Shown here one piece after another: positions 1 to 64,000 of a DNA stretch of 64,000 nucleotides (the first letter of the stretch is position 1; every line of letters starts with the position of its first letter). The notes under the pieces are model-generated. The model was not told the DNA's origin, did not search any database, and saw only the letters and a list, made by a program, of their open reading frames with translations. Source of the DNA: Candidatus Bathyarchaeia archaeon (GTDB lineage Archaea > Thermoproteota > Bathyarchaeia > 40CM-2-53-6). The stretch covers positions 1,088,001 through 1,152,000 of the forward strand of contig JBEKFP010000001.1 in assembly GCA_050013255.1 (NCBI GenBank), in the 5' to 3' direction. The position numbers and the translations under genes were made by a program.

Positions 1-456
1 TACATTCTCGAAGGCAACGCTTTCCACGTAATGACCTTTGTCAGTACCCTTACGCAACCGGGCCTGCGCGGCAATTGTTCCTGCTGGTGTATCTATCTTT
101 AGATTCTCTCGAGCCGCCACAATACCGGTTTCGATTACCACGGTACTGAGCGCGATAATGCCATGCCCACACATCGTGCTCCAGCCTTCATTGTGCATGA
201 AAAGAACGCCTATGTCAGAATCACTCTGAACAGGTTCCGTCATAATCGTGCCGTACATATCGGCGTGTCCGCGGGACTCAAACATCAAGGCGCGGCGCAA
301 TCCATCTAGATGCTTCTGTGCGTAACGCCGCTTTTCGACGATGGTATCGCCAGGCACTTGATCAACACCGCTCGTTACCACGCGGAGTGGTTCCCCTTCC
401 GCGTGTGCGTCGATTGTGCTGATACGTTGCCAGTCCGATGGCGGTCTCCAGTTCAT
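1..456 (-). CDS. Proline racemase family protein (proline racemase / hydroxyproline epimerase / trans-3-hydroxyproline dehydratase); runs off the window edge
   Basis: Manual minus-strand translation MNWRPPSDWQRISTIDTHAEGEPLRVV...RGHADMYG...LFMHNEGWSTMCGHGIIAL...IDTPAG; the DxHxxGEP and MCGHG motifs define the family. Not in the ORF track. Confidence 0.9.
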   Translation of the reverse strand, partial: MNWRPPSDWQRISTIDAHAEGEPLRVVTSGVDQVPGDTIVEKRRYAQKHLDGLRRALMFESRGHADMYGTIMTEPVQSDSDIGVLFMHNEGWSTMCGHGIIALSTVVIETGIVAARENLKIDTPAGTIAAQARLRKGTDKGHYVESVAFENV

Positions 457-614
457 GTTCCTTCGCGTCGCCCAGCAGGTACAGAGTATTTTATGCTTCG
501 GCTGCTCGGTTCGAATCGGAAACAGATTCACTCATGAGAGTATATTGCATATCAAGTTCAAAGGCAGAATCATCAGCGAAACGAAGATAGTGATTACTTA
601 GTCGCAAAGATGGA

Positions 615-809
615 CTACTTGGCGCGGAATCTCAACTTGTAGTCACGGTATAACCCTTCAGATAGCAAAGCACTTGTGAGAAATGAGAGAACAGTCCAAA
701 AGATATTTCCCTTCCAAGCGAAGTAGATTGCACCGAAAACTAATACCACCACTAAAAGGACTGAACTAATTATAGTCGTGTTCTTGCCCATTTTGAACCG
801 ATGTCTCAA
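615..809 (-). CDS. Small two-TM membrane protein, unknown function
   Basis: Two hydrophobic segments and a basic C-terminus; AT-rich DNA. Confidence 0.5.
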   Translation of the reverse strand: MRHRFKMGKNTTIISSVLLVVVLVFGAIYFAWKGNIFWTVLSFLTSALLSEGLYRDYKLRFRAK

Positions 810-1129
810 TTCTCTTTCCTCACGGCGGCAACGCAGAAGATTCGAGTCATGAAAGAAGAACTACGTTATTGCATTAATCAATATTGAGATGATTTCAGAG
901 TGAACTATAATCGTATTCTTTCTTGTTATGACTCGTGGACTCGAAATTAGGCAAAGCTCAGGCTCTGAAGTCCTCGTATATTATCCACTAGTAATCGAGT
1001 CGCTCGCATAGAATTTTCCCTCGTCAGAGTCGTCAAGAGAATGAGGAATTGGGGCTATGGCCGGTCTTGGACCTAGTCCCCGTGCGCTACGTCAATGATG
1101 GATTATTGGGAGGACGCTCTCACGCTGAG

Positions 1130-1900
1130 TTACTTCCTAGCTATCTCGCCGATGAATTCGGCAGCTCTGTCAACAACGGCTGAAAGCAATTTCTCACCTT
1201 TCCCTTTGGTCGCCTTGGATGGATCGCCAACGGATCCGGTGCTTGTTAACTTGTTCATTGGTGGAGTGGCGGCTTGTACCTTAGGACCACCAGCAAGGAA
1301 GTCGTACTTAACGAAAGTGGGCTTAAGGTGTGGTATCTCACCTTTGAGTTTGCTTTTGTCGACGCGTTGGTCTAATGCGTAAGCTACGGAGGTTTCAGTG
1401 TCGCAAGCATGGAAGAATGGGGGATCACATGTCTTCTTGATTTCATCTATTATGAGCTCCCACCAGTTTATGACGTAGACTTCGCTAGCGATCTGCTCAG
1501 CTAGGTCATGTAGCGCTACACTTAGAGCGGCGTCGTTTCCGCCGTGGCCGTTGAATATCACGATCTTCTTGAAACCGTGCTTACTGAGACTTACACAAAT
1601 GTCCTTTATGACATCAACGAATGTTTGGATTTGCAGTGTTATGGTGCCTGGGAAGACCATGTGGTGTTGTGAAACGCCGAAGGCTACGGGATGTGTCACG
1701 ACGACGCTGATATTCCTCTCCGATACTTTGTCGGCAGTTCGTTTGGCTATTTCGTTAGCAGTCCACCAATCATTGTCTACTGGCAGATGCATTCCGTGTT
1801 GTTCCGTCGATCCAACCGGGACAAACGCAATATTCGATTTCTCCAAGTAGCTTTTGACTTCCGGCCATGTCATCTGGTCTAACTGCACTGTCAAATTCAC
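1130..1900 (-). CDS. Creatininase / creatinine amidohydrolase family protein
   Basis: PVGSTEQHGMHLP, NGHGGN and HACDTETS metal-binding motifs; SD-like GGAG immediately upstream of the GTG start. Confidence 0.92.
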   Translation of the reverse strand: MNLTVQLDQMTWPEVKSYLEKSNIAFVPVGSTEQHGMHLPVDNDWWTANEIAKRTADKVSERNISVVVTHPVAFGVSQHHMVFPGTITLQIQTFVDVIKDICVSLSKHGFKKIVIFNGHGGNDAALSVALHDLAEQIASEVYVINWWELIIDEIKKTCDPPFFHACDTETSVAYALDQRVDKSKLKGEIPHLKPTFVKYDFLAGGPKVQAATPPMNKLTSTGSVGDPSKATKGKGEKLLSAVVDRAAEFIGEIARK

Positions 1901-1949
1901 CTCCTAATGAGAAATTGATCACAAGAAAAAAAGGGGAGTAACGGACGTG

Positions 1950-2204
1950 TCACTTTTTGCTCTTGCTTGTTCTTCGTTGCACGAAAACTAGGGCGATGAT
2001 GCCTACAGCAATCAGGACAACCATCAGTGCGTACTGAACTATATCAGAGAGATACAACAGGGCAGGTCTAGTCTTTGGCAAGTAGTTGTTAAGGAACGGT
2101 GTCCATTGCAGTCCTTGCAGGCTCGATCGAAGAATAATGATCACGAAGGCGATGACAAACATTAGCACGAGAATACCGTAGAGTTTTCCTTTGCTCATGG
2201 TCAC
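1950..2204 (-). CDS. Small two-TM membrane protein between the S component and the creatininase gene
   Basis: Two hydrophobic helices; 9 bp from the upstream co-oriented gene. Confidence 0.7.
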   Translation of the reverse strand: MTMSKGKLYGILVLMFVIAFVIIILRSSLQGLQWTPFLNNYLPKTRPALLYLSDIVQYALMVVLIAVGIIALVFVQRRTSKSKK

Positions 2205-2213
2205 ACCGTCTCC

Positions 2214-2807
2214 TTATTCTACTTCTTCTCCGCCCGACCATCGCCAGCGTGGTTTCATGAAGTCTGGGAACAATCGTAGTACTATGACCATCGGTATCCA
2301 TTGCTGCAGTACGTAGACGAGATAGGTTCCACCTGCGAATGTTGCGACCATTTCCGGCCAGAAGGGCACTATTTGCAGACCGAACGACATAGCAGCAGTG
2401 TAGAGAGTCAGCCCGACGCCTTCAGCGACTAAGGATGTCACAAGGAGAAGGCCATATCCAATCGGGCCGCGATGGTTCCATACCGTCTTTGTCACAAGGC
2501 AGAAGATTAGGCCGACGAGCGGATAGTACCAAGGATCTAGCATTGGTAGCGACGATGGAAGACCAATCAGGATACCGCTTGCGATGGCGACGTAAGGTCC
2601 TCCTGCAAATGCCACTATTGCGATGATCGTCTCCCTAACATCGAGGACGAAGGGGGGATAGAGGGGGATTACGAGCCCCAGTGCTCTCCAAGCAAATCCG
2701 AGTCCGCCTAGGGCCGCTACCATTCCAACTTGTCTAGCTGTTAGCTTAGGTGGCTTCGATGTAGAACTTTTTGTCGTTTCGCTTTTGGTCAACGTTTTTC
2801 GGGTCAA
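2214..2807 (-). CDS. ECF transporter substrate-binding (S) component, substrate unknown
   Basis: 197 aa, 5-6 TM helices, AxxxG-type helix 1, P-x-P loop, GGP motif; divergent from ecfA/ecfT. Confidence 0.75.
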   Translation of the reverse strand: MTRKTLTKSETTKSSTSKPPKLTARQVGMVAALGGLGFAWRALGLVIPLYPPFVLDVRETIIAIVAFAGGPYVAIASGILIGLPSSLPMLDPWYYPLVGLIFCLVTKTVWNHRGPIGYGLLLVTSLVAEGVGLTLYTAAMSFGLQIVPFWPEMVATFAGGTYLVYVLQQWIPMVIVLRLFPDFMKPRWRWSGGEEVE

Positions 2808-3021
2808 GCGTTATCGACTACGCGAGTTAAGGCTTGGCTAATGATTGTATATAGTGGGTTGACGTAACCCATTCACTGTGAAGAAGAATTCATTGTAACG
2901 TAAATTTCGACTCCAATTTTGTACTGCTGTCTCGCGGTCACCTGGGCGAATGACTACCACTTTCTGGTCACCAGTAATCGAGCTTAAAGGTCAGCTTAAC
3001 CCAACTCGCCGCGTGCTGACC

Positions 3022-4758
3022 GTGGCTGACAAAGTAGTTTTCCAGAATGTCAGTTTCACCTACGCAGGCGATTCGAAACCTGCGTTGAACCACATCTCAC
3101 TCACAATTCATCAAGGGGAGACCGTGCTGATCGCGGGACCAGCAGGAGCGGGCAAGACGACCTTATGTCGTTGTATTAACGGGCTCGTCCCCCATTATTT
3201 TCGTGGACACGTTGAGGGGAAAGTGCTGGTCGGAGATATCGATACGAAAGTTTCTTCGATATCTGCACTATCGCATGTGGCGGCCATGCTCTTTCAAGAC
3301 CCGTCCAGCCAACTCGTCAACCCCACGGTCTTCGACGAGATCGCCTTTGGACCTGAGAATTATGGTGTTCCTCGCGACGAGATTCTAGTCCGAGTGAAAG
3401 AGTCGATCCAGTCGATGCGACTGGATGGGTATGAGGAGAGAAATCCTCATTCCTTGTCAGGTGGAGAGCAGCAAGCGTGTGGGCTGGCTGCAATCGTCTC
3501 TATGCGGCCTGATGTGTACGTCTTGGATGAGCCCACATCTAATCTTGATCCCATCGGAAGCATGAGGGTTCTCACCCATCTTGCCGAATTGTCGAGGACC
3601 GAGAATGCAACTACGATAATAGTCGAGCACAAGCTTGAGGAACTCCTGCCTCTTGTGGACCGTCTCATCGTTATGCAAGACGGCGGAATCGTCGCTGAAG
3701 GAGAGCCTCGAAGGATGTTTGAAGACGCAGAATCGATGACTAAGCTCGGGTTAAAAACGCCTCAAACGGCTCTCCTATTCTCAAGGCTCAGAAGGTTCGA
3801 CCCGTCCCTGAAAATTCCTATCACGTTTGATGAAGCTGTCTCGGAAATGTCCCCGTTTCTAAAGCCCCGTATGAAAGGTGACGCAAGGCCCACGCCGCGA
3901 GAACCCTCTGATCCGAAGAATGCTGATCATGGAGACACGGTAATTCATACTGAAGATCTTGTGCATGTATACGATGCGGGTACCGTCGCTCTTCAAGGAG
4001 TGACTGTAGATATACGAAAGAAAGACTTCTTGGCCATCATAGGTCAGAACGGTTCGGGGAAGACAACGCTTGTGAAGCATTTTGATGGTCTGCTTCGCCC
4101 CACTAAAGGAAAAGTCTTGGTTTTCGGACTTGACGCTTCGCAAGCTAGCATTCGACAACTATCGACCAAGGTCGGATACTGCTTTCAGAATCCCGATCAC
4201 CAAATTTGCACCGACAGCGTAAGAAAGGAATTGGAATTCGGACCTAGAAATCTTGAATTGCCCGAGAGTGAAATACAGAAACGAGTAGACGAAGTAACCG
4301 AAGCCATCGGCCTACGAGAAATGTTGAACGATAACCCGTTCAATCGGAGCAAGGGGGAGAGGCAGCGAATTGCCGTCGCATCGGTTCTCACCATGAAACC
4401 GGATGTCTTGGTGGTTGACGAACCAACAACTGGACAGGACGACCGAATGGCCAGGCAAATGATGGAGTTCTATAGGAAACTGCATGATGAAGATGGTAAG
4501 ACCATCATTGTGATCACCCATGACATGAACCTGGCCGCGGAATACGCAAACAGGGTCTTTGTCATGTGGAACGGTCAAATCTTGCTAAGCGGTTCACCTC
4601 GCGAAGTGTTCGCTAAATCAGAAGAGATTGAGAAGACCTACCTTAAAGCCCCACAGATCACGCGGTTCGCGCAAGCACTCAAGTCCTTCGGTTTCCCGCC
4701 AGACGTGTTGACTGTAGATGAGATGTATCATGAGGTTGCTAAGAGAATAGGAGGTTAA
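3022..4758 (+). CDS. ecfA: ECF transporter fused double ATPase (EcfA-EcfA')
   Basis: Two ABC domains: GPAGAGKT/LSGGEQQ/LDEPT and GQNGSGKT/SKGERQR/VDEPT, with FQDP and FQNP Q-loops; likely GTG start at 3022 (ORF open from 2950). Confidence 0.93.
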   Translation: MADKVVFQNVSFTYAGDSKPALNHISLTIHQGETVLIAGPAGAGKTTLCRCINGLVPHYFRGHVEGKVLVGDIDTKVSSISALSHVAAMLFQDPSSQLVNPTVFDEIAFGPENYGVPRDEILVRVKESIQSMRLDGYEERNPHSLSGGEQQACGLAAIVSMRPDVYVLDEPTSNLDPIGSMRVLTHLAELSRTENATTIIVEHKLEELLPLVDRLIVMQDGGIVAEGEPRRMFEDAESMTKLGLKTPQTALLFSRLRRFDPSLKIPITFDEAVSEMSPFLKPRMKGDARPTPREPSDPKNADHGDTVIHTEDLVHVYDAGTVALQGVTVDIRKKDFLAIIGQNGSGKTTLVKHFDGLLRPTKGKVLVFGLDASQASIRQLSTKVGYCFQNPDHQICTDSVRKELEFGPRNLELPESEIQKRVDEVTEAIGLREMLNDNPFNRSKGERQRIAVASVLTMKPDVLVVDEPTTGQDDRMARQMMEFYRKLHDEDGKTIIVITHDMNLAAEYANRVFVMWNGQILLSGSPREVFAKSEEIEKTYLKAPQITRFAQALKSFGFPPDVLTVDEMYHEVAKRIGG

Positions 4759-4762
4759 GAGC

Positions 4763-5620
4763 TTGGCATTTGAGTATGTCCCGGGTAACACTTTCTTCCA
4801 CAAACTCGACCCTCGGGTAAAATTCCTCTGGTGGATAGTTGTAATGATTATGGCGGTCGGATTGGGGACAGATCCAATTTACTTAGGAGTCGTGTTCATC
4901 TCAATCTTTGTGGTTATGCGACTCGCGAACATACCGTTCAATAAAGTAACCTCGTTCCTAAAAGGGATGGCACCAGTTGTCGCCATGTACGCGATCTTTA
5001 ACCTTCTCTTTCCGCCCATAGCTACAGACGTTAAGAACCCATACATTTTCTTCTATTTGATTCCGGCGAGGACACTTCCCGTGTCACTTGAAGCGTGCAT
5101 CTGGACGGCCGGCGCGGTTCTTCGGTTCCTGATGATTCTTCTCGTGATAAGAACGATTTTGATGATTACGCCTATCCGCGACATCATAATCACTTTCGTG
5201 AAGCTAAAGCTACCAGCCGATTTCGCTCTTGCATTGAGCATCGGCTTGGCTTACGTGCCAGTGCTAATTGACGAGAACAATAAGATCAAAGAGGCTCAGC
5301 AAGCGCGAGGGTGGAGATACGAATATAGGAACCCAGCTAAGAGGTTCAATGCTCTCCTAAAGCAAATGTTCGTGCCAGCAATCTTCAACTCTATGCGTCG
5401 AACGGGCGATATAGCAATCGCCATAGAATCACGAGGTTTCAGTCACGATATCGCGAGGCGTACGTATGTTCGTCAGCTGAAGTATACTCGAAGCGACTAT
5501 ATTGTTACAGCCGTGCTTCTTCTGGCTATGTTGGTTGGGCTAGCAGTAGGAACCTGGGGACTTCACTGGGCATCTTATGTTAATGTTGCAAGAATGATTA
5601 GACAATTCCTGCCCTCTTAA
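4763..5620 (+). CDS. ecfT: ECF transporter transmembrane T component
   Basis: HKLDPRVK N-terminus; QARG and ESRG Arg motifs. Confidence 0.93.
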   Translation: MAFEYVPGNTFFHKLDPRVKFLWWIVVMIMAVGLGTDPIYLGVVFISIFVVMRLANIPFNKVTSFLKGMAPVVAMYAIFNLLFPPIATDVKNPYIFFYLIPARTLPVSLEACIWTAGAVLRFLMILLVIRTILMITPIRDIIITFVKLKLPADFALALSIGLAYVPVLIDENNKIKEAQQARGWRYEYRNPAKRFNALLKQMFVPAIFNSMRRTGDIAIAIESRGFSHDIARRTYVRQLKYTRSDYIVTAVLLLAMLVGLAVGTWGLHWASYVNVARMIRQFLPS

Positions 5621-6244
5621 CATGATTATAACGCATCCCGAACCATCGGCTCCCAGTTCTGACCTTTCTGGTCGTGATCGACGAAATGAAAACAAACTAT
5701 GCTAGATTGCTGGCGCCAACTCAAAGCGTGATTATGCACCTCCTTCCAGGAACCCCGGTAAGCTTTGACGACGACGGTTCTTGGGAACTTCATAGCCCTG
5801 GGTTTGAAGCGATCAAAACTCTTGGAGACTTATGAGTTTGAGACTCAACTCACTCACACCTGCGGCTTATTCAGTGGTGAGTCGCTTTTCTCTTAGCACA
5901 TTCGATATGAAATCTATTTCTATGAAATACAGAAAGGAAGCTCTGCGTCTTCGCCACCTGCAGAACAGGTTCAACAAGCCTTTGACACCCAGATTCTAAT
6001 CGCCTTCAGCTCAGTGACGCCTAAGAAAATTCAGTGACAAATCAAGAAGAACTCTCTCCTCTTTTTTCAGCGCTCCAAGATTCATACATAGTATGCTATA
6101 CCCATCAGTCTTTGGCGTTGACTTTGCTTTGCTTAGGCGTGCCCTAGTTACACTCGACTCACGCAAACTGAAAAGCTATCAGCTAACCTCGGGTTAACGC
6201 GCCCGGTTCGAGACTCCTCCATGCCTTGTAGACTTCTGAAGCAT

Positions 6245-7489
6245 TCACATGTTTAGAATAGTGGATCGCAATGCCTGCACCGTCGGTTCAATGAGGCTCG
6301 GGTGAGGAGCATGTCGCAGGGGCGCCTCCGAGTCCTTCAGGCCGTTTCCAGTTATTACACAGCATATTCTATCATTCTTGTCTATTACGCCAGCTTTAAC
6401 CAGCTTTATCATGCCGGCTACTGGGGCAGCACCCCCTGGCTCAGCGAATATACCCTCCTTCGCACCTAGCAAGGATTGGGCATCAAGTATTTCATCGTCA
6501 GTCACAGTCTCAACGACTCCATTCGATTCATGCAGGCTCATGAAACTCTTGAGATAATTGCGAGGCTTGCCGACGGCGAGTGCTCCTGCTATCGTGTTCG
6601 GTATGACTGGTTCAATCGACCGGCTCCCCTTCTTATATGCCGATACAACCGGGCTGGATCCCTCGGGTTGAATTCCAACCATTCTCGGTTTTCTGGATAT
6701 AAACCCCAGTTGATAGAACTCTTTGAGTCCTTTCCACACGCCTGCTAGATTGCACCCGTTGCCAACCGGGACGATTACCCAGTCTGGTGGATGCCAGCTG
6801 AATTGTTCACATAGTTCGTAGGCAAGCGTTTTTTTTCCTTCTGTCCTAAAGGGGTTTGTCGCTGGATTGCAGTTGTACCACCCGAACGTTGCACATGCTT
6901 CATTGGCCAGATCGTATGCTTGATCGTAGTTTCCCTTTACTTTGATGACTTTCGCGCCATATGAAATCGATTGAGATAGTTTTCCTATCGGTGTCGATTC
7001 GGGAACAAAAACGTAACATTGTAATCCTGCTTTGGCCGCGTGTGCGGCCATTGACGCTGCAGCGTTTCCTGTGGACGCGATTGCTGTCACATTTTGTTCG
7101 AATTCAAGTGCCTTGTTGGAGGCCATGATAGATGCTCTGTCTTTGAAGACACCGGTGGGATTGCGCGTTTCATCTTTTCCGTACAATTGCTTCAACCCAA
7201 GCTCCTCTCCCAGCCTTCGGCAATGAATCAAAGGAGTGCCGCCTTCCTCCAGGGACGGAACTTGCTTAATGTCGAATATTGGAAGCAACTCGTGATACCT
7301 CAGGCACGCGGGTCCCCGCCTGTTTTCTAGGTCTGTAATAGTTATCTCGCTCCCTATGGTATCATAATCATAGACTACGTCGAGCTTCTCTCCGCAATTG
7401 TCGCAAATGAAAATCTGTGCTCTTGGGTGGAATTCCTTCTGACAACTAACGCATCGGAGAGTGCGTACGAAGCTTCTGTTTACAGTCGT
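6245..7489 (-). CDS. thrC: Threonine synthase family PLP enzyme with N-terminal Zn ribbon; start codon uncertain
   Basis: NPTGVFKDR (PLP Lys), ASTGNAA, PVGNGCN, ITGNGLKD; the frame extends upstream of TTG 7288 through CVSC...CDNCG to a TAG at 7493-7495. Confidence 0.88.
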   Translation of the reverse strand, partial: TTVNRSFVRTLRCVSCQKEFHPRAQIFICDNCGEKLDVVYDYDTIGSEITITDLENRRGPACLRYHELLPIFDIKQVPSLEEGGTPLIHCRRLGEELGLKQLYGKDETRNPTGVFKDRASIMASNKALEFEQNVTAIASTGNAAASMAAHAAKAGLQCYVFVPESTPIGKLSQSISYGAKVIKVKGNYDQAYDLANEACATFGWYNCNPATNPFRTEGKKTLAYELCEQFSWHPPDWVIVPVGNGCNLAGVWKGLKEFYQLGFISRKPRMVGIQPEGSSPVVSAYKKGSRSIEPVIPNTIAGALAVGKPRNYLKSFMSLHESNGVVETVTDDEILDAQSLLGAKEGIFAEPGGAAPVAGMIKLVKAGVIDKNDRICCVITGNGLKDSEAPLRHAPHPSLIEPTVQALRSTILNM

Positions 7490-8103
7490 GAGCTATAACC
7501 CACCTCCGTCTGGTTTTGATTGAGTCTTAAAAAAATGCTGGTTAATTCACACACCGGCAATTCGCTAGTTACCATCGTTCCGCTTTGCGTTTTGAATCAG
7601 CGTCAGCCATTTGTTTGAGCCCTCGACTTTGATTCCTGTAACTTCGGCGGAGGTTCTGTCGTCTAGTGCGATGTGTGGTCGTATGTAGTAACGGATACGC
7701 TGAATTGCGCGGAGTTGCAAGTACTGTCACGGTGAAGGACACCAAGTGCGGGTGTGTTTCATCAAACATAAGGAAGGCTGGAACGGCCAACTTTTCGGAG
7801 CGAACCCATCTGAGAGCGCGACCACCGCTGTAACCCTGCAGAATAGACGAAGACTCGAAAATTCTTCCACCCCAAAACTCGCTAAATTACAGGCGTGATC
7901 AAGGGAACTTCCAATCGATGAGCGCGCACTGGAGGCGGCGACCAAGCCAAAATAGCACAGCGGAAAATGGTACAAGTTCCCTACCGTTTCACGTAGCGGC
8001 CCTATCTAGGAACTTACGTAAAAGACATTCAACGACCGCACATACAATAAACGCGAAACTTCTTTTAGCAGTACTAGGGCCGTCGCATTCTGGTGGTATC
8101 CCG

Positions 8104-10137
8104 TTGCTTGAGCCACTGTTGGATTTACCCCACCGCATGAACTATGACCTTATGCCCGTCTTCACAGCTGTTTTCATGTACTCAATTCTCACATTGTTCG
8201 CCGCAGTTTTCCTCTACGGGGTCTACAGGCGCTTGCGGATCTACTTCAGGGGAACTTCTCCACCAAGGTTTGACCACCTAAAAGAAAGAGCCCTCAAGGC
8301 AATAGCAAACGCATTCATGCAACGAAAGGTTTTGAAGAAGAAATACCCCGGCATCATGCACCTTCTCATTTACTCTGGAATAATCGTCCTTTTGATAGGT
8401 ACGACTTTGGTGTTCATTGATTCTGACCTTTGGCAGACCATCTTTCATAGCCAAATCTTGGTCGGCAACTTCTACCTCTTCTTTGAACTCTTTTTGGACG
8501 CTTTTGGCCTTGTCGCCATAGCGGGCCTGCTAATCGCGATCTTCAGAAGAACGGTCTCTAGGCCACCGAATCTCCCCACGTCCCGGGATGACATCTACAT
8601 TTTTTCAGTTCTCTTAGTCATCCTGACAACAGGGTACGTCTTAGAAGCCATACGGCTTGCGGTTGATAAGCCAACTTGGGCGCAATGGTCATTCGTCGGA
8701 TACCAACTTTCCTTGTTGCTGATAAGCCATGGGCTCGACACCGAAGGAATCATAACCTTCTACCGTGGGCTGTGGTGGTTCCACGCGCTCCTCGCGTTCA
8801 CTGCCGTTGCGAGCATTCCGTACACGAAACTCTTTCACCTAATCACTTCGCCTCTTAATGCCCTCTTCGCGCACTTGCGACCAAAAGGTCAACTCAGCAC
8901 ACCGTTTGACCTGAAACAGCTCTTAGCTTCAGGCAACTTCGACATCAAAGTTGGAGCCGCGGCTATCACTGACTTCTCGTGGCAACAGAGGCTAACCTTT
9001 GACTCATGCACGTCGTGTGGGCGGTGTACAAACGCCTGTCCCGCAACCGCCGCTGGAACGCTTCTCTCACCAATGCACCTCATACTAAAGCTCAGAGGCC
9101 TGATGCTAACACAAACTGCGACTGATGGCGGAACCACAGCGGTCACCAATGTCGTGAACCCCGAGGAACTCTGGGCATGCACAACCTGCAGGGCATGCGT
9201 TAGCGAGTGCCCTGTTCTCATCGATCACATCGACGCAATAATCGACATGAGGCGGCACCTAGTCGGCGAAGGAAAACTTGACCGTGGCAAACGGGACCTA
9301 CTCACAAACCTGACTAACGTTTCCAACCCCTACGGCTTACCACCAGCGGACCGCATGAAATGGGCGGAAGGCCTTGATGTAAAGACTGTGAACGAGCAAC
9401 CGGAATTTGACCTCCTCTACTGGGTTGGCTGCTCAGGATCGTACGATCCCAGAAACCAGAACGTATCCAGAGCTATCGTCAAGATATTGAAAACAACAGG
9501 AATTCGTTTTGCAGTCCTTGGAAACGAAGAGAAATGTAACTGCGAAGTTGCTCGGAGACTCGGGGAGGAAGGGCGTTTTCAACAAGCAGCCATAGAGCTA
9601 GTCGACCTATTCAAGAAATATAACGTCAAAACTATTCTCACCCAATGCCCACATTGCTTCAACACCTTCAGGACCGAATATCCACAATTCGGCGCTGACT
9701 TACAGGTCATGCACCATTCACAACTCATCGCTCAACTCATCGCTGTAGGAAAGTTGAAACTCAAGAAAGGGTTGCAGGGGAACATTACGTTTCATGACCC
9801 ATGCTACCTGGGAAGGTACAATGGCGTCTATGATTCACCTAGAAAAATCCTAACCTCTCTCAGCACCGAAGGGATTAAAGAGATGCCTAGGTCCCGCGAG
9901 AACAGTTTCTGCTGTGGTGCGGGAGGAGCGAACTTCTGGTATAAAGTCGAGCAGAAGAAGAAAATAGGAGTGATACGTTTCGAGGAAGCACAACAAACTA
10001 AAGCAGGCACATTAGCAACTGCCTGCCCCTTCTGCACCTCGATGCTCGAAGACGCGTCGGTTGCCCTAGGAGCAAAAGGGTCGGTCGCGGTGCTGGATAT
10101 CGCCGAACTTGTTGAAGGCCAAATCGAATCTTCCTAA
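8104..10137 (+). CDS. Membrane Fe-S oxidoreductase (NarI-like cytochrome b TM domain, 2x[4Fe-4S], two CCG domains); FadF / ETF:quinone oxidoreductase type
   Basis: TM His residues (GIMH, WWFH, KLFH), CTSCGRCTNACP, CTTCRACVSECP, WVGC, CPHC, HDPCYLGR, CCGAGG, CPFC; directly upstream of etfB/etfA; TTG 8104 preferred to ATG 7918. Confidence 0.88.
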   Translation: MLEPLLDLPHRMNYDLMPVFTAVFMYSILTLFAAVFLYGVYRRLRIYFRGTSPPRFDHLKERALKAIANAFMQRKVLKKKYPGIMHLLIYSGIIVLLIGTTLVFIDSDLWQTIFHSQILVGNFYLFFELFLDAFGLVAIAGLLIAIFRRTVSRPPNLPTSRDDIYIFSVLLVILTTGYVLEAIRLAVDKPTWAQWSFVGYQLSLLLISHGLDTEGIITFYRGLWWFHALLAFTAVASIPYTKLFHLITSPLNALFAHLRPKGQLSTPFDLKQLLASGNFDIKVGAAAITDFSWQQRLTFDSCTSCGRCTNACPATAAGTLLSPMHLILKLRGLMLTQTATDGGTTAVTNVVNPEELWACTTCRACVSECPVLIDHIDAIIDMRRHLVGEGKLDRGKRDLLTNLTNVSNPYGLPPADRMKWAEGLDVKTVNEQPEFDLLYWVGCSGSYDPRNQNVSRAIVKILKTTGIRFAVLGNEEKCNCEVARRLGEEGRFQQAAIELVDLFKKYNVKTILTQCPHCFNTFRTEYPQFGADLQVMHHSQLIAQLIAVGKLKLKKGLQGNITFHDPCYLGRYNGVYDSPRKILTSLSTEGIKEMPRSRENSFCCGAGGANFWYKVEQKKKIGVIRFEEAQQTKAGTLATACPFCTSMLEDASVALGAKGSVAVLDIAELVEGQIESS

Positions 10138-10189
10138 CTTTTTAATCCGATAGCAAATTGAGGGAAACCAAGTCATCCAGTGATCGGCG

Positions 10190-10984
10190 ATGGTAAACAT
10201 CCTCGTACTCGTAAAACAGGTTCTTCAAACTGCAGAGTTGAAGGTTGACAAAAACACTAAGACCATGATCACTCAGGGTGTTCCTCGGGTCATTAGTGAA
10301 ACCGACAAGAACGCCATTGAGGAAGCAGTCAGGATCAAAGAGAAACACGGCGGAAAAATCACCGCAATAAGCCTCGGCCCGCCCGAGGCGAAAGAAGCAC
10401 TGAGGGAGGCCCTGGCAATGGGCGCCGACGAAGCCTGCCTTATAACCGACCCACTCTTCGAAGGATCCGACGCCCACGCAACCGCCAACGTCTTGGTCGC
10501 TGCAGTCACCAAGATACTTGATTACGACCTAATCCTCTGCGGAGCATACTCAGAGGATCTCTTCGCATTCCAAATCGGAGCAAGACTTGCGGAGATGTGT
10601 AACCTTCCCCAAATTACCTATGCCGCAAAAATCGCCCTCGAAAAAGGGAAAGTTGTTGTCGAAAGAGATCTAGAGAACGAACGCCAAATTGTAGAGGGCA
10701 CACTCCCATGCTTGATCAGTGTTGTGAGGGAGATTAATGAACCACGGCTTCCCACGCTGATGGCGATAATGGCTGCCTCCAAGAAGCCCACGAACATATG
10801 GTCGGCCGAAGACCTCAGCCTTGGCGCGGAGGAGCTAGGCTTCAACGGCTCACTTGTCGAAGTCTTACGCAGCACTGTTTCCGTGGGAGAAAGAAAGCAC
10901 ATAATGCTCCAAGGAGACGCGAAGGAAATCGGCCCGAAACTTGTCAAGGCTCTACTCCAAGAAGGGGTCCTGAAGGCGAACTAA
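10190..10984 (+). CDS. etfB: Electron transfer flavoprotein beta subunit
   Basis: VLVKQV, DKNAIEEA, ALAMGAD, NEPRLP. Confidence 0.95.
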   Translation: MVNILVLVKQVLQTAELKVDKNTKTMITQGVPRVISETDKNAIEEAVRIKEKHGGKITAISLGPPEAKEALREALAMGADEACLITDPLFEGSDAHATANVLVAAVTKILDYDLILCGAYSEDLFAFQIGARLAEMCNLPQITYAAKIALEKGKVVVERDLENERQIVEGTLPCLISVVREINEPRLPTLMAIMAASKKPTNIWSAEDLSLGAEELGFNGSLVEVLRSTVSVGERKHIMLQGDAKEIGPKLVKALLQEGVLKAN

Positions 10985-10986
10985 GC

Positions 10987-11964
10987 ATGGCGCAAGAAAA
11001 CAAAGGCGTTTGGGTGTTCTCAGAATTACCGCAGTTAACACTCGAACTCTTAGGAAAAGGAAGAAGCCTCGCTGACCAACTCGGAACGAACGTAACCGTT
11101 GTGTCGACAACAGTCGGCGAAGACGCCCAAAGGCTCATTCAGAATGGCGCTGACAAAGTCCTCTCAATTCCAGATCCTACCTTGAAGACCTTTCATGTTG
11201 ACACATATACTGATGCCCTTGCCTCGCTCGTCACCGAACACAAACCTGACATTCTACTCATAGGCGCAACTCGAAGCGGACTAGAGTTGGCACCCCGACT
11301 AGCTGAGCGGTTGAAGACTGGTTGCGTAACCGAAGCAACAAAATTAGAACCAGACGCCGAGAAGAACTACGTACTCATGGACAGAGTTACTCTGGGCGGC
11401 AATTTAGTGGAGACGCAAATATCAAGGTCGAAACCACAAATTGCAACAATTCCAAAGGGCTTATTCTCCCCGATTGCTCCTGATGCTTCGCGCAAAGGGG
11501 AAGTTATCAAGGTTGAACCAAAGATCAAACCCCCAAGCACAAAGCTCATCGAGACTAAGCCGAAACCCGCAAAAGGTGTGAAGCTTGTTGATGCTTCCGT
11601 GATTGTATCGTTTGGGCGCGGAGTACGCAAGAAAGAGGACATGGCGTTAATCGAACAGTTCGCCCAAACAGTTGGTGGTGTCGTTGGTTGTTCCCGGCCA
11701 ATTGCTGAAGACTTAGGCTGGCTCCCCGAGGGGCAATACATAGGCCTCTCCGGCCAGAAAGTTAGTCCGAAACTATACTTTGCCTTCGGAATTTCAGGGC
11801 AAATACAACACTTGACTGGAATAAGAAACAGCAGAATCATCGTTGCCGTGAACAACGATCCGAAGGCCCCGATTTTCGAGTTCAGCGACTACGGCATCGT
11901 GGCCGACCTGTACCAAATAATCCCAGCCTTCACAGAAGCCCTCAAGCAATTGGGGAAATCCTAA
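10987..11964 (+). CDS. etfA: Electron transfer flavoprotein alpha subunit
   Basis: GRG, GCSRP, IGLSGQKVSP, GISGQIQH, NNDPKAPIF; ATG 10987. Confidence 0.95.
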   Translation: MAQENKGVWVFSELPQLTLELLGKGRSLADQLGTNVTVVSTTVGEDAQRLIQNGADKVLSIPDPTLKTFHVDTYTDALASLVTEHKPDILLIGATRSGLELAPRLAERLKTGCVTEATKLEPDAEKNYVLMDRVTLGGNLVETQISRSKPQIATIPKGLFSPIAPDASRKGEVIKVEPKIKPPSTKLIETKPKPAKGVKLVDASVIVSFGRGVRKKEDMALIEQFAQTVGGVVGCSRPIAEDLGWLPEGQYIGLSGQKVSPKLYFAFGISGQIQHLTGIRNSRIIVAVNNDPKAPIFEFSDYGIVADLYQIIPAFTEALKQLGKS

Positions 11965-12072
11965 CCAGAGAATTACGGGCTAAAGAAGCACCGTTATTTT
12001 CGCTGAGAATACGTGTCTAACCCTTCTAGGGAATTGAAGCACAACAATGCCATCGAATGCGCATTGAAGAGA

Positions 12073-13329
12073 CTAGGTGCTATGGCTTCCTCTGCGAGAC
12101 CCCGTCCCAAGTAGTGAGGGAACTGAAAGAACGGATGCCGAAACGAGGGTTATGAAGAGGCGAGGGTCCCGAGCCAAAGATAGTAGAGTTCTGCCTTGGA
12201 AGTCAATGTCCGCCGTTCTGTTGAGAATGTCATCCGCCCTTAACTCCGCTGAAATTCTAAAGATGCGGTTTAGCTGCTGGTCGGGTAATCTGTAGAGCAG
12301 CCTACGGAGCCACGACATGGCGGTTAGGTCGAGCCCTATTAATCGCCGCCACGCGTTCTCATAGGTTCTAAGGTTAGACGCAGACACGTCTCCTTCTTCC
12401 ACGGCTCCTGCGGAGGTCTCACCAGCAATCCGTCCGCAGGCTAGGCCAAACACGATGCCACCTCCCGTCGTTGGCTTAACTTGCGATGCCGCGTCTCCCA
12501 CAGTTAGTATGTTGTCAGCGTACGTGCGACTTCGCGCGCCGCCTACGGGGATGAGGTGGTACATAGGGGCAGTTGTAGGTTTCGCGTGCTTGAGCTTCAC
12601 TGATACCACACGGTGCCTGTGAATGAAGCGCTCGAAACATTCCCGAACGTTAGCACGCCCCCCGGCTGCTATCCCAACCTTAGCCGAACCATCGCGGCGG
12701 GGTATGATCCAACCAAAGAAACCCGGCGCAAAGCCTTGCCCGAAATAAACCTCAACAAAGTCTTCATCTACGTCAGTCAGATTCTCCACATTAAACTGGG
12801 CTGAATTCACAAGCATTCCTCTCCCGGACTTCGCGAGGCCAACGTATTTTGAAATAGACGCCCGACAACCACTGGCGTCAATTAACATCTTGCAAGAGAA
12901 GTCTCCAGCATTCCGACCACCTGCCTTGAGCCTAACTCCTCCTCCAGAACGTTCGAAACTCTCGACACGGGAACCCAGCCGGAGGGACGCCCCGCTTTCA
13001 ATTGCTAGAGAAGCTAGGTGCTTATCAAATTCAGCCCGGTTCAGAACCCATGTGACCGGTTTCGGCCTATAGAGTGTTAGGGGCCTTCCGTTTGGTGGGT
13101 GGAGGACTGCGCCTTTGATCTCATTCTCTATGATCCTTGTTGGCATCTCAGGGGCGAATTGTTTGAAGGCGAGAATGCCCACGTGGCCAGAGCAGTGAGA
13201 AGGTTCTCCCACCTGTTCGTGTTCTTCAAAGATTGATACCGAGAGGCCCCGCTGCGCGGCGGCGATAGCTGCGCTTGCTCCGCTTACCCCACATCCAACG
13301 ATCGCTATATCAGCTGAGTATGCGTGCAA
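12073..13329 (-). CDS. Geranylgeranyl reductase family FAD oxidoreductase
   Basis: GCGVSG Rossmann motif, PSHCSG, GFFGWIIP, GDAASQVKPTTGGG. Confidence 0.88.
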   Translation of the reverse strand: MHAYSADIAIVGCGVSGASAAIAAAQRGLSVSIFEEHEQVGEPSHCSGHVGILAFKQFAPEMPTRIIENEIKGAVLHPPNGRPLTLYRPKPVTWVLNRAEFDKHLASLAIESGASLRLGSRVESFERSGGGVRLKAGGRNAGDFSCKMLIDASGCRASISKYVGLAKSGRGMLVNSAQFNVENLTDVDEDFVEVYFGQGFAPGFFGWIIPRRDGSAKVGIAAGGRANVRECFERFIHRHRVVSVKLKHAKPTTAPMYHLIPVGGARSRTYADNILTVGDAASQVKPTTGGGIVFGLACGRIAGETSAGAVEEGDVSASNLRTYENAWRRLIGLDLTAMSWLRRLLYRLPDQQLNRIFRISAELRADDILNRTADIDFQGRTLLSLARDPRLFITLVSASVLSVPSLLGTGSRRGSHST

Positions 13330-13402
13330 GTTTCCTTTTCACAGCAATGCCGTGCCAGTGCACGGTTCAGGAGGGACAAAGAGATGAACTTGATGGAAGC
13401 AG

Positions 13403-13642
13403 TTAGGCTTGTGTCTGTGGTTCTGCTAATTCTACTCGCCGTTTGCCCTTCGTTTGCCGAGATACCCTTACTATTCCGGTAACTTCCAGTTTCAAGAGGA
13501 TTCGATTCAGCTCGCGAAAGCTGAGGTCCTCTTTGCCGTTCCGGATCTCTCGAAGCAATTCGTCGTCCGTCATTGCGCCTTTTCGTGTTATGACGTCTAG
13601 TACTAAGAGTTGTAGGGGGCGGGGACCCCAGACTTTTTCCAA
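13403..13642 (-). CDS. Small winged-helix DNA-binding protein
   Basis: wHTH pattern TDDELL...ELNRILLKLEVTGIVRV with beta-wing; 27 bp downstream of cdc48. Confidence 0.75.
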   Translation of the reverse strand: MEKVWGPRPLQLLVLDVITRKGAMTDDELLREIRNGKEDLSFRELNRILLKLEVTGIVRVSRQTKGKRRVELAEPQTQA

Positions 13643-13669
13643 GGATTTTGCACCGTCAGTTTCCTTGCT

Positions 13670-15850
13670 TTACGCGATGGGTGTGGGGGCTGATGCTCGC
13701 TCTCTTCTAAGTCGCTTCGAGAACTTCTGGTACCACGCGTCGTCTTCCGAGGTTATGCTTGGGCCGACCCTCTCCATCGCAACATCAAAGTCGCGCCTTG
13801 AAACCTCCGTGCACTCAATGTCCTCCCTCAATGCGTTCATGGCTGCCTCCCGGCAGATTCCTTCAATGTCCGCGCCGGAATATCCTTGGGCTTTCCTGGC
13901 CAACTCGTCAAGCACCACGTCTCTAGACAACGGCATTCCAGTTGTATGAATCTTGAAGATTTCCTTCAGAGAGTCGAAGTCTGGCGAGGGCACGAAGATT
14001 AATCGGTCGAACCTGCCCGGTCTCATGACAGCTGGGTCTAGCATGTCGGGGCGGTTCGTCGCAGCTATTACTAGCACGTTTTGGAGAGTTTCGATGCCGT
14101 CAATTTCAGTCAGCAGCTGGCTGATGACGCGTTCGCTAGCACCCGAGTCACCGTAACCCAAGCCACGTCTCGGCACTATTGCGTCGAGTTCGTCGAAGAA
14201 AATTATGGCGGGTGCTGCGGTCCGGCCTTTCCTAAAGACTTCGCGAATTGCTTTCTCCGACTCGCCTACCCATTTCGAGAATATTTCGGGGCCCTTTATG
14301 GAGATGAAGTTCGCTTCGCTTTCCGTCGCCACTGCCCTTGCCAAGAGTGTCTTTCCGCATCCAGGGGGCCCGTAGAGTAAGATTCCACGTGGGGGTTTAA
14401 TGCCCATTTTCTTGAATACTTCTGGCTTCTTGAGAGGCCACTCGACTGATTCCATAAGTTCCTGCTTAACCTGTTTCAAGCCGCCGACTTCATTCCAGTG
14501 AACCTGCGGGACTTCTACGTACACTTCACGCATAGCGGTCGGTGTTATCTCCCTGTACGCCGAGAGGAAGTCGTCCATCTTGACTATCATTTTCTCCAAG
14601 GTTTCAGGCGGTATCCGTTCCTCCTCAAGGTTGAACTCAGGTATGTATCGCCTCAGCGCTTTCATTGCTGCCTCCCGACAGAGAGAAGCCATGTCGGCTC
14701 CCGTGTACCCGTGGGTGACATCAGACAGCCGCTTCAAGTCAACATCTTCTGCTAACGGCATGTTACGTGTGTGAATCTGCAGAACTTCATAGCGTCCTGC
14801 TTTATCTGGGACGCCAATTTCTATTTCACGGTCGAATCTTCCCGGCCTGCGGAGAGCTGGGTCTATTGCGTTAGGTCGGTTTGTGGCTCCGATAACAATG
14901 ATGTTCCCTCGAGAACCCATACCATCCATTAGTGAGAGTAGTTGTGCGACGACTCGACGTTCAACTTCTCCAGTGACTTCTTCGCGTTTGGGTGCTATGG
15001 CATCCATTTCATCTATGAAAATGATGCTTGGCGACGTTTCTTGGGCTTTCTGGAAGATTTCCCGCAACCTCGCCTCTGATTCGCCGTAGAACTTCGACAT
15101 AATCTCCGGTCCGGAGATCACATAGAAGTTGGCGTCGGATTCGTTGGCGACAGCCTTGGCTAGCAAGGTTTTACCGCATCCCGGAGGGCCGTATAGGAAA
15201 ACACCACGAGGCGGCTCGATGCCTAACCGTTGGAAGAGTTCAGGGTGCCTGAGAGGGAGTTCTACCATTTCACGGATGCGTTGAATCTCCTCGTGTAAGC
15301 CGCCTATGTCTTCATAGGTGACTATTGGAATACCTTTCTTCTCGGGGGTCGGTTCGCTAAGTACTTGCACGTGAGCTGCTTCAGTGATCTTTACGGCGCC
15401 ATGCGGCCTAGTCCTAGTAACGATTAGTGGGACAGCGCTACCGAATATTGACAGTAGCGTCATGTCGCCTTCGATAAAGGGCATATCCATGAATCGGCGT
15501 TTTACGAAGCTGACGAACTCTTCATCCACGCTTAGTCTGACGTCGGTCGGCGCGAAGATTATGGCTTGAGCGTCTTTCACGTCCGCTTTTCTAACGCTAA
15601 CGTATTCATTGAGGGCTACCCCGGCGTTTCTTCGAATCAAACCGTCCATTCTAATGATTTCCTGGCCTTGGTCTTCAGCGTAGGCTGGCCAGGCTACGGC
15701 GACGGTCATCTTCTTACCGTGTATCTCGACGAAGTCACCGGCTGTAATGCCGAGTTTCTGCATCGTATCGTTGTCTATGCGGACCTTACCGTGACCAACA
15801 TCACGTTGTCTGGCGTCGGCAACTCTCAACGAAGATTCTTTACTGCTCAT
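13670..15850 (-). CDS. cdc48: CDC48/VAT AAA+ ATPase
   Basis: N-domain plus two AAA modules (GPPGCGKT twice; IDEMD/FDELD; RPGRFDR twice). Confidence 0.97.
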   Translation of the reverse strand: MSSKESSLRVADARQRDVGHGKVRIDNDTMQKLGITAGDFVEIHGKKMTVAVAWPAYAEDQGQEIIRMDGLIRRNAGVALNEYVSVRKADVKDAQAIIFAPTDVRLSVDEEFVSFVKRRFMDMPFIEGDMTLLSIFGSAVPLIVTRTRPHGAVKITEAAHVQVLSEPTPEKKGIPIVTYEDIGGLHEEIQRIREMVELPLRHPELFQRLGIEPPRGVFLYGPPGCGKTLLAKAVANESDANFYVISGPEIMSKFYGESEARLREIFQKAQETSPSIIFIDEMDAIAPKREEVTGEVERRVVAQLLSLMDGMGSRGNIIVIGATNRPNAIDPALRRPGRFDREIEIGVPDKAGRYEVLQIHTRNMPLAEDVDLKRLSDVTHGYTGADMASLCREAAMKALRRYIPEFNLEEERIPPETLEKMIVKMDDFLSAYREITPTAMREVYVEVPQVHWNEVGGLKQVKQELMESVEWPLKKPEVFKKMGIKPPRGILLYGPPGCGKTLLARAVATESEANFISIKGPEIFSKWVGESEKAIREVFRKGRTAAPAIIFFDELDAIVPRRGLGYGDSGASERVISQLLTEIDGIETLQNVLVIAATNRPDMLDPAVMRPGRFDRLIFVPSPDFDSLKEIFKIHTTGMPLSRDVVLDELARKAQGYSGADIEGICREAAMNALREDIECTEVSRRDFDVAMERVGPSITSEDDAWYQKFSKRLRRERASAPTPIA

Positions 15851-16007
15851 CGTTTGACACCTTCAATAGGATTCCAGCACGAGTCGTGCTGGTCAGACCT
15901 TGACTTTTGATATTAAAATCCCTTGTGTAATATCCATCATCTGCCCTTACATTACTCGGCAAGATGGTCTGGCGTGTAGATTCATTCATGGGGAATCCAC
16001 CAAAGAT

Positions 16008-16057
16008 TTTGTTACGTATGGTAACAAACTACGGATATAAACGTTACTTACAGTAAC
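16008..16057 (-). promoter_or_regulatory. Putative cdc48 promoter: TATA box flanked by two GTTAC-N5-GTAAC palindromic operators
   Basis: TTTGTTAC-gtatg-GTAACAAA at 16008-16028; GTTAC-ttaca-GTAAC at 16043-16057; minus-strand TTTATAT between them. Confidence 0.7.
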
Positions 16058-16061
16058 AGTT

Positions 16062-16331
16062 TTAGTAGCGAACGACTCGTTGGACTTGTATTTCGCTCAC
16101 CAATTCCACCGAACGTATAGCTTCTTCGACCTGATCCATTTTCCCCTCAACGTCTTCCGGAAGTAGAACATGCGCAATCAATGCGACTAAGCCAAAAGCG
16201 ATAGGCTCTTCCTCGAATCTTTGAACGGTAGAGTCAGCTGGTAGAGACGCTTGAATCTTGGCCTTCAAGCCGTCTAGGTCGATATTTGCATCGGATGGAA
16301 AGATCTTGATTGATGCAAGTACCTTCGCCAT
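16062..16331 (-). CDS. ef1b: Translation elongation factor aEF-1beta
   Basis: KIFP, EEEPIAFGLVAL. Confidence 0.95.
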   Translation of the reverse strand: MAKVLASIKIFPSDANIDLDGLKAKIQASLPADSTVQRFEEEPIAFGLVALIAHVLLPEDVEGKMDQVEEAIRSVELVSEIQVQRVVRY

Positions 16332-16355
16332 GAGCTCTCAACTAGCAAAAAAGTC

Positions 16356-16559
16356 TCATGGGCCGGTGAAACCGCATTTAACGCAGCGGTAAGGTCGGCC
16401 GAACATTCGGCATTTCTCACACCGCCAGATGGTCACTTCGCCGCAACTGGGACATGGAAACTTTACAGCCCCCTCGCCTGGGAGGATGGTTCGCGCGCAC
16501 CACGTACACGTGGGCATACGAATACCCTTTTCGCTCGACATCGTGGCAGTAGCACTCAT
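16356..16559 (-). CDS. Conserved archaeal double Zn-ribbon protein (DUF1610 / HVO_2753 family)
   Basis: Four CxxC pairs, FPCPSCGE, C-terminal CGFTGP; usual neighbour of aEF-1beta. Confidence 0.9.
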   Translation of the reverse strand: MSATATMSSEKGIRMPTCTWCARTILPGEGAVKFPCPSCGEVTIWRCEKCRMFGRPYRCVKCGFTGP

Positions 16560-16741
16560 CTAATCGCACTTCGGGTTCCCACACGCACGGCTCTGAAGGT
16601 TATAAATTGATTGCTAGCTTCACGCGCCTTGGTAGGTCCAAAGCCCGGTTTGACGTCAACGATTGGAAGAACCGACAAATTCAAACAGCAGCTTTGTAAC
16701 ACTTCTAGTAGCCTATTCCAGCTTACCCTAGGGACACAACA

Positions 16742-17200
16742 TTGGTCAAAATAGACTCAGTTTGCGATCTCGATCGTTTCCGCCGTTTCATGATCATGAG
16801 CACCTGCCAATCATACATTCCACTAGACATGGACGAAGACGAGACCATATACCCCGAAAGGTCCTCAGAAAAAGGGACAATGTATGTTGAGGCCGAAGAT
16901 AAGGAGACTCTTCAACAAATACGCGAGATCAGGTTCACAAGGGTGTCGAATGTGTTGGGAATAATTTACAACTCCAAAAGCGGCCGAACCCAATTGAAGT
17001 GGCGGCACCTGAAAGGCAGGGTCGGCCGACTGAGCGGTGAGGCGAGCCCAAACACACTGGTCAACCTATTCGCCTCCCAGGCCCTGTCAGAGTCCTATGC
17101 AATAGCTGGCCGTGAAGGAGAAACTGAAACCGAAACGGAACCAGAATCAGTCAGGGAAGAGGCTTCAAACTCTATACATGAAGCTTTCGCAGACACGTGA
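16742..17200 (+). CDS. Hypothetical protein with acidic tail
   Basis: Long ORF with protein-like composition; no recognised motif. Confidence 0.7.
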   Translation: MVKIDSVCDLDRFRRFMIMSTCQSYIPLDMDEDETIYPERSSEKGTMYVEAEDKETLQQIREIRFTRVSNVLGIIYNSKSGRTQLKWRHLKGRVGRLSGEASPNTLVNLFASQALSESYAIAGREGETETETEPESVREEASNSIHEAFADT

Positions 17201-17296
17201 AAGCCAACCACAACAGTGCACCTACCTTCCGAGCCAGATTCCCAGGTTTGCCTTGTGGAAGTCTAAACGGCTAATCTAGCATCGGCAGGCATCTCT

Positions 17297-17458
17297 ATGC
17301 AAGGCGCAAACGGCCCAATGCGACTTGAATCAGAAGTACGTCGGTCAGAAGTGTTAGAGCAGCACTTCGTTCATGGTAAATGGGCCATTGTCAAGGTCTA
17401 CATTAGAGGAGAGCTTCGCGAAATCGTCGTCAGGATCAGGGAAGGCCACAATTCCTAG
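17297..17458 (+). CDS. Possible 53-aa small protein
   Basis: Manual translation MQGANGPMRLESEVRRSEVLEQHFVHGKWAIVKVYIRGELREIVVRIREGHNS; fills the gap before fen1. Confidence 0.4.
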   Translation: MQGANGPMRLESEVRRSEVLEQHFVHGKWAIVKVYIRGELREIVVRIREGHNS

Positions 17459-17557
17459 ATGCAATTCTCAATCTCAATTACCCCTCGACTCTCCATACAA
17501 ATTTTGTAATAGTAGGAAGCAAGTACAACCAAGGGCTGGGGGAGGTAGGGATAAGCC

Positions 17558-18592
17558 TTGGGTGTTGACCTAGCGGGTATCATACCCGAGCAGGCAATTA
17601 CCCTCGACAGTTTATCGAATAAGACACTTGCAGTGGACGCATACAACGCGCTATTCCAGTTCCTGGCTATAATTCGTCAACCAGACGGAACGCCACTGAA
17701 GGACCGGCGTGGGAGAATTACAAGCCATCTTAGTGGTTTATTGTATAGGACGGCAAACCTTGCGGAGAAAGGAATCAAGCTCGTCTTCGTGTTTGATGGG
17801 AAACCGCCGGAACTGAAGGAAGAGGAAATCCGTAGGCGGCGGCAGGTGAAAGAGGAAGCGGTGGTGCGCTACGAACGGGCATTGAAAGAAGGAAGGATGG
17901 AAGAGGCGAGAACATACGCCCAAGCAACCTCACGGCTGAAAGATGATATGGTCGACGACGCCAAGAAACTTCTCGTCGCGCTAGGCGTTGCTTGGATTCA
18001 GGCCCCCTCAGAGGGAGAAGCCCAAGCATCATTCATAGCGTCACGTGGAGATGTCTGGGCGGTTGCATCTCAGGACCACGACTCACTACTCTTTGGGGCG
18101 CCAAGAATGGTGAAGAACCTTGCTATTACAGGACGCAGAAAACTGCCACGCAGGAATGCCTACGTTGAGGTCGAACCCAAGATAATTGAATTGGCAAAAG
18201 TACTCGAGGAACTCTCTCTGACGAGAGAGCAACTTGTTGATGTGGGCATACTGATTGGAACTGATTTCGATCCAGATGGTGTCAAGGGTATCGGTCCTAA
18301 GACCGCCGTAAAACTGATCCGTGAGCACGGTAATCTCGAAAAAGTGATGGCTAACAACCCTGAAGTAAAGATCTATCCTGCGCCTGAAAACATACGAAAG
18401 ATATTCCTACAACCGGACGTAACCCCTGACTACTTGCTAAAATGGTCGAGACCTGACGAAGAGAAAGTAGTATCCTTCCTATGCGGTGAACGTGATTTTT
18501 CCGAGGACCGCGTGCGAAAAGCTGTGTCAAGAATGATCACAGTTGCAACGCCTTCGCCTCCGAAAACGACACTTGAGTCTTACTTCGGCTAG
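17558..18592 (+). CDS. fen: Flap endonuclease 1
   Basis: MGV start, DAYNALFQFL, VFDGKPP, APSEGEAQA, SQDHDSLLFGAP, GIGPKTA H3TH, C-terminal PIP-like TLESYF. Confidence 0.97.
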   Translation: MGVDLAGIIPEQAITLDSLSNKTLAVDAYNALFQFLAIIRQPDGTPLKDRRGRITSHLSGLLYRTANLAEKGIKLVFVFDGKPPELKEEEIRRRRQVKEEAVVRYERALKEGRMEEARTYAQATSRLKDDMVDDAKKLLVALGVAWIQAPSEGEAQASFIASRGDVWAVASQDHDSLLFGAPRMVKNLAITGRRKLPRRNAYVEVEPKIIELAKVLEELSLTREQLVDVGILIGTDFDPDGVKGIGPKTAVKLIREHGNLEKVMANNPEVKIYPAPENIRKIFLQPDVTPDYLLKWSRPDEEKVVSFLCGERDFSEDRVRKAVSRMITVATPSPPKTTLESYFG

Positions 18593-18625
18593 TCAAGTGT
18601 TCATGTCGGCGAAAGGCGCATCTAC

Positions 18626-19309
18626 CTATCTATTCCAACCGCGCCTTCCCCTCATAGGCACGAAGGCAACTCCTCCCATGCTTTCACGCGAAAAGCCGCC
18701 GTTCTTGTTCTTCCTTATCCTCATTAGTTCCTGGTAGAACTGAGGCCCGCCCACGGGAATGAGAAGAATGCCCCCGGGTTTAACCTGGTCTGTGAGTTCG
18801 GACGGGATCTCGGGGGCCGCACTAGTCACTATGATTAAGTCGAACGGTGCTTGGCCTTTCAAACCTTCAGAGGCATCTGTTTCTATGAAGGTCACTTTAG
18901 CAGCGTATCCAAGGCGTTCAACATTCCTCTTCCCAAACTCTGCCAACTGTGGCACAATCTCCGCCGACCACACATGCCCCCAGGTCTCCTTCGGTTGTTC
19001 CGAAGGTGCGACCACTTCGGCGTAAACGCAGCTCATGTAGCCGCAACCGCCACCCACCTCCAAGACACGCTGGCCCAATGTCATTTCGCCAAATTCGCAA
19101 AATAGGGCGGTCATGTGGAGAGCGCTGGTCGTCTGGCCGTACCCAATGGGGATAGGAGAATCGGTGTAGGCATATGATCTAACCTCATGGGGTAGGAATT
19201 CCTCGCGTGGAACCTTGCTCATTGCCCTAATTATTTCCGGGTTCCGGAGAATCCTCTCATGCCTGAGGTCGTCAACAGCTTGCCGCCTTAACTCGGCGAA
19301 GTCCGTCAA
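18626..19309 (-). CDS. pcm: Protein-L-isoaspartate O-methyltransferase
   Basis: VPREEF, AYTDSPIPIGYGQT, LEVGGGCGY, APFDLI, VAFVPM; TTG 19309 preferred because the longer ORF overlaps the divergent gene. Confidence 0.9.
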   Translation of the reverse strand: MTDFAELRRQAVDDLRHERILRNPEIIRAMSKVPREEFLPHEVRSYAYTDSPIPIGYGQTTSALHMTALFCEFGEMTLGQRVLEVGGGCGYMSCVYAEVVAPSEQPKETWGHVWSAEIVPQLAEFGKRNVERLGYAAKVTFIETDASEGLKGQAPFDLIIVTSAAPEIPSELTDQVKPGGILLIPVGGPQFYQELMRIRKNKNGGFSRESMGGVAFVPMRGRRGWNR

Positions 19310-19383
19310 TTGTTTCGTGTCGTAACCACCGGAACGAGCCAATAAAGATTCAAAGGATTGTTTCCAATCGTTCTTGGGCCCCT

Positions 19384-19809
19384 TTGAGAAGTGTTGAGGT
19401 ACTATTTGCGCAAGGACATCCAAACGTAATGGCTACGCACCCAACCACCTTCGAAATCACAAAAGACACGGAGCTGACACGCCGCGGGAATTGTGTCATC
19501 GGCGTCAACGCTAACAAGGGCCCACTCGACTTATCAGATAATTTCAAGGAGCTGTGTAAACATGATGAATCCACAATACGAGTCGAACTTGAAGCGGCCG
19601 GAATCACTGAGTCCATCGAGGGAAACGGTAGCCCCAAACTTTCATTCAACCATCAAACGGAGTTAGTTGGTAGAAAGTCATCTTATGTTTCGAGTCGCAC
19701 CATTATGCTTAGAGCTGATAAAGCTGCAAACGACCTTAACAGGGAACTTATCGATGCTCTGACTCGTTCGGATAGAAGATTGTTGGTACGTATTATCGTG
19801 GAGCTCTAG
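19384..19809 (+). CDS. DUF371 family protein
   Basis: GHPNVMATHPTTFEITKD, LTRRGNCVIGV, RKSSY, ADKAANDL. Confidence 0.9.
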   Translation: MRSVEVLFAQGHPNVMATHPTTFEITKDTELTRRGNCVIGVNANKGPLDLSDNFKELCKHDESTIRVELEAAGITESIEGNGSPKLSFNHQTELVGRKSSYVSSRTIMLRADKAANDLNRELIDALTRSDRRLLVRIIVEL

Positions 19810-20875
19810 CGCTCAAGAGCGCATCAATAGCCACCTGAACTCGGTTTGGTGCAACTTCTTTGATCACCTTACAGAAACGCACCGATTTTATCCGCCTATT
19901 CTGTGCTTCCACAGTCGACCGGAATGAGCTAAGGACCGAATCTATGCTTTCGTCTCGCTGCGCGAACGCGTAGAAGTGGACCATACCCCCCTCGTCCTTG
20001 AGTATCTGAGAAGCGGCAGGAAGGTAATTCACAGCTTCAGAAGGAAGGTTCATAATAACGCGGTTAGCGAGTCCGCGCAAATCTTTTCCCACTAGCTCTT
20101 TCACGTCACCGTACATTGGAATTACCCGGTCGGCAACACCGTTCGCAAAGGCGTTCTCGCTAAGATACTTCACAGCCGCTGGATTAATGTCCACAGAATA
20201 GACAGTCGACTTTGGTTGGAGTTTCGCGATCAGTACGGAGTATGGGCCCACGCCAGCAAACATGTCAACAACAAACTCATCAGGCATAACCTGTTGAGCG
20301 ATTCGCATCCGCTCACGGGAAAGTCTTGGGCTAAAGTAGACCGTTGAAACGTCGAGATGGTACCGACATGAAAACTCCCGATAGAATGTTTCAGTCCCGC
20401 CAACCCCTGCCATGACTTTGAACTTTCGAGTTCTGAATGGGCCCTCAACTTGGCTAGATCTTCTTAACGCGAGTCGGATGTGGGGGTTTGTTTCTATGAT
20501 TCCTCGTCCAATAACTGCTGAGAACTGTTCCATGCTTTCGGGTAATTCGATAACGGCAATGTCCCCAATCGCGTCGAAAGACCGAGGCAATTTTGATATC
20601 AATTCATCCGGAATTTTGCCTCGAAGATATGCATCAAGTCTTCTGGGTTTCTTCTCGATTTCTCCGAAGAAGCCGCGTTGACTCCTAAAGTCACCAACTT
20701 GCACTTTCATTAGTCGGGTTTCGTTTTCTGTCAACTCACGGAGCAGGGGCACGTGGATGGCCCTATCTGTCCGAAGAAATTGGCGGCTGTTATCAACGAG
20801 CTCAAGCTCTCGCAATAGCCGGAGTCCTTTTTCCGCCATGCTCAAGGGTAAGAGTATTCCGTCTTGTTCCTTCAA
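19793..20875 (-). CDS. trm5: Trm5/Met-10+ family tRNA methyltransferase (m1G37 / wyosine pathway)
   Basis: FDAIGDIA, YFSPRLSRER, DMFAGVGP, DINP, IMNLP. Confidence 0.9.
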   Translation of the reverse strand: MKEQDGILLPLSMAEKGLRLLRELELVDNSRQFLRTDRAIHVPLLRELTENETRLMKVQVGDFRSQRGFFGEIEKKPRRLDAYLRGKIPDELISKLPRSFDAIGDIAVIELPESMEQFSAVIGRGIIETNPHIRLALRRSSQVEGPFRTRKFKVMAGVGGTETFYREFSCRYHLDVSTVYFSPRLSRERMRIAQQVMPDEFVVDMFAGVGPYSVLIAKLQPKSTVYSVDINPAAVKYLSENAFANGVADRVIPMYGDVKELVGKDLRGLANRVIMNLPSEAVNYLPAASQILKDEGGMVHFYAFAQRDESIDSVLSSFRSTVEAQNRRIKSVRFCKVIKEVAPNRVQVAIDALLSARAPR

Positions 20876-20977
20876 AGTTCATCCCATCCAGCTTGAGGGG
20901 TACTACCTGCGCATTGAGCTGCACAATGCTAAATACTCAAGCAGCCCACTAACAAAAACGCAAGTGAGGCTTTAGCT

Positions 20978-21319
20978 TTGGTGCAATGGCGAAGGCGGGA
21001 AGAAGTCATAGGCAAAGAAGTAGTCGATAGCGAAGCAAAGAAGTTGGGTGTTACGAAGGATTTCGCATGGTCATCTGACGGCCGGCTAGCGTTGGTTATT
21101 GAGGCAGGGGAGGAGGAAGAATCGTTCCTTTCCTTCGACGACATAGAAAAGATCGGTGATGTTGTCTTCGTGAAAGCCAAGTCTGCGTTAGTGGTTGCGC
21201 CGTCAGTTATTTGCCCTGTGTGTAAGAACAAGAACTTGGTCGAAGCGAAGTTCTGCGCCAAATGTGGCCGAGTTTTGGAAAACAGGGATGAAAAGAAAGA
21301 GAGGAAACGTCCCGCTTAG
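20978..21319 (+). CDS. PRC-barrel domain protein with C-terminal Zn ribbon
   Basis: VIGKEVVDSEAKKLGVTKD...IEKIGDVVFVK PRC pattern; CPVC...FCAKCG. Confidence 0.8.
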   Translation: MVQWRRREEVIGKEVVDSEAKKLGVTKDFAWSSDGRLALVIEAGEEEESFLSFDDIEKIGDVVFVKAKSALVVAPSVICPVCKNKNLVEAKFCAKCGRVLENRDEKKERKRPA

Positions 21320-21440
21320 CAGACCCATTGGCTATTCTATGACGCCATGCCGTGGCTTTCATCGAACTTGTCTTAGGGTAGCTTGCTTTCCATTCCACAG
21401 AGGCCATTGTTTGCTTCATATCTACTTGGAATCTCCATAG

Positions 21441-24389
21441 ATGGCAAAAACACTTTTATTCGCACCAAAGCATGCCCAGCGAGTGCCCTGGATGTCCTTA
21501 AAGAGGCCAACGGGGGATTTAAGGAGAAAAATCATCCCCGCCATCGCCTTAATGGTCGTAGTTCTGTTCTCCGGAACTGGTTACACTACGAACGTTTTCG
21601 CCCACACGGGAAACCTTTCGCCTGGTCTTTACGTTGCAGCTGTCACTCCCATACCCCAGCTCAGACTAACCGAGTGGGCTGTGCCATCAACGTCTGGTGG
21701 TCCAGTTGGAATCGGAATAGATAACTTCGGGAAAGTCTGGATAACCGAGAACGTGACTGGCAAACTCGCTAGTTTCGACCCCTCCAATAATGATTTCACT
21801 GAATGGAACACGCCTTCAACCCAAAGTCAGCCACGGAACCTGTTCATTAAAGAGGTCAGCATCTCAGGTGTTAATTATACTCAGGTTTTCTTCACAGAAT
21901 ATGCGGCGAATGCTATCGCTCGTTTCAACGTAGCCAACAACACCTTTACCGAATGGCACCTCGCGCCTGGGGGTAACCCTGTTGGAATCTACGTCGACGA
22001 GAACAATGATATCTGGTTCACCGAGTCTGGAAGAGACGCAATAGGTAGAATCCGCACTAGCAATAACAATCTAACAGAGTGGACTCTACCAGGGGCGACC
22101 ACAACTCCAGGCTCGCCACTCCTGAAACCTTGGGGCATTTACGTTCAGGTGGTTACGTCTCCGAATGCTGGAACTAACCGATTCGTATGGTTCACTGAAA
22201 CCACAGGTGACATGATTGGCCGGTTAGAGGCAACCAGTAATCGCCTGACCCTGTGGAACCTTAACACCCTAGGCGCTTCATACCAGCCGACGGACATAAC
22301 TTACGGTTCGGTAACCTCAGTTCCCTCAATAATTTTCTCAAATGCTAACGCCAATCGGATCTCGATTCTCTGGAATGACACGGGTGGAGCATTATCAACC
22401 TATAGAGACTCCCTTATCCCAACCGTTGCTTCAGGGCCGACAGGCGTAACATTCGACTCTTCTCGAAGTGCGGTATGGTTCGCAGAAATCAACGCGGGGA
22501 AAATTGCGAACTTGAACACAACAACTGTTTTCGCCCCCGTAAGCCTAACTGCGGATTACTGCACAATCCCACCACCTATAGGAGTACCCTCCTGTCCCTC
22601 TCCCGCAACAATGACTTCGAACATCTTGTCGTCGACAGTTACGGCCAATGTACCGGCGAGTTCCTCAACTGAAGCTCCTCTCCAAACCTCAAACGTAGGA
22701 ATATCTCAGGGTCCTGTGAACGGTTTTACTGAGTATAGCCTTCCGAACCAGACCGCGAGACCGGACCAAATGGCTATAGACTCAGCTGATAATCTCTGGT
22801 TTACGGAGAGTAATGCTACTGTAAACCGGATAGGGCGGCTCAGCGTTCCTTATGTTTTTCAAGTTTCTGCCTCTCCAACTTCGCAGACTGTTAACAAGGG
22901 ACAAACAGCAACTTACGATGTGAAGGTGACCTTGACCGGCGGCAGCCCACTGCCCACTCAACTTTCACTTGCGAATGTTCCTCCAAACGTAAATGCCCTG
23001 TTCAACCCACAGACTCAAAACCCACCATTTACGTCGACGCTCACTATTGCCACAACAAATGCGACGTTAACGGGAACTTACCAAATGAATGTTCAAGCCA
23101 AAAGCGGAGGCCAGAACCAGACTACCCCGATTACCCTAACAGTGCAAATCGGGCCACCGCCACCCCCACCAGCATTTGACTACAGAATCAATATGACCAG
23201 TACGACACCTGTGACAATTTCGCAGGGAGGATCAGCTTCTTTTGCCGTGGTGGTCACGCTCACGAGTGGAACTCCCAAGTCTGTAAGCCTAAACTACAGT
23301 GGCCTGCCGCCTCTCGCGACTGCTTCGTTCACCGTTCCCAGCGGGATGCCAACGTTTACTTCTGAACTTGACATCCAGACTAATGCGGATACCCCAGCCG
23401 GCTCATACCCAATAACGATTACAGGAATGTCCAGCGGTGGATCACCCCAACATCCGGCCAAGACCCCGGTTTTAGTAATTACTGAATTGTTCAGAGACTT
23501 CAACATAACCTCGCATGTCAGCCAGGTCATTTTGGTGCAGGGGTCTCGAGTCGATATCCCGATCACTGTAACCTCCGCCGGATCCTTCGACAGCACGGTG
23601 AACCTCGCCGGGTCATTCTCACCGAAGGAAGTTGGTCTAGGTGTTGGTTTCTCGCCAGCGAACTTGCAACTCCTGCCGGGAGAGGTTGGGTCAACGACCA
23701 TGGAAATTATTGCGTTCAAGGATACAACTGGAACCTACCAGCTGACAATTACTGGAACAAGCTCGAACCCATCTAGAACGCATCAAATAGTCATCAGCGT
23801 TCGCGTATCACCTTGCATTATCGCAACGGCCACGTTTGGCTCAGAGCTTGCGCCTGAAGTTCAGTTTCTACGGGGCTTCCGGGACCAACAGATAATGCAA
23901 ACATTCGCTGGCTCAAACTTCATGACGGTTTTTAATGCATGGTATTACTCCTTCAGTCCCGCAGTCGCACAATATGAGTACACGCATTCGACAACTCGGT
24001 TTATGATCAAGCAAGCACTATACCCGTTGATGGGTATCCTACACCTCGCATCCTCAACCTACGCCTTGCTCGGGTTTGAACCAGAAGCGGCTGCTTTAGT
24101 GGCTGGCATAATCGCTAGTTCCCTCATCGGGGTCGCATACCTTGGCCTCCCACTCTCAGGGGTACTTTGGCTTGAGAGAAAAAGAATCAGCGCCAAAACA
24201 AAAGGCAGAGTTGCGAAATGGATGGCCATTGCTTTTGTAACACTTTTAGCAGGGTTTGTTGTTTCAGAGTTATTCGCGATACCTGTTCTGATGATGGCTG
24301 CGAGTGCGGCGCTCGTTCTGACAGCTTTGCTGGCAGGAAGCATCGTGCCAGCGCTTGAGCTATTTGAATACGCCAAGCGTCGAGCCTAA
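21441..24389 (+). CDS. Cell-surface protein: Vgb-like beta-propeller repeats, Ig-like repeats, CFI-box-CTERM and TM anchor
   Basis: N-terminal hydrophobic signal segment; repeated PxGIxxD..WFTE..IGR; three beta-sandwich repeats (GTY/GSY); CIIATATFGSELAPEVQFLRGFRD. Confidence 0.85.
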   Translation: MAKTLLFAPKHAQRVPWMSLKRPTGDLRRKIIPAIALMVVVLFSGTGYTTNVFAHTGNLSPGLYVAAVTPIPQLRLTEWAVPSTSGGPVGIGIDNFGKVWITENVTGKLASFDPSNNDFTEWNTPSTQSQPRNLFIKEVSISGVNYTQVFFTEYAANAIARFNVANNTFTEWHLAPGGNPVGIYVDENNDIWFTESGRDAIGRIRTSNNNLTEWTLPGATTTPGSPLLKPWGIYVQVVTSPNAGTNRFVWFTETTGDMIGRLEATSNRLTLWNLNTLGASYQPTDITYGSVTSVPSIIFSNANANRISILWNDTGGALSTYRDSLIPTVASGPTGVTFDSSRSAVWFAEINAGKIANLNTTTVFAPVSLTADYCTIPPPIGVPSCPSPATMTSNILSSTVTANVPASSSTEAPLQTSNVGISQGPVNGFTEYSLPNQTARPDQMAIDSADNLWFTESNATVNRIGRLSVPYVFQVSASPTSQTVNKGQTATYDVKVTLTGGSPLPTQLSLANVPPNVNALFNPQTQNPPFTSTLTIATTNATLTGTYQMNVQAKSGGQNQTTPITLTVQIGPPPPPPAFDYRINMTSTTPVTISQGGSASFAVVVTLTSGTPKSVSLNYSGLPPLATASFTVPSGMPTFTSELDIQTNADTPAGSYPITITGMSSGGSPQHPAKTPVLVITELFRDFNITSHVSQVILVQGSRVDIPITVTSAGSFDSTVNLAGSFSPKEVGLGVGFSPANLQLLPGEVGSTTMEIIAFKDTTGTYQLTITGTSSNPSRTHQIVISVRVSPCIIATATFGSELAPEVQFLRGFRDQQIMQTFAGSNFMTVFNAWYYSFSPAVAQYEYTHSTTRFMIKQALYPLMGILHLASSTYALLGFEPEAAALVAGIIASSLIGVAYLGLPLSGVLWLERKRISAKTKGRVAKWMAIAFVTLLAGFVVSELFAIPVLMMAASAALVLTALLAGSIVPALELFEYAKRRA

Positions 24390-25642
24390 ACACCACTTTT
24401 TCTACGTGCTTCCGATTGCATTGCTTCTCGCATCACCATATCTGATACTTCTCGGGCGGGGATGGAGAGCACCTCAGCTATCGCACGAATATCTTCGAAT
24501 TCCGGTTTTACTCTTACAATTTTGCCGAATCCGTCCCTAGCGACTTTCATCCTCACATCAAAGATCTTGCCCGATACGTGTAATTTAATTTTTTCAATCT
24601 CCCTTTGCAAAGTGATGCGATTCCATAATTGAAATCTGACGCCGAGCGTTCCCGTTTCTTGAATCATAATCTCGGCGATCTTCTGTGCATCACGTGGTTC
24701 ACAAATCGCATGTAGAACTTGACCGGGGCGTGTCTTCTTGAACAGTGCTGGGGTAATCCAGGCATCCATTGCACCGGACTCAAGAATCCGTTGTAAGGCG
24801 TAACCTAGTGTCTCACCCGGTACGTCGTCAAGGTTTGTCTCAAGGACTTGAACCGTTTCAGACTCGAACCCTCCGGACACAGCGCGTCCAATGACGACCC
24901 TGAGTAAATTCGGTGTCTTAGCCAGCTCATTCTTGCCAGCACCATACCCTACGTTTTCGGGGACCATTGGCGGATAAGATTCGAGAAATTTCGTCGTCAA
25001 GGCGGCAAGCATAGAAACGCCTGTGGGGGTCGCAAGTTCCCCAGCTTCAGGGCCGCCGATAATTGGGATTCCACTTCGGGTAGCTATCTCCAGAACGGCT
25101 GGCGCCGGGCTTGCGACGGTTCCATGGGAAAAAGCAATTGGGCCGCCTCCAACAGCTACCGCAGATGAACATATTTCACCATCAAAAACTCCTAGGGAGT
25201 CGCAGGCAGCTGCCGCGCCGAAAATGTCCGCCAAAGTGTCTGTCGAACCGGCCTCATGCAGATGTGCCTCCGAAATCTGAACACCGTGCAGTTTACTCTC
25301 AGCTTTGGTTAGGGCTCGGATCGTAGCCCGCGCGAAAGACTTCGCTCTTTCGCTTAGGTTTGATGCATCTGCTATTGCATCAGTTGCCTGAATGAGTTCT
25401 TGGGCGGGGGTTTCTTCATCCTTCTCGGAAATTGTGAAATCCACTGAACACGATCGAAATTCATGTTTCTTGACCTCTCTGGTCACAAGGTGAAGTGACT
25501 TGCATCTGGGATAATGTTTCGGGATTAGTTCTAGGATTTCTTGAATTCTGCCGATATCCGCTCCGGCATCGATCAAAGCGGCTAACAGCATGTCTCCTGA
25601 TATGCCTGCAGTCTGACAGTCAATGAAAGTTAGCTTGGGCAA
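24386..25642 (-). CDS. larC: Nickel-pincer cofactor biosynthesis protein LarC
   Basis: GISGDMLLAAL, HLHEAG, SHG, TPTG, LETNLDD, KPEFED. Confidence 0.93.
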   Translation of the reverse strand: MPKLTFIDCQTAGISGDMLLAALIDAGADIGRIQEILELIPKHYPRCKSLHLVTREVKKHEFRSCSVDFTISEKDEETPAQELIQATDAIADASNLSERAKSFARATIRALTKAESKLHGVQISEAHLHEAGSTDTLADIFGAAAACDSLGVFDGEICSSAVAVGGGPIAFSHGTVASPAPAVLEIATRSGIPIIGGPEAGELATPTGVSMLAALTTKFLESYPPMVPENVGYGAGKNELAKTPNLLRVVIGRAVSGGFESETVQVLETNLDDVPGETLGYALQRILESGAMDAWITPALFKKTRPGQVLHAICEPRDAQKIAEIMIQETGTLGVRFQLWNRITLQREIEKIKLHVSGKIFDVRMKVARDGFGKIVRVKPEFEDIRAIAEVLSIPAREVSDMVMREAMQSEARRKSGV

Positions 25643-25720
25643 GGCTTTGATTTTCCTGCATCATATCTAAATGCCCTAGAGAAATAAGTCATTGCGGTAA
25701 CCATTGAGAAGTTCAGCCAT

Positions 25721-26716
25721 TTAGATTGCCATTCGCGTTCCCACGCCACGTTTCAACGCGAGCTCGTAGACCTTGCTAGCTGTTGAGACGTCTTGGATTG
25801 CGAGCCCTAAGGATTTGAAAATAGTTATTTCATGATCACTTATTCTGCCCACTTTCTTGTTCGTTACAATCTCGCCGAGTTCAGCGTAGATTTGATCAGG
25901 GGTGATAAGGCCCTGCGAAATTGGAATCATTATGTCTCCAGCTTCTTTTAATGCGGCTTCTCTTGAATCGACGACTAATTTCGCTCGTTTTATGGATGTG
26001 GCGTCGAGTTCTCGGGTATCCGGCGTATGAGAGCCGATCGCGTTCACATGGGTCCCTTCTTCTAGCCAGTCGCCGTTCAAAGTCGGCGTTTTTGAAGTGC
26101 TGGTTGTAATGACTATGTCGGATCCCCTTACAGCCTTCTCGGCGCTATCAACCGGCGCGATTTGAATGTCAAGCTCCTTCGAGAGCTGCTTGCAGAAGAG
26201 TTCGCACCTATCGCGGGCGACGTCGTAGGCCTTTACTTTCTCCACTCTCCTGACCTTGGAGACTGCAATGATCTGGGTTCTTCCCTGAACCCCGGCGCCC
26301 AGTATTCCAACTTTCTTTGCGTCCTTTCTAGCCAAGTATTTGGCCGCAACTCCTCCCGCAGCACCCGTTCGCATAGCCGTCAGAAAAGTTCCATCCATTA
26401 TTGCAAGTAACTCACCATTCTTCGGATCTATAAGGAGGACTACGCCAAGGGTTGTTGGCAGAGCGTATCTTGAGGGGTTGTCGGGATACACGGACACTAC
26501 TTTTATTCCGATTGCACCCATTGTCTCCATGTAGGCGGGCATGAAGAGAGTTGTTCCCTTAGCCTTCTCAAGCCTGATGCCGGACCTGACAGGCATGTTT
26601 GTGGTTCCTTGCCCATGTTCCTTGAATGCTGTTTCAACGGCCTCCAGCGTGTCATCCATGGTGAGGCATGCTTCAACATCTTTTCTGGTCAGAAAGAGCG
26701 CCATTACTGACGGCAC
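25721..26716 (-). CDS. Ornithine cyclodeaminase / mu-crystallin family (archaeal alanine dehydrogenase-like)
   Basis: MPAY, KVVSVYPDN, TAMRTGAA, GAGVQG, FKSLGLAIQD. Confidence 0.9.
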   Translation of the reverse strand: MPSVMALFLTRKDVEACLTMDDTLEAVETAFKEHGQGTTNMPVRSGIRLEKAKGTTLFMPAYMETMGAIGIKVVSVYPDNPSRYALPTTLGVVLLIDPKNGELLAIMDGTFLTAMRTGAAGGVAAKYLARKDAKKVGILGAGVQGRTQIIAVSKVRRVEKVKAYDVARDRCELFCKQLSKELDIQIAPVDSAEKAVRGSDIVITTSTSKTPTLNGDWLEEGTHVNAIGSHTPDTRELDATSIKRAKLVVDSREAALKEAGDIMIPISQGLITPDQIYAELGEIVTNKKVGRISDHEITIFKSLGLAIQDVSTASKVYELALKRGVGTRMAI

Positions 26717-26762
26717 CGTTTTGCTTTTGCAAGGCTTTGCTCGATAAACCTATTTCACGAAA

Positions 26763-27152
26763 TCATTCCCTATATGCAATGGCTTCAATCTCAATGAGCA
26801 TGCCTTGTGCAGGTAGTTTAGCCTCGACGGTAGTTCTTGCTGGGGGGTCCTCGGGAAAGAACGTCTTGTAGACTTCGTTCGCCTTCTTGAAATCATCCAT
26901 GTTCTTGAGAAAAATTGATACCTTTACCACGTCGCGCATTGAAAAGCCCGAGGCCTCAACGATGCCTTTGATATTCGCTAATGTCTGACGAGTTTGAGTC
27001 TCTATTCCCTCAGCCATCTGCCCCGTCTTAGGGTCGGCTGCTCCTTGCCCGGCCACGAACAGAAGATTACCTGCTTTGACACCCTGAGAGTAAGGCCCCA
27101 AGGGCTGCGGGGCATTAGGTGTTCGAACGAGCTGCTTCAACGCACTCCCCAC
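26763..27152 (-). CDS. ridA: RidA family imine deaminase
   Basis: GPYSQG, GQG, PPARTTV, IEIEAIA. Confidence 0.93.
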   Translation of the reverse strand: MGSALKQLVRTPNAPQPLGPYSQGVKAGNLLFVAGQGAADPKTGQMAEGIETQTRQTLANIKGIVEASGFSMRDVVKVSIFLKNMDDFKKANEVYKTFFPEDPPARTTVEAKLPAQGMLIEIEAIAYRE

Positions 27153-27182
27153 CTTTCAGGTTCATTTTGCCTTCTAAAGTGT

Positions 27183-27461
27183 TCATCCGGGTGGTTTAAG
27201 GCTGAAAGGCTTGCCTTCTGTGAGAACTTTTTCGGGAATCTTGCTTCTCCATTTCTCAAGGAATTTCAGATCTTCATCTCGCTCTCTTAGCTCGTCGGGA
27301 AGCATGTGCGGAATCTCGTCAATTATCGGGTAGTATCGGTTGCATTTTAAGCATGTGATTATTCCTGAGCTGATTTCTTCTTTTTCCTCGAAGACGAGCA
27401 GCTCAAGCGGATAGGATTTGTCTATTGGGCAGGCGAGTATATCCATCAATTTCCGTTTCAA
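27183..27461 (-). CDS. trm112: Trm112 methyltransferase activator
   Basis: LMDILACP, CLKCNRYYPIIDEIPHML. Confidence 0.9.
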   Translation of the reverse strand: MKRKLMDILACPIDKSYPLELLVFEEKEEISSGIITCLKCNRYYPIIDEIPHMLPDELRERDEDLKFLEKWRSKIPEKVLTEGKPFSLKPPG

Positions 27462-27535
27462 CGCAGGATCATCCGTGTTTTATCAACCTTTCAACTGAAA
27501 TATACCACTTTCGAGTCTCCTCCGCCGGTTGCCCA

Positions 27536-27916
27536 ATGAATCCACAGGCCCCTGATGGGTCGGAGCAGCTGTTCCGCGCGAAAGTGGTCGGTCTCATAAT
27601 CGATGGACGGGCCGAGCTTGCTTTGAAGCTCCTTTCAAAGTACTACGCAATTAGCGAACCAGCCTTGAAGGTGGGTACAGTGAAGCGGCATAGACGAGTT
27701 TTAGCTTGCTACTTGGAGAAAGAGAGGCGGATCTACTTGTCGAAGAGTGAATACATAACAAATCCCTTCGTGATCTTGCACGAGTTCTACCACCATCTCA
27801 GGTCTTCGCAGATCATGAGAAAGGGACAAGTAGAGAAACGCGCTGACCTATTCGCTACAAACTTCATTCGTGATTTCGTATCTCAACATCAGTTAACTCG
27901 CGGAGGGAACCGTTAG
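27536..27916 (+). CDS. Small zincin-like (HExxH) protein
   Basis: VILHEFYHH followed by EKRADLFA. Confidence 0.7.
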   Translation: MNPQAPDGSEQLFRAKVVGLIIDGRAELALKLLSKYYAISEPALKVGTVKRHRRVLACYLEKERRIYLSKSEYITNPFVILHEFYHHLRSSQIMRKGQVEKRADLFATNFIRDFVSQHQLTRGGNR

Positions 27917-28861
27917 CGTGACCGTCCGCCCCAAGATACCGGATTGAAGAATAACTTCACAGATTTCGACGGCACGTAACCCGTCCTCGGCGTTTGCACG
28001 AAATGGTTGGTCATTCAGCACAGAGGTGCAAAAATGTGCAAGTTCGGCTCGTAGAGGTTCTTTTCTTTCCAAATTCGGTTTGAAAGATGTGTTAGAATTC
28101 TCGACGAGGACTTCCTGGGTAATGTAATCCAGCAGCACGGTGGCTTCGCTTCCAGTTACGACCAGTGTGCGTGTTTTTCTGGGTGTTAACCAGTTCGCAT
28201 CAATGAAAGCTGTCCCACCGCTCTGAAATTGGAGCATAATTTCGGCATAATCTTCCTTTGTGTGTCTGATGCTGCCCGTTCTCGCGTGAACCGAACTGAC
28301 GTTATCATTGAAGACATACCTCGCCAAGTCGACATCATGGATGGCCGTGTCTCTCACAACACCAACATCACCAATCCTTTCCGGCCACCTTCCCACACGC
28401 CTTGCGAGAAAGAGCATAACCGTCCCGAGTTTTTCATCATCAAGCAAGGATTTCAGGTAATCAACCGCGGGGTTGAACCGTTCAATGTGACCGGGCATTA
28501 ACCTGAGGCTCTCTCGTTTTGCAAGGGAGAGTAGTTCACGAGCTTCCGCAACTGTGTTTGTCATCGGTTTCTCGACGAGGGCATGCTTCCCCGCCAACAA
28601 GGCCTGTGTTGCGATTTGCTTGTGGGTTGTGGTTGGGGTGCAAACCGTTACGGCGTCTAGGTCTTTGCGTGAGAGTACTTCGTCGAGGTGCGTAGAGTAA
28701 GGTACTTTGAATTCTGCTCCCACACTCTTTGCGCTGGCTTCGTTGATGTCGCAGACGCAGACGAGTTCCGCAACGTCCAACTGAGATAGCACGCGCGCCT
28801 GGTTTTTTCCCCAGAAACCTGTCCCGATAACTGCTGTCCTAAGCTTCTTCAACGTGTCCAC
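27893..28861 (-). CDS. Gfo/Idh/MocA oxidoreductase (UDP-GlcNAc(A) 3-dehydrogenase-like)
   Basis: GTGFWG, EKP, GHIERFNPAV, DTAIHDVD; overlaps the nucleotide-sugar dehydrogenase. Confidence 0.87.
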   Translation of the reverse strand: MDTLKKLRTAVIGTGFWGKNQARVLSQLDVAELVCVCDINEASAKSVGAEFKVPYSTHLDEVLSRKDLDAVTVCTPTTTHKQIATQALLAGKHALVEKPMTNTVAEARELLSLAKRESLRLMPGHIERFNPAVDYLKSLLDDEKLGTVMLFLARRVGRWPERIGDVGVVRDTAIHDVDLARYVFNDNVSSVHARTGSIRHTKEDYAEIMLQFQSGGTAFIDANWLTPRKTRTLVVTGSEATVLLDYITQEVLVENSNTSFKPNLERKEPLRAELAHFCTSVLNDQPFRANAEDGLRAVEICEVILQSGILGRTVTLTVPSAS

Positions 28862-30252
28862 AGACCCCTCCCGACACCTCTGTAGACGAGCCCGCTCTTC
28901 TCTACACTTGTCGGGTCAAGGATTCCTGTACAATCAATAATCAGCCCCTTCTTCGACATGTGCGCGGCGAGCTCAACGGTGTCCATGTTCTTGAAATCGT
29001 CGTGTGCGACCGTCAATATCACGCAGTCTGCTTTCTCAACGGCCTTGCGCAGGGTTTGTTCAGACGTGAGTCCGAGTGATTCCATGTCGGATGCGTTGAA
29101 GAGAGGATCGAAGGCTGTGACTCGGGCCCCACGTTTCCTTAGGATCGCTATGAGGTCGAGAGATGGGGAATAACGTGCCTCTTTGACGTTGGGCCGGTAA
29201 CTAATTCCGAGGACAACCACCTTTGCTCTTTTGAGTGATTTGCCTGAAACCCGCATGCCATCGGAAGCAAGCTTGGTGACGTGGCGGGGCATGAGGTCGT
29301 TTATCTTCCGCCCCTCTAGGACTAACCTGAGCCGAGCGTCGAGAGCGTAAGTTTCGCTCGCCAGTAAGTAGGGGTAGACTGGTAAGCAGTGGCCTCCCAC
29401 GCCAACGCCGGTTGAATGAAGATGGGAATAGGGTTGGCTGTTGGCGGTTCTCATAGTCTCCAGGTAGTCCACACCCACCTCCTCGCAGAGAAGTGCGAAC
29501 TCGTTGGCGAGCGCAATGTTAACGTCTCTGTAGATCGTCTCAAAGAGTTTTGATAATTCTGCAGTCCTAATGTCTCGGACGCGGATTAGTTCACCTTTCA
29601 CTATTACTGAGATTGCGGCGCAAGCTGCTTCAAGGCTTTTCTTGTCAACGGCTCCAACAATTTTGCTATAGCTCTGCAGGTCTTGGAGCGCTCTTCCGCC
29701 CATGGCGCGAATAGGACTATAGGCTAGACCGAAGCCTTGGCCTGCGACGAGTCCAGAATATTTCTCAATTGTCGCCTTTACTACACGTTCGGTTACACCG
29801 GGCCCACAAGTGCTCATGAATATCACTAGGCTACCATTCCTCAACCCCTTCCCAATGCTTACGCAGGCGTCTTCGACGGCGGAGTAATCTGCCCGTTTCT
29901 GTCTGTCGATCATTGTTGGAACGACGATGAATAGAATGTCCGAGTCGGCCGCGGCTTCTTCTGTGCTCGTAGTCGCCGTAAATTTGCCAGACCTCGTCGC
30001 TTTCTTCAACATAACGGGGAGGCCTGTCTCATCGATTGGGGGGTCCCCTTTGCTTACCCGTTCGACAACCTTAGGGTTCATATCCACACCGATGACTCGG
30101 GCGCCTGCATCAGCGTAGAGGCATGCTGTCGGTAACCCCATCCAACCTAGCCCGACTACTCCGATGGTTAGTGCGCCAGCACGAATTCTAACAGCAATTT
30201 CACCGGGCTCAAGGGACATAAGTGTCTGAGGCGATGGTGTAAGTGATGACAT
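28849..30252 (-). CDS. Nucleotide-sugar 6-dehydrogenase (WecC/WbpA family)
   Basis: GLGWMGLP, VPT, YRDVNIALANE, GVGGHCLP. Confidence 0.92.
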   Translation of the reverse strand: MSSLTPSPQTLMSLEPGEIAVRIRAGALTIGVVGLGWMGLPTACLYADAGARVIGVDMNPKVVERVSKGDPPIDETGLPVMLKKATRSGKFTATTSTEEAAADSDILFIVVPTMIDRQKRADYSAVEDACVSIGKGLRNGSLVIFMSTCGPGVTERVVKATIEKYSGLVAGQGFGLAYSPIRAMGGRALQDLQSYSKIVGAVDKKSLEAACAAISVIVKGELIRVRDIRTAELSKLFETIYRDVNIALANEFALLCEEVGVDYLETMRTANSQPYSHLHSTGVGVGGHCLPVYPYLLASETYALDARLRLVLEGRKINDLMPRHVTKLASDGMRVSGKSLKRAKVVVLGISYRPNVKEARYSPSLDLIAILRKRGARVTAFDPLFNASDMESLGLTSEQTLRKAVEKADCVILTVAHDDFKNMDTVELAAHMSKKGLIIDCTGILDPTSVEKSGLVYRGVGRGLWTR

Positions 30253-30319
30253 TGAGCGAACCTTGCGTAGGGGCCGCCATAGAAATATTTAACTGTTTTT
30301 AACTCTACACGAGTTAACC

Positions 30320-31153
30320 ATGTCCGCTCCACGCATCACGGAATCTTTGCGAAGCATTGGCCTAACCTCCTATGAATCAGAGGCGTATCTTGCGCTTTTG
30401 AAAAGCCGAGAATTAACCGCGGAAGAAATCTCCAAAATGACTTCAGTACCGATAACGCGGGTTTATGGAACCCTTGAGCGACTAATGCAGAAGGGTTTCG
30501 CGAGAATAGTGGAGAGCAGGCCGAAAAAGTTTCATGCCATTTCCCCCGAGGAAGCCAAGCGCGAATACCTAACGCATGTGCGTAGGAATTTTGAAAGGAA
30601 CCTACTCACGATGGAGGAAACTATGGGAGGTCTGCAAAGACAGGTTGAGCCGATATATGTGGAAAGCCATCTCCAAGTGAAGGCCGAGGAACTGCTTGAG
30701 TCATTGGAAGATCTAAGAGTGATGGAAAAGAGAACCAGCGAGTATACTCAAGGAGCATCTAAAGAGATCTTGATATCCACTGCGTTGTTCTCTTGGCTTC
30801 CCAAGCTGAAACCTCAACTTAGGAACGCTTTGGCGAGGGGTGTGAGTGTTAAGATCCTGATGCAGTTCGCCGACAGCCAAGTTAAACGGCATCTAGATGA
30901 TCTAAGAAATATGGGGGCACAAATCAGAGACACGCCCGACCCATGGCATCCCGTTCGCGGAACCCTAGTCGACGATAGAGATCTAATTTTCGTGATATGG
31001 GCGGCTGAAGAAGCGGAGCGACATTGGAATCCCATTGTGTACACTCCAAATCATACGAAGAACCCTGGGTTGATCAGGATTTTTCGTGAATCGTTTCTAT
31101 ACCGATGGAGTGATTCCAGGAAATTGCCAAAGGCGAGGTTGATGGTCAAATGA
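30320..31153 (+). CDS. TrmB family transcriptional regulator
   Basis: GLTSYESEAYLALL, TRVYGTLERL, SRPKKF; C-terminal effector-like domain; ATGA overlap with the DUF354 gene. Confidence 0.9.
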   Translation: MSAPRITESLRSIGLTSYESEAYLALLKSRELTAEEISKMTSVPITRVYGTLERLMQKGFARIVESRPKKFHAISPEEAKREYLTHVRRNFERNLLTMEETMGGLQRQVEPIYVESHLQVKAEELLESLEDLRVMEKRTSEYTQGASKEILISTALFSWLPKLKPQLRNALARGVSVKILMQFADSQVKRHLDDLRNMGAQIRDTPDPWHPVRGTLVDDRDLIFVIWAAEEAERHWNPIVYTPNHTKNPGLIRIFRESFLYRWSDSRKLPKARLMVK

Positions 31154-32217
31154 AGGTTTGGTTAGACGTACTTACACCAAAGCAAGCCAATTTCCTAGGC
31201 GAACTGCAACACCGTCTTATTGCCAAAGGTTTCAAGACAGTCTTGACGACACGACAATATCGAGAAGTAAATGAACTGCTGGAACTCAAAGGGACTAAAG
31301 CCATTCAAGTCGGGCGCCATGGCGGCGGAGAACTCAAGGACAAACTCCTCGAAAGTTCCAGGCGGGTTTCAGATCTAACTCAAATCATAGAAGACCTAAA
31401 GCCAGATGTGGCAATTTCCTTTTCATCGCCGGAGGCAGCCAGAGTCGCATTCGGCCTAAAGGTCCCTCACTTTTGCGTCAGTGATTCACCTCATGCTGAC
31501 GCAGTCTGCAGGCTGACGATACCCCTTTCACAAAAACTGTTCACGCCTTGGGTAATTCCAATATACGCTTGGTCGCGGTACGGTGCAGCTCCGAGGGATG
31601 TTGTTAGGTACAAGGCTCTGGACCCAATAGTATGGTTGAGTAGCTACAAGAGTAGCAAAGAGGCATTCGACGGTCTAAAATTAGATCCGAACAAGCCTAT
31701 ACTTGTGGTTAGAACCCCTGAAGAGTTCGCCGCGTACCTTACTGAAAGGTCATCAACTTTGTCGAGTAAGGTGACGGACGTTATCGGGAAACTCTTGGAA
31801 ATCAACGGTGGCGGCATGCAGATTGTGATCTTGCCGAGGTACGATGTGCAACGTGACAGGCTTAAGAAGCGCTTCGGAGACCGCGTAATTGTTCCTGAAC
31901 ATGTTATCGACGCTATCCCTCTCGTACGTGCCTCATCTGTGTTCGTCGGAGGCGGTGGGACGATGACCGCAGAGGCCGCCTTGCTTGGGATTCCAGTGAT
32001 TTCGTATTATCCCGGCGAACCAACTTTCGTAGAGAGGTTTCTGATAAAATACGGTTTGGTTGAAAGGGTCCTGGACCCAGGTCGAATCGCTCAAAGGGCC
32101 CTTGCCATATCAAAGAGCGATGACTTTCGTGAATTCTACCAGAAGAAATCAGCTAAGTTAGTGCGAAGTATGGAGGATCCACTCCGCATCATCGTTCAGC
32201 GAATTTTCAAGTCCTAG
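31150..32217 (+). CDS. DUF354 family protein (GT-B-like, glycosylation-associated)
   Basis: MKVWLDVLTPKQ, GRHGG, SDSPH, GGGGTMTAEAALLGIP. Confidence 0.88.
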   Translation: MKVWLDVLTPKQANFLGELQHRLIAKGFKTVLTTRQYREVNELLELKGTKAIQVGRHGGGELKDKLLESSRRVSDLTQIIEDLKPDVAISFSSPEAARVAFGLKVPHFCVSDSPHADAVCRLTIPLSQKLFTPWVIPIYAWSRYGAAPRDVVRYKALDPIVWLSSYKSSKEAFDGLKLDPNKPILVVRTPEEFAAYLTERSSTLSSKVTDVIGKLLEINGGGMQIVILPRYDVQRDRLKKRFGDRVIVPEHVIDAIPLVRASSVFVGGGGTMTAEAALLGIPVISYYPGEPTFVERFLIKYGLVERVLDPGRIAQRALAISKSDDFREFYQKKSAKLVRSMEDPLRIIVQRIFKS

Positions 32218-32221
32218 CCGT

Positions 32222-32458
32222 TTACCGGCCTAGGGCACGCCACAAGTATGAGTCAGTCACTTTCTTCCAAACCAGCAGCCAAATGACCACAATTACACCC
32301 GCTAAGGAGTTTCGCGTCACTTGGGTAGCGATGCGTTGCACTATTGTTGCATTACCTAGGTTTATGGAGAAAGCAAACTTCGATATGAGAAGCGTACACA
32401 GAAGAAGAATCAACCAGACAAAGACCTCGATCGCAGCTAGTGACAGAATGCGTTTCAA
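32222..32458 (-). CDS. Small two-TM membrane protein
   Basis: Two hydrophobic helices; 4-bp overlap with the upstream gene. Confidence 0.65.
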   Translation of the reverse strand: MKRILSLAAIEVFVWLILLLCTLLISKFAFSINLGNATIVQRIATQVTRNSLAGVIVVIWLLVWKKVTDSYLWRALGR

Positions 32459-33462
32459 AGCCTAACAGCGACCATTATCCAGTAAGTTAAGAGTGCAAGG
32501 CAGGAAGAAACTGCTGTCAGAATCATCATTCCCTTGACGATATCTTTCTCACCGAGCGGCCCTTCAGCCAATATGAGTCGAGCAACTGTGACAGGTGCTC
32601 CTTTTTCGGTACTGGCCTTGAGCAATCCATTATCCAATAACCTGATTGGTCGCTGATGGATTTCGCGCCTTTCACGCAGTCCTCCAACTGACGCGAGGCC
32701 GTAGAACGCATTCATGATGTGGGGTATCATCGCCACAACCATAACTGTCTCGATCCTGCCCAGGATCGCTAGGGCTCCGAGGGCAGCCCCTACGGCAAGG
32801 CTTCCGGTGTCCCCGCCGAAGACTCGTGAAGGGAATCGATTAAAGTAATAAAATGCGAGCATCGCCGCCAACAACCCCGCAGCGAGAGAAGCGGTCTGCA
32901 AATCACCTGAGATTAATAGGACGGCAGTTGCTGCAGTCGCGATTATGGCCACAGTGCCAGGCATTGAGCCATTCATAATGTCCATCATGTTAATCCCATT
33001 AGATGTGATTGCGATAGCTATTGGTATTAGGATTGGGTAGACCAACGTAAGCCGCACAGGGCCAATGAGAGGAATAACCGGGTCCGGCACATATGTCCCC
33101 AAGATTAGAATGGGCAAACATGCAACGGCCGTGAGAAGCGGTTTCACCCTGGCGCCTAGGGGCCGCAAATCGTCAACTATGCCTATTCCTCCCGCGATCA
33201 GAACTGTCCCCAGAAAAGCAACAGCTTCGCGAATAGCAGATGGGCGCAGGGCTACATAGCCAGTTATTCCAATTGTCAACCCAAACAAGATAGCCAACCC
33301 GCACATTTCGGGTATTTTCACTTTCGAAAGTTTGTGGACATCCTCGCCCGTTATGCCGCGGCGTTTCATCAGTTTCGCCACTGCGGGAGTGGCTATGAAT
33401 GTCGCAAGGAAAGTGATAATGAAAATGAAAGCAATGCTAGTCACTGAATAGAAATCAAACAT
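32455..33462 (-). CDS. UDP-GlcNAc:dolichol-phosphate GlcNAc-1-phosphotransferase (MraY/GT4, AglH-like)
   Basis: GEDVHK, PEMCG, VDD, NMMDIMNG, FGGDTGS; many TM helices. Confidence 0.87.
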   Translation of the reverse strand: MFDFYSVTSIAFIFIITFLATFIATPAVAKLMKRRGITGEDVHKLSKVKIPEMCGLAILFGLTIGITGYVALRPSAIREAVAFLGTVLIAGGIGIVDDLRPLGARVKPLLTAVACLPILILGTYVPDPVIPLIGPVRLTLVYPILIPIAIAITSNGINMMDIMNGSMPGTVAIIATAATAVLLISGDLQTASLAAGLLAAMLAFYYFNRFPSRVFGGDTGSLAVGAALGALAILGRIETVMVVAMIPHIMNAFYGLASVGGLRERREIHQRPIRLLDNGLLKASTEKGAPVTVARLILAEGPLGEKDIVKGMMILTAVSSCLALLTYWIMVAVRL

Positions 33463-34843
33463 TCTTCATGCAATCCTTGATAATTCGGGCGAGTTTCTTC
33501 TTGTAATCGTTCACCACTCTCATTGCATTACCCTTCGTTGGTGCTTCTGCTAGAATTCGGAAGATGGGTTCTGTTCCGCTGGGGCGGATAAGTATCCAAG
33601 AACGGGGTGGAATCCATACCTTGATTCCGTCTATGTCTAGGACCTTGCCTTTTCTTGGCAGGTCACGGAATGCTTGTGTTACTTTTGCCTTGATTGAATC
33701 TGGGCATGGCATTTTGTCTTTGACGATGTAGGACTTGGGTAGTTCACCGACCAGTCTTGATAGGGGTCGCTTTTTCTCGGCAAGGATTCGGTAGACCATA
33801 GCGGTCGTGATTCCCCCATCTCGGGCAGCTACGTGGGGTGCGTAGAAGATTCCTCCATTCTCTTCCCCACCAAGGTTAGCCCGTATCTTCAGCATGAGGT
33901 TCGAAACGTACACGCTTCCAACAGGCGTGTATACAACTTCCCCGCCGTATTTCTCAGCAATTTCCTCTATAATCATGGACGAGCTGATCGGTGTTACGAT
34001 CTTCTGCCCGGGATGATTTTCCAGGAAATTTTTCACGATTAGGGCAAATGTATGATCCCCCCAGCAAACGGAGCCATGTTCATCGAGGAAGACGGCTCTG
34101 TCTCCGTCACCATCGAGCGCGACGCCGAAGTCAGCATGAAGGGAGGGGAGGATATCGGAAGTTTTTCGTAAATTTGCTGGTGTTGGTTCTGGCATTCGTC
34201 CTGGAAATGTTCCGTCGATATTGCCATTTACAATGGAGACAGTTCCACCTAATCTTTCAATTAGAGTGGGCATCGAAAGGACGCTGACTCCGTTCGCTGT
34301 GTCGATTAGTACCTTTAGGTGTGCTTGCCGTGGCATTTCGCCCACATTGTCAAGGATGGATCTGATATAGGCTGAGAATTTCTCGGCTACGGGGAGGGGT
34401 TGCTTGATTCTGTCCCAGTCTGTAGCCTTCCACTTTGAATGGAAGTATATGCGTTCAATTTTCAATTCGTCCTCGTGTGGGAGTTCAACTCCCATATTTC
34501 CCATGACCTTCAGCCCATTGTACTCAGGCGGGTTGTGGCTGGCAGTAACCATTATCCCACCTTTGAGCCCCCAATCCTTCGTCAGAAACTGTAGACCGGG
34601 AGTTGTTATCATGCCCAATTTCCAGACCTGGCAACCGACACTAGCAAGCCCGGCGCAGACGATATCTAGGAAGACGGGGCTAGAAACTCGCCCGTCACAT
34701 CCAACGGTCAAATCGGCCCCTTTGAAGTAAGTGCCAGTTGCCATGGACAATTTCAAGACGAGTTCGGGGGTTAGTTCCTTGTTTACAACGCCGCGCACAC
34801 CATTTGTTCCGAAAAGCTTCCTTTCTTCCAACCTAATCGCCAA
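33455..34843 (-). CDS. Phosphohexomutase (GlmM / PMM-PGM family)
   Basis: LFGTNGVRG, TASHNP, DGDGDR, GEENGG, RPSGTEP. Confidence 0.93.
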   Translation of the reverse strand: MAIRLEERKLFGTNGVRGVVNKELTPELVLKLSMATGTYFKGADLTVGCDGRVSSPVFLDIVCAGLASVGCQVWKLGMITTPGLQFLTKDWGLKGGIMVTASHNPPEYNGLKVMGNMGVELPHEDELKIERIYFHSKWKATDWDRIKQPLPVAEKFSAYIRSILDNVGEMPRQAHLKVLIDTANGVSVLSMPTLIERLGGTVSIVNGNIDGTFPGRMPEPTPANLRKTSDILPSLHADFGVALDGDGDRAVFLDEHGSVCWGDHTFALIVKNFLENHPGQKIVTPISSSMIIEEIAEKYGGEVVYTPVGSVYVSNLMLKIRANLGGEENGGIFYAPHVAARDGGITTAMVYRILAEKKRPLSRLVGELPKSYIVKDKMPCPDSIKAKVTQAFRDLPRKGKVLDIDGIKVWIPPRSWILIRPSGTEPIFRILAEAPTKGNAMRVVNDYKKKLARIIKDCMKNV

Positions 34844-34845
34844 GG

Positions 34846-35943
34846 TTACATTGCGTTCGTTCCCGGTCTTATGCTCGCTTCGATTTCTTTGTACGGGTGA
34901 ATTATGGCATTTTTCCCGATCTTAACTCCGTCGCGGATCTGAACATGCGGCGAAACAATTGATCCAGTAGCGATTCTTACGCCTCTCCCTACCTTCACCC
35001 CAGAAGCCAGGATCGCACCTGAAACAACCGAACCCTTACCTATCGAAACTCCATCGAATAAGATGGAGTTTGAAACTCGTGCCCTACTTTCAATCAACTC
35101 GTCCTTCCCTGCAACGACACGTGGTCCCACCGAAGCCAAACTCTCCACTCGCGAACCCTCGCCGAGAATGACCGGTGCTCGTACCACCGCGCCTCTGGCT
35201 AGGTTCATTTCACCGCCACGCGAAACTAACGGTCGGGCATGTTTTTCAAGTAGTGAAAAGTTCGCCCTTTGATAATCTGAAAGGCTTCCGATGTCGAACC
35301 AGTCGCCTGAAAACGGAAATCCGCTTAGCTTTCCATCGTTAACAAGAACGGGGAATATCTCTCTCTCCAACGAGACCTTACGGTTTGCAGGAATCATTTG
35401 CAGAACCTTAGGTTCAATCACGTAAATTCCGGCGTTAACGAGGCGGCTATGGACTTCCTCCGCCTTAGGTTTTTCAACAAAACGCCGAATCCGGCCTTCG
35501 CTGTCAAGTTGAGCAACTCCAAATCTGGTAGGATCCTTCACTTGGTGAAGAGCGTCTGTAATCATCGCCCCAGTTTGCTCGTGATGGTTCAGCATCTTTG
35601 CGAGGTCGATGTCAGCAATTACATCACCGTTCGTTACAATGAATGTCTCATCAAAACGTGTGTCCTCTGATGCCAACTTTATTGGACCACCGGTTCCCAG
35701 TGGCGCTTTCTCAAGAGAGTACTTGATGCTGATTCCATTGTAATCGGAGCCAACCTCCATCCGCAGCGAATCGGCAAGGTAATTTACTGCTAACACGACT
35801 TCGCCGACGCCGATACCTTTCAAAAGGTCGAGCGTCCAGTAAATCATCGGTTTTCCAAGCACTGGAAAAAGGAGTTTAGGCAAGGCATAGCTGATAGGTC
35901 GAAGGCGAGTCGCATACCCACCTGCAAGAATGACCGCCTTCAT
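34846..35943 (-). CDS. Sugar-1-phosphate nucleotidyltransferase with C-terminal hexapeptide domain
   Basis: LAGGYATRLRP, PKLL, PLGTGG, NGD, EKP, WFDIG; left-handed beta-helix repeats. Confidence 0.92.
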   Translation of the reverse strand: MKAVILAGGYATRLRPISYALPKLLFPVLGKPMIYWTLDLLKGIGVGEVVLAVNYLADSLRMEVGSDYNGISIKYSLEKAPLGTGGPIKLASEDTRFDETFIVTNGDVIADIDLAKMLNHHEQTGAMITDALHQVKDPTRFGVAQLDSEGRIRRFVEKPKAEEVHSRLVNAGIYVIEPKVLQMIPANRKVSLEREIFPVLVNDGKLSGFPFSGDWFDIGSLSDYQRANFSLLEKHARPLVSRGGEMNLARGAVVRAPVILGEGSRVESLASVGPRVVAGKDELIESRARVSNSILFDGVSIGKGSVVSGAILASGVKVGRGVRIATGSIVSPHVQIRDGVKIGKNAIIHPYKEIEASIRPGTNAM

Positions 35944-36007
35944 ACCCTTCACACAAGCAGTTCATAGGATGAACCTTGGCGCTATTTGTGCTTCGGAGAC
36001 GGGGCGT

Positions 36008-36469
36008 ATGAGAGGAACCTACACTATCGTTTTGGCCTGTGAAAGACCTATGCGAGTCAGGTTCGGAAAGCTTGGACGCGTGAAGGTAAAGATTGGCCAC
36101 TATCTGTACACTGGTTCAGCTCTAGGGCTCGGAGCCATATCGCTAGAGGGAAGGCTTACGCGGCACAATCGTTCGTTCAAAAAGAAGCGCTGGCATATCG
36201 ACTACCTTACAGCACGCCGAGGCTGTAAGCTCGAGGGAGCCGTTTACCTGATCTCCAACAAACGCTCCGAGTGCAAAATCAACCGAGCGATAAGGAAGAA
36301 CATGAATACGCAGGCAATTCTTCAGCACCTAGGCGCGAGCGACTGCAAGTGTGAAGCGCACTTAGTGAGAGTTACCGAAACCTTGAGCAAAATCAAATTG
36401 CTAAATCGGCTCAAACAAACCTACTCGAGATTTGGAGTGGCGCGCCTTTACTCGGGCGAGGATTTTTAG
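36008..36469 (+). CDS. DUF123 / GIY-YIG (Uri) superfamily nuclease
   Basis: GTY, YLYTGSA, RH...RWHIDYL, EC, GASDCKCEAHL. Confidence 0.87.
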   Translation: MRGTYTIVLACERPMRVRFGKLGRVKVKIGHYLYTGSALGLGAISLEGRLTRHNRSFKKKRWHIDYLTARRGCKLEGAVYLISNKRSECKINRAIRKNMNTQAILQHLGASDCKCEAHLVRVTETLSKIKLLNRLKQTYSRFGVARLYSGEDF

Positions 36470-37281
36470 ATCGGCTGGCCTTCTTCCCATCTTTTCGAGT
36501 ATGCGTCACGGAAAATCCTGATCAACCCTTGGTTTCTCGTATAGTTTGGACGATAGTAGATGGGGCGAGGCACTGCACTCTTCTTCGTAGCCCAGACCAC
36601 GAAAACAAGTTCCTGGTCGTCTACTAGGGTTCCCCTAACAGGGTACCATTCCTCGGCGCAGTGGCGCACTTGAATTCCCACATCGCGGAGTTCTTTGGCT
36701 CGTTTCTTCGTTGAGTCATCCTTCACCATCATCAAAACCTTCATGCCTACTCCCCGGTCGTGGGCTTGGAATAATGATTCACGAACTTTACCGTACCATC
36801 CGAAAGTCTCCGCGAAAATTGACACCTCTTTCAGAGCGTTTCCAAGAATCCGAGCCGTTCGTAATTCCATTTCTGGAAGGTCGCGTAAAGGTTCGATGAT
36901 TTCTTCGGGCCTAATCCCGAGCCTACTTTCCCAATATGTAGGTTCAAGTAGCTTCTCCAACTCCAAGGCTACAGAGGTTTCCTTGCTCACTTGGCTTTCG
37001 AGTGAACGTTTTCTCTGTTCAAGTATTTTCTGGAGAACCGTGCGGGGCTGGATGACCTCAACCCTGTTGCTTGAGATTCTTACAAGGCCTTTGTCAGCCA
37101 GCGATTTCAACGAATCCTCAGCTATGGCTGCAGGAATTCCGAATGCCGTGACCACTTTGTCTAACATTTCGCCTTCGGGTTGGGAAAGTAGCTTTAGGTA
37201 TACCTTGGATTCGCCAGCGGACAAACCTAGAGCCTTCATCAGCTCCATCGCTTTACCATTATCATCGAACAAATCTCTCAA
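36466..37281 (-). CDS. TrmB family transcriptional regulator (paralog of 30320-31153)
   Basis: GLSAGESKVYLKLL wHTH; C-terminal WYPVRGTLVDDQELVFVVWA...NQGLIRIFRD. Confidence 0.85.
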   Translation of the reverse strand: MRDLFDDNGKAMELMKALGLSAGESKVYLKLLSQPEGEMLDKVVTAFGIPAAIAEDSLKSLADKGLVRISSNRVEVIQPRTVLQKILEQRKRSLESQVSKETSVALELEKLLEPTYWESRLGIRPEEIIEPLRDLPEMELRTARILGNALKEVSIFAETFGWYGKVRESLFQAHDRGVGMKVLMMVKDDSTKKRAKELRDVGIQVRHCAEEWYPVRGTLVDDQELVFVVWATKKSAVPRPIYYRPNYTRNQGLIRIFRDAYSKRWEEGQPI

Positions 37282-37300
37282 GACTCACATGGGTTGCTTT

Positions 37301-37408
37301 TGGTGGACCGGGCGGGATTTGAACCCGCGACCTCCCGCATGCCAAGCGGACGATGTGGTCGCATCGTGTTGATTCATCGATGCTCATACCAGGCTGATCT
37401 ACCGGCCC
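37301..37408 (-). tRNA. tRNA-Ala(GGC) with one 30-nt intron at 22/23 (37355-37384); CCA encoded
   Basis: Spliced cloverleaf GGGCCGG TA GATC AGCCTGGTAT GATC G TCCGC TT GGC AT GCGGG AGGTC GCGGG TTCAAAT CCCGC CCGGTCC A CCA; G3-U70; BHB-like GGTA/TGA/GCATCG..CGATGC/GACC/ACA. Confidence 0.93.
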
Positions 37409-37719
37409 AACGGTTCGAGTGCTTTCCACCTCCGCCTAAAAACCTTCGTACTACTTTCGTGCACTTCTCCGCCTTTTCAAGCTACAACAGAGGTTTACCA
37501 TTGAAGCTCAATCTTGGCGAACCCGTGTGACATCAATCATTGTCCTGTTACGGAAACTGATTACGAACGGTCTTGTGACGCGAACATATGCCGAAGGCGC
37601 ACATTGATTCGAGCTGCCCGACTGCGCGCTGGCTCGTGTACCAAAGTTCCAAGGCTTTTGGAGTAGGGCGCTTGAGATCAGTCCAGCACTGGATGAAATG
37701 TGTTGCAATTAGAAGAAGG

Positions 37720-37764
37720 CTTAAGTTGTTGAGCGGAAAGCTGTCTTGCTCGGTGCCGGGGAAC
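37720..37764 (+). promoter_or_regulatory. tRNA-Phe TATA box (CTTAAGT) and 5' leader
   Basis: Purine-rich BRE-like run, then TTAAG at 37721-37725; standard spacing puts the start near 37750. Confidence 0.55.
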
Positions 37765-37902
37765 GCCGAGGTAGGACAGATTCCCTCGAAAGCTCAGCCT
37801 GGGAGAGCACCCGAACAAATCGTGGTGAAGCTGAAGACCGGGTTGACTACGCTACATAAAGCGTAGGCCAAATCGCGGATTCAAATCCCGCCCTCGGCAC
37901 CA
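37765..37902 (+). tRNA. tRNA-Phe(GAA) with three introns: 8/9 (37773-37790), 30/31 (37814-37829), 46/47 (37846-37872)
   Basis: Spliced 77-nt GCCGAGG TA GCTC AGCCTGGGA GAGC A CCCGG CT GAA GA CCGGG TTGTC GCGGA TTCAAAT CCCGC CCTCGGC A CCA; central helices CGAG/CTCG, CACC/GGTG and a relaxed GGGT/GCCA. Confidence 0.9.
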
Positions 37903-38037
37903 CTTTCCTTTCGCCCTTAATTGAGCAATAAGTAAGACGAATGATGGCTATTCGGCCGACTCTACCAAGCCTCAGGGCCTTCAAAAGGCACATTAGCTTC
38001 CTATTTGCAATAGTCGGACCACTTTAGGTGCAGGCAA

Positions 38038-39492
38038 ATGTCTACTATGCGATCTAGAATACTCATTTCGCTTCTTTTGCTTGCAGCACTGTGGATTCCA
38101 TTGTTGTCTATCCCAAATGGGAGCAGTCAATCTGCAGCAGTAACAACGACGATGACCGTTAATCAGCCCCCCTCAGGTCAGTGTTCCGAAACTTCCCTTG
38201 CTTTCTCAGCACAAGCGAGGAAGGAAATCACAGGGACATATGGGTCGGATGCGCCAATCAATTTCTACATATTGTCCCAGAAGGATTTTGACGCCATTCA
38301 AAACCCAAATTGCAATCTTCCGACAACCGCAACGCCTCTTTTCATTGATGTGAACTCAGTCGGCCACGGCAATCCGTATCGCTCCCTGCCCTTTCCAGCC
38401 AACGGAACTTATTATTTCGTTTTCGTCTACTTCAACAAGAGCGTATCTGCACTTGTAAAGGGTTATGCATCTATTGAATTGAGCTTCCCACCTTCCATAA
38501 CTCTAGTTACAACCGTGACCTCATCCACAACTAGCTCCTCGAGTCCAATCGTAACGACGACTCAAAGCACTATTCCAATCGTAACGACGACTCAAAGCAC
38601 TATTCCAATCGTAACGACGACTCAAAGCACCGCAGTTGCCTCCACAACACTATCCTTCGGAACTTTCGGAGTAATCGGGTTAATTGTTGCGATTGCTCTG
38701 ATCGTTTCAGTGATGGTTTTCATGAGACGGGGGAAGTCTCAGACAGCACAGAAAAATGTACTGAACCAGCAGACCGTAAAGAGAGAGATAAGGTTCGAAG
38801 GCCCGCAGCCGGCAATTATCCCAGCAGGGCAAAGCATCTCCACCGGGTATGATGAACTGGACACCGTATTAGCTGGGGGGTTGCCTGTTGGCTACGCGAT
38901 TCTGGTAATGTCTCCACCGTGCGATGAAAGGGACCTACTCTTCACGAAAATCATCGAGTCGAACTTGTCGATCGGAAGCTCGGTATTCTTCCTGTCCCGT
39001 GATCTGAGTAGAACACAGGATTTCGCGAGTCGATACCGGAAGGATTTTTACGTGTTCAGCCCTCAGGCAGACAAGATTACTACCGACAGCGGAAATGTCT
39101 TCAAGATTGCCGGCGTTCAGAACCTCAACGACCTCAACATAACTTTCACGAAAGCCATGGAGACATTGCCCAAAGCTATTTCAAATAAGATTATCATAAT
39201 TGACCTTCTATCCGAAATATTGCTCGAGCACAAATCACTGACAACTCGAAAATGGTTGGACGACTTTATCGGCAAACGCAAGTCAGAAGGTTTCACAGTC
39301 CTAGCAATACTAAACCCGCTGATATCATCCAAACAAGAAAGTCAAACGATAATTGACCTGTTCGACGGCATCATCGAGATCTACGAGAAGGAACTTAGAG
39401 AAAGGGCGCGCCGTTTCCTTATAGTAAAGAAAATGTACGGAAAGAAATACATTGAGTCTGAGCTGATGTTGGACAAAGACAAACTCTTCTAA
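38038..39492 (+). CDS. Single-pass membrane protein: signal peptide, extracellular beta domain, S/T linker, TM helix, cytoplasmic degenerate KaiC/RAD55-like domain
   Basis: ISTGYDELDTVLAGGLP, P-loop replaced by SPPCDERD, IIIIDLLS, LFDGIIEI, RFLIVKKMYG. Confidence 0.85.
   Translation: MSTMRSRILISLLLLAALWIPLLSIPNGSSQSAAVTTTMTVNQPPSGQCSETSLAFSAQARKEITGTYGSDAPINFYILSQKDFDAIQNPNCNLPTTATPLFIDVNSVGHGNPYRSLPFPANGTYYFVFVYFNKSVSALVKGYASIELSFPPSITLVTTVTSSTTSSSSPIVTTTQSTIPIVTTTQSTIPIVTTTQSTAVASTTLSFGTFGVIGLIVAIALIVSVMVFMRRGKSQTAQKNVLNQQTVKREIRFEGPQPAIIPAGQSISTGYDELDTVLAGGLPVGYAILVMSPPCDERDLLFTKIIESNLSIGSSVFFLSRDLSRTQDFASRYRKDFYVFSPQADKITTDSGNVFKIAGVQNLNDLNITFTKAMETLPKAISNKIIIIDLLSEILLEHKSLTTRKWLDDFIGKRKSEGFTVLAILNPLISSKQESQTIIDLFDGIIEIYEKELRERARRFLIVKKMYGKKYIESELMLDKDKLF
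38544..38630 (+). repeat. Perfect 30-bp in-frame tandem repeat, 2.9 copies (PIVTTTQSTI)
   Basis: Unit tccaatcgtaacgacgactcaaagcactat repeated. Confidence 0.97.
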
Positions 39493-39561
39493 TCGCGCAT
39501 TCACTATCATCACGGTCAAAGAGTGCGAATGCTCAGCGACAGTTGAACGGGGGTAGTTCGA

Positions 39562-40323
39562 ATGCGTGTAGGTTTCGTCCAGTTCGATCCTAAGATACTT
39601 GAGGTGGAGGGTAACGTCGATGCGGCTCTTCGTCTTATCGGCGGTAAACGGGCTGATCTTATTGTCCTACCCGAACTGTTCAACACAGGCTACAATTTCA
39701 GGAATCAAGGAGAAGTTGCAAGTGTGGCTGAACCAGTCCCGGAAGGTGCCACGACGCAGGCGCTCAAGGAATTCTCGAAACGGGACGGCATGATGGTGGT
39801 TGCGGGTGTTGCTGAGCGTAAAGGAAGGAGCCTATACAATTCGGCAGTTGTCGTGAAGAACGGCAAGTACATGGGGACCTACCGAAAGGTTCACCTTTTC
39901 TACAATGAAAAGAAGTTCTTCAAGCCCGGCCTTGAGTTCAAGGTATTTGGAAAAGTTGGGGTCATGGTATGTTTCGATTGGTACTTCCCCGAATCTGCTC
40001 GTTCTCTCATGTTGAAAGGTGCTGAGGTCATTGCGCACCCTTCGAACCTCGTTCTTTCCAATTGTCCTGAAGCTATGAAGACCCGTGCTTTAGAGAACAG
40101 AGTCTACGCTGTCACCGCCGATCGTGTCGGTATAGAACGTGGTCTCCGATACATAGGCCAGTCTGAGATTGTTAACCCTCGAGGCCTGATTATTTATCGG
40201 GCATCAGCAACCAAAGAGGAATGTGTCGTGCGGAAAATAGATCTGGCAATGGCTCGCAACAAGACTGTGACACCGAGAAACAATCTTCTTAGGGATAGGA
40301 TGCCCCAAGCGTATTCGCGATGA
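39562..40323 (+). CDS. Nitrilase-family carbon-nitrogen hydrolase
   Basis: Catalytic triad in LPEL, YRKVHL and VCFDWYFPE. Confidence 0.92.
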   Translation: MRVGFVQFDPKILEVEGNVDAALRLIGGKRADLIVLPELFNTGYNFRNQGEVASVAEPVPEGATTQALKEFSKRDGMMVVAGVAERKGRSLYNSAVVVKNGKYMGTYRKVHLFYNEKKFFKPGLEFKVFGKVGVMVCFDWYFPESARSLMLKGAEVIAHPSNLVLSNCPEAMKTRALENRVYAVTADRVGIERGLRYIGQSEIVNPRGLIIYRASATKEECVVRKIDLAMARNKTVTPRNNLLRDRMPQAYSR

Positions 40324-40362
40324 TTCCCCGATAAGCCTTTAATTTGAATAAGCTAGTTACCA

Positions 40363-40785
40363 GTGGGAAGAAACTTGCCTCCAGAAATCACAATACGCCA
40401 GATCATGCGAACCATTGTTTCCATAGACTCGAAGGCGAAAGCGAAAGACGCCGCACGGTTGATGGTTGAGAAGCGGATAGGCTCCTTGATCGCCAACAGG
40501 GACGGGTTGCCGTTCGGCATTGTTACCGAGCGCGATTTAGTTGAAAAGATTGTCGCCCATGTTGCTGATCCGTCGAAGGTTACGGTCGCTGACATAATGA
40601 CCGCACCATTGGCTACCATAGATGCGTCAGGCTCGCTTATCGATGCGGCCAGGAAAATGGTGGAGAAACAGGTGAAGCGATTGGTCGTGACTGAACACGA
40701 TAAGATAATTGGAATAATCAGCCAGACAGATTTGGTCCAGAGTATGACGGACTTTCAGAAACTGGCTAAGATGGGTATGGCGTAG
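40363..40785 (+). CDS. CBS-pair domain protein
   Basis: GIVTERD, VADIMT, GIISQTD. Confidence 0.92.
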   Translation: MGRNLPPEITIRQIMRTIVSIDSKAKAKDAARLMVEKRIGSLIANRDGLPFGIVTERDLVEKIVAHVADPSKVTVADIMTAPLATIDASGSLIDAARKMVEKQVKRLVVTEHDKIIGIISQTDLVQSMTDFQKLAKMGMA

Positions 40786-40802
40786 TTTTCTCTGAGCTTG
40801 TC

Positions 40803-43238
40803 TTAGCGTCCCTGTGAGTACCTTTCCTCGACCTTTGCGACAACTTGCTTCATTTTGCCTATGACATCTGCGTTCAAAGATATGCTATCTATTCCGTTCT
40901 CGACTAGGAATTCAACAATTTCTGGATAGTCGCTCGGGGCTTGGCCGCAGATTCCGATTTTGAGCCCGTTCTTATGGGCTGTTTTTATTAGATGTTCTAT
41001 GGCCATCTTCACGGCGGGATTCCTCTCGTCAAAAGTGCTCTTCGCAAGTTTCGAATTATCCCTATCCACGCCCAAGACAAGCGAGGCCAGGTCGTTTGAG
41101 CCAATGCTGAAACCGTCGAAAAGCTTAGAGAATTCTTGTGCCAGGAAGACGTTTGATGGAATTTCTGCCATCATGTAGACCTGTAACCCGTCCTTTCCCC
41201 TCTCTATTCCCTCTGCTTTCATAAGTTCGAGGACAGCCTTCGCCTCTTCGACGGTCCGCACGAATGGAATCATAGGAATAATATTATCGAGCCCTAGTTC
41301 CCTGGCTTCTCTGAGCGCCCGGCATTCCAGTTTAAACGCTTCCGCGAATTCCGTGTGGGGATATCGAGAAGCACCCCTCCAACCGAGCATCGGATTGTTC
41401 TCCCCTTTCTCGAAAATCTCGCCACCGACCAGCGCCGCATATTCGTTGGATTTGAAATCGGAAAACCTGACTATGACGGGTTTTGGATGCATCGCGGCCG
41501 CAACCATAGCAATTCCCTCCCTCAGCTTCTCCACCAAGAATTGAGGTTTATCATCGTAGCCTTGGGTTCGAGTTTCGATTTCTGCGATAGTTCTTTTGAG
41601 GTATTGGACGTCCTTGGTCTTTGGCGGTGCACGGAGGAAGTTCTGTGGGTCTCGTTTCAGGTTTTCGAAATTGAGTAGAGCAGCCGGGTGAATGCCGACG
41701 CTATTTCCGTAGACGAACTCAATCCTCAGCAAACCTACTCCATCCGCCTTCTTTGCATGGGCCAACGCGCCCTCGGGCACGGCCATGTTCATCATTATTT
41801 TAGTGTGGGTCTGCGGAATGGTCTTGAGGTCAAAGGTTTCAGTCTCGAAAGCCACCAATCCATCATAGATGTTTCCAACTCCCGTGCTACAATCGACGGT
41901 TATCGGGTTGCTATGATTATGCAGTAGTTGTGTGACTCTTCTCGCCCCAACTACGCAGGGTTTTCCAAGCTCCCTGGATACGATTGCGGCGTGTGAAGTG
42001 GTTCCGCCTTGCTCCGTGACAATTGCAGCGGATTTCTCCATAATTGGTTCCCAGGCTGGTGTTGTCTCCTTTGTAACTAGAATTTCCCCGGGTTTGAATT
42101 TCTTCATTTCGCTGACATCAGCCATTACGTTGGGTTTACCCTGCCCTATTTTTCCACCGACGGCAATTCCGGCGACGAGCAGTTTGCCTTCGCCCTTTAG
42201 ATGGTAAGTTTCCTCAAGGGTTCCTTTTGATGATTGAACGGTCTCAGGCCTAGCTTGAAGAATGTATACCTTACCACCTTCTATTGCCCACTCAATGTCC
42301 ATTCTCTTCGCATAATGATTCTCGATTTTTCGCGCATATTCAACTAGAACTTTGACCTGTTCTCTGACCAGTGAAAACTGAGCTCTCCGCTTCAGCGGAG
42401 TGTTAACGAACGCCGTTCCAGTGCTATCGTATTTTGCGAAGACTTCCTTCTGTCCTAACCTTCTTCCAACTATCTCTCCCGTTTTCTTGTAAATGAAGAA
42501 CTTGTCAGGAATGATCTTTCCACTAACAACCGACTCTCCCAACCCCCAACTTGAATCTATCACGATGAAATTTTCGTTTCCAGAGTCAGGGTCTATTGTG
42601 AACATGACGCCCGCGGCTTCGCTGTTGACCATTTTTTGGATTCCAACACTGAGGCCAACATCGATGTGATCGAACCCCATTTTCGCCCTGTAGCTGATCG
42701 CCCTGTCCGTGAATAATGATGAAATGCATTTCTTCGTGCAATCGAGGACTTTCTCTTCGCCAACTACGTTCAGGTAAGTGTCCTGTTGACCCGCAAAGGA
42801 AGCGTCCGCCATGTCCTCAGTAGTTGCGCTGCTTCGCACCGCAACCGGAAGCGCCGCGCCTTCGCTGAGCGCCAAATAGCCTTCCCTGATAGCTTCCTCC
42901 AAATTGGAAGGAAACGATGAGCTCAGAATTCTTGACCTTATGCTGCCCCCAACCTTCTGAAGCTCTTCAACGTTGCTAACGTTCAAGCCTGCCAATTGCT
43001 TACGAATATAGTCCATTGATCCGCTCTTGCTAAGGAATTCTCTGTAGAAGAGTACGCTCAAGGCAAACCCTGGTGGGACGGGAATCCCGATTCGAGTTAA
43101 TTCACCCAACGAAGCGTTCTTGCCACCGACCAGTGGTACGTCGCGAATTGCTATCCGGTCGAATGGAATAACATAGGACTCGGCAGTCGTCTCCAACGGG
43201 GTTTCCTTGTTTAGTTCAATTGCCGGTGGCTTAGCCAT
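40803..43238 (-). CDS. ppsA: Phosphoenolpyruvate synthase
   Basis: VGGKNASLGE, AVRSSA, SFAGQQDT, QARPETV, TSHAAIVSRE, SIGSNDL, ICGQAPSD. Confidence 0.96.
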   Translation of the reverse strand: MAKPPAIELNKETPLETTAESYVIPFDRIAIRDVPLVGGKNASLGELTRIGIPVPPGFALSVLFYREFLSKSGSMDYIRKQLAGLNVSNVEELQKVGGSIRSRILSSSFPSNLEEAIREGYLALSEGAALPVAVRSSATTEDMADASFAGQQDTYLNVVGEEKVLDCTKKCISSLFTDRAISYRAKMGFDHIDVGLSVGIQKMVNSEAAGVMFTIDPDSGNENFIVIDSSWGLGESVVSGKIIPDKFFIYKKTGEIVGRRLGQKEVFAKYDSTGTAFVNTPLKRRAQFSLVREQVKVLVEYARKIENHYAKRMDIEWAIEGGKVYILQARPETVQSSKGTLEETYHLKGEGKLLVAGIAVGGKIGQGKPNVMADVSEMKKFKPGEILVTKETTPAWEPIMEKSAAIVTEQGGTTSHAAIVSRELGKPCVVGARRVTQLLHNHSNPITVDCSTGVGNIYDGLVAFETETFDLKTIPQTHTKIMMNMAVPEGALAHAKKADGVGLLRIEFVYGNSVGIHPAALLNFENLKRDPQNFLRAPPKTKDVQYLKRTIAEIETRTQGYDDKPQFLVEKLREGIAMVAAAMHPKPVIVRFSDFKSNEYAALVGGEIFEKGENNPMLGWRGASRYPHTEFAEAFKLECRALREARELGLDNIIPMIPFVRTVEEAKAVLELMKAEGIERGKDGLQVYMMAEIPSNVFLAQEFSKLFDGFSIGSNDLASLVLGVDRDNSKLAKSTFDERNPAVKMAIEHLIKTAHKNGLKIGICGQAPSDYPEIVEFLVENGIDSISLNADVIGKMKQVVAKVEERYSQGR

Positions 43239-43455
43239 TACGAATCCTCAATTCTTATGACTGAAAGTGCATGGACTTCCGCATAACGTGCGTACTATAT
43301 TTCAGCATGTTGAAGTAATAAGCAAATGCGAATTCCGAACCCGACTATATTACGCAGGTACGAAAAACAGGGTAAATCCACGAAGGTGCAGGTAAGTTCT
43401 TCAACATGCGTTCCAAGAAACTTCGTAAGCCATAGGACAATGGGGTGAATCTCGT

Positions 43456-44235
43456 ATGCCGCTAATTCTCAAAAAGGTTGACGGCGCGCTCGGCGTAATC
43501 ACACTTAACAATCCTCAGAAACGCAACTCCCTCAGCGCGGCGTTGATCCTTGAATTCTGCAACGCACTGGACGAGTTCGAAGCTTTAGGAGTTCGGGTGG
43601 TCATACTGCGTGCGCAGCCAGGCGTGAAGGTGTGGAGCGCTGGCTATGATGTTAACGAGCTCCCTCATCCCGGGAGGGACCCGCTTGCCTACGCTGCCCC
43701 GTTCGGGCGCCTCTTACGACGCGTCCAAAGATTTTCTGGCCCGGTCATAGCGATGATTGAAGGCGGTGTCTGGGGCGGTGCCTGCGACCTCGCGCTTACT
43801 TGCGACATACTAGTTGGTTCTGAGACCGCGTCCTTCGCTATCACGCCCGCGAAAATTGGAGTTCCATACACCGCTTCCGGAATGATGCACTTCATCAACG
43901 CACTCGGTTTGAACAAGGCGAAAGAGATGTTCTTCACCGCTACGCCGATAACTGCAAATGACGCGTTGACTGTGGGAATCTTGAACCACCTGGTCCCCAT
44001 AGCCGACCTAGAACGTTTCACACTAGAGTTGGCGGGCAAAATCCTTGAGAACGCCCCATTAGCAGTAAAGGCCTTCAAGAAACAGTTTACGCTCCTCTCC
44101 AAAGGGGCCACTATTGATGCGGAAACCGCGGAAAGAATCCAAGGCTACCGGCGCATTGTTTACGACAGCGAAGACTACGCAGAGGGAATCCGGGCTTTCC
44201 AAGAGAAACGGCCACCCCGCTTCAAAGGCAAATGA
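43456..44235 (+). CDS. scpB: Crotonase family protein, most like methylmalonyl-CoA decarboxylase ScpB
   Basis: KVWSAGYD, GRDPLAY, GGVWGGACD, TPAKIGVPY. Confidence 0.75.
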   Translation: MPLILKKVDGALGVITLNNPQKRNSLSAALILEFCNALDEFEALGVRVVILRAQPGVKVWSAGYDVNELPHPGRDPLAYAAPFGRLLRRVQRFSGPVIAMIEGGVWGGACDLALTCDILVGSETASFAITPAKIGVPYTASGMMHFINALGLNKAKEMFFTATPITANDALTVGILNHLVPIADLERFTLELAGKILENAPLAVKAFKKQFTLLSKGATIDAETAERIQGYRRIVYDSEDYAEGIRAFQEKRPPRFKGK

Positions 44236-44370
44236 AAGATAGGAGACATAACCTGAAGGATATGTGTCCACTATCGAGTTGACACGTGATACTCGACGCA
44301 AGTGGCGGTATCAGCCACATGTATCGAAGTAACGTTTTATACAGCAACGTTGTGCATCACCGTTATCGTT

Positions 44371-44501
44371 GCGGCCGTAGTCTAGCCTGGTCTAGGACGG
44401 GAACAGCAACGGAAGTTTGCTGACGCAAGCCTGCCACGCTTCTGATCGCCCCTTAGTAAGGGCGAGAAGACGCCCGGGTTCAAATCCCGGCGGCCGCACC
44501 A
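44371..44501 (+). tRNA. tRNA-Gly(GCC) with two introns: ~29/30 (44403-44428) and 45/46 (44445-44471)
   Basis: Spliced GCGGCCG TA GTCT AGCCTGGTCTA GGAC G GGAGC CT GCC AC GCTTC TGGC CCGGG TTCAAAT CCCGG CGGCCGC A CCA; intron 2 has a perfect CTTC/GAAG BHB; intron 1 is relaxed (boundary +/-1 nt); TTTTATA at 44335-44341. Confidence 0.92.
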
Positions 44502-44790
44502 CAACCCTCGCACACAGACTAAAACGGCCTGGATCCGTTCTTGTCGTTAGGGGAAGTATCACATAACGACCCCTTTACTACAAGGCTTCCGCGCGCCATA
44601 ATTTTGCGCGCAAGCTGGCGAACTATGCGCAATTCTCCGTGCGACCCTCGCACTTCTAGGTATGCATGTGATTTGCGCGCGGTCCCTTGCGCTAATCCTT
44701 CGCGGATGCCAAGTTCAAATCCGGTCTCCCGTAACACTAAGAGCACGCACAAAAGAGATTTAAAGCGAGGATGACCTGAGGAGTATCCGG

Positions 44791-45183
44791 ATGCTTATGG
44801 TCTCTGAGAAGGTTTTGCATTTTCAGGGTAAGAATAAGGATTTGAAACAGGTAGCTGACCAGATAGTGCAACAACTCCAATCGGAGGGTTACAAAGTTCA
44901 ATCCACGTCGCCACCACTAGGAATACTTATCCAGGCTCAGAAGGCGGGAATCTTGCGGGATATCATTACAGCAGATCGAGCATTCACGATAATGATAGCG
45001 GGGCAACCTAATGACTTCACAATACGTGTTGGTATTGGAAAGTGGATTCAGAACATAGCGGTGGCTGCCGCCGAAGCGTTGCTTCTCTCAGTATTATTCC
45101 TCGCAGTAGATGTACCCGAGATGCTCTGGACAAGGCATGTTGAAGGCGAGATAATCAAGGAGATAACGCAGATCGTAGGCTAG
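44791..45183 (+). CDS. Hypothetical protein with one hydrophobic segment
   Basis: GAGGAG SD and TTTAAA box upstream; protein-like ORF. Confidence 0.75.
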   Translation: MLMVSEKVLHFQGKNKDLKQVADQIVQQLQSEGYKVQSTSPPLGILIQAQKAGILRDIITADRAFTIMIAGQPNDFTIRVGIGKWIQNIAVAAAEALLLSVLFLAVDVPEMLWTRHVEGEIIKEITQIVG

Positions 45184-45277
45184 TCTCCTAGTTCAAGCAA
45201 ATTCATTTGTAGGCGTTCAACCGGCAATTTCAGTGCGTGTAGATCGGGCATATTACACGCCCGATAGAGGGTGAACA

Positions 45278-45478
45278 ACGATCCGCTGCCCAAATTGCAG
45301 TCTGCCTATGGATTTTGTTGGTAGGTACATACTTGACGTGCGATTGGAAAGCGCGGCCCCCTCACACCTGAAGGATTTCGAGGCCTGGCGATGCGAAAAA
45401 TGCGGAAAGCTCTTCGTGGACCCTGGCGACGGGAAGCCGCACGAAACGGAACATTTGCCTGAGGATGTCTTACCCTAG
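45278..45478 (+). CDS. Small Zn-ribbon protein (~66 aa) with no canonical start codon before the first CxxC
   Basis: Frame reads TIRCPNCSLPMDF...FEAWRCEKCGKLFVD...LP-stop; SD-like GAGGGTGA just upstream. Confidence 0.6.
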   Translation, partial: TIRCPNCSLPMDFVGRYILDVRLESAAPSHLKDFEAWRCEKCGKLFVDPGDGKPHETEHLPEDVLP

Positions 45479-45852
45479 TCGCCCCGGAATTTGTCCGCTA
45501 TTGACTTTAATTCTCCGTGGTCCAAGACTTGGATTTTGGTTTCTAGCCTAACGTCCAAACCGATCTGGCGGAGTAACCCGTATAGTTGTTCTCCCGTAAT
45601 CTGGCCTTTTACCCGGCCAAGGCGGACAAGTTCGGCCAGTTCTTGAAAGAGCCGGTCCGCTATTGTAGGATACTGCTGCCTCGTCGCATGGTAAACTTCC
45701 CAGGCGCGTCCCACGAAAACTTTCTCTAAAACCCTTGCAGGCTCGAGTTTTCCAGATGTGGCTGTGGTTTCCTCTTGCTTCGCGTTCAGCCTCTTCTGCA
45801 TCGCCGCTAACCGTTGGCGTTTCAATCTCTCAAGTTCCGAATCGTCGCTCAT
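45475..45852 (-). CDS. PDCD5-like dsDNA-binding protein, divergent paralog
   Basis: DSELERLKRQRLAAMQ, GQITGEQLYGLLRQIG, ETKI. Confidence 0.75.
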   Translation of the reverse strand: MSDDSELERLKRQRLAAMQKRLNAKQEETTATSGKLEPARVLEKVFVGRAWEVYHATRQQYPTIADRLFQELAELVRLGRVKGQITGEQLYGLLRQIGLDVRLETKIQVLDHGELKSIADKFRGD

Positions 45853-45863
45853 GTTTGTCACCT

Positions 45864-46586
45864 TCATTTCGTGAGATTAACGCGGTTTTCCGCGAGCCCT
45901 AATGCCCATTCGAAGTCATAAACGAAACGCCCGGCCACAACCCATGCATCCAGCGACTCTCGGTCTACGCAGAAAATCTCATTCACTGCGCCCCTAGTTT
46001 CTTCGGCAAAATGTCCTCTCGGAAATGCGCCAATAAAAGCTAAGGGAGCTTTTGTTCTGCTTATTTGATTCGCAATATCCCGTAACAGAGAGGGCTTGCC
46101 CAATGTACTAAACCCAAAGACCTTGTCCGGCGAAACCATTCGCACGAGCTTTCGGATATTCCCTTTCTCAAGACTCAGAAGCGTCTCACCTTTTTCGGGC
46201 ACTTTTCTCTGTGTGAAGAGCTGCTCAATTAATCCGACGAAACGAACGTAATTCTTCGGTAGACGCACCTTCGGATTTATGGTGATGATCTGGTCCTCCT
46301 GAGTATGAACTAGGACGCGAAGTTGTCCCTCCCAATTCAACGGTGTTTCAAGAACTTGGAGGAGGGTGTTGTGAATAATGTCAGGCCTTCCCATCTTCTC
46401 AACTGGAATCGAATATCCTATCTTAGCGAGTCTACGCATGGCTGTGTCATGAAAGGCCCTATCCAGTAGAACCTCAGCTGGGCTCTTTGACCTTCGCTCG
46501 GCGTATCTTTTGATCTGTGGATGTGATTGTATCTGTCGTGGGACAAGCTGTAAGGCCGATTCTACAAGAGCGAGGGTCAATACCAT
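45864..46586 (-). CDS. nep1: 16S rRNA pseudouridine N1-methyltransferase Nep1/Emg1
   Basis: ESALQLVP, LLDRAFH, GRPDIIH, RLPKNYVRFVGL, GAFPRGHF. Confidence 0.93.
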   Translation of the reverse strand: MVLTLALVESALQLVPRQIQSHPQIKRYAERRSKSPAEVLLDRAFHDTAMRRLAKIGYSIPVEKMGRPDIIHNTLLQVLETPLNWEGQLRVLVHTQEDQIITINPKVRLPKNYVRFVGLIEQLFTQRKVPEKGETLLSLEKGNIRKLVRMVSPDKVFGFSTLGKPSLLRDIANQISRTKAPLAFIGAFPRGHFAEETRGAVNEIFCVDRESLDAWVVAGRFVYDFEWALGLAENRVNLTK

Positions 46587-46610
46587 AGAGGGGTCGAATC
46601 CGTTGTCGCG

Positions 46611-47006
46611 GTGGCGCCACAAAAAGGTTACAAGACCATCCCCCTACTTCCTGATGCGGTCGGCCCATTGGCTTGGAGAAAGGGCGGAAACATCAAAGAG
46701 ATTGCTCTTGGACGGATTCGTATCCTCCTCGGGCTTGCAAAGACCACTTTCCCGAAGGATCGAGATCTGTCGAAACGGTACGTGGAACTCGCCCGTAGAA
46801 TCGGAATGAAGGCCGGAGTTCGATTGCCTAAGGAAGAGAAGATTTTCATCTGCAAGGGATGTGGAAGCCTTCTCGTCCCGGGAGTCAATTCCCGAGTCAG
46901 AACGCGGTCAGACTTTGGGACAACCGTATTAATTACCTGCTTGGATTGTGGATCAAAGAAACGGTACCCCACTGTGAGGGAACGACTTTCGAGAAAAAAC
47001 GCATGA
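46611..47006 (+). CDS. rnp4: RNase P protein component 4 (Rpp21)
   Basis: IALGRIRIL, RYVELARRI, CKGC...CLDCG..KRYP; the true start may be further downstream. Confidence 0.9.
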   Translation: MAPQKGYKTIPLLPDAVGPLAWRKGGNIKEIALGRIRILLGLAKTTFPKDRDLSKRYVELARRIGMKAGVRLPKEEKIFICKGCGSLLVPGVNSRVRTRSDFGTTVLITCLDCGSKKRYPTVRERLSRKNA

Positions 47007-47281
47007 GACGGCTTCAATCCAGATCCAGGAAAACCGATCCAACAATCTGGGTTGGTAAGGAAGGTGTCTCGATGGAACTCTTGAAACATGTCGCAAACCA
47101 GTTCAAAACCCGTGACCTGGTCAAAGTTAAGGTTCAAAAATCTGCCTTAGCGGAGACTGAAACCGCACTTGTGGCAGGCAGGGTGGCATCTTCAACAGGC
47201 TCGACCCTCGTAGAAGTGATGGGCCACACTTTCACGCTTTACAAACGCCAAGAAGTAACCAAAACTGAGAGAAGGCGGTAA
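47003..47281 (+). CDS. yhbY: YhbY/CRM RNA-binding protein
   Basis: PTIWVGKEG, LVKVKV, VMGHTFTLYK. Confidence 0.9.
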   Translation: MRRLQSRSRKTDPTIWVGKEGVSMELLKHVANQFKTRDLVKVKVQKSALAETETALVAGRVASSTGSTLVEVMGHTFTLYKRQEVTKTERRR

Positions 47282-47370
47282 AATGCAATTACCGATCGCA
47301 CTCTCCAAACTAAACTTATATGGCGCTCACCGGTTGTAACGTCAAGATTCCGTTACCGGGATGAATCTCA

Positions 47371-47817
47371 ATGCCAACACCGCTGGATGTTCCTTCAAAT
47401 ACCCTAATCGACAATCTATCGAAATTTCTGAAGGAGAACGTGGGTGAAGTTGCACCCCCAAGTTGGGCATTGACCGCCAAAACAGGATCTCATCGGGAAC
47501 GCCCCCCGGCAAGTCCGGATTGGTGGTACAATCGATGCGCTTCGCTCCTAAGAAAACTATACTTACACGGACCAGTAGGAATAGCCCGCCTTCGGGTCGA
47601 GTATGGGGGCCGTTTACGCCATGGGACTCATATTGAGCATTCCAGAGTTGCCGGCGGCTCAGCTATTCGGGAACCGCTTCAGCAGCTTCAGAAAGCAGGT
47701 TTCATTGCCGTTGAGGCCAAGAAAGGTAGGAAGCTTACGCCTGAAGGAATCAGCCTTCTCAACCGAGTTGCCGCCGATGTTTTGAAGGGTGCCCAGAAGG
47801 CGGAAGGCCAGTCATGA
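47371..47817 (+). CDS. rps19e: 30S ribosomal protein S19e
   Basis: KTGSHRERPP, WWYNRCASLLRKLY. Confidence 0.96.
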   Translation: MPTPLDVPSNTLIDNLSKFLKENVGEVAPPSWALTAKTGSHRERPPASPDWWYNRCASLLRKLYLHGPVGIARLRVEYGGRLRHGTHIEHSRVAGGSAIREPLQQLQKAGFIAVEAKKGRKLTPEGISLLNRVAADVLKGAQKAEGQS

Positions 47818-48164
47818 TGAGCGAGGGTGAAGATTACTCCGACGAGGAACTTGAAGAGATTAGGCGAAGGAGATATTCAGACCTACAACGCGCAGCATTA
47901 GATGAACAGAGGCAATCAGAAACCCACAGGCAATTCGAGGCCCAAAAACAAGCTGCACTCAAACAGATACTGACCCCTGAGGCAAGGCAAAGGTTGACCA
48001 ACATCAGAATGGTAAAACCCGAGTTCGCAGATCAAATCGAATTACAGCTCATTCAACTAGCACAGTCGGGAAGAATCAAGGTTCCAATCAGTGATGAGCA
48101 ATTGAAGGAAGCGCTCGGCCGCCTACAATCTTCACGAAAGGAAATTAGAATTAGGAGAGCTTAA
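47814..48164 (+). CDS. PDCD5-family DNA-binding protein
   Basis: ILTPEARQRLTNIRMVKPE; usual position after S19e. Confidence 0.94.
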   Translation: MMSEGEDYSDEELEEIRRRRYSDLQRAALDEQRQSETHRQFEAQKQAALKQILTPEARQRLTNIRMVKPEFADQIELQLIQLAQSGRIKVPISDEQLKEALGRLQSSRKEIRIRRA

Positions 48165-48167
48165 CTT

Positions 48168-48323
48168 ATGGCACGAAATAAACCAACCGCGCGAAAACGT
48201 AGGCTCGCTAGTGCAGGGAAAACTAGAAAACCTGTCCCAACTTGGGTGATGGCGAGGACATCTGGCCACACTAGGACTCACCCGAAGAAACGGCACTGGC
48301 GAAGGACCAAGCTGAAAGCGTAA
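48168..48323 (+). CDS. rpl39e: 50S ribosomal protein L39e
   Basis: Manual translation [51 protein letters not shown]. Confidence 0.96.
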
Positions 48324-48339
48324 AGGAGAAACAGCCTAA

Positions 48340-48762
48340 ATGAGTGAACCAGAGCCGAAAGAAGAAGTTGTAGAGGCAGAGGAAGAGAAACTCGAAGAGT
48401 CCGTTAGCGAAGCCATTGAGCCAGTAGAAGAAGAGAAGGCGCCCGTCGAGACAGCTCCTGCAGCCGAAAAAGAAGAGGCCGAAGGAGAAGAAGAAATAGA
48501 AGTAGTCGAGGAAAAAGTCTACACGATTTCACTCCGACACGTTTGGGTCGTGACGGCTCGAGGTAAAAGGGCTCCGAGGGCGGTAAGAGACGTTAGGGAT
48601 TTCGTTGCTCGCCACATGAAAGCAGAGGAGGTAGCGATGAGCAACGAAGTTAATGAGGCACTGTGGTCTCGAAGCATCAACAAGCCGCCTAGGAAGATTA
48701 CAGTTCGTGCCGTCAAGGATAAGGAAGGTAAGGTAATAGTTTACCCAGCAAAAGCGGCGTAA
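48340..48762 (+). CDS. rpl31e: 50S ribosomal protein L31e with acidic N-terminal extension
   Basis: YTISL, KRAPRAV, RHMKA, VNEALWSRSINKPP. Confidence 0.95.
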   Translation: MSEPEPKEEVVEAEEEKLEESVSEAIEPVEEEKAPVETAPAAEKEEAEGEEEIEVVEEKVYTISLRHVWVVTARGKRAPRAVRDVRDFVARHMKAEEVAMSNEVNEALWSRSINKPPRKITVRAVKDKEGKVIVYPAKAA

Positions 48763-48804
48763 TCCAGTGTTGGCTCGCCGACTCGGCATTATGGGACTTT
48801 AGGA

Positions 48805-49464
48805 ATGACCGTCATCCTAGCCGATGTTTTCGGCAGCCCGAATATTGGCGTATACTGCTTCTGCAATGAAAAAGTAGCTATAGTGCCGCCAGGCCTACCA
48901 AACCGCAAGATCAGCCAATTCACAGAGACGCTTGGCGTTAGCGTTTGCAAGACCACGATAGGTGGCTCCACTTTAGTAGGAGCGCTGGTTACCGGAAACT
49001 CCAACGGAGTGCTGGTTCCCCACACGATTCGACAATACGAGTTAGAAAGGATTGAGGGGTTCACGAAAGTGGTGGTAGTCGAGTCCAAGTGGACTGCGCT
49101 TGGGAATGTGGTTTTGACAAACGACCTCGGTGCGGTCATACACAAAGACGCCCCTCCGGAGATAATTACCGCCGTGAATCAACACTTGGAAGTGACCTCT
49201 GCTTTGGGCGAAATTGGGGCATTGCCTTTCGTTGGCTCCCTGGCCATAGCTACCAACAAAGGCGCTTTGGTTAGCCCGAATGCGCTCAATGAAGAACAGT
49301 CAATGATTGCATCTGCATTGCATGTGACCGTAGAACAGAGTTCCACCAACGGTGGCGTACCATTCGTCAAGTCAGGGATACTTGCGAATACTAAGGGCGC
49401 TGTCGTAGGCCCATTGACGCGTGGCGCTGAACTGATGCAAATCAGCCGTGCATTAGGCGTCTAG
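48805..49464 (+). CDS. eif6: Translation initiation factor aIF6
   Basis: GSPNIGVY, GNSNGVLVP, ALGNVVLTND. Confidence 0.95.
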   Translation: MTVILADVFGSPNIGVYCFCNEKVAIVPPGLPNRKISQFTETLGVSVCKTTIGGSTLVGALVTGNSNGVLVPHTIRQYELERIEGFTKVVVVESKWTALGNVVLTNDLGAVIHKDAPPEIITAVNQHLEVTSALGEIGALPFVGSLAIATNKGALVSPNALNEEQSMIASALHVTVEQSSTNGGVPFVKSGILANTKGAVVGPLTRGAELMQISRALGV

Positions 49465-49481
49465 CGAAGTATCTTTTGCGA

Positions 49482-49970
49482 TTAGCTTACCTTGAATACT
49501 TGATCCCACTTTCCCTGGTCCAGTTCCTTCTGGACATCGCGTGGGTCTTTCCCTTCAATTGTGATTCCGAGGCTGACGCAAGTTCCCATTACCTCTTTAG
49601 CGGCCGTCCTAACAGATTTTGCGTAGCTGCTTGGCATTTTCATCGCAGCAATTTTGGCCACTTGGTCCATCGTGAGGTTCCCCACCTTCTCAGCTTTGGG
49701 ATTGCCTGAGCCCTTGGAGATCCCAAGTTCCTTCACGATTAGGGCTGATGTGGTAGGCGTCCCAATCTCGACTTCAAATTCCTTCGTTTCAACGTCCACG
49801 ACGACGCGGACGGGGACCTTCATACCAGCATATGCCTTAGTCATTTCATTGATCTTGTTAACGATCTGAAGCACATTTACTCCGAGTGGCCCCAATGCTG
49901 GTCCTAGTGGTGGACCGGCGGTGGCTTCTCCACCGTTCAGTAATGCTTCAACTTGCTTCTTGTCGCCCAA
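49482..49970 (-). CDS. rpl11: 50S ribosomal protein L11
   Basis: GGEATAGPPLGPALGPLG, GTCVSLG. Confidence 0.97.
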   Translation of the reverse strand: MGDKKQVEALLNGGEATAGPPLGPALGPLGVNVLQIVNKINEMTKAYAGMKVPVRVVVDVETKEFEVEIGTPTTSALIVKELGISKGSGNPKAEKVGNLTMDQVAKIAAMKMPSSYAKSVRTAAKEVMGTCVSLGITIEGKDPRDVQKELDQGKWDQVFKVS

Positions 49971-50445
49971 CTTCAGCCACATTGCCTCTGCTAACTAGTT
50001 TCACGTAATCCGCGTGCACGGTGATCGGAAGGGTTGCGAATCCTTCTTCCAAGAGTTCTATGGTTACCTCTTCCTTGAGTTTGTCAACATTCGTGATTCG
50101 CGCTTTCAACCCACGGAAAGGTCCACTGACCACTTCTACTGAATCACCATTCCGTAGGTCTTCAATGACAGGCTTGCTGACGATGAACCTGTCGAGGGCT
50201 TCGGCCGATATTACGCCCTTCGTACGCGCCCGAGCATGCCGTACGCCGGCAATCAAGTCGTCCACATAGTGAGGCCCTGCTGATTCGACGAAGATATACC
50301 CCTTGACCATATCTGGGGCCAAGACGCTGGCGATGGGTAGTTTCTTCAGGCCAATTCTTGACGAAACGAGGTCCACAACCGTCCTTTCCTGGCCACTTGT
50401 TGTTCGGACCGCGTAGATGAGCATCTTGTGTTCGGTGCTCATCAA
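49948..50445 (-). CDS. spt5: Transcription elongation factor Spt5 (NusG)
   Basis: TTSGQE, KGYIFVE, KOW motif GDSVEVVSGPFRG. Confidence 0.96.
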   Translation of the reverse strand: MMSTEHKMLIYAVRTTSGQERTVVDLVSSRIGLKKLPIASVLAPDMVKGYIFVESAGPHYVDDLIAGVRHARARTKGVISAEALDRFIVSKPVIEDLRNGDSVEVVSGPFRGLKARITNVDKLKEEVTIELLEEGFATLPITVHADYVKLVSRGNVAEVGRQEAS

Positions 50446-50648
50446 GGCGTGGCTCCGGTGGCGCCAGTCTGCGTCTGTGGCAATAGGTTGAAGAACAGAA
50501 AGAGTACTCGAATTACGAATCCAAGCGAACCCACGATAGCAACTCCTAGGAAACTAATCTTCACCATCAACGAAATCTCATCCCGTGAAGGTTTCGTGGT
50601 AACGTGCACAAGCCTTCTTGATGAATCCAGGAATTCGCGTGCGTTCAT
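50442..50648 (-). CDS. secE: Protein translocase SecE / Sec61 gamma
   Basis: KPSRDE followed by a TM helix; upstream of spt5. Confidence 0.93.
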   Translation of the reverse strand: MNAREFLDSSRRLVHVTTKPSRDEISLMVKISFLGVAIVGSLGFVIRVLFLFFNLLPQTQTGATGATP

Positions 50649-50812
50649 ATCGTATATCCTTCTAGATTGTTCGCGGTTGAATCAAGTCGATTGAAGTGAA
50701 AAGCCAGCTATTTTAACCTTTGAAAATAAGAGCGTGTTCTGGTTTTGTAGATTGATCCGAGCCGCACGTTGCGCCAATTAACTTTGAGCGGAAACGAGCA
50801 ACAAAAGGGCGC

Positions 50813-50950
50813 ATGAAACTTGACGCGAGGCTCGACGGAATCACTTTCTATTCCCACGGCTGCAAATTGCTCGGAGGCTTCTACGGAGCTGCTGGCGAAA
50901 CGCTAAGGCCGACCGTCATATTCTTATGTTTATTCAATTCTTTGAGTTAA
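50813..50950 (+). pseudogene. Truncated N-terminal fragment resembling an alpha/beta hydrolase
   Basis: MKLDARLDGITFYSHGCKLLGGFYGAAGETLRPTVIFL then stop after 7 more residues; resemblance ends where HG is expected. Confidence 0.5.
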
Positions 50951-51750
50951 ACACGAACAACCTCGATGTGCAGCCGTTTCAGGGTTTCTATGAGCTTCGA
51001 TCGCTCCGCGCCGCGGATGCCTTTCCAATCGACAACGGCCGTGTGGCATTCTCCTATTGTGCGCTCAAAAGCCAACTGCACCATTTGTTCATCGTAATCC
51101 TCAAAGAAATACTTAGAGAGGATATGGCTGAAAGCGTAGTTGTCATTCCTAACCGCGATGCATTGCTTGTTGCAGTAGTGTCCTCCTCCGAAACCAACAG
51201 CCGCCGTTCCGCTTACCGGGGCCGTTGCAGCCATCCATATGGCTTCACTAGCCGCTACCGCGGCCCGCGGATCATTCCATTCTTTTTCTGTGCTACCTAC
51301 TTCCACGAAAAGCGTTGGAACTCCTAGCTCGGTTGGTCCATGGTGAGTAGCCTCAAGGGTTACTGCGTAATTCAACTTCAAGGCTTCACGCGCCTTATCC
51401 AACGCCAACAACGCTGCGCGTAGTCGAGGAGGGTCTGCAAAGGACAGGCTCTTGGGCTTGCCGCCGAAATCAGCACGACTTGTACTATTACCAGTCCAAT
51501 GGACCGTCAGCGCTGGTTCGCCGCTTTCGCTTCGGTGCCTCGAAGCGAAGATAACAGCTTCTGGTTTTGAATCGACGCCTAGGCTATCGGTGTATATGCC
51601 ATCGGTTTCAACGAGTTTCAGGTAGACACTGCCGTTTTGAAATAGGTCAGGAACACCTGAGGCTGGTTGAAAACCTTTCAGCCGCATTAGCTCTCGTGCA
51701 ATGTTTTGAGCTGCTACGTCACGCTTGGAGGAGGCAATGAGAACCGTCAA
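50947..51750 (-). CDS. dtdA: D-aminoacyl-tRNA deacylase (archaeal DTD2)
   Basis: ASRHRS, LTVHWTGN, EATHHGP, FVEVGS, GFGGGHY. Confidence 0.95.
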   Translation of the reverse strand: MTVLIASSKRDVAAQNIARELMRLKGFQPASGVPDLFQNGSVYLKLVETDGIYTDSLGVDSKPEAVIFASRHRSESGEPALTVHWTGNSTSRADFGGKPKSLSFADPPRLRAALLALDKAREALKLNYAVTLEATHHGPTELGVPTLFVEVGSTEKEWNDPRAAVAASEAIWMAATAPVSGTAAVGFGGGHYCNKQCIAVRNDNYAFSHILSKYFFEDYDEQMVQLAFERTIGECHTAVVDWKGIRGAERSKLIETLKRLHIEVVRV

Positions 51751-51762
51751 CTCATGCCAGCT

Positions 51763-52668
51763 TCAACTTATTATTTTCTCGACCATTTGTTCAGGTTCGA
51801 AGGAAACTAAGTCCTCATAATTTTGCCCGACGGTTGCAAAAAGGATTGGCTTGCCCATAATGGCGGCAATAGAAATGGCGCTACCACCCTTTGCGTCAGC
51901 GTCCAACTTAGTCAGCACGACACCGTCGATGTTCACGGCGTTCGAGAAGGATTTTCCTTGCTCAACCGCATCGTTACCTGTCAGTGAGTCGACAACAAGG
52001 ATTGTCAGGTTCGGCTTGGCCACTCGAGCAATTTTCTTCATTTCCTCCAAGAGGTTCTTGTTTGTTTGCATTCTACCTGCCGTATCAATCAAGACAACGT
52101 TAGTGCCATGTGCGATCGCATAATTCACAGCGTCGAATGCTACCGCAGCAGCGTCAGCGCCATAATCATGCTTGATAGTCTTGATTCCGATTCGCCGAGC
52201 GTGTTCCTCAATCTGCTCTATGGAACCAGTTCGGTAAGTGTCTGCGGCAGCCACGACGACTGAGAAACCCTTCCGAAGCAATAGATGGCCTACTTTCGCG
52301 ATGGAACTCGTCTTGCCGGTCCCGTTAACTCCTACGAAAAGTATGATTGCCGGTCTGTGGGCATTTTTGCTTTCATTGAGAACCTTGTAGAAGGATTCCT
52401 CGCCGCTTCCCCTCAATAATTCAAGCAAGACCTCTCGCAGCACTCCCCTAGCTGGTTCCGTCGAGTCTGTGAACCTTCGAAATTGGGTGGCTCTGAGTTT
52501 CTCATGTAGGTTGTCGCATATCTGCTTGGCCACTGAGTAGGCAACATTATTCTCGACTAAGGCCAGTAGAAACTCATCAAGGATCTTTGAGATGTCTTGA
52601 TCAGAAAGTTCTTTCTGCGAAATCTTCTGAACTAGACTATTGACGCCTGATTTGAGTTTCTCGAACAC
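51763..52668 (-). CDS. ftsY: SRP receptor FtsY
   Basis: GVNGTGKT, DTYR, DTAGR, TKLD, GQNYEDL. Confidence 0.96.
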   Translation of the reverse strand: MFEKLKSGVNSLVQKISQKELSDQDISKILDEFLLALVENNVAYSVAKQICDNLHEKLRATQFRRFTDSTEPARGVLREVLLELLRGSGEESFYKVLNESKNAHRPAIILFVGVNGTGKTSSIAKVGHLLLRKGFSVVVAAADTYRTGSIEQIEEHARRIGIKTIKHDYGADAAAVAFDAVNYAIAHGTNVVLIDTAGRMQTNKNLLEEMKKIARVAKPNLTILVVDSLTGNDAVEQGKSFSNAVNIDGVVLTKLDADAKGGSAISIAAIMGKPILFATVGQNYEDLVSFEPEQMVEKIIS

Positions 52669-52748
52669 TTTATGTCACTAATGAGAACCGGGGCTAAAGT
52701 TTGTCTCCTGTAGGGTTCTACGCGGAGATTTCAGGACTTCGTCTCAAC

Positions 52749-53201
52749 TCAGCTCGGAGCCTGTGCTGTTGTCCCCTGGTGTCTTAGGAGTTCCTCGAGG
52801 GCATCGCGGTCTTGTTGGTATCGGCCAATGGTTTGGTCTAATTGTTGTTGAATAGATGTTCGTGCTTTATCTAATTCCTCAAGTCTACCTTTCAGCTCGC
52901 CTACAGAGCTTTCCACGTCTTTCTCCATCGCAGCTCCTGCTCCTATACCCATAACCAACTTCTTGGAATCCGCAATTTTCATTCTCACGTATGAACCGGC
53001 TCCGACCGGGACGAGCGTGGAATCGCCTTCTTGTAGTTTCTTCAGGCCATCGAGGGTGTTGAATGCCAATGTAACCTCGTTGATCGCTGCTCGGACAATA
53101 TCAAGTCTGGATTGCAAAGCCCCGATGGACCCTTCTAGGATGCGAATCTCGGTGGCTAGTTGCCTGACTATGTCTTCTTCCCTTGGTTGGGGGGATGACA
53201 T
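52749..53201 (-). CDS. pfdA: Prefoldin alpha subunit
   Basis: Coiled coils flanking the LVPVGAGSY and GIGAG hairpins. Confidence 0.94.
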   Translation of the reverse strand: MSSPQPREEDIVRQLATEIRILEGSIGALQSRLDIVRAAINEVTLAFNTLDGLKKLQEGDSTLVPVGAGSYVRMKIADSKKLVMGIGAGAAMEKDVESSVGELKGRLEELDKARTSIQQQLDQTIGRYQQDRDALEELLRHQGTTAQAPS

Positions 53202-53203
53202 TC

Positions 53204-53416
53204 CTATTCCTTGGCCTGCGCTGCCTCTAGGTGGGCGGATTGGATTTTCGCTATCCTAACTTCAAATCTTCTAGCGCGGTGTCTGCTGCCCATTTCAGAA
53301 TAGAGGCGCTGGAGGGCGTGTTCTTCTTTCAGCGCGTTGAATTCGACGGAAAACGGGATTTTGGTTCGTCCCTTCCTGATCTCGCCTGTAATCTTAAACT
53401 TCTTCACTTCTGACAT
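53204..53416 (-). CDS. rpl18a: 50S ribosomal protein L18Ae/LX (eL20)
   Basis: VKKFKITG, HALQRLYSEMGSRH. Confidence 0.93.
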   Translation of the reverse strand: MSEVKKFKITGEIRKGRTKIPFSVEFNALKEEHALQRLYSEMGSRHRARRFEVRIAKIQSAHLEAAQAKE

Positions 53417-53540
53417 TCGTATTCGTGACCTCGCCTTATGGCATCGGCGTCCGCTATTAATCTGAAGGTCGCGAAACAGGTGCCCGCGCTGAAAACGTTT
53501 TTATTAGGCAGGGGGATTGACGCCTTAGAAATTTGACTAG

Positions 53541-54209
53541 ATGGTCTCCTCATTGCCACTTGCCAAGGATGAAATTGTTAGGGCACTCGGTGAGCTACGT
53601 AAGAATCTAACTAAGAGAAAGTTCTCACAGTCCATAGATTTGGTTGTTCGCCTCCGAGAGGTCGACCTAAAGAGGCCCGAAAACAGGATCAATGAAGCAA
53701 TTACCTTGCCGAATCCACCGGATAAGGCACTGAAGGTTTGCGTGATAGCGTCAGGAGATTTGGGAACCAGGGCCAAAGCGGCTGGCGCAGACATGCTAGT
53801 TACCAGACAGGAGATGGATAACTTGAGCAAGGACAAGAAATCGGCTCGGAAGTTAGCTCAAGATTATGATTTCTTCATCGCGGAAGCCCCCCTAATGCCC
53901 CTTGTAGGAAAGGCACTAGGGTCATTCCTCGGCCCAAGGGGCAAGATGCCCACACCGGTCCAGCCTAACGCGGCTATTGATCAAATCATCTCCGGCCACC
54001 GTAAGATGGTTCGTGTTCGAATGCGAGAACAGCCCGTCCTTCAGTGTAGGGTTGGGACGGAAGCTATGCCAGACGAGAAGCTAGTGGAGAATATCCAGGC
54101 AGTAGTTTCTCGAATTGAACAGAAGCTTGAGCGGGGTTTCAAGAATGTTGGTGAAATCCTAATCAAGGCAACGATGAGCAAACCGGTAAAGATCACTCTG
54201 ACGAAGTGA
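53541..54209 (+). CDS. rpl1: 50S ribosomal protein L1
   Basis: RKFSQSIDL, LGPRGKMP, KATMSKP. Confidence 0.97.
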   Translation: MVSSLPLAKDEIVRALGELRKNLTKRKFSQSIDLVVRLREVDLKRPENRINEAITLPNPPDKALKVCVIASGDLGTRAKAAGADMLVTRQEMDNLSKDKKSARKLAQDYDFFIAEAPLMPLVGKALGSFLGPRGKMPTPVQPNAAIDQIISGHRKMVRVRMREQPVLQCRVGTEAMPDEKLVENIQAVVSRIEQKLERGFKNVGEILIKATMSKPVKITLTK

Positions 54210-54215
54210 TGATTA

Positions 54216-55166
54216 ATGTTAGCCCAGCAGGTCGCAGTCTGGAAAAAGGAAATTTACGAAGACCTAACGGAACTGCTTAAGGAATATTCAGTTATAGCCG
54301 TCGCCGACCTGCAGAAAGTGCGCTCATCGCAGATACAAGAGATTCGCAAGAAGCTGCGTGGCAAGGCGGACCTGATTGTTGCCAAGAATACAATTCTACG
54401 CAAAGCCAGCGAGAAGATAGCCGGTGAAAAGAAAGGTATTGATAAGTTTGCAAATTCGTTGACCGGATCCAAGGTACTAATTTTCACCCAAATGAACCCC
54501 TTTGAGCTCATTATCTTTCTCAACAAGAACAAGGTCAGGGTTCAAGCAAAGGGCGGAGATGTGGCGACAAGCGATATCATGATCCCCGGCGGGAACACGG
54601 GAATACAGCCTGGTCCGGTGATTAGCGAGTTCAACGAGGCTAAGGTGAAAACACGGATCGAGGGTGGCAGTATCTTCGTTGCAGAGGACACTGTCGTTGT
54701 TGAGAAGGGGGATGTGATTCCAGTTAAGACCGCCTCACTTCTGTCGAAGCTTGGAATGAAACCGATGGAAGCGGGGTTAGCGCTCTCATATGCTTTCGAT
54801 AACGGCTCAGTTCTCGGCCCGAACGATCTCGCCTTTGACCTTGACCAAATGAAGTCTGATTTCTCCTCAGCCGCGAGGATGGCTTTGGGCGTGGCGGTTG
54901 AGGCAAACATCATGTTGCCAGAGACTGCGCCCATAATTATCTCGAAAGCATATCGGCAGGCGGTTGCCGTCAGCGTCGAGTCAGGCTTCTTTACGAAACA
55001 AACTGCGGACTTTATCATCCAGAAGGCTTACGCGAACATGAATGCGTTGTCGTCAGCGATTGCTGCCGTGAAACCTGAAGCGATCGCCCCTCCGTCAACA
55101 ACTCAAAGCGAGACCCAAGCGCCACCAGCGCCCGCAGCAGCTGCATCCGCTGAAGGAAAAGGTTGA
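54216..55166 (+). CDS. rpl10: 50S ribosomal protein L10 (P0)
   Basis: QIQEIRKKLRG, KNT, GNTGIQPGP. Confidence 0.96.
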   Translation: MLAQQVAVWKKEIYEDLTELLKEYSVIAVADLQKVRSSQIQEIRKKLRGKADLIVAKNTILRKASEKIAGEKKGIDKFANSLTGSKVLIFTQMNPFELIIFLNKNKVRVQAKGGDVATSDIMIPGGNTGIQPGPVISEFNEAKVKTRIEGGSIFVAEDTVVVEKGDVIPVKTASLLSKLGMKPMEAGLALSYAFDNGSVLGPNDLAFDLDQMKSDFSSAARMALGVAVEANIMLPETAPIIISKAYRQAVAVSVESGFFTKQTADFIIQKAYANMNALSSAIAAVKPEAIAPPSTTQSETQAPPAPAAAASAEGKG

Positions 55167-55218
55167 AAAGAGGGACTTCTGGTAAGCACAGGAATCCTGT
55201 CAAATTTCGGTGTGAAAA

Positions 55219-55524
55219 ATGGAATACGTCTACGCAGCTCTTCTGCTACACTCTGCAGGCGGCAAAATAACCGAAGATACCGTAAAGAAAGTTCTAACAG
55301 CAGCCGGAGTCAAGACTGATGAGCCAAGAGTCAAGGCCCTAGTCGCGGCACTCTCAGAAATCAAAATAGACGACGCCCTAAAAGCCGCGCAAGCCATACC
55401 GGTGGCCGCAGCACCTGCAGCGGCAGCCCCAACTGGAGGAAAGAAGGACAAGAAAGAAGGGGCGGAAGACGAGAAGAAGAAAGGCGAAGAAGCACTAGCG
55501 GGCCTCGGTGCCCTCTTCGGTTGA
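55219..55524 (+). CDS. rpl12: 50S ribosomal protein L12 (aP1)
   Basis: [11 protein letters not shown]...GLGALFG. Confidence 0.97.
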
Positions 55525-55732
55525 TCTTGAGTTGCCTGTACCCTTTACTTTGATCTCTCTCGCATCCTAGTCCTCTTTCACTTTGTTTTTAGTGCTCCGA
55601 GCAGCGGTTCAAGATCGAAAATACCCTTCTAGAGAAATCTAAGCCAAGTCTATCCTTCCTGTCACGAACTTACTTCTTCCGGGCGAATGAGATGGCAGTT
55701 CGTCCCGAGAGCTAGGGGGTGTGATCCGGCGC

Positions 55733-56323
55733 TTAGCAACTTTGGCCCTGGGTCTCGATTAGCCAACCTGTAAGAAGGACCAGGCCAGCAACTGCCGCCA
55801 AATATGTTCCAATACCAACCTCCGCGGAAACGCACCTGACCCATTCCGATTCAATGTAACACATGCCTGAGGATAGGTAGTTGTGGAGGTACAAGTACTC
55901 ATCCAGCCGCTTCACGTTATCGATCCAATACCAGGCCGCAGTGAGTGCCGAACCGGCAGCAAATATCTGAAAGTTTGATTTCCTAATCAAGACCGAGATC
56001 GCGCTCGAAACCAACGCGAGGATGAGCAATAGCAGAGAAAGCGCGAAGTAAGGGACGTCCAAGAGCCCGGCAAAATACGGAGTGGAAACGAACACCGAGT
56101 TCGAAACCGTGGGAGGCAGGACCTTAGTGTCAACGCCGAAGATGGAATATTGCTGTGCTCCACGCTCGATCTGAGACAGATTCAGAGTCACGGTTAGCCA
56201 AGGCAAAGGAACAGAAAGCACTAGGAGCGCAATTGCCAAAGAGGCAGTTTTCCGCCAGCGTTCCACAACTTCAGCGACCTTGCATGGGATAAGACGCATT
56301 ATTGGGCTGGTTGTAGCGAACAA
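55733..56323 (-). CDS. Hypothetical multi-TM membrane protein
   Basis: About 4 hydrophobic segments; LPW near the N-terminus and GIGTYL near the C-terminus; start uncertain. Confidence 0.7.
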   Translation of the reverse strand: MFATTSPIMRLIPCKVAEVVERWRKTASLAIALLVLSVPLPWLTVTLNLSQIERGAQQYSIFGVDTKVLPPTVSNSVFVSTPYFAGLLDVPYFALSLLLLILALVSSAISVLIRKSNFQIFAAGSALTAAWYWIDNVKRLDEYLYLHNYLSSGMCYIESEWVRCVSAEVGIGTYLAAVAGLVLLTGWLIETQGQSC

Positions 56324-56332
56324 TCCCTGCCT

Positions 56333-56728
56333 TTATTTCCGCTTCGAGGTGGTTACCACACCTTTTCTCAATAGTAACCACTGTGCTTGGCCACGTTCTT
56401 CTTTGAAGTAGACGAGCGCATACTCGCCCTTCAGCTTGTTCCCGTGAAGTTCGAAGCGTAGTAAGCGGGGTCCTCGTTCAATGAGAGTGTACTCTCCCTT
56501 GTCCCAAATCACGACTTTTCCAGCGCCGTACCCGCCTTCCGGAATAGTTCCCTCGAATGAGCCGTAATCGATCGGATGGTCATCCACCGCTACCGCGAGA
56601 CGTTTGATCCCAGCCTCAAGTGGGGGCCCTTTGGGGACAGCCCACGATTTCAGAACGCCGTCCATTTCCAAACGGAAATCGAAATGGTGGGCCGTCGCCC
56701 AGTGTTCATGAATAACAAATGATGGCAT
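56333..56728 (-). CDS. Stand-alone LigD-type 3'-phosphoesterase (PE) domain
   Basis: FVIHEH, HFDFRLE, LKSWAVPKGP, RLAVAVDDHP, YGAGKVVIWDKG. Confidence 0.94.
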   Translation of the reverse strand: MPSFVIHEHWATAHHFDFRLEMDGVLKSWAVPKGPPLEAGIKRLAVAVDDHPIDYGSFEGTIPEGGYGAGKVVIWDKGEYTLIERGPRLLRFELHGNKLKGEYALVYFKEERGQAQWLLLRKGVVTTSKRK

Positions 56729-56788
56729 CTTTGGTCCTACACATTCAGGTTGGAGGATGTGGCTTAACCTTTTACGGCTACGTTAACC

Positions 56789-56989
56789 TTGTTTCGTCGG
56801 CTAGGTGCTGACGGTTCTTTGTCTGAGGAATACACTGTCTGCAGGTGCGGGGCTAAATTCACAAACGATGCGGAAGGAAAGCGCCTCTACAATCTTCATC
56901 AATCTTGGTGCGGGAAGCAAGGCAGCGTCCCACAAGATTCAGGTTCCAGGAGGGAATATTCCCGCCCCACCAGATCTAACCAACGATAA
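56789..56989 (+). CDS. Possible small Zn-finger protein (CxC...HxxxC)
   Basis: YTVCRCGAKF...LYNLHQSWC. Confidence 0.5.
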   Translation: MFRRLGADGSLSEEYTVCRCGAKFTNDAEGKRLYNLHQSWCGKQGSVPQDSGSRREYSRPTRSNQR

Positions 56990-57112
56990 CTTGACCAGAA
57001 ACCGTTTCGTCATCTACTCCCTAGATTCCTTCTGAAAGTAAGGAAGGTTTACGGATACTGACAGAGGCCAAGAAACGGGAACGCTACGGCTGACGCAGAA
57101 TCTTACCGAGTA

Positions 57113-57148
57113 AAACAAAAGTCGGAAAGGGCGGGAGAATCACCCGCC
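57113..57148 (-). terminator. Hairpin and T-tract downstream of the 25-aa ORF
   Basis: Minus strand GGCGGG-TGATTCT-CCCGCC followed by CTTTCCGACTTTTGTTTT. Confidence 0.6.
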
Positions 57149-57161
57149 ACACGTAGCTTCC

Positions 57162-57239
57162 TTATGCTACGTATTCAGTTGTGTCCCTTGCCTCACGACC
57201 CTCTACTTTCATCTTGACCTTGCGTTTCTTGCTCGCCAA
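57162..57239 (-). CDS. 25-aa micropeptide MASKKRKVKMKVEGREARDTTEYVA
   Basis: Perfect SD GGAGGTGA (57246-57253) 6 nt before TTG; TTAAATA box at 57284-57290; downstream hairpins and T-tract. Confidence 0.65.
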   Translation of the reverse strand: MASKKRKVKMKVEGREARDTTEYVA

Positions 57240-57423
57240 CTCAATTCACCTCCAACAATTAACCCAACCTTAGGCGCTCTCAGTATTTAACGCGGCTTGG
57301 AGGAGAAATCAAAAAGGACGAATGTTCCACTTTTCTACCAAGTAGACACTGTCTTGTCTCGTGTTGGGTCACTCGCGCCTGCTGGGCTGGGTTGCGCAGA
57401 ACGTTGAACCCGTCGCTCCGTTC

Positions 57424-57606
57424 ATGGTTCGCCGAACAAAGCAGAAACTGCGCGAATCCGATCTTGAAGAAACTGAAACACTGTCGCTGAATACGAACGA
57501 GTTACCCTACGCTCTCGTGAACTTCGCCAAAGAAATGTTGACTGAAATCTCTGAGTTGAAGGTTAGACTTGAGAAACTCGAGAACAAGGCCTCAACACAC
57601 GCATAG
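57424..57606 (+). CDS. Small hypothetical protein with C-terminal coiled coil
   Basis: Heptad pattern MLTEISELKVRLEKLENK. Confidence 0.5.
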   Translation: MVRRTKQKLRESDLEETETLSLNTNELPYALVNFAKEMLTEISELKVRLEKLENKASTHA

Positions 57607-57788
57607 GTAGCTTATGGTAACAGTGAATTGTCAGAATCCCGTGCTCTACCCCACCTTCTCCACGAGAACATTTGACCCAGGATTCGGTGTCAACGACCCG
57701 GTCAAAATATAGGAGACGCATGGCACCTATCTACTTAGGTGTCGACTCAAGAGGGTCGTGAGAACCGTCAAGAACCGAGGTATGTCAA

Positions 57789-60554
57789 ATGGAGATTAAT
57801 GAGAAAGAATTCGCCGTCCCGTTCTTCAAGGAGAATGGGTTTCAGCGCAAGCAGTGTGAATGCTGCAAAGGTTACTTCTGGACTCAGAAGCCTGACGAGA
57901 AATTCTGTGGCGACAGCCCGTGCGTTCGATACTCGTTTATTGGGAAACCTCCGGCTAAGCGGCGGTACTCGATTCATGACATGCGTGAATTATTCTTGTC
58001 ATTCTTTGAACGGAATGGACACAAAAGGATCAACCCGTACCCTGTTGTGGCACGGTGGCGAGATGACGTCTTCCTTGTGGGAGCGTCGATCTACGATTTC
58101 CAGCCCTACGTTACCGAAGGTATGATTCCGCCACCAGCAAACCCCCTCGTCGTCAGTCAGCCATCCATCAGGTTCACGGACATAGACAATGTCGGCCCAA
58201 CATTGGGGCGCCATGAGCTAATGTTCGAAATGGGAGGCGCTCACGCCTTCAACTACCCTGACAAGGAGGTCTACTGGATGGACCAGACAATCCGTTACCA
58301 CCACGAGCTGGCCACTGAAGAGTTCGGTCTGAAGTCGGAATCGGTTTCATACAAGGAGCATTTCTGGTCAGGGGGTGGAAACGCTGGTCCCGACCTTGAG
58401 TGTCTTAGCGCCGGACTAGAAATCTCTACCCTAGTCTTTATGCAGTACAAGGTTCAGGGCGATCAGCTCGTCAAACTCCCGATCCGAACCGTCGACACGG
58501 GATACGGGATAGAGCGTTGGGCATGGTTAAGCCAGGGAACAGCCAGCGCTTTCGAGGTCCTTTACGGTCAGGTACTAGACAGAATCTTCCAACTAGCGAA
58601 TCTCAAGTATGACGAGAAGCTGGTTGCAAAAGTGGTTCCGTATTCGAGTTACATGAACATCGAACGCAACGAGAGCCGTACTGATGCTCGAAAGAAAGTT
58701 GCCGAAAGCATAGGCATGGATTGGAGGGAGCTCGAGAAGGCTCTTACGCCGATTGAAAGCGCGATGGCGGTTGCCGATCACACAAAGGCAATTGCCTTCC
58801 TACTGTCAGAGGGCGTTGTTCCTTCAAACGTTGAAGCAGGCTACCTCACGCGTTTGCTGATTCGACGGACCTACCGAATGCTGCGCCAGTTGGGCATTGA
58901 GGATAAGATGCTGGACATAATCGACGCCCAAGTAGACTATTGGGGTGGCGACTTCCCTCAGCTAAAAGGAATGAAACGTGAGATAGCAGAAGAAATCAAG
59001 TCAGAAGAATCCAAGTATCGAAAAACAATCGAACGGGGCTCAGATCTAGTAAAGAAAATTGCAAGTGACCTGAAAACGAAGGGACTTAAAGAAATCCCGC
59101 CGCAAACTCTTGTTGACTTGTATGACTCTCACGGAATGGTTCCGGACATAGTGCGAGAGATAGCAGAACCGCTAGGGGTATCGGTGGATCCTCCGGGAAA
59201 CTTCTATGGAATGGTCGCCCAGAAGCATTTGTCTGTAAAGCGCGTTTCAGAGGAAGAAACAGAATCGAAAGTGATTGACTCACTGAAGGACAAAGTCAGC
59301 GGGCTCCAGGACACTGCCCAATTATACTACAAAGACCCTTTCCAGAAAGAGTTCGAAGGAAAAGTAATCGCGATCCTCGAAAACAAGTTCGTCGTCTTGG
59401 ACCAAACCTGCTTCTACCCCGAAGGTGGGGGCCAACCCGGCGATATCGGAGTCTTTCAGACCTCTAATGGGCCAATCAAAGTCGTTGATACACAGAAGGT
59501 TACCCGAATCATAGTCCACCAAATAGAAGGTAAGCCCCCGCGCATTGGGGAAATCGTGCGAGGTTCAATTGAATGGAACAGGCGCATCAGTTTGATGCGT
59601 CATCATACAGGCACCCATTTGGTTTTGGGTGCGGCTAGGAGGGTGCTGGGTCAACATGCTTGGCAGGCCGGCGCGCAGAAGGGCGTTGATTCCAGCCGAA
59701 TTGACATATCGCATTACGAGAGAATCACGGAGGAACAGGTAAGAGAAATTGAAAGGCTTGCAACGGAAGTAGCCCTCCAAGATATCCCCGTAGAGTCCGA
59801 ATGGCTGCCCAGGGAGAAGGCTGAGCAGGCTTATGGGTTCAAGCTCTACCAAGGAGGCGTTGTGCCCGGCCGTGAAGTACGAGTAATCAAGATTGGCGAT
59901 TGGGACGTGGAAGCATGCGGCGGAACGCATTGCACTAGGACAGGACAGATTGGGACCATCAAGATTCTGCACACAGAGCGCATTCAGGACGGCGTAGAAC
60001 GAATAATATTCGCCGCAGGCACTCAAGCTCTACGCGCCTTCCAAGAACAGGAGAAGAAAATCAAAAACATTTCAACGATCGTCGAAGCGCCCATCGAAAA
60101 AGTAGACCAATACGTTCAGACCCTCGTTGAAGAAAGAACAAAACTGGCTAAACGCCTCGAAGAACTATCCAAACAATGGGCGGAGCAAGAGGCCGCAAAA
60201 CTTCTGCAGTCTACGAAGACGGTCGGCCGCATAAAGATGTGCTCTGCAAAATATGATCGTGGTGAAGAGAGCGATTTAGTCGCGTTGAACAACAAAATTG
60301 TTGAGAAAGAACCGAGCGCGGTCATTGTATTAATCCTCGTCAAGGATTCGGCCAGGGTCTTCGTCGGTGCAGGAAAAGATGCAATTGCGCAGGGTGTGAA
60401 CGCGGGGAAGCTTGCCAGCAAGCTTGCCGCAATGCTCGGCGGCGGTGGCGGGGGCAAAGACTACTTCGGCCAAGGCGGCGGAACAAACCTGAATGCGGTT
60501 AACGAAGTAATGCGGAACTCGGAATCGGCGCTGAAAGCAATGTTGACCAAGTGA
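57789..60554 (+). CDS. alaS: Alanine--tRNA ligase (archaeal type)
   Basis: YPVVARWRDD, DTGYGIER, editing HHTGTH and CGGTH, C-Ala GGGGGG. Confidence 0.97.
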   Translation: MEINEKEFAVPFFKENGFQRKQCECCKGYFWTQKPDEKFCGDSPCVRYSFIGKPPAKRRYSIHDMRELFLSFFERNGHKRINPYPVVARWRDDVFLVGASIYDFQPYVTEGMIPPPANPLVVSQPSIRFTDIDNVGPTLGRHELMFEMGGAHAFNYPDKEVYWMDQTIRYHHELATEEFGLKSESVSYKEHFWSGGGNAGPDLECLSAGLEISTLVFMQYKVQGDQLVKLPIRTVDTGYGIERWAWLSQGTASAFEVLYGQVLDRIFQLANLKYDEKLVAKVVPYSSYMNIERNESRTDARKKVAESIGMDWRELEKALTPIESAMAVADHTKAIAFLLSEGVVPSNVEAGYLTRLLIRRTYRMLRQLGIEDKMLDIIDAQVDYWGGDFPQLKGMKREIAEEIKSEESKYRKTIERGSDLVKKIASDLKTKGLKEIPPQTLVDLYDSHGMVPDIVREIAEPLGVSVDPPGNFYGMVAQKHLSVKRVSEEETESKVIDSLKDKVSGLQDTAQLYYKDPFQKEFEGKVIAILENKFVVLDQTCFYPEGGGQPGDIGVFQTSNGPIKVVDTQKVTRIIVHQIEGKPPRIGEIVRGSIEWNRRISLMRHHTGTHLVLGAARRVLGQHAWQAGAQKGVDSSRIDISHYERITEEQVREIERLATEVALQDIPVESEWLPREKAEQAYGFKLYQGGVVPGREVRVIKIGDWDVEACGGTHCTRTGQIGTIKILHTERIQDGVERIIFAAGTQALRAFQEQEKKIKNISTIVEAPIEKVDQYVQTLVEERTKLAKRLEELSKQWAEQEAAKLLQSTKTVGRIKMCSAKYDRGEESDLVALNNKIVEKEPSAVIVLILVKDSARVFVGAGKDAIAQGVNAGKLASKLAAMLGGGGGGKDYFGQGGGTNLNAVNEVMRNSESALKAMLTK

Positions 60555-63445
60555 TAATCATGCCTGTTGACTGGCTAGCGTTGGACAAGAAATGGCGGGA
60601 AGAATGGGCTAAGGCCAAAATTTTCGAGGCCGACCCCGACCCGAAGCGGCCGAAATGTTTCGTCACATTTCCCTTCGCATACATGAGCGGGCCCTTGCAC
60701 GTCGGGAGCGGCTTCACAGCCGCTAGAATCGACGTGTACGCGCGCTACAAACGGATGTGTGGGCTCAACGTCCTCTACCCGTGGGCTTGGCATTGGACTG
60801 GCAAGCCGCTTGCCGGCGCGGCTGAGCGCATCAAAATGGGAGACGAAGAATTCATTCGACCGATCAGGGAGGTAGACGAGGTCCCAGAGGAACATCTGAA
60901 GAAGTTTGTTGACCCCGCGTATATGGCGAAGTATTACACTGACGTCAATCGTGACGCGATAAAGCGTTTGGGGATATCGGTAGATTGGCGAAGAGACTTT
61001 CACACAAGTTCTCTGGACGAGGCTTTCAGCAAATTTGTTGTTTGGCAATACCTGCGCCTTCGAGACAAGGGGTATGTCATCAAAGGTACACACCCTGTAG
61101 TCTGGTGCCCGAAAGACGAAAGCCCAACGGGCGATCACGATAGACTGGAGGGCGAAGGAGTCAGACCGGAAGAATTCATTCTAATGAAGTTCAAGATGGG
61201 AGAAATCTTCTTGCCCTGCGCAACTTTCAGGCCCGAGACAATCTACGGCGTCACTAATCTCTGGGTCAACCCTCACGGTGAGTACGTCGAGGCCGACGTG
61301 AACGGAGAACATTGGATCATAAGCAGACCCGCATCAGAAAAATTCCGCAACCAGCTGAAAAATGTCACCGTTATCAGGAACCTGAAGGGCGCTGAACTTG
61401 TGGGCAAGAAATGCTTTGACCCCATTCAGAACAGAGAGCTATTGATCTTACCTGGAACATTCGTGAACACAAATAACGCGTCCGGCTTGGTGTACAGCGT
61501 TCCCGCACACGCCCCGTTCGACTGGCTTGCATTAAGAGACATTCAGAAGAATCCGGCGACCGTGGAGGGCTTCGCCGTTAAGCCTGATGAAGTTTCAGCG
61601 ATTCAACCCATCTCAATAATATCGGTCGAAGGCTACGGTGAATTCCCAGCAATAGAGATCGTTGACCGCATGAGAATTCGTGACCAAAACGACCCGTTAG
61701 CTGAAGAAGCGACGAAGGAAATTTACAAGGCAGAATTTCACAGCGGTTTTCTCAAAGATGGTTGTGGCCCCTACTCCAAGCAGAAGGTTGCGAACGTCAA
61801 GCAATCTCTTGTGGCTGAATTCAGAAGAAAGGGAATCGCGGACGTAATGTACGAGCTGCCGCAGCGCGTTGTTTGCCGATGCACAACTGAATGTGTAGCA
61901 AAAATCCTGGCGGACCAATGGTTCCTGAAGTACTCTGACCCAGAATGGAAAGAACGGACACACGGGGCAATTTCCAAGATGGCATTTTATCCAGAGGAGG
62001 CTAGACCATGGATCAACAGCATTATCGATTGGCTGCAAGACTGGCCTTGCGCGCGAAAAAGAGGACTAGGCACACCTCTTCCCTGGAGTCCGGACTGGAT
62101 CGTAGAGACGCTTAGCGACTCAACGATTTACATGGCGTACTACATGGTGAGCAAATTTGTCAATGCAGGGGACATCAAAGCCGAGCAGCTCATCCCTGAG
62201 GTTTTCGATTTCGTATTCTACGGGGCGGGGAAGCCTGAAGAACTGAGCAAGCAAACCGGTGCAGACCGAAGAGTCTTGGAGAAGATACGAGAAGAGTTTC
62301 TGTACTGGTACCCAGTCGATTTACGCAACTCAGGCAAGGACTTGGTGGGCAATCACCTTAGTTTCTTCGTTTTCCAACACGTTGCCCTCTTCGAACAGCG
62401 CTTTTGGCCTCGCGCGATTGGTGTAAACGGTTTCATGCTTGCGGAAGGCCGCCCGATGCACAAGTCCCAGGGTAACTTCATTCCGATTTGGAAGGCCTGC
62501 GACGAATATGGAGCGGATGCAGTACGCTGCACCGCCCTATTGGCCGCCGAAGGGATGGACGACCCAGATTGGCGTTCCGAAAACGTTCGTGATGTCAGGG
62601 GTAGGCTGGAAGCCTTCCTGAGTCTAACTGAAGAAATCGCCGCGAGGCCTGACCAGCGGACTTCAAATGGCCATCTGGAAAACTGGCTAATGGGCCGAAT
62701 CAACTCTAAGGTTAGGGCGGTTTCTGAAGCTATCGAGAAAATGAAGACTCGCACGGCGTTGGCCGCCGCCCTGTATGACGTGTGGAACGACCTGCGGTGG
62801 TACGAGCGACGCGCTGCTAGACCTGATTCGCCCACGGTCAAAGGTTTCATCTCAATTTGGATTCGATTGATGGCACCTTTCTCACCCCATCTAGCTGAGG
62901 AAGCCTGGCGAAGAGTTGACCAACGCGGCTTCGTGTCAACTTCAGAATGGCCGGAATTCAAGGAACTAATGGTTGATGAGAAATCTAATGAATTGGAGGT
63001 GCTCGTGAGGCAGACGCTCGATGACACTCAAGAAATTATAGCTACTACAAAGATCGCGCCAAAGAGAGTGCACTATTACACCGCCGCCAAGTGGAAGTGG
63101 CGAGTCTACGGCGAAGCCTTGACTAGAGCTAACTCGCAACCTGAAACGCTGAACGGGCTAATCAGAGACATGCTCGCTGCAAAAGCATCTTCAGCGAAAG
63201 ACCTACCGAAATTTGCTGTGAAGATAATCCAGCAAGCAAGAACAATGCCCGCCGAATTGCGCGAACGAAGACTGAAGATAGGAGAGATTGACGAAAGGAA
63301 AGCGTTTGATGAAGCGCGGGACTTTTTCGCTAGGGAATTGAAGGTTGAGGTTCAGGTCCACGGCGAAGACGAGGAAGGGATGTATGATCCGAAAGGCCGC
63401 GCGAAATTAGCTGAACCATACAGGCCTGCAATCTTCGTCGAGTAG
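60551..63445 (+). CDS. leuS: Leucine--tRNA ligase (archaeal type)
   Basis: GDHDR, CP1 ATFRPET and SVPAHAPFD, LSDSTIYMAYY, GKDL, C-terminal PYRPAIFVE; signature motifs read HVGS and PMHKS. Confidence 0.95.
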   Translation: MIIMPVDWLALDKKWREEWAKAKIFEADPDPKRPKCFVTFPFAYMSGPLHVGSGFTAARIDVYARYKRMCGLNVLYPWAWHWTGKPLAGAAERIKMGDEEFIRPIREVDEVPEEHLKKFVDPAYMAKYYTDVNRDAIKRLGISVDWRRDFHTSSLDEAFSKFVVWQYLRLRDKGYVIKGTHPVVWCPKDESPTGDHDRLEGEGVRPEEFILMKFKMGEIFLPCATFRPETIYGVTNLWVNPHGEYVEADVNGEHWIISRPASEKFRNQLKNVTVIRNLKGAELVGKKCFDPIQNRELLILPGTFVNTNNASGLVYSVPAHAPFDWLALRDIQKNPATVEGFAVKPDEVSAIQPISIISVEGYGEFPAIEIVDRMRIRDQNDPLAEEATKEIYKAEFHSGFLKDGCGPYSKQKVANVKQSLVAEFRRKGIADVMYELPQRVVCRCTTECVAKILADQWFLKYSDPEWKERTHGAISKMAFYPEEARPWINSIIDWLQDWPCARKRGLGTPLPWSPDWIVETLSDSTIYMAYYMVSKFVNAGDIKAEQLIPEVFDFVFYGAGKPEELSKQTGADRRVLEKIREEFLYWYPVDLRNSGKDLVGNHLSFFVFQHVALFEQRFWPRAIGVNGFMLAEGRPMHKSQGNFIPIWKACDEYGADAVRCTALLAAEGMDDPDWRSENVRDVRGRLEAFLSLTEEIAARPDQRTSNGHLENWLMGRINSKVRAVSEAIEKMKTRTALAAALYDVWNDLRWYERRAARPDSPTVKGFISIWIRLMAPFSPHLAEEAWRRVDQRGFVSTSEWPEFKELMVDEKSNELEVLVRQTLDDTQEIIATTKIAPKRVHYYTAAKWKWRVYGEALTRANSQPETLNGLIRDMLAAKASSAKDLPKFAVKIIQQARTMPAELRERRLKIGEIDERKAFDEARDFFARELKVEVQVHGEDEEGMYDPKGRAKLAEPYRPAIFVE

Positions 63446-63490
63446 TGGGCACTGCAAGCTTTAAGCTAGAAGAGCTTGTAGTCCGAGTTC

Positions 63491-63613
63491 GGGCTCGTAG
63501 CTCAGTCTGGATAGTGCTTGCAGGTTGAGCATCTAAAGCACAGGCCCTCTAAACGCTTTGTAAAAAGCGGGGGACGCCTGGGGTCCGGGGTTCGAATCCC
63601 CGCGGGCCCGCCA
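63491..63613 (+). tRNA. tRNA-Arg(TCT) with two introns: 22/23 (63515-63536) and 38/39 (63553-63575)
   Basis: Spliced GGGCTCG TA GCTC AGTCTGGATA GAGC A CAGGC CC TCT AA GCCTG GGGTC CGGGG TTCGAAT CCCCG CGGGCCC G CCA; Arg identity elements A20 and G73; central helices GGAT/ATCT and CTCT/GGGG. Confidence 0.88.
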
Positions 63614-63810
63614 CACCATCGGTTCCAGACCAACGTCTGGCAAATACCGGAAAAGCCGTTTCTAAGATTAACGTCAATTACGGATGAAAGCGCGCGTGCA
63701 CCGTAATTACAGGAGTTCAATTCTGATTGCCCGCACCATTAGACCCACACACACTGTAATAGATTTGTGTAAATCTATCCCACTTAGTCTTCTTCTGGTG
63801 GAATTGCGCG

Positions 63811-64000
63811 ATGGAACGCCATCCCGACAATACCGCGTTTCGTGCCGCAATATTGCGCGCTGTCCACCAGCTCATCGATGAAGAACCAAAGATTCTCAAC
63901 GACCCTATCGTGCTTCGACTTCTCGACGCACCGACCCTTGACTATGTTCGCTTGAACCCGGATAAGTTCCGGACAGCTAGGATGAACGCGTTACGCTCGC
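63811..64000 (+). CDS. SAM-dependent methyltransferase, leucine carboxyl methyltransferase / YktD-like; partial
   Basis: MERHPDNTAFRAAILRAVHQLIDEEPKILNDPIVLRLL matches the TA..A..RA.H...DP N-terminal pattern of the family. Confidence 0.7.
   Translation, partial: MERHPDNTAFRAAILRAVHQLIDEEPKILNDPIVLRLLDAPTLDYVRLNPDKFRTARMNALRS

Follow-up and report, generated by a model that had tools for sequence, protein, structure and literature searches.

The window analysed here is a 64,000-nt stretch of a Bathyarchaeia MAG, whose congeners include 'archaeon RBG_16_50_20' (L040 = G007). At 37765-37902 (+) it carries a tRNA-Phe(GAA) gene, missed by both ARAGORN and Rfam, with three BHB introns at positions 8/9, 30/31 and 46/47. 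Exon 1 (nt 1-8; 37765-37772) is followed by an 18-nt intron at 8/9 (37773-37790), exon 2 (nt 9-30; 37791-37813), a 16-nt BHB intron at 30/31 (37814-37829), exon 3 (nt 31-46, including the anticodon GAA; 37830-37845), a 27-nt intron at 46/47 (37846-37872) and exon 4 (37873-37902), which spans nt 47-76 and includes the T arm, the 3′ acceptor strand and an encoded CCA; all lie on the + strand. Excision of the three inserts leaves a 77-nt cloverleaf with encoded CCA that matches intron-less orthologues. Each insert is precisely missing from some relatives: the 8/9 insert is cleanly present or absent, the 30/31 insert is missing in relatives such as L024, and the 46/47 insert, a relaxed BHB with three of four central pairs and a 6-bp inner helix, is missing in relatives from family f2. 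Oligo-U is a termination signal in archaea, and the pyrimidine-rich trailer (37903-37911, +) is hence the likely terminator.

The spliced cloverleaf has a single mismatch, A53.C61, common to congeners. It lies in the T arm (37875-37891), where it replaces the near-universal G53-C61; about 16 genomes of genus g1 share it (L001-L016, L019), and three congeners keep G53 (G001, G006 and G020). The mismatch may be tolerated or edited. Divergent from tRNA-Phe is a tRNA-Ala(GGC) gene with a D-arm insert (37304-37408, −), and the Ala/Phe pair is syntenic in many relatives.

The 8/9 insert has the sequence hallmarks of an archaeal BHB tRNA intron. It would fold into a canonical hBHBh′ motif in which nt 1-2 provide the outer helix h (G1-C11 and C2-G10), nt 3-6 pair with intron positions 37785-37788 in the central helix (CGAG/CUCG, 4/4 Watson-Crick) and nt 7-8 fall in a bulge; the two bulges are 3 nt each and h′ is 3 bp. 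Because nt 1-2 and nt 3-6 are all taken up by the outer and central helices, the motif is incompatible with a closed acceptor stem. The host encodes two EndA subunits (two PF01974 genes) and RNase P RNA; the protein-only RNase P HARP was not found in its genome.

A predicted BRE and TATA-like box (37711-37727, +), a motif also kept in relatives, precede the gene; the TATA-like box begins at 37720, behind a purine-rich BRE, and lies 45 nt upstream of G1. The median TATA-to-G1 distance is 34 nt in host tRNA genes without a 5′-proximal intron. From this spacing, transcription is predicted to begin at about 37750-37752, which would put a leader in the transcript, as the initial annotation had proposed from the TATA box. 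The predicted leader holds a spare acceptor strand (37752-37761, +), made up of GGU and a duplicate of tRNA nt 1-7 that has G in place of A5. The strand is conserved in relatives and is separated from G1 by a 3-nt spacer (37762-37764, +); the spacer is 0-6 nt in Phe relatives, and longer and D-arm-complementary in other isotypes. The strand, GGTGCCGGGG, can form 10 contiguous pairs, one of them G.U (G37759.U37894), with CCTCGGCACC at 37892-37901 (+), which comprises nt 66-72 of the 3′ acceptor strand followed by A73, C74 and C75. This 10-pair match, the core observation of the initial annotation, was confirmed in the sequence and in both the MFE and the centroid fold (z = −3.74). The duplex has an energy of −22.1 kcal/mol, equalled by 1 of 5,000 random 40-nt genomic windows. 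The earlier statement that the other three tRNA genes of the window have no such leader also held up, their duplexes reaching only −11.9 (Ala-GGC), −7.5 (Gly-GCC) and −7.7 kcal/mol (Arg-UCU).

In folding models, which leave out tertiary structure and proteins, the leader had a large effect on the 8/9 motif. Without the leader, the partition-function probability of the central helix at 37 °C was 7e-5; with it, the value rose to 0.91-0.98, which corresponds to about 5.9 kcal/mol, and the effect held with or without the other two introns. The modelled probability of the native acceptor stem was about 1e-7 when the leader was present. Shuffled G-rich leaders gave partial help (median probability 0.03-0.2). 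For 22 homologous 8/9 precursors, the median probability was 0.32 with the leader as compared with 2e-6 without, and the gain exceeded 10-fold in 21 of the 22. Leaders of a fixed 40 nt understate the Phe effect (0.036, against 0.98 with the predicted start), since they include untranscribed promoter DNA; with such leaders, Asn and Gly showed no clear model gain. Among 3/4-intron genes, which are described below, 10 of 12 were correctly parsed and folded (L388 and L389 were left out), and three of these 10 showed no clear gain from the leader.

Custom scans located 44 tRNA genes in the host genome. Nearly all bear introns, and in many there are three to five; the scans did not pick up tRNA-His and a few isoacceptors, genes that may be more heavily disrupted. 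We ranked 43 of the genes, leaving out Gln-UUG, by the strongest pairing that the 40 nt preceding each gene can form with its own 3′ end. The top seven were Glu-CUC (intron at 10/11), Phe (8/9), Trp (10/11), Asn (8/9), Leu-CAG (8/9), Cys (8/9) and Gly-CCC (3/4), and in each case the leader duplicates the acceptor strand of its own gene. An intron at 3/4 to 10/11 was associated with a strong leader duplex (Mann-Whitney P = 4.5e-5, 43 genes), and none of the remaining 35 genes came within 2.9 kcal/mol of the top seven. The eighth gene with a 5′-proximal intron, Leu-GAG, has no acceptor copy and a duplex of −9.0 kcal/mol; its leader pairs with the D-loop instead, which in the model extends the outer helix and lifts the probability of the splice motif from 3e-7 to 0.11. 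All eight genes have promoter-to-G1 distances of 45-63 nt, as compared with the median of 34 nt. Read from sequence, the spacers of Glu, Gly, Leu-CAG and Asn are also D-arm-complementary. The tRNA-Gly(CCC) gene (G000:C2:304710, −) has its 3/4 intron outside Thermoproteales, and combines a spare acceptor strand with a D-arm-pairing spacer. A mirror case is provided by tRNA-Asp (G000:C1:292741-292845, −), where a 68/69 intron interrupts the 3′ acceptor strand and the trailer pairs with the freed 5′ strand of the T-stem (12 pairs, −21.2 kcal/mol).

The initial annotation expected the leader in relatives that keep the 8/9 intron, and we found it in every one examined, although counts across genomes overstate independence since kin share ancestry. 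For tRNA-Phe, a leader module was present in 24/24 genomes with the 8/9 intron (19 of the acceptor type, four of the D-loop type and one with both), and in metagenomes at 21/21 true tRNA-Phe 8/9 loci. For tRNA-Glu with a 10/11 intron, the copy was present in 34/34 intron-bearing genes from nine genera (30 of them at −14 kcal/mol or better), as compared with 2/76 intron-less genes; the two exceptions come from a genus whose congeners all have the intron. Three intron-less Glu genes of genus g21, with a flank homologous to that of an intron-bearing gene, show a decaying copy. The intron-bearing Glu genes also tend to have a G at −1 (31/34, against 6/76 intron-less genes), which extends the outer helix, and GG at −2/−1 (25/34 against 5/76), extending helix h. 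A phylum-wide search for 3/4 introns returned 12 real genes from five families of other classes; the copy, which corresponds to the spliced, unsplit nt 1-7, was present in 12/12. One of these genes adjoins a Pyrobaculum PaREP1 gene, which indicates that the published Thermoproteales 3/4 intron (PMC4090602) obeys the same rule.

The module was also seen further afield. A tRNA-Met gene from another order (L066) has a leader module as well, and in a Micrarchaeota genome, from a different phylum, tRNA-Met (L039:5743-5794, −) combines a spare strand of 6 nt at −21 with an 8/9 intron. In a hot-spring metagenome archaeon (L101), the leader of a tRNA-Phe gene with an 8/9 intron carries a copy that makes 6 pairs. 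The second, D-loop-complementary leader type occurs in L018, L020, L043, L051, L115 and L122 and at G000:C1:1244030; in L043 a G-to-C change moves the bulge with pairing kept. Judged by its sequence and distribution, the leader is a real, conserved and general feature.

The converse relationship is less strict: co-occurrence with the intron extends to all intron-bearing genes, but about half of the intron-less Phe genes (28/48) also keep the module. The 8/9 intron is polymorphic within g1, g2, g3 and g9, and repeated loss or regain of the intron may explain part of this retention. In 12 intron-less Phe genes of genus g2 (L068-L079), the 7-mer copy is 98% conserved as compared with 38% for the flank. 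This conservation, together with retention in 28/48 genes, suggests that something besides the 8/9 intron may maintain the copy. In a post hoc model, the g2 leader raised the probability of the 46/47 motif in 10/10 g2 genes that started below 0.6, and the probability was higher in 12/12; in g16 and g25 the leader did not raise formation of this motif. On these models, the g2 leader may have a second use, helping the anticodon stem to open for the 46/47 intron.

On the basis of sequence and folding models, we consider it likely that the leader serves as a surrogate acceptor strand in cis, leaving nt 1-6 available to the BHB and holding on to the 8-nt exon 1 until ligation. Transcription would start at the leader, as the promoter spacing implies, and the leader would pair with nt 66-75, so that in the computed folds the real nt 1-6 build the outer and central helices of the 8/9 BHB. 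EndA would then cut both bulges; such cleavage of both BHB bulges is known chemistry. Exon 1, which would otherwise be held by 2 bp (−0.7 kcal/mol for the outer helix alone, against −22.1 for the leader duplex), would stay tethered through the leader duplex until ligated. More speculatively, the real strand would displace the spare one after splicing, and RNase P would then remove the leader. D-loop-pairing leaders, in the lineages that have them, would extend the helix and tether the exon to the same effect, and both leader types and the Asp trailer are compatible with a tether role. The initial annotation had claimed that the leader holds the 3′ strand while nt 1-6 form the BHB, and had called it a switch. 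The folding models, the co-occurrence within the genome and the independent Glu and 3/4 sets favour the first part; nothing points to regulation, and in the models the leader would act as a constitutive folding aid.

Release of the leader poses a problem for a clamp of this kind, since the surrogate form of the spliced RNA is modelled as 7.2 kcal/mol more stable than the native cloverleaf. A possible, speculative answer is that RNase P first cleaves at the foot of the surrogate stem and so removes the GGU clamp; strand exchange and a second cut at G1 would follow. Such a cut would solve release, because with the GGU part trimmed the spliced surrogate and native forms are equal in the model (−31.8 and −32.0). 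The GGU:ACC extension is lacking in many intron-bearing relatives, many of whose copies have 7-8 pairs and would not need two-step release.

We considered whether the copy might be a functionless scar, the orphaned original 5′ end left by a duplication or mobile element that inserted the intron. Several features fit such an origin. The copy follows the TATA box at a distance of 30-35 nt, the usual place of G1 (32-34 nt), so that a fragment occupies the original position next to the promoter. In leaderless Phe genes GGT or GTGT often immediately precedes G1, which suggests that the GGU extension may be inherited. Together these make origin by duplication of the 5′ end likely. The 3/4 genes copy the unsplit nt 1-7, many intron-less Phe genes retain the copy, and 5′ tRNA fragments from intron gain have been described (Sugahara 2012, PMC3293823). 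However, the copy is conserved over families and classes despite saturated flanks, and decays in Glu after intron loss. Its substitutions preserve pairing: internal changes in acceptor-type copies are G.U- or Watson-Crick-compatible (Phe A5G and C2U, Glu C5U, Gly C5U), and at two wobble sites (Met L066 A6-U67 and Ala L388/L389 A3-U70) the copy is a better match to the 3′ strand than is the real 5′ strand. The sole recurrent pairing-breaking change, G4C, gives D-loop complementarity, and D-loop-type leaders would do the same job without being copies of nt 1-7. Nor did we find an integrase adjoining tRNA-Phe, whose neighbours are DUF123, TrmB, a KaiC-like ATPase and a nitrilase. A mobile-element attachment site was rejected, the fragment lying 3 nt from the gene with no integrase nearby. 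We regard a neutral scar as unlikely; the idea may explain the origin of the copy rather than its maintenance, and the sequences suggest that a duplication of the gene's 5′ end probably gave rise to the copy, which selection now maintains.

It is also rather improbable that the leader is chiefly a timer of end maturation, covering the ACC end and acceptor stem and thereby blocking or decoying RNase P and tRNase Z until the introns are out. The pairing of the focal leader with A73, C74 and C75 and the near-absence of the native acceptor stem in the leader-containing models would suit such a role, as would recognition of the acceptor/T half by both RNase P and tRNase Z (PMC3978253), and a timer could account for retention in intron-less Phe genes that have other introns. 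Against this, 35 multi-intron or intron-free tRNA genes of the host do without such a leader, the ACC-pairing extension is missing from many intron-bearing genes, and the block would outlast splicing unless a further step removed it. A delay of RNase P until splicing, as suggested in the initial annotation, is plausible as an accompanying effect.

A regulated RNA switch, in which temperature, ions or a factor toggles the leader and thereby controls tRNA-Phe output, is very unlikely. Two mutually exclusive folds do exist, but the surrogate state dominates the model at 15, 37 and 55 °C (0.92-1.0), with no temperature switch between 15 and 55 °C; the element occurs on unrelated isotypes, strictly following intron position; and we saw no conserved ligand-binding part and no Rfam match for the leader/tRNA-Phe locus. 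That the upstream copy is the true exon 1, with the second copy part of a larger intron, is scarcely credible: the focal upstream 7-mer pairs fully with nt 66-72, yet no U8 follows it, relatives' upstream copies carry mismatches (C4, A7), the repeat spacing of 7-10 nt cannot accommodate a BHB, and the second copy shows no variation and agrees with intron-less genes. We likewise discarded an intron of 7-10 nt hidden between the copies, for want of a self-complementary central helix.

Thermoproteales 3/4 introns have been known for about twenty years, and Marck and Grosjean in 2003 and Sugahara in 2008 reportedly described non-canonical BHB introns in archaeal tRNA genes, the Thermoproteales 3/4 intron included. 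These introns present a problem, in that the closed acceptor stem bars the splice motif and a cut exon 1 of 3-10 nt should fall off; a spare leader strand would answer both by a simple sequence rule. In the part of a review of such introns consulted here (PMC4090602), which covers the 3/4 case, non-canonical introns are protein-spliced BHB introns at transplantable positions with several per gene, as are all three of tRNA-Phe; neither 8/9 nor 10/11 figures in its list of positions. Keyword searches of the literature, reviews and recent surveys returned no description of a leader that replaces the acceptor strand, although Marck and Grosjean (2003) and Sugahara (2008) may mention the 3/4 case. 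In Asgard tRNA sets, as in the host, most genes have several non-canonical introns (PMC11291895; bioRxiv 10.64898/2026.10.13.758758); the word 'leader' is absent from these two papers, which pool acceptor-stem and junction introns as 'other'.

The closest parallels are split tRNAs (Nanoarchaeum equitans, Caldivirga) and permuted tRNAs (Thermofilum pendens, Cyanidioschyzon), in which flanking sequences likewise pair, hold the exons, permit a BHB and are then discarded (PMC3218864, PMC4033280, PMC3978253). In those systems, however, the flanks pair with each other, belong to the BHB and are cut off by EndA. The tRNA-Phe leader belongs to a single transcript in normal order; lying outside the BHB, it pairs with the 3′ acceptor strand of the mature tRNA, and both strand exchange and 5′-end processing would be needed to shed it. 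Split tRNAs have separately encoded and transcribed halves, whereas tRNA-Phe is one contiguous gene with one promoter; its leader pairs with nt 66-75 rather than with a trailer to form an h′ removed by EndA, and the 3′ half does not precede the 5′ half, as it would in a permuted gene. A 5′ tRNA fragment left by mobile-element intron gain is known beside Caldiarchaeum subterraneum tRNA-Thr, where it lies 1.8 kb away across a recombinase-coding element and has no proposed function (PMC3293823). The tRNA-Phe copy, by contrast, lies 3 nt away, is predicted to be co-transcribed, is conserved and has no integrase nearby. We conclude that the introns belong to a known kind, and that the leader, though similar in action to the helices flanking split and permuted tRNAs, lacks the features that define them.

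More broadly, we give roughly even weight to the idea that archaeal tRNA introns that invade the ends of the molecule generally come with flanking stand-in strands, whether this is a second acceptor strand, a clamp on the D-loop or a trailer substituting for the T-stem strand. Such strands would leave the splice motif free to form and tether a terminal exon of 3-10 nt from cutting to ligation. Strand exchange would then dislodge them, perhaps with two RNase P cuts, and a gene that retained its leader after losing the intron would be open to acquiring such introns again. If true, retained leaders would amount to a rule for where tRNA introns can land. Transfer RNA leaders, usually regarded as disposable, would gain a structural role, and the predicted order of processing is splicing first and the 5′-end cut last, perhaps in two steps. 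As Pyrobaculum carries the spare strand, the rule is open to direct tests in a cultured organism. A flank-based signal could also find terminal-intron tRNA genes missed by annotators, as happened here with ARAGORN and Rfam.

Directly 3′ of tRNA-Phe, 38038-39492 (+) encodes a protein that is membrane-anchored, rich in Thr/Ser and fused to a KaiC-like ATPase domain. Elsewhere in the host genome, isolated 3′ tRNA fragments consisting of a T arm and acceptor strand (G000:C1:1306696, C3:126867, C3:134075, C3:137325 and C3:281371) are likely attachment-site relics of integrated elements.

Follow-up and report, generated by a model that had tools for sequence, protein, structure and literature searches.

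Introns that enzymes splice out of tRNAs are considered tolerable where the splice motif can arise and leave the precursor otherwise intact. An intron directly after tRNA base 8 is difficult in this respect: the motif uses up the acceptor strand, and no more than eight bases make up the 5′ exon. How, then, could such an intron be removed? The question is raised by a tRNA-Phe gene of an uncultured Bathyarchaeia archaeon from soil, which lies in the window analyzed here, a stretch of 64,000 nucleotides (contig JBEKFP010000001.1, positions 1,088,001 to 1,152,000). The initial annotation, made from the letters of the window, placed in this gene an 18-nt intron at position 8/9, whose bulge-helix-bulge (BHB) motif is built from the 5′ acceptor strand.

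Results

A tRNA-Phe gene with three introns

The tRNA-Phe(GAA) gene occupies 37765-37902 on the forward strand (138 nt) and is interrupted by three introns, at positions 8/9, 30/31 and 46/47. When 37773-37790, 37814-37829 and 37846-37872 were excised in silico, the remaining 77 nt were called tRNA-Phe(gaa) with an encoded CCA by ARAGORN, in agreement with the identity given in the initial annotation. Neither ARAGORN nor the Rfam tRNA model reported a tRNA at the locus of the unspliced gene. The tRNA-Phe became visible only once the introns had been spliced out in silico. All four exons lie on the forward strand. [quoted passage not shown] Exon 3 (37830-37845) provides bases 31-46, with the anticodon GAA at 37833-37835, and exon 4 (37873-37902) provides bases 47-76, including the T arm. 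Exon 4 also contains the 3′ acceptor strand CCTCGGC (37892-37898) and ends with the discriminator A (37899) and the encoded CCA (37900-37902).

Intron 2 (37814-37829, 16 nt, position 30/31) forms a strict BHB with the central helix CACC/GGTG, the bulges CG-A and AA-G (here and below the hyphen marks the predicted cut), and outer and inner helices of 2 bp each. Most orthologues carry an intron at this site, with varied sequence. Intron 3 (37846-37872, 27 nt, position 46/47) forms a relaxed BHB with three of the four central pairs (the fourth is a G-A mismatch), a 7-bp inner helix and no proper outer helix. Its boundaries are fixed because relatives that lack it read YTG[T/C]C in the variable loop. 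The orthologue of one relative (CAZRDM010000009.1) has five introns of 18, 25, 20, 24 and 26 nt, at 8/9, in the D loop, at 30/31, at 46/47 and in the T loop, in a gene of 190 nt; after their excision, ARAGORN called a 77-nt tRNA-Phe.

Other kinds of gene were considered and rejected. A split or circularly permuted tRNA gene does not fit, as the four exons follow one another in order on a single strand, all within 138 nt. Self-splicing group I or group II introns do not fit sizes of only 18, 16 and 27 nt, and no Rfam intron family matched in the region.

The assembly is a metagenome bin of 2.46 Mb in three contigs, rated 100% complete with 8.55% estimated contamination. The initial annotation had named an intact tRNA-Phe gene elsewhere in the genome, combined with an absence of spliced junction reads, as a finding that would speak against the intron; neither BLAST with the spliced sequence nor a scan for GAA anticodon stem-loops revealed another tRNA-Phe anywhere in the assembly. 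The locus could nevertheless be a decaying pseudogene, or carry an insertion that is never spliced, with a functional tRNA-Phe in unassembled DNA. Such a reading would suit both the estimated contamination of the bin and a mismatch in the T stem, A53:C61 (37879, 37887), at the loop-closing pair that is normally G-C. However, the architecture including this mismatch is kept in many species of the genus, the cloverleaf, anticodon and CCA are intact, the BHB pairs are all maintained while the intron loop drifts, and the assembly in which no other tRNA-Phe was found is rated complete. We consider the pseudogene reading extremely unlikely. With moderate confidence, which extends jointly to the whole explanation developed below, we regard the locus as the working, single-copy tRNA-Phe(GAA) gene of this archaeon, with a precursor of about 150 nt and three protein-spliced introns. 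The mismatch itself is conserved across the species of the genus (GCGGA...CCCGC), whereas other families have the normal pair.

Three further intron-bearing tRNA genes were noted in the window. The divergent neighbor of tRNA-Phe is a tRNA-Ala(GGC) gene (37304-37408, reverse strand) with a G3:U70 pair, the anticodon loop TTGGCAT and an intron of about 30 nt near 22/23, which ARAGORN miscalled as tRNA-SeC. This neighborhood is kept in relatives, where T-arm matches lie beside each tRNA-Phe. At 44371-44501 (forward strand, 131 nt) ARAGORN called a Gln(CTG) gene, which scored 40.7 bits in a genome-wide Infernal search and was absent from the search of the window at the gathering threshold. At 63491-63613 (forward strand, 123 nt) it called a Val(GAC) gene.

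The intron at position 8/9 and its splice motif

Intron 1 (37773-37790, forward strand, 18 nt) forms a strict hBHBh′ motif at position 8/9. A base-by-base check gave an outer helix GC/GC of 2 bp (G37765-C37793, C37766-G37792) and a central helix CGAG/CTCG of four Watson-Crick pairs (C37767-G37788, G37768-C37787, A37769-T37786, G37770-C37785). The bulges are GT-A (37771-37773) and AA-A (37789-37791), and the inner helix GGA/TCC of 3 bp (G37774-C37784, G37775-C37783, A37776-T37782) closes a loop of 5 nt. The motif therefore has the 4-bp central helix, the two opposed 3-nt bulges and the flanking helices of at least 2 bp expected of a BHB, and every pair that the initial annotation listed at 37765-37793 is present. 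When the 18 intron bases were shuffled, 81 of 200,000 shuffles gave a 4-bp central helix together with at least two inner pairs at the same boundaries. A cut after the second base of each bulge removes 37773-37790 and leaves GCCGAGGT-AGCTC.

The tRNA bases 1-2 lie in the outer helix and bases 3-6 in the central helix, and the next two, G7 and U8, belong to the 5′ bulge. Because the motif needs bases 1-6, the BHB and the acceptor stem compete. The pairs listed above, which also take G10-C11, and the folding calculations described below bear out the statement of the initial annotation that the two structures are incompatible.

Positions 37773 and 37791 are both A, and in the sequence of this gene the registers 8/9 and 9/10 are equivalent. 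In three distinct orthologue sequences, which come from five genomes of a neighboring genus, the intron begins with T and its removal still restores A9; further, no BHB fits the 9/10 register. The 9/10 register was therefore rejected, and 8/9 is the correct one.

Conservation of the 8/9 intron

The initial annotation had pointed to related genomes as the place to look for further 8/9 introns. A search of 40 relatives and of additional regions retrieved from these, together with a scan across the genomes of 185,579 species, gave 38 distinct tRNA-Phe loci, of which 18, from five Bathyarchaeia families, carry the 8/9 intron and 20 do not. At this junction the 20 intron-less orthologues have GCCGAGGT-AGCTC, identical to the ligation product predicted here; thus, the claim that cutting at the bulges restores the exact tRNA junction was borne out by genes that never need the cut at this site. 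Across the 18 intron-bearing orthologues the intron is 17-27 nt long, and its loop varies while the pairs are kept. In an alignment of 17 distinct orthologue sequences, 96.1% of pair cells were standard pairs, compared with 24-49% after the partners had been slid by one to three columns. The third inner pair exchanges among AU, CG and GC between lineages; in two of the aligned sequences, G-U replaces one of the central pairs. Covariation is confined to one inner pair and is thin because most bases of the motif are exon bases fixed by tRNA function. In this comparison of genomes, the exact junction in genes with and without the intron is a stronger argument than covariation. On that comparative evidence, the 8/9 insertion is a real, maintained intron and not a chance fold.

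The scan of the 185,579 species gave 18 real matches, 17 from genomes labeled Bathyarchaeia, Bathyarchaeota or simply archaeon and one labeled Crenarchaeota; eight pattern matches in bacterial bins were dismissed as chance, with no tRNA downstream. In an even, class-wide sample, the pattern occurred in 20 of 401 genomes, all belonging to five families of the order of the source genome, and was found in none of the approximately 296 genomes of other orders in that sample. Most public records in which this intron occurs carry the label Bathyarchaeia or Bathyarchaeota and are bins recovered from soil, peat and sediment.

A copy of the 5′ acceptor strand in the leader

Immediately upstream of the gene, on the same strand, lies a second version of its 5′ acceptor strand. 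This leader copy, GGTGCCGGGG (37752-37761), consists of GGT (37752-37754) followed by GCCGGGG (37755-37761), and is separated from tRNA base 1 by the spacer AAC (37762-37764). It is complementary to CCTCGGCACC at 37892-37901, that is, to the 3′ acceptor strand plus A73-C74-C75, with which it can form 10 pairs, one of them G-U. The conflict between motif and acceptor stem described in the initial annotation stands; what had been overlooked there is the leader copy, which is likely the answer to the conflict.

All 18 intron-bearing orthologues have such a copy, 1-7 nt upstream of +1. The copies keep 6-7 of the 7 bases, and GGT, which pairs with ACC, is often added. Among the orthologues without the intron, about 11 of 20 have a copy (hypergeometric probability approximately 0.001, uncorrected for relatedness). 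The presence of the copy in half of the intron-less orthologues suggests either that the intron was lost and the copy lingers as a slowly decaying relic, or that the copy has a further role. In five relatives with neither intron nor copy, GGT lies directly before +1 and is complementary to A73-C74-C75. Within the order of these relatives, ordinary precursors with GGT before +1 could stretch the acceptor helix to ten pairs.

A TATA-like box, CTTAAGTT (37720-37727, forward strand), is preceded by a purine-rich stretch, and its first base lies 45 nt before tRNA base 1. In each of the 18 genes with the 8/9 intron the box begins between -39 and -47, and in most orthologues that lack a copy it begins between -33 and -38; where the leader copy exists, the box is displaced upstream by about 8-10 nt. 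Because the box sits further upstream, the copy is presumably transcribed. From the usual archaeal spacing between TATA box and start site, this predicted promoter would start transcription near -13, at or just before the copy.

The arrangement can also be read in the opposite sense, with the upstream copy as the true 5′ end of the tRNA and the 8-12 nt between the two copies as a micro-intron whose removal regenerates GCCGAGGT. Any cut within the shared prefix would indeed regenerate the identical mature 5′ end. However, at the regenerating cuts no central helix or register is conserved, the best helix having only two or three of four pairs in 17 of 18 orthologues, and the repeat period of 8-12 nt is at or below the size that a BHB can span. 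Further, position 5 is G in the upstream copy of this gene but A in every copy-less orthologue. We therefore rejected the hidden micro-intron as very unlikely.

Effect of the leader on precursor folding

Folding energies were calculated with nearest-neighbor parameters at 37°C, ignoring tertiary structure and proteins, and are given as the fold forced to contain the BHB minus the fold forced to contain the acceptor stem. Without the leader, the BHB fold was worse by 7 to 14 kcal/mol in all 18 genes; the 138-nt gene alone folded into the acceptor stem and the BHB was absent, a result that, taken alone, would argue against the BHB reading. With a 14-nt leader, the difference became -10.1 kcal/mol in this gene and -10 to +2 kcal/mol across the 18 orthologues. 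In the minimum free energy structure of this precursor the leader copy pairs with the 3′ end, and in 12 of the 18 orthologues the minimum free energy structure contained the BHB central helix, with 7-11 leader bases paired with the 3′ end.

The effect depended on the sequence of the leader. For one hundred shuffled leaders the mean was +2.8 kcal/mol and the lowest value -4.6 kcal/mol (native, -10.1 kcal/mol), and eight leaders grafted from copy-less orthologues gave +6 to +12 kcal/mol. The sign of the leader effect in this gene was stable from 25 to 70°C. Thus, in these calculations, the leader shifts the splice-competent fold from disfavored by 7-14 kcal/mol to favored or neutral.

Even after splicing in silico, the helix between leader and 3′ end surpassed the true acceptor stem by about 12 kcal/mol, in a calculation that ignores tertiary structure and in which the forced fold is no proper cloverleaf. 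This preference weighs against the hand-over to RNase P proposed below.

Leader copies in other tRNA genes of the genome

Nearly all tRNA genes of the source genome are intron-bearing. In a census of 31 tRNA genes, recognized by a T-arm/CCA anchor, five had 8/9 introns (Phe, Asn, Cys, Leu-CAG and Leu-GAG). Four of these five have a leader copy with at least six Watson-Crick matches (Phe, GCCGGGG; Asn, GCCGCCG; Cys, GCCGGGG; Leu-CAG, GCGGGGT), and each copy corresponds to the acceptor strand of its own gene. Among the other tRNA genes, one of 26 has a copy, with a 6-of-7 match (Fisher's exact test against four of five, approximately 8e-4).

The exception is tRNA-Leu(GAG) (G000:C1:1244030-1244171, forward strand), which has a strict 8/9 BHB and no leader copy. 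Its leader sequence GGCCUGG instead extends the outer helix of the BHB by pairing with the D-arm exon, and the calculated balance is +11.4 kcal/mol before and -1.9 kcal/mol after this extension. Because this leader favors the splice fold without a copy, the general rule may be that leaders stabilize the splice fold, the spare strand being the commonest route.

These counts bear on the possibility that the leader copy plays no part in splicing. The 8/9 intron would still be spliced by the endonuclease EndA, and the copy would be a relic, for example of the origin of the intron or of a duplication of the 5′ end; the local BHB hairpin would form first and be cleaved while the 3′ strand is still to be transcribed. 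As a local structure, the 18-nt intron hairpin would fold ahead of a strand that lies about 120 nt downstream. The copies retained by about 11 of the 20 intron-less orthologues and the copy-less 8/9 motif of tRNA-Leu(GAG) point in the same direction. On the other hand, a neutral copy should decay, yet 6-7 of the 7 bases are kept and GGT is often added, in all 18 intron-bearing orthologues of five families. Further, four non-homologous tRNA genes have copies that match their own acceptor strands, and the promoter box is displaced far enough upstream to include the copy. We consider a relic unlikely, although it is the alternative to which we give the most weight.

Alternatively, the copy might act as a general maturation lock with no special tie to 8/9 introns, covering the 3′ acceptor strand and CCA of unfinished precursors and thereby excluding RNase P, the CCA-adding and aminoacylation enzymes, or 3′ exonucleases. 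That the leader helix remains the most stable pairing after all introns have been removed in silico is consistent with such a lock, as is the persistence of the copy in orthologues that lack the 8/9 intron and have the 30/31 and 46/47 introns. However, nearly all tRNA genes of this one genome have introns, yet good copies are found in four of five genes with an 8/9 intron and in one of 26 others. Further, a helix that outcompetes the acceptor stem demands a release step, and none is evident. A general lock is therefore improbable.

Processing enzymes

Two EndA paralogues are encoded in the genome, at G000:C2:171513-172082 and G000:C1:301907-302467; they are 190 and 187 amino acids long and both have the N-terminal and catalytic domains (PF01974 and PF02778). 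The two are diverged, with 33% identity over 78 residues. Non-canonical introns are cut only by two-subunit and epsilon-type endonucleases, according to the available part of one article (PMC5829648). From their sequences, the two paralogues fit the two-subunit type, probably assembling as a heterotetramer.

The genome also encodes RNase P RNA and one RtcB. The RtcB lies in an open frame of 1039 amino acids (G000:C1:110968-113778, reverse strand), and its Pfam match falls into two parts (positions 1-60 and 49-426) that lie about 1.4 kb from each other, as would be expected if an intein interrupted the gene.

Discussion

How could an intron that borrows the acceptor strand be removed from a precursor that also needs the strand? 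The explanation that we favor, and regard as fairly probable, is that this tRNA-Phe precursor has three introns spliced by EndA and RtcB, and that the leader copy parks and tethers the 3′ end during splicing. The data suggest that the precursor brings its own remedy in the form of a spare strand encoded in the leader.

The events could take the following course. During transcription, tRNA bases 1-11 and the intron would form the local BHB hairpin. Once made, the 3′ strand and ACC would pair with the free leader copy rather than invade the BHB, and the leader helix would prevent the 3′ strand from drawing bases 1-7 away from the splice motif. EndA, probably as a heterotetramer, would then cut both bulges. 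The resulting 5′ exon would consist of about 13 leader bases and eight tRNA bases, and only two outer pairs would otherwise hold it; the leader helix would tie this short exon to the body of the tRNA from cleavage to ligation, when RtcB would join the exons. After splicing, the true 5′ strand would displace the copy, and RNase P would cut at +1 and remove the leader.

We put at about even the chance that the spare acceptor strand, encoded in the leader at the beginning of the transcript, evolved in Bathyarchaeia as a cis-acting helper dedicated to introns near the tRNA 5′ end. The helper is a more interesting part of this locus than the position of the intron. If the proposal is correct, the spare strand is a new functional element of tRNA genes and of pre-tRNA architecture. 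It would explain how intron positions regarded as near-forbidden could be colonized several times within one genome (Phe, Asn, Cys and Leu), and why gene finders miss many tRNAs of Bathyarchaeia. It would also offer a simple in vitro system for RNA folding pathways, with one RNA, two enzymes and one 10-nt element. For annotation, the result means that the source genome does possess a tRNA-Phe.

The positions of archaeal tRNA introns listed in reviews are 20/21, 22/23, 25/26, 29/30, 30/31, 45/46, 53/54, 56/57, 59/60 and 3/4 (PMC4090602, PMC3978253), and the acceptor stem is among the intron sites (PMC3978253). One review presents the intron at 3/4 in Thermoproteales as the extreme case (PMC4090602, citing Sugahara et al. 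2008). With the 3/4 intron already published, the use of the acceptor strand by a splice motif has a precedent. The initial annotation named no example at 8/9. The absence of 8/9 from the position lists of the reviews agrees with this; the agreement is partial, as those lists stand in for the primary position catalogues. In the reviews and other texts searched, we found neither a listing of 8/9 nor a leader helper. Judged from the genomes compared here and from these lists, the intron is real and 8/9 is a rarely or never documented position.

The introns of Thermoproteales resemble those described here in several respects. They are short, protein-spliced and located outside 37/38, with up to three per gene and a two-subunit EndA; their strict or relaxed BHB motifs are partly made of exon bases, and the precursor cannot take the mature fold. 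In contrast, the present intron belongs to Bathyarchaeia and lies at 8/9, and no acceptor-substituting leader appears in the texts that describe the Thermoproteales introns.

In Asgard archaea, according to the available part of a 2026 preprint, most tRNA genes are likewise intron-bearing, often with several introns and with up to five, more than in Thermoproteales and a stated maximum that the five-intron gene of CAZRDM010000009.1 matches. The Asgard introns frequently lie at non-canonical sites missed by tRNAscan-SE. Asgard archaea are a different phylum, however, and that part of the preprint mentions no leader helper; in its table for one Atabeyarchaeia genome, the earliest annotated intron begins 15-17 nt into the gene.

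The closest parallel to the helper is found in the split tRNAs of Nanoarchaeum equitans and Crenarchaeota, in which extra complementary sequence holds the pieces together for the BHB (PMC4090602, PMC4033280, PMC3218864). By analogy, the proposed tether formed by the leader copy would be the cis equivalent of that arrangement. Unlike in split tRNAs, the gene described here is contiguous, and the helper pairs with the mature 3′ acceptor strand rather than with a dedicated trailer. Further, it would need to be displaced afterwards, whereas the complementary sequence of split tRNAs is removed together with the BHB.
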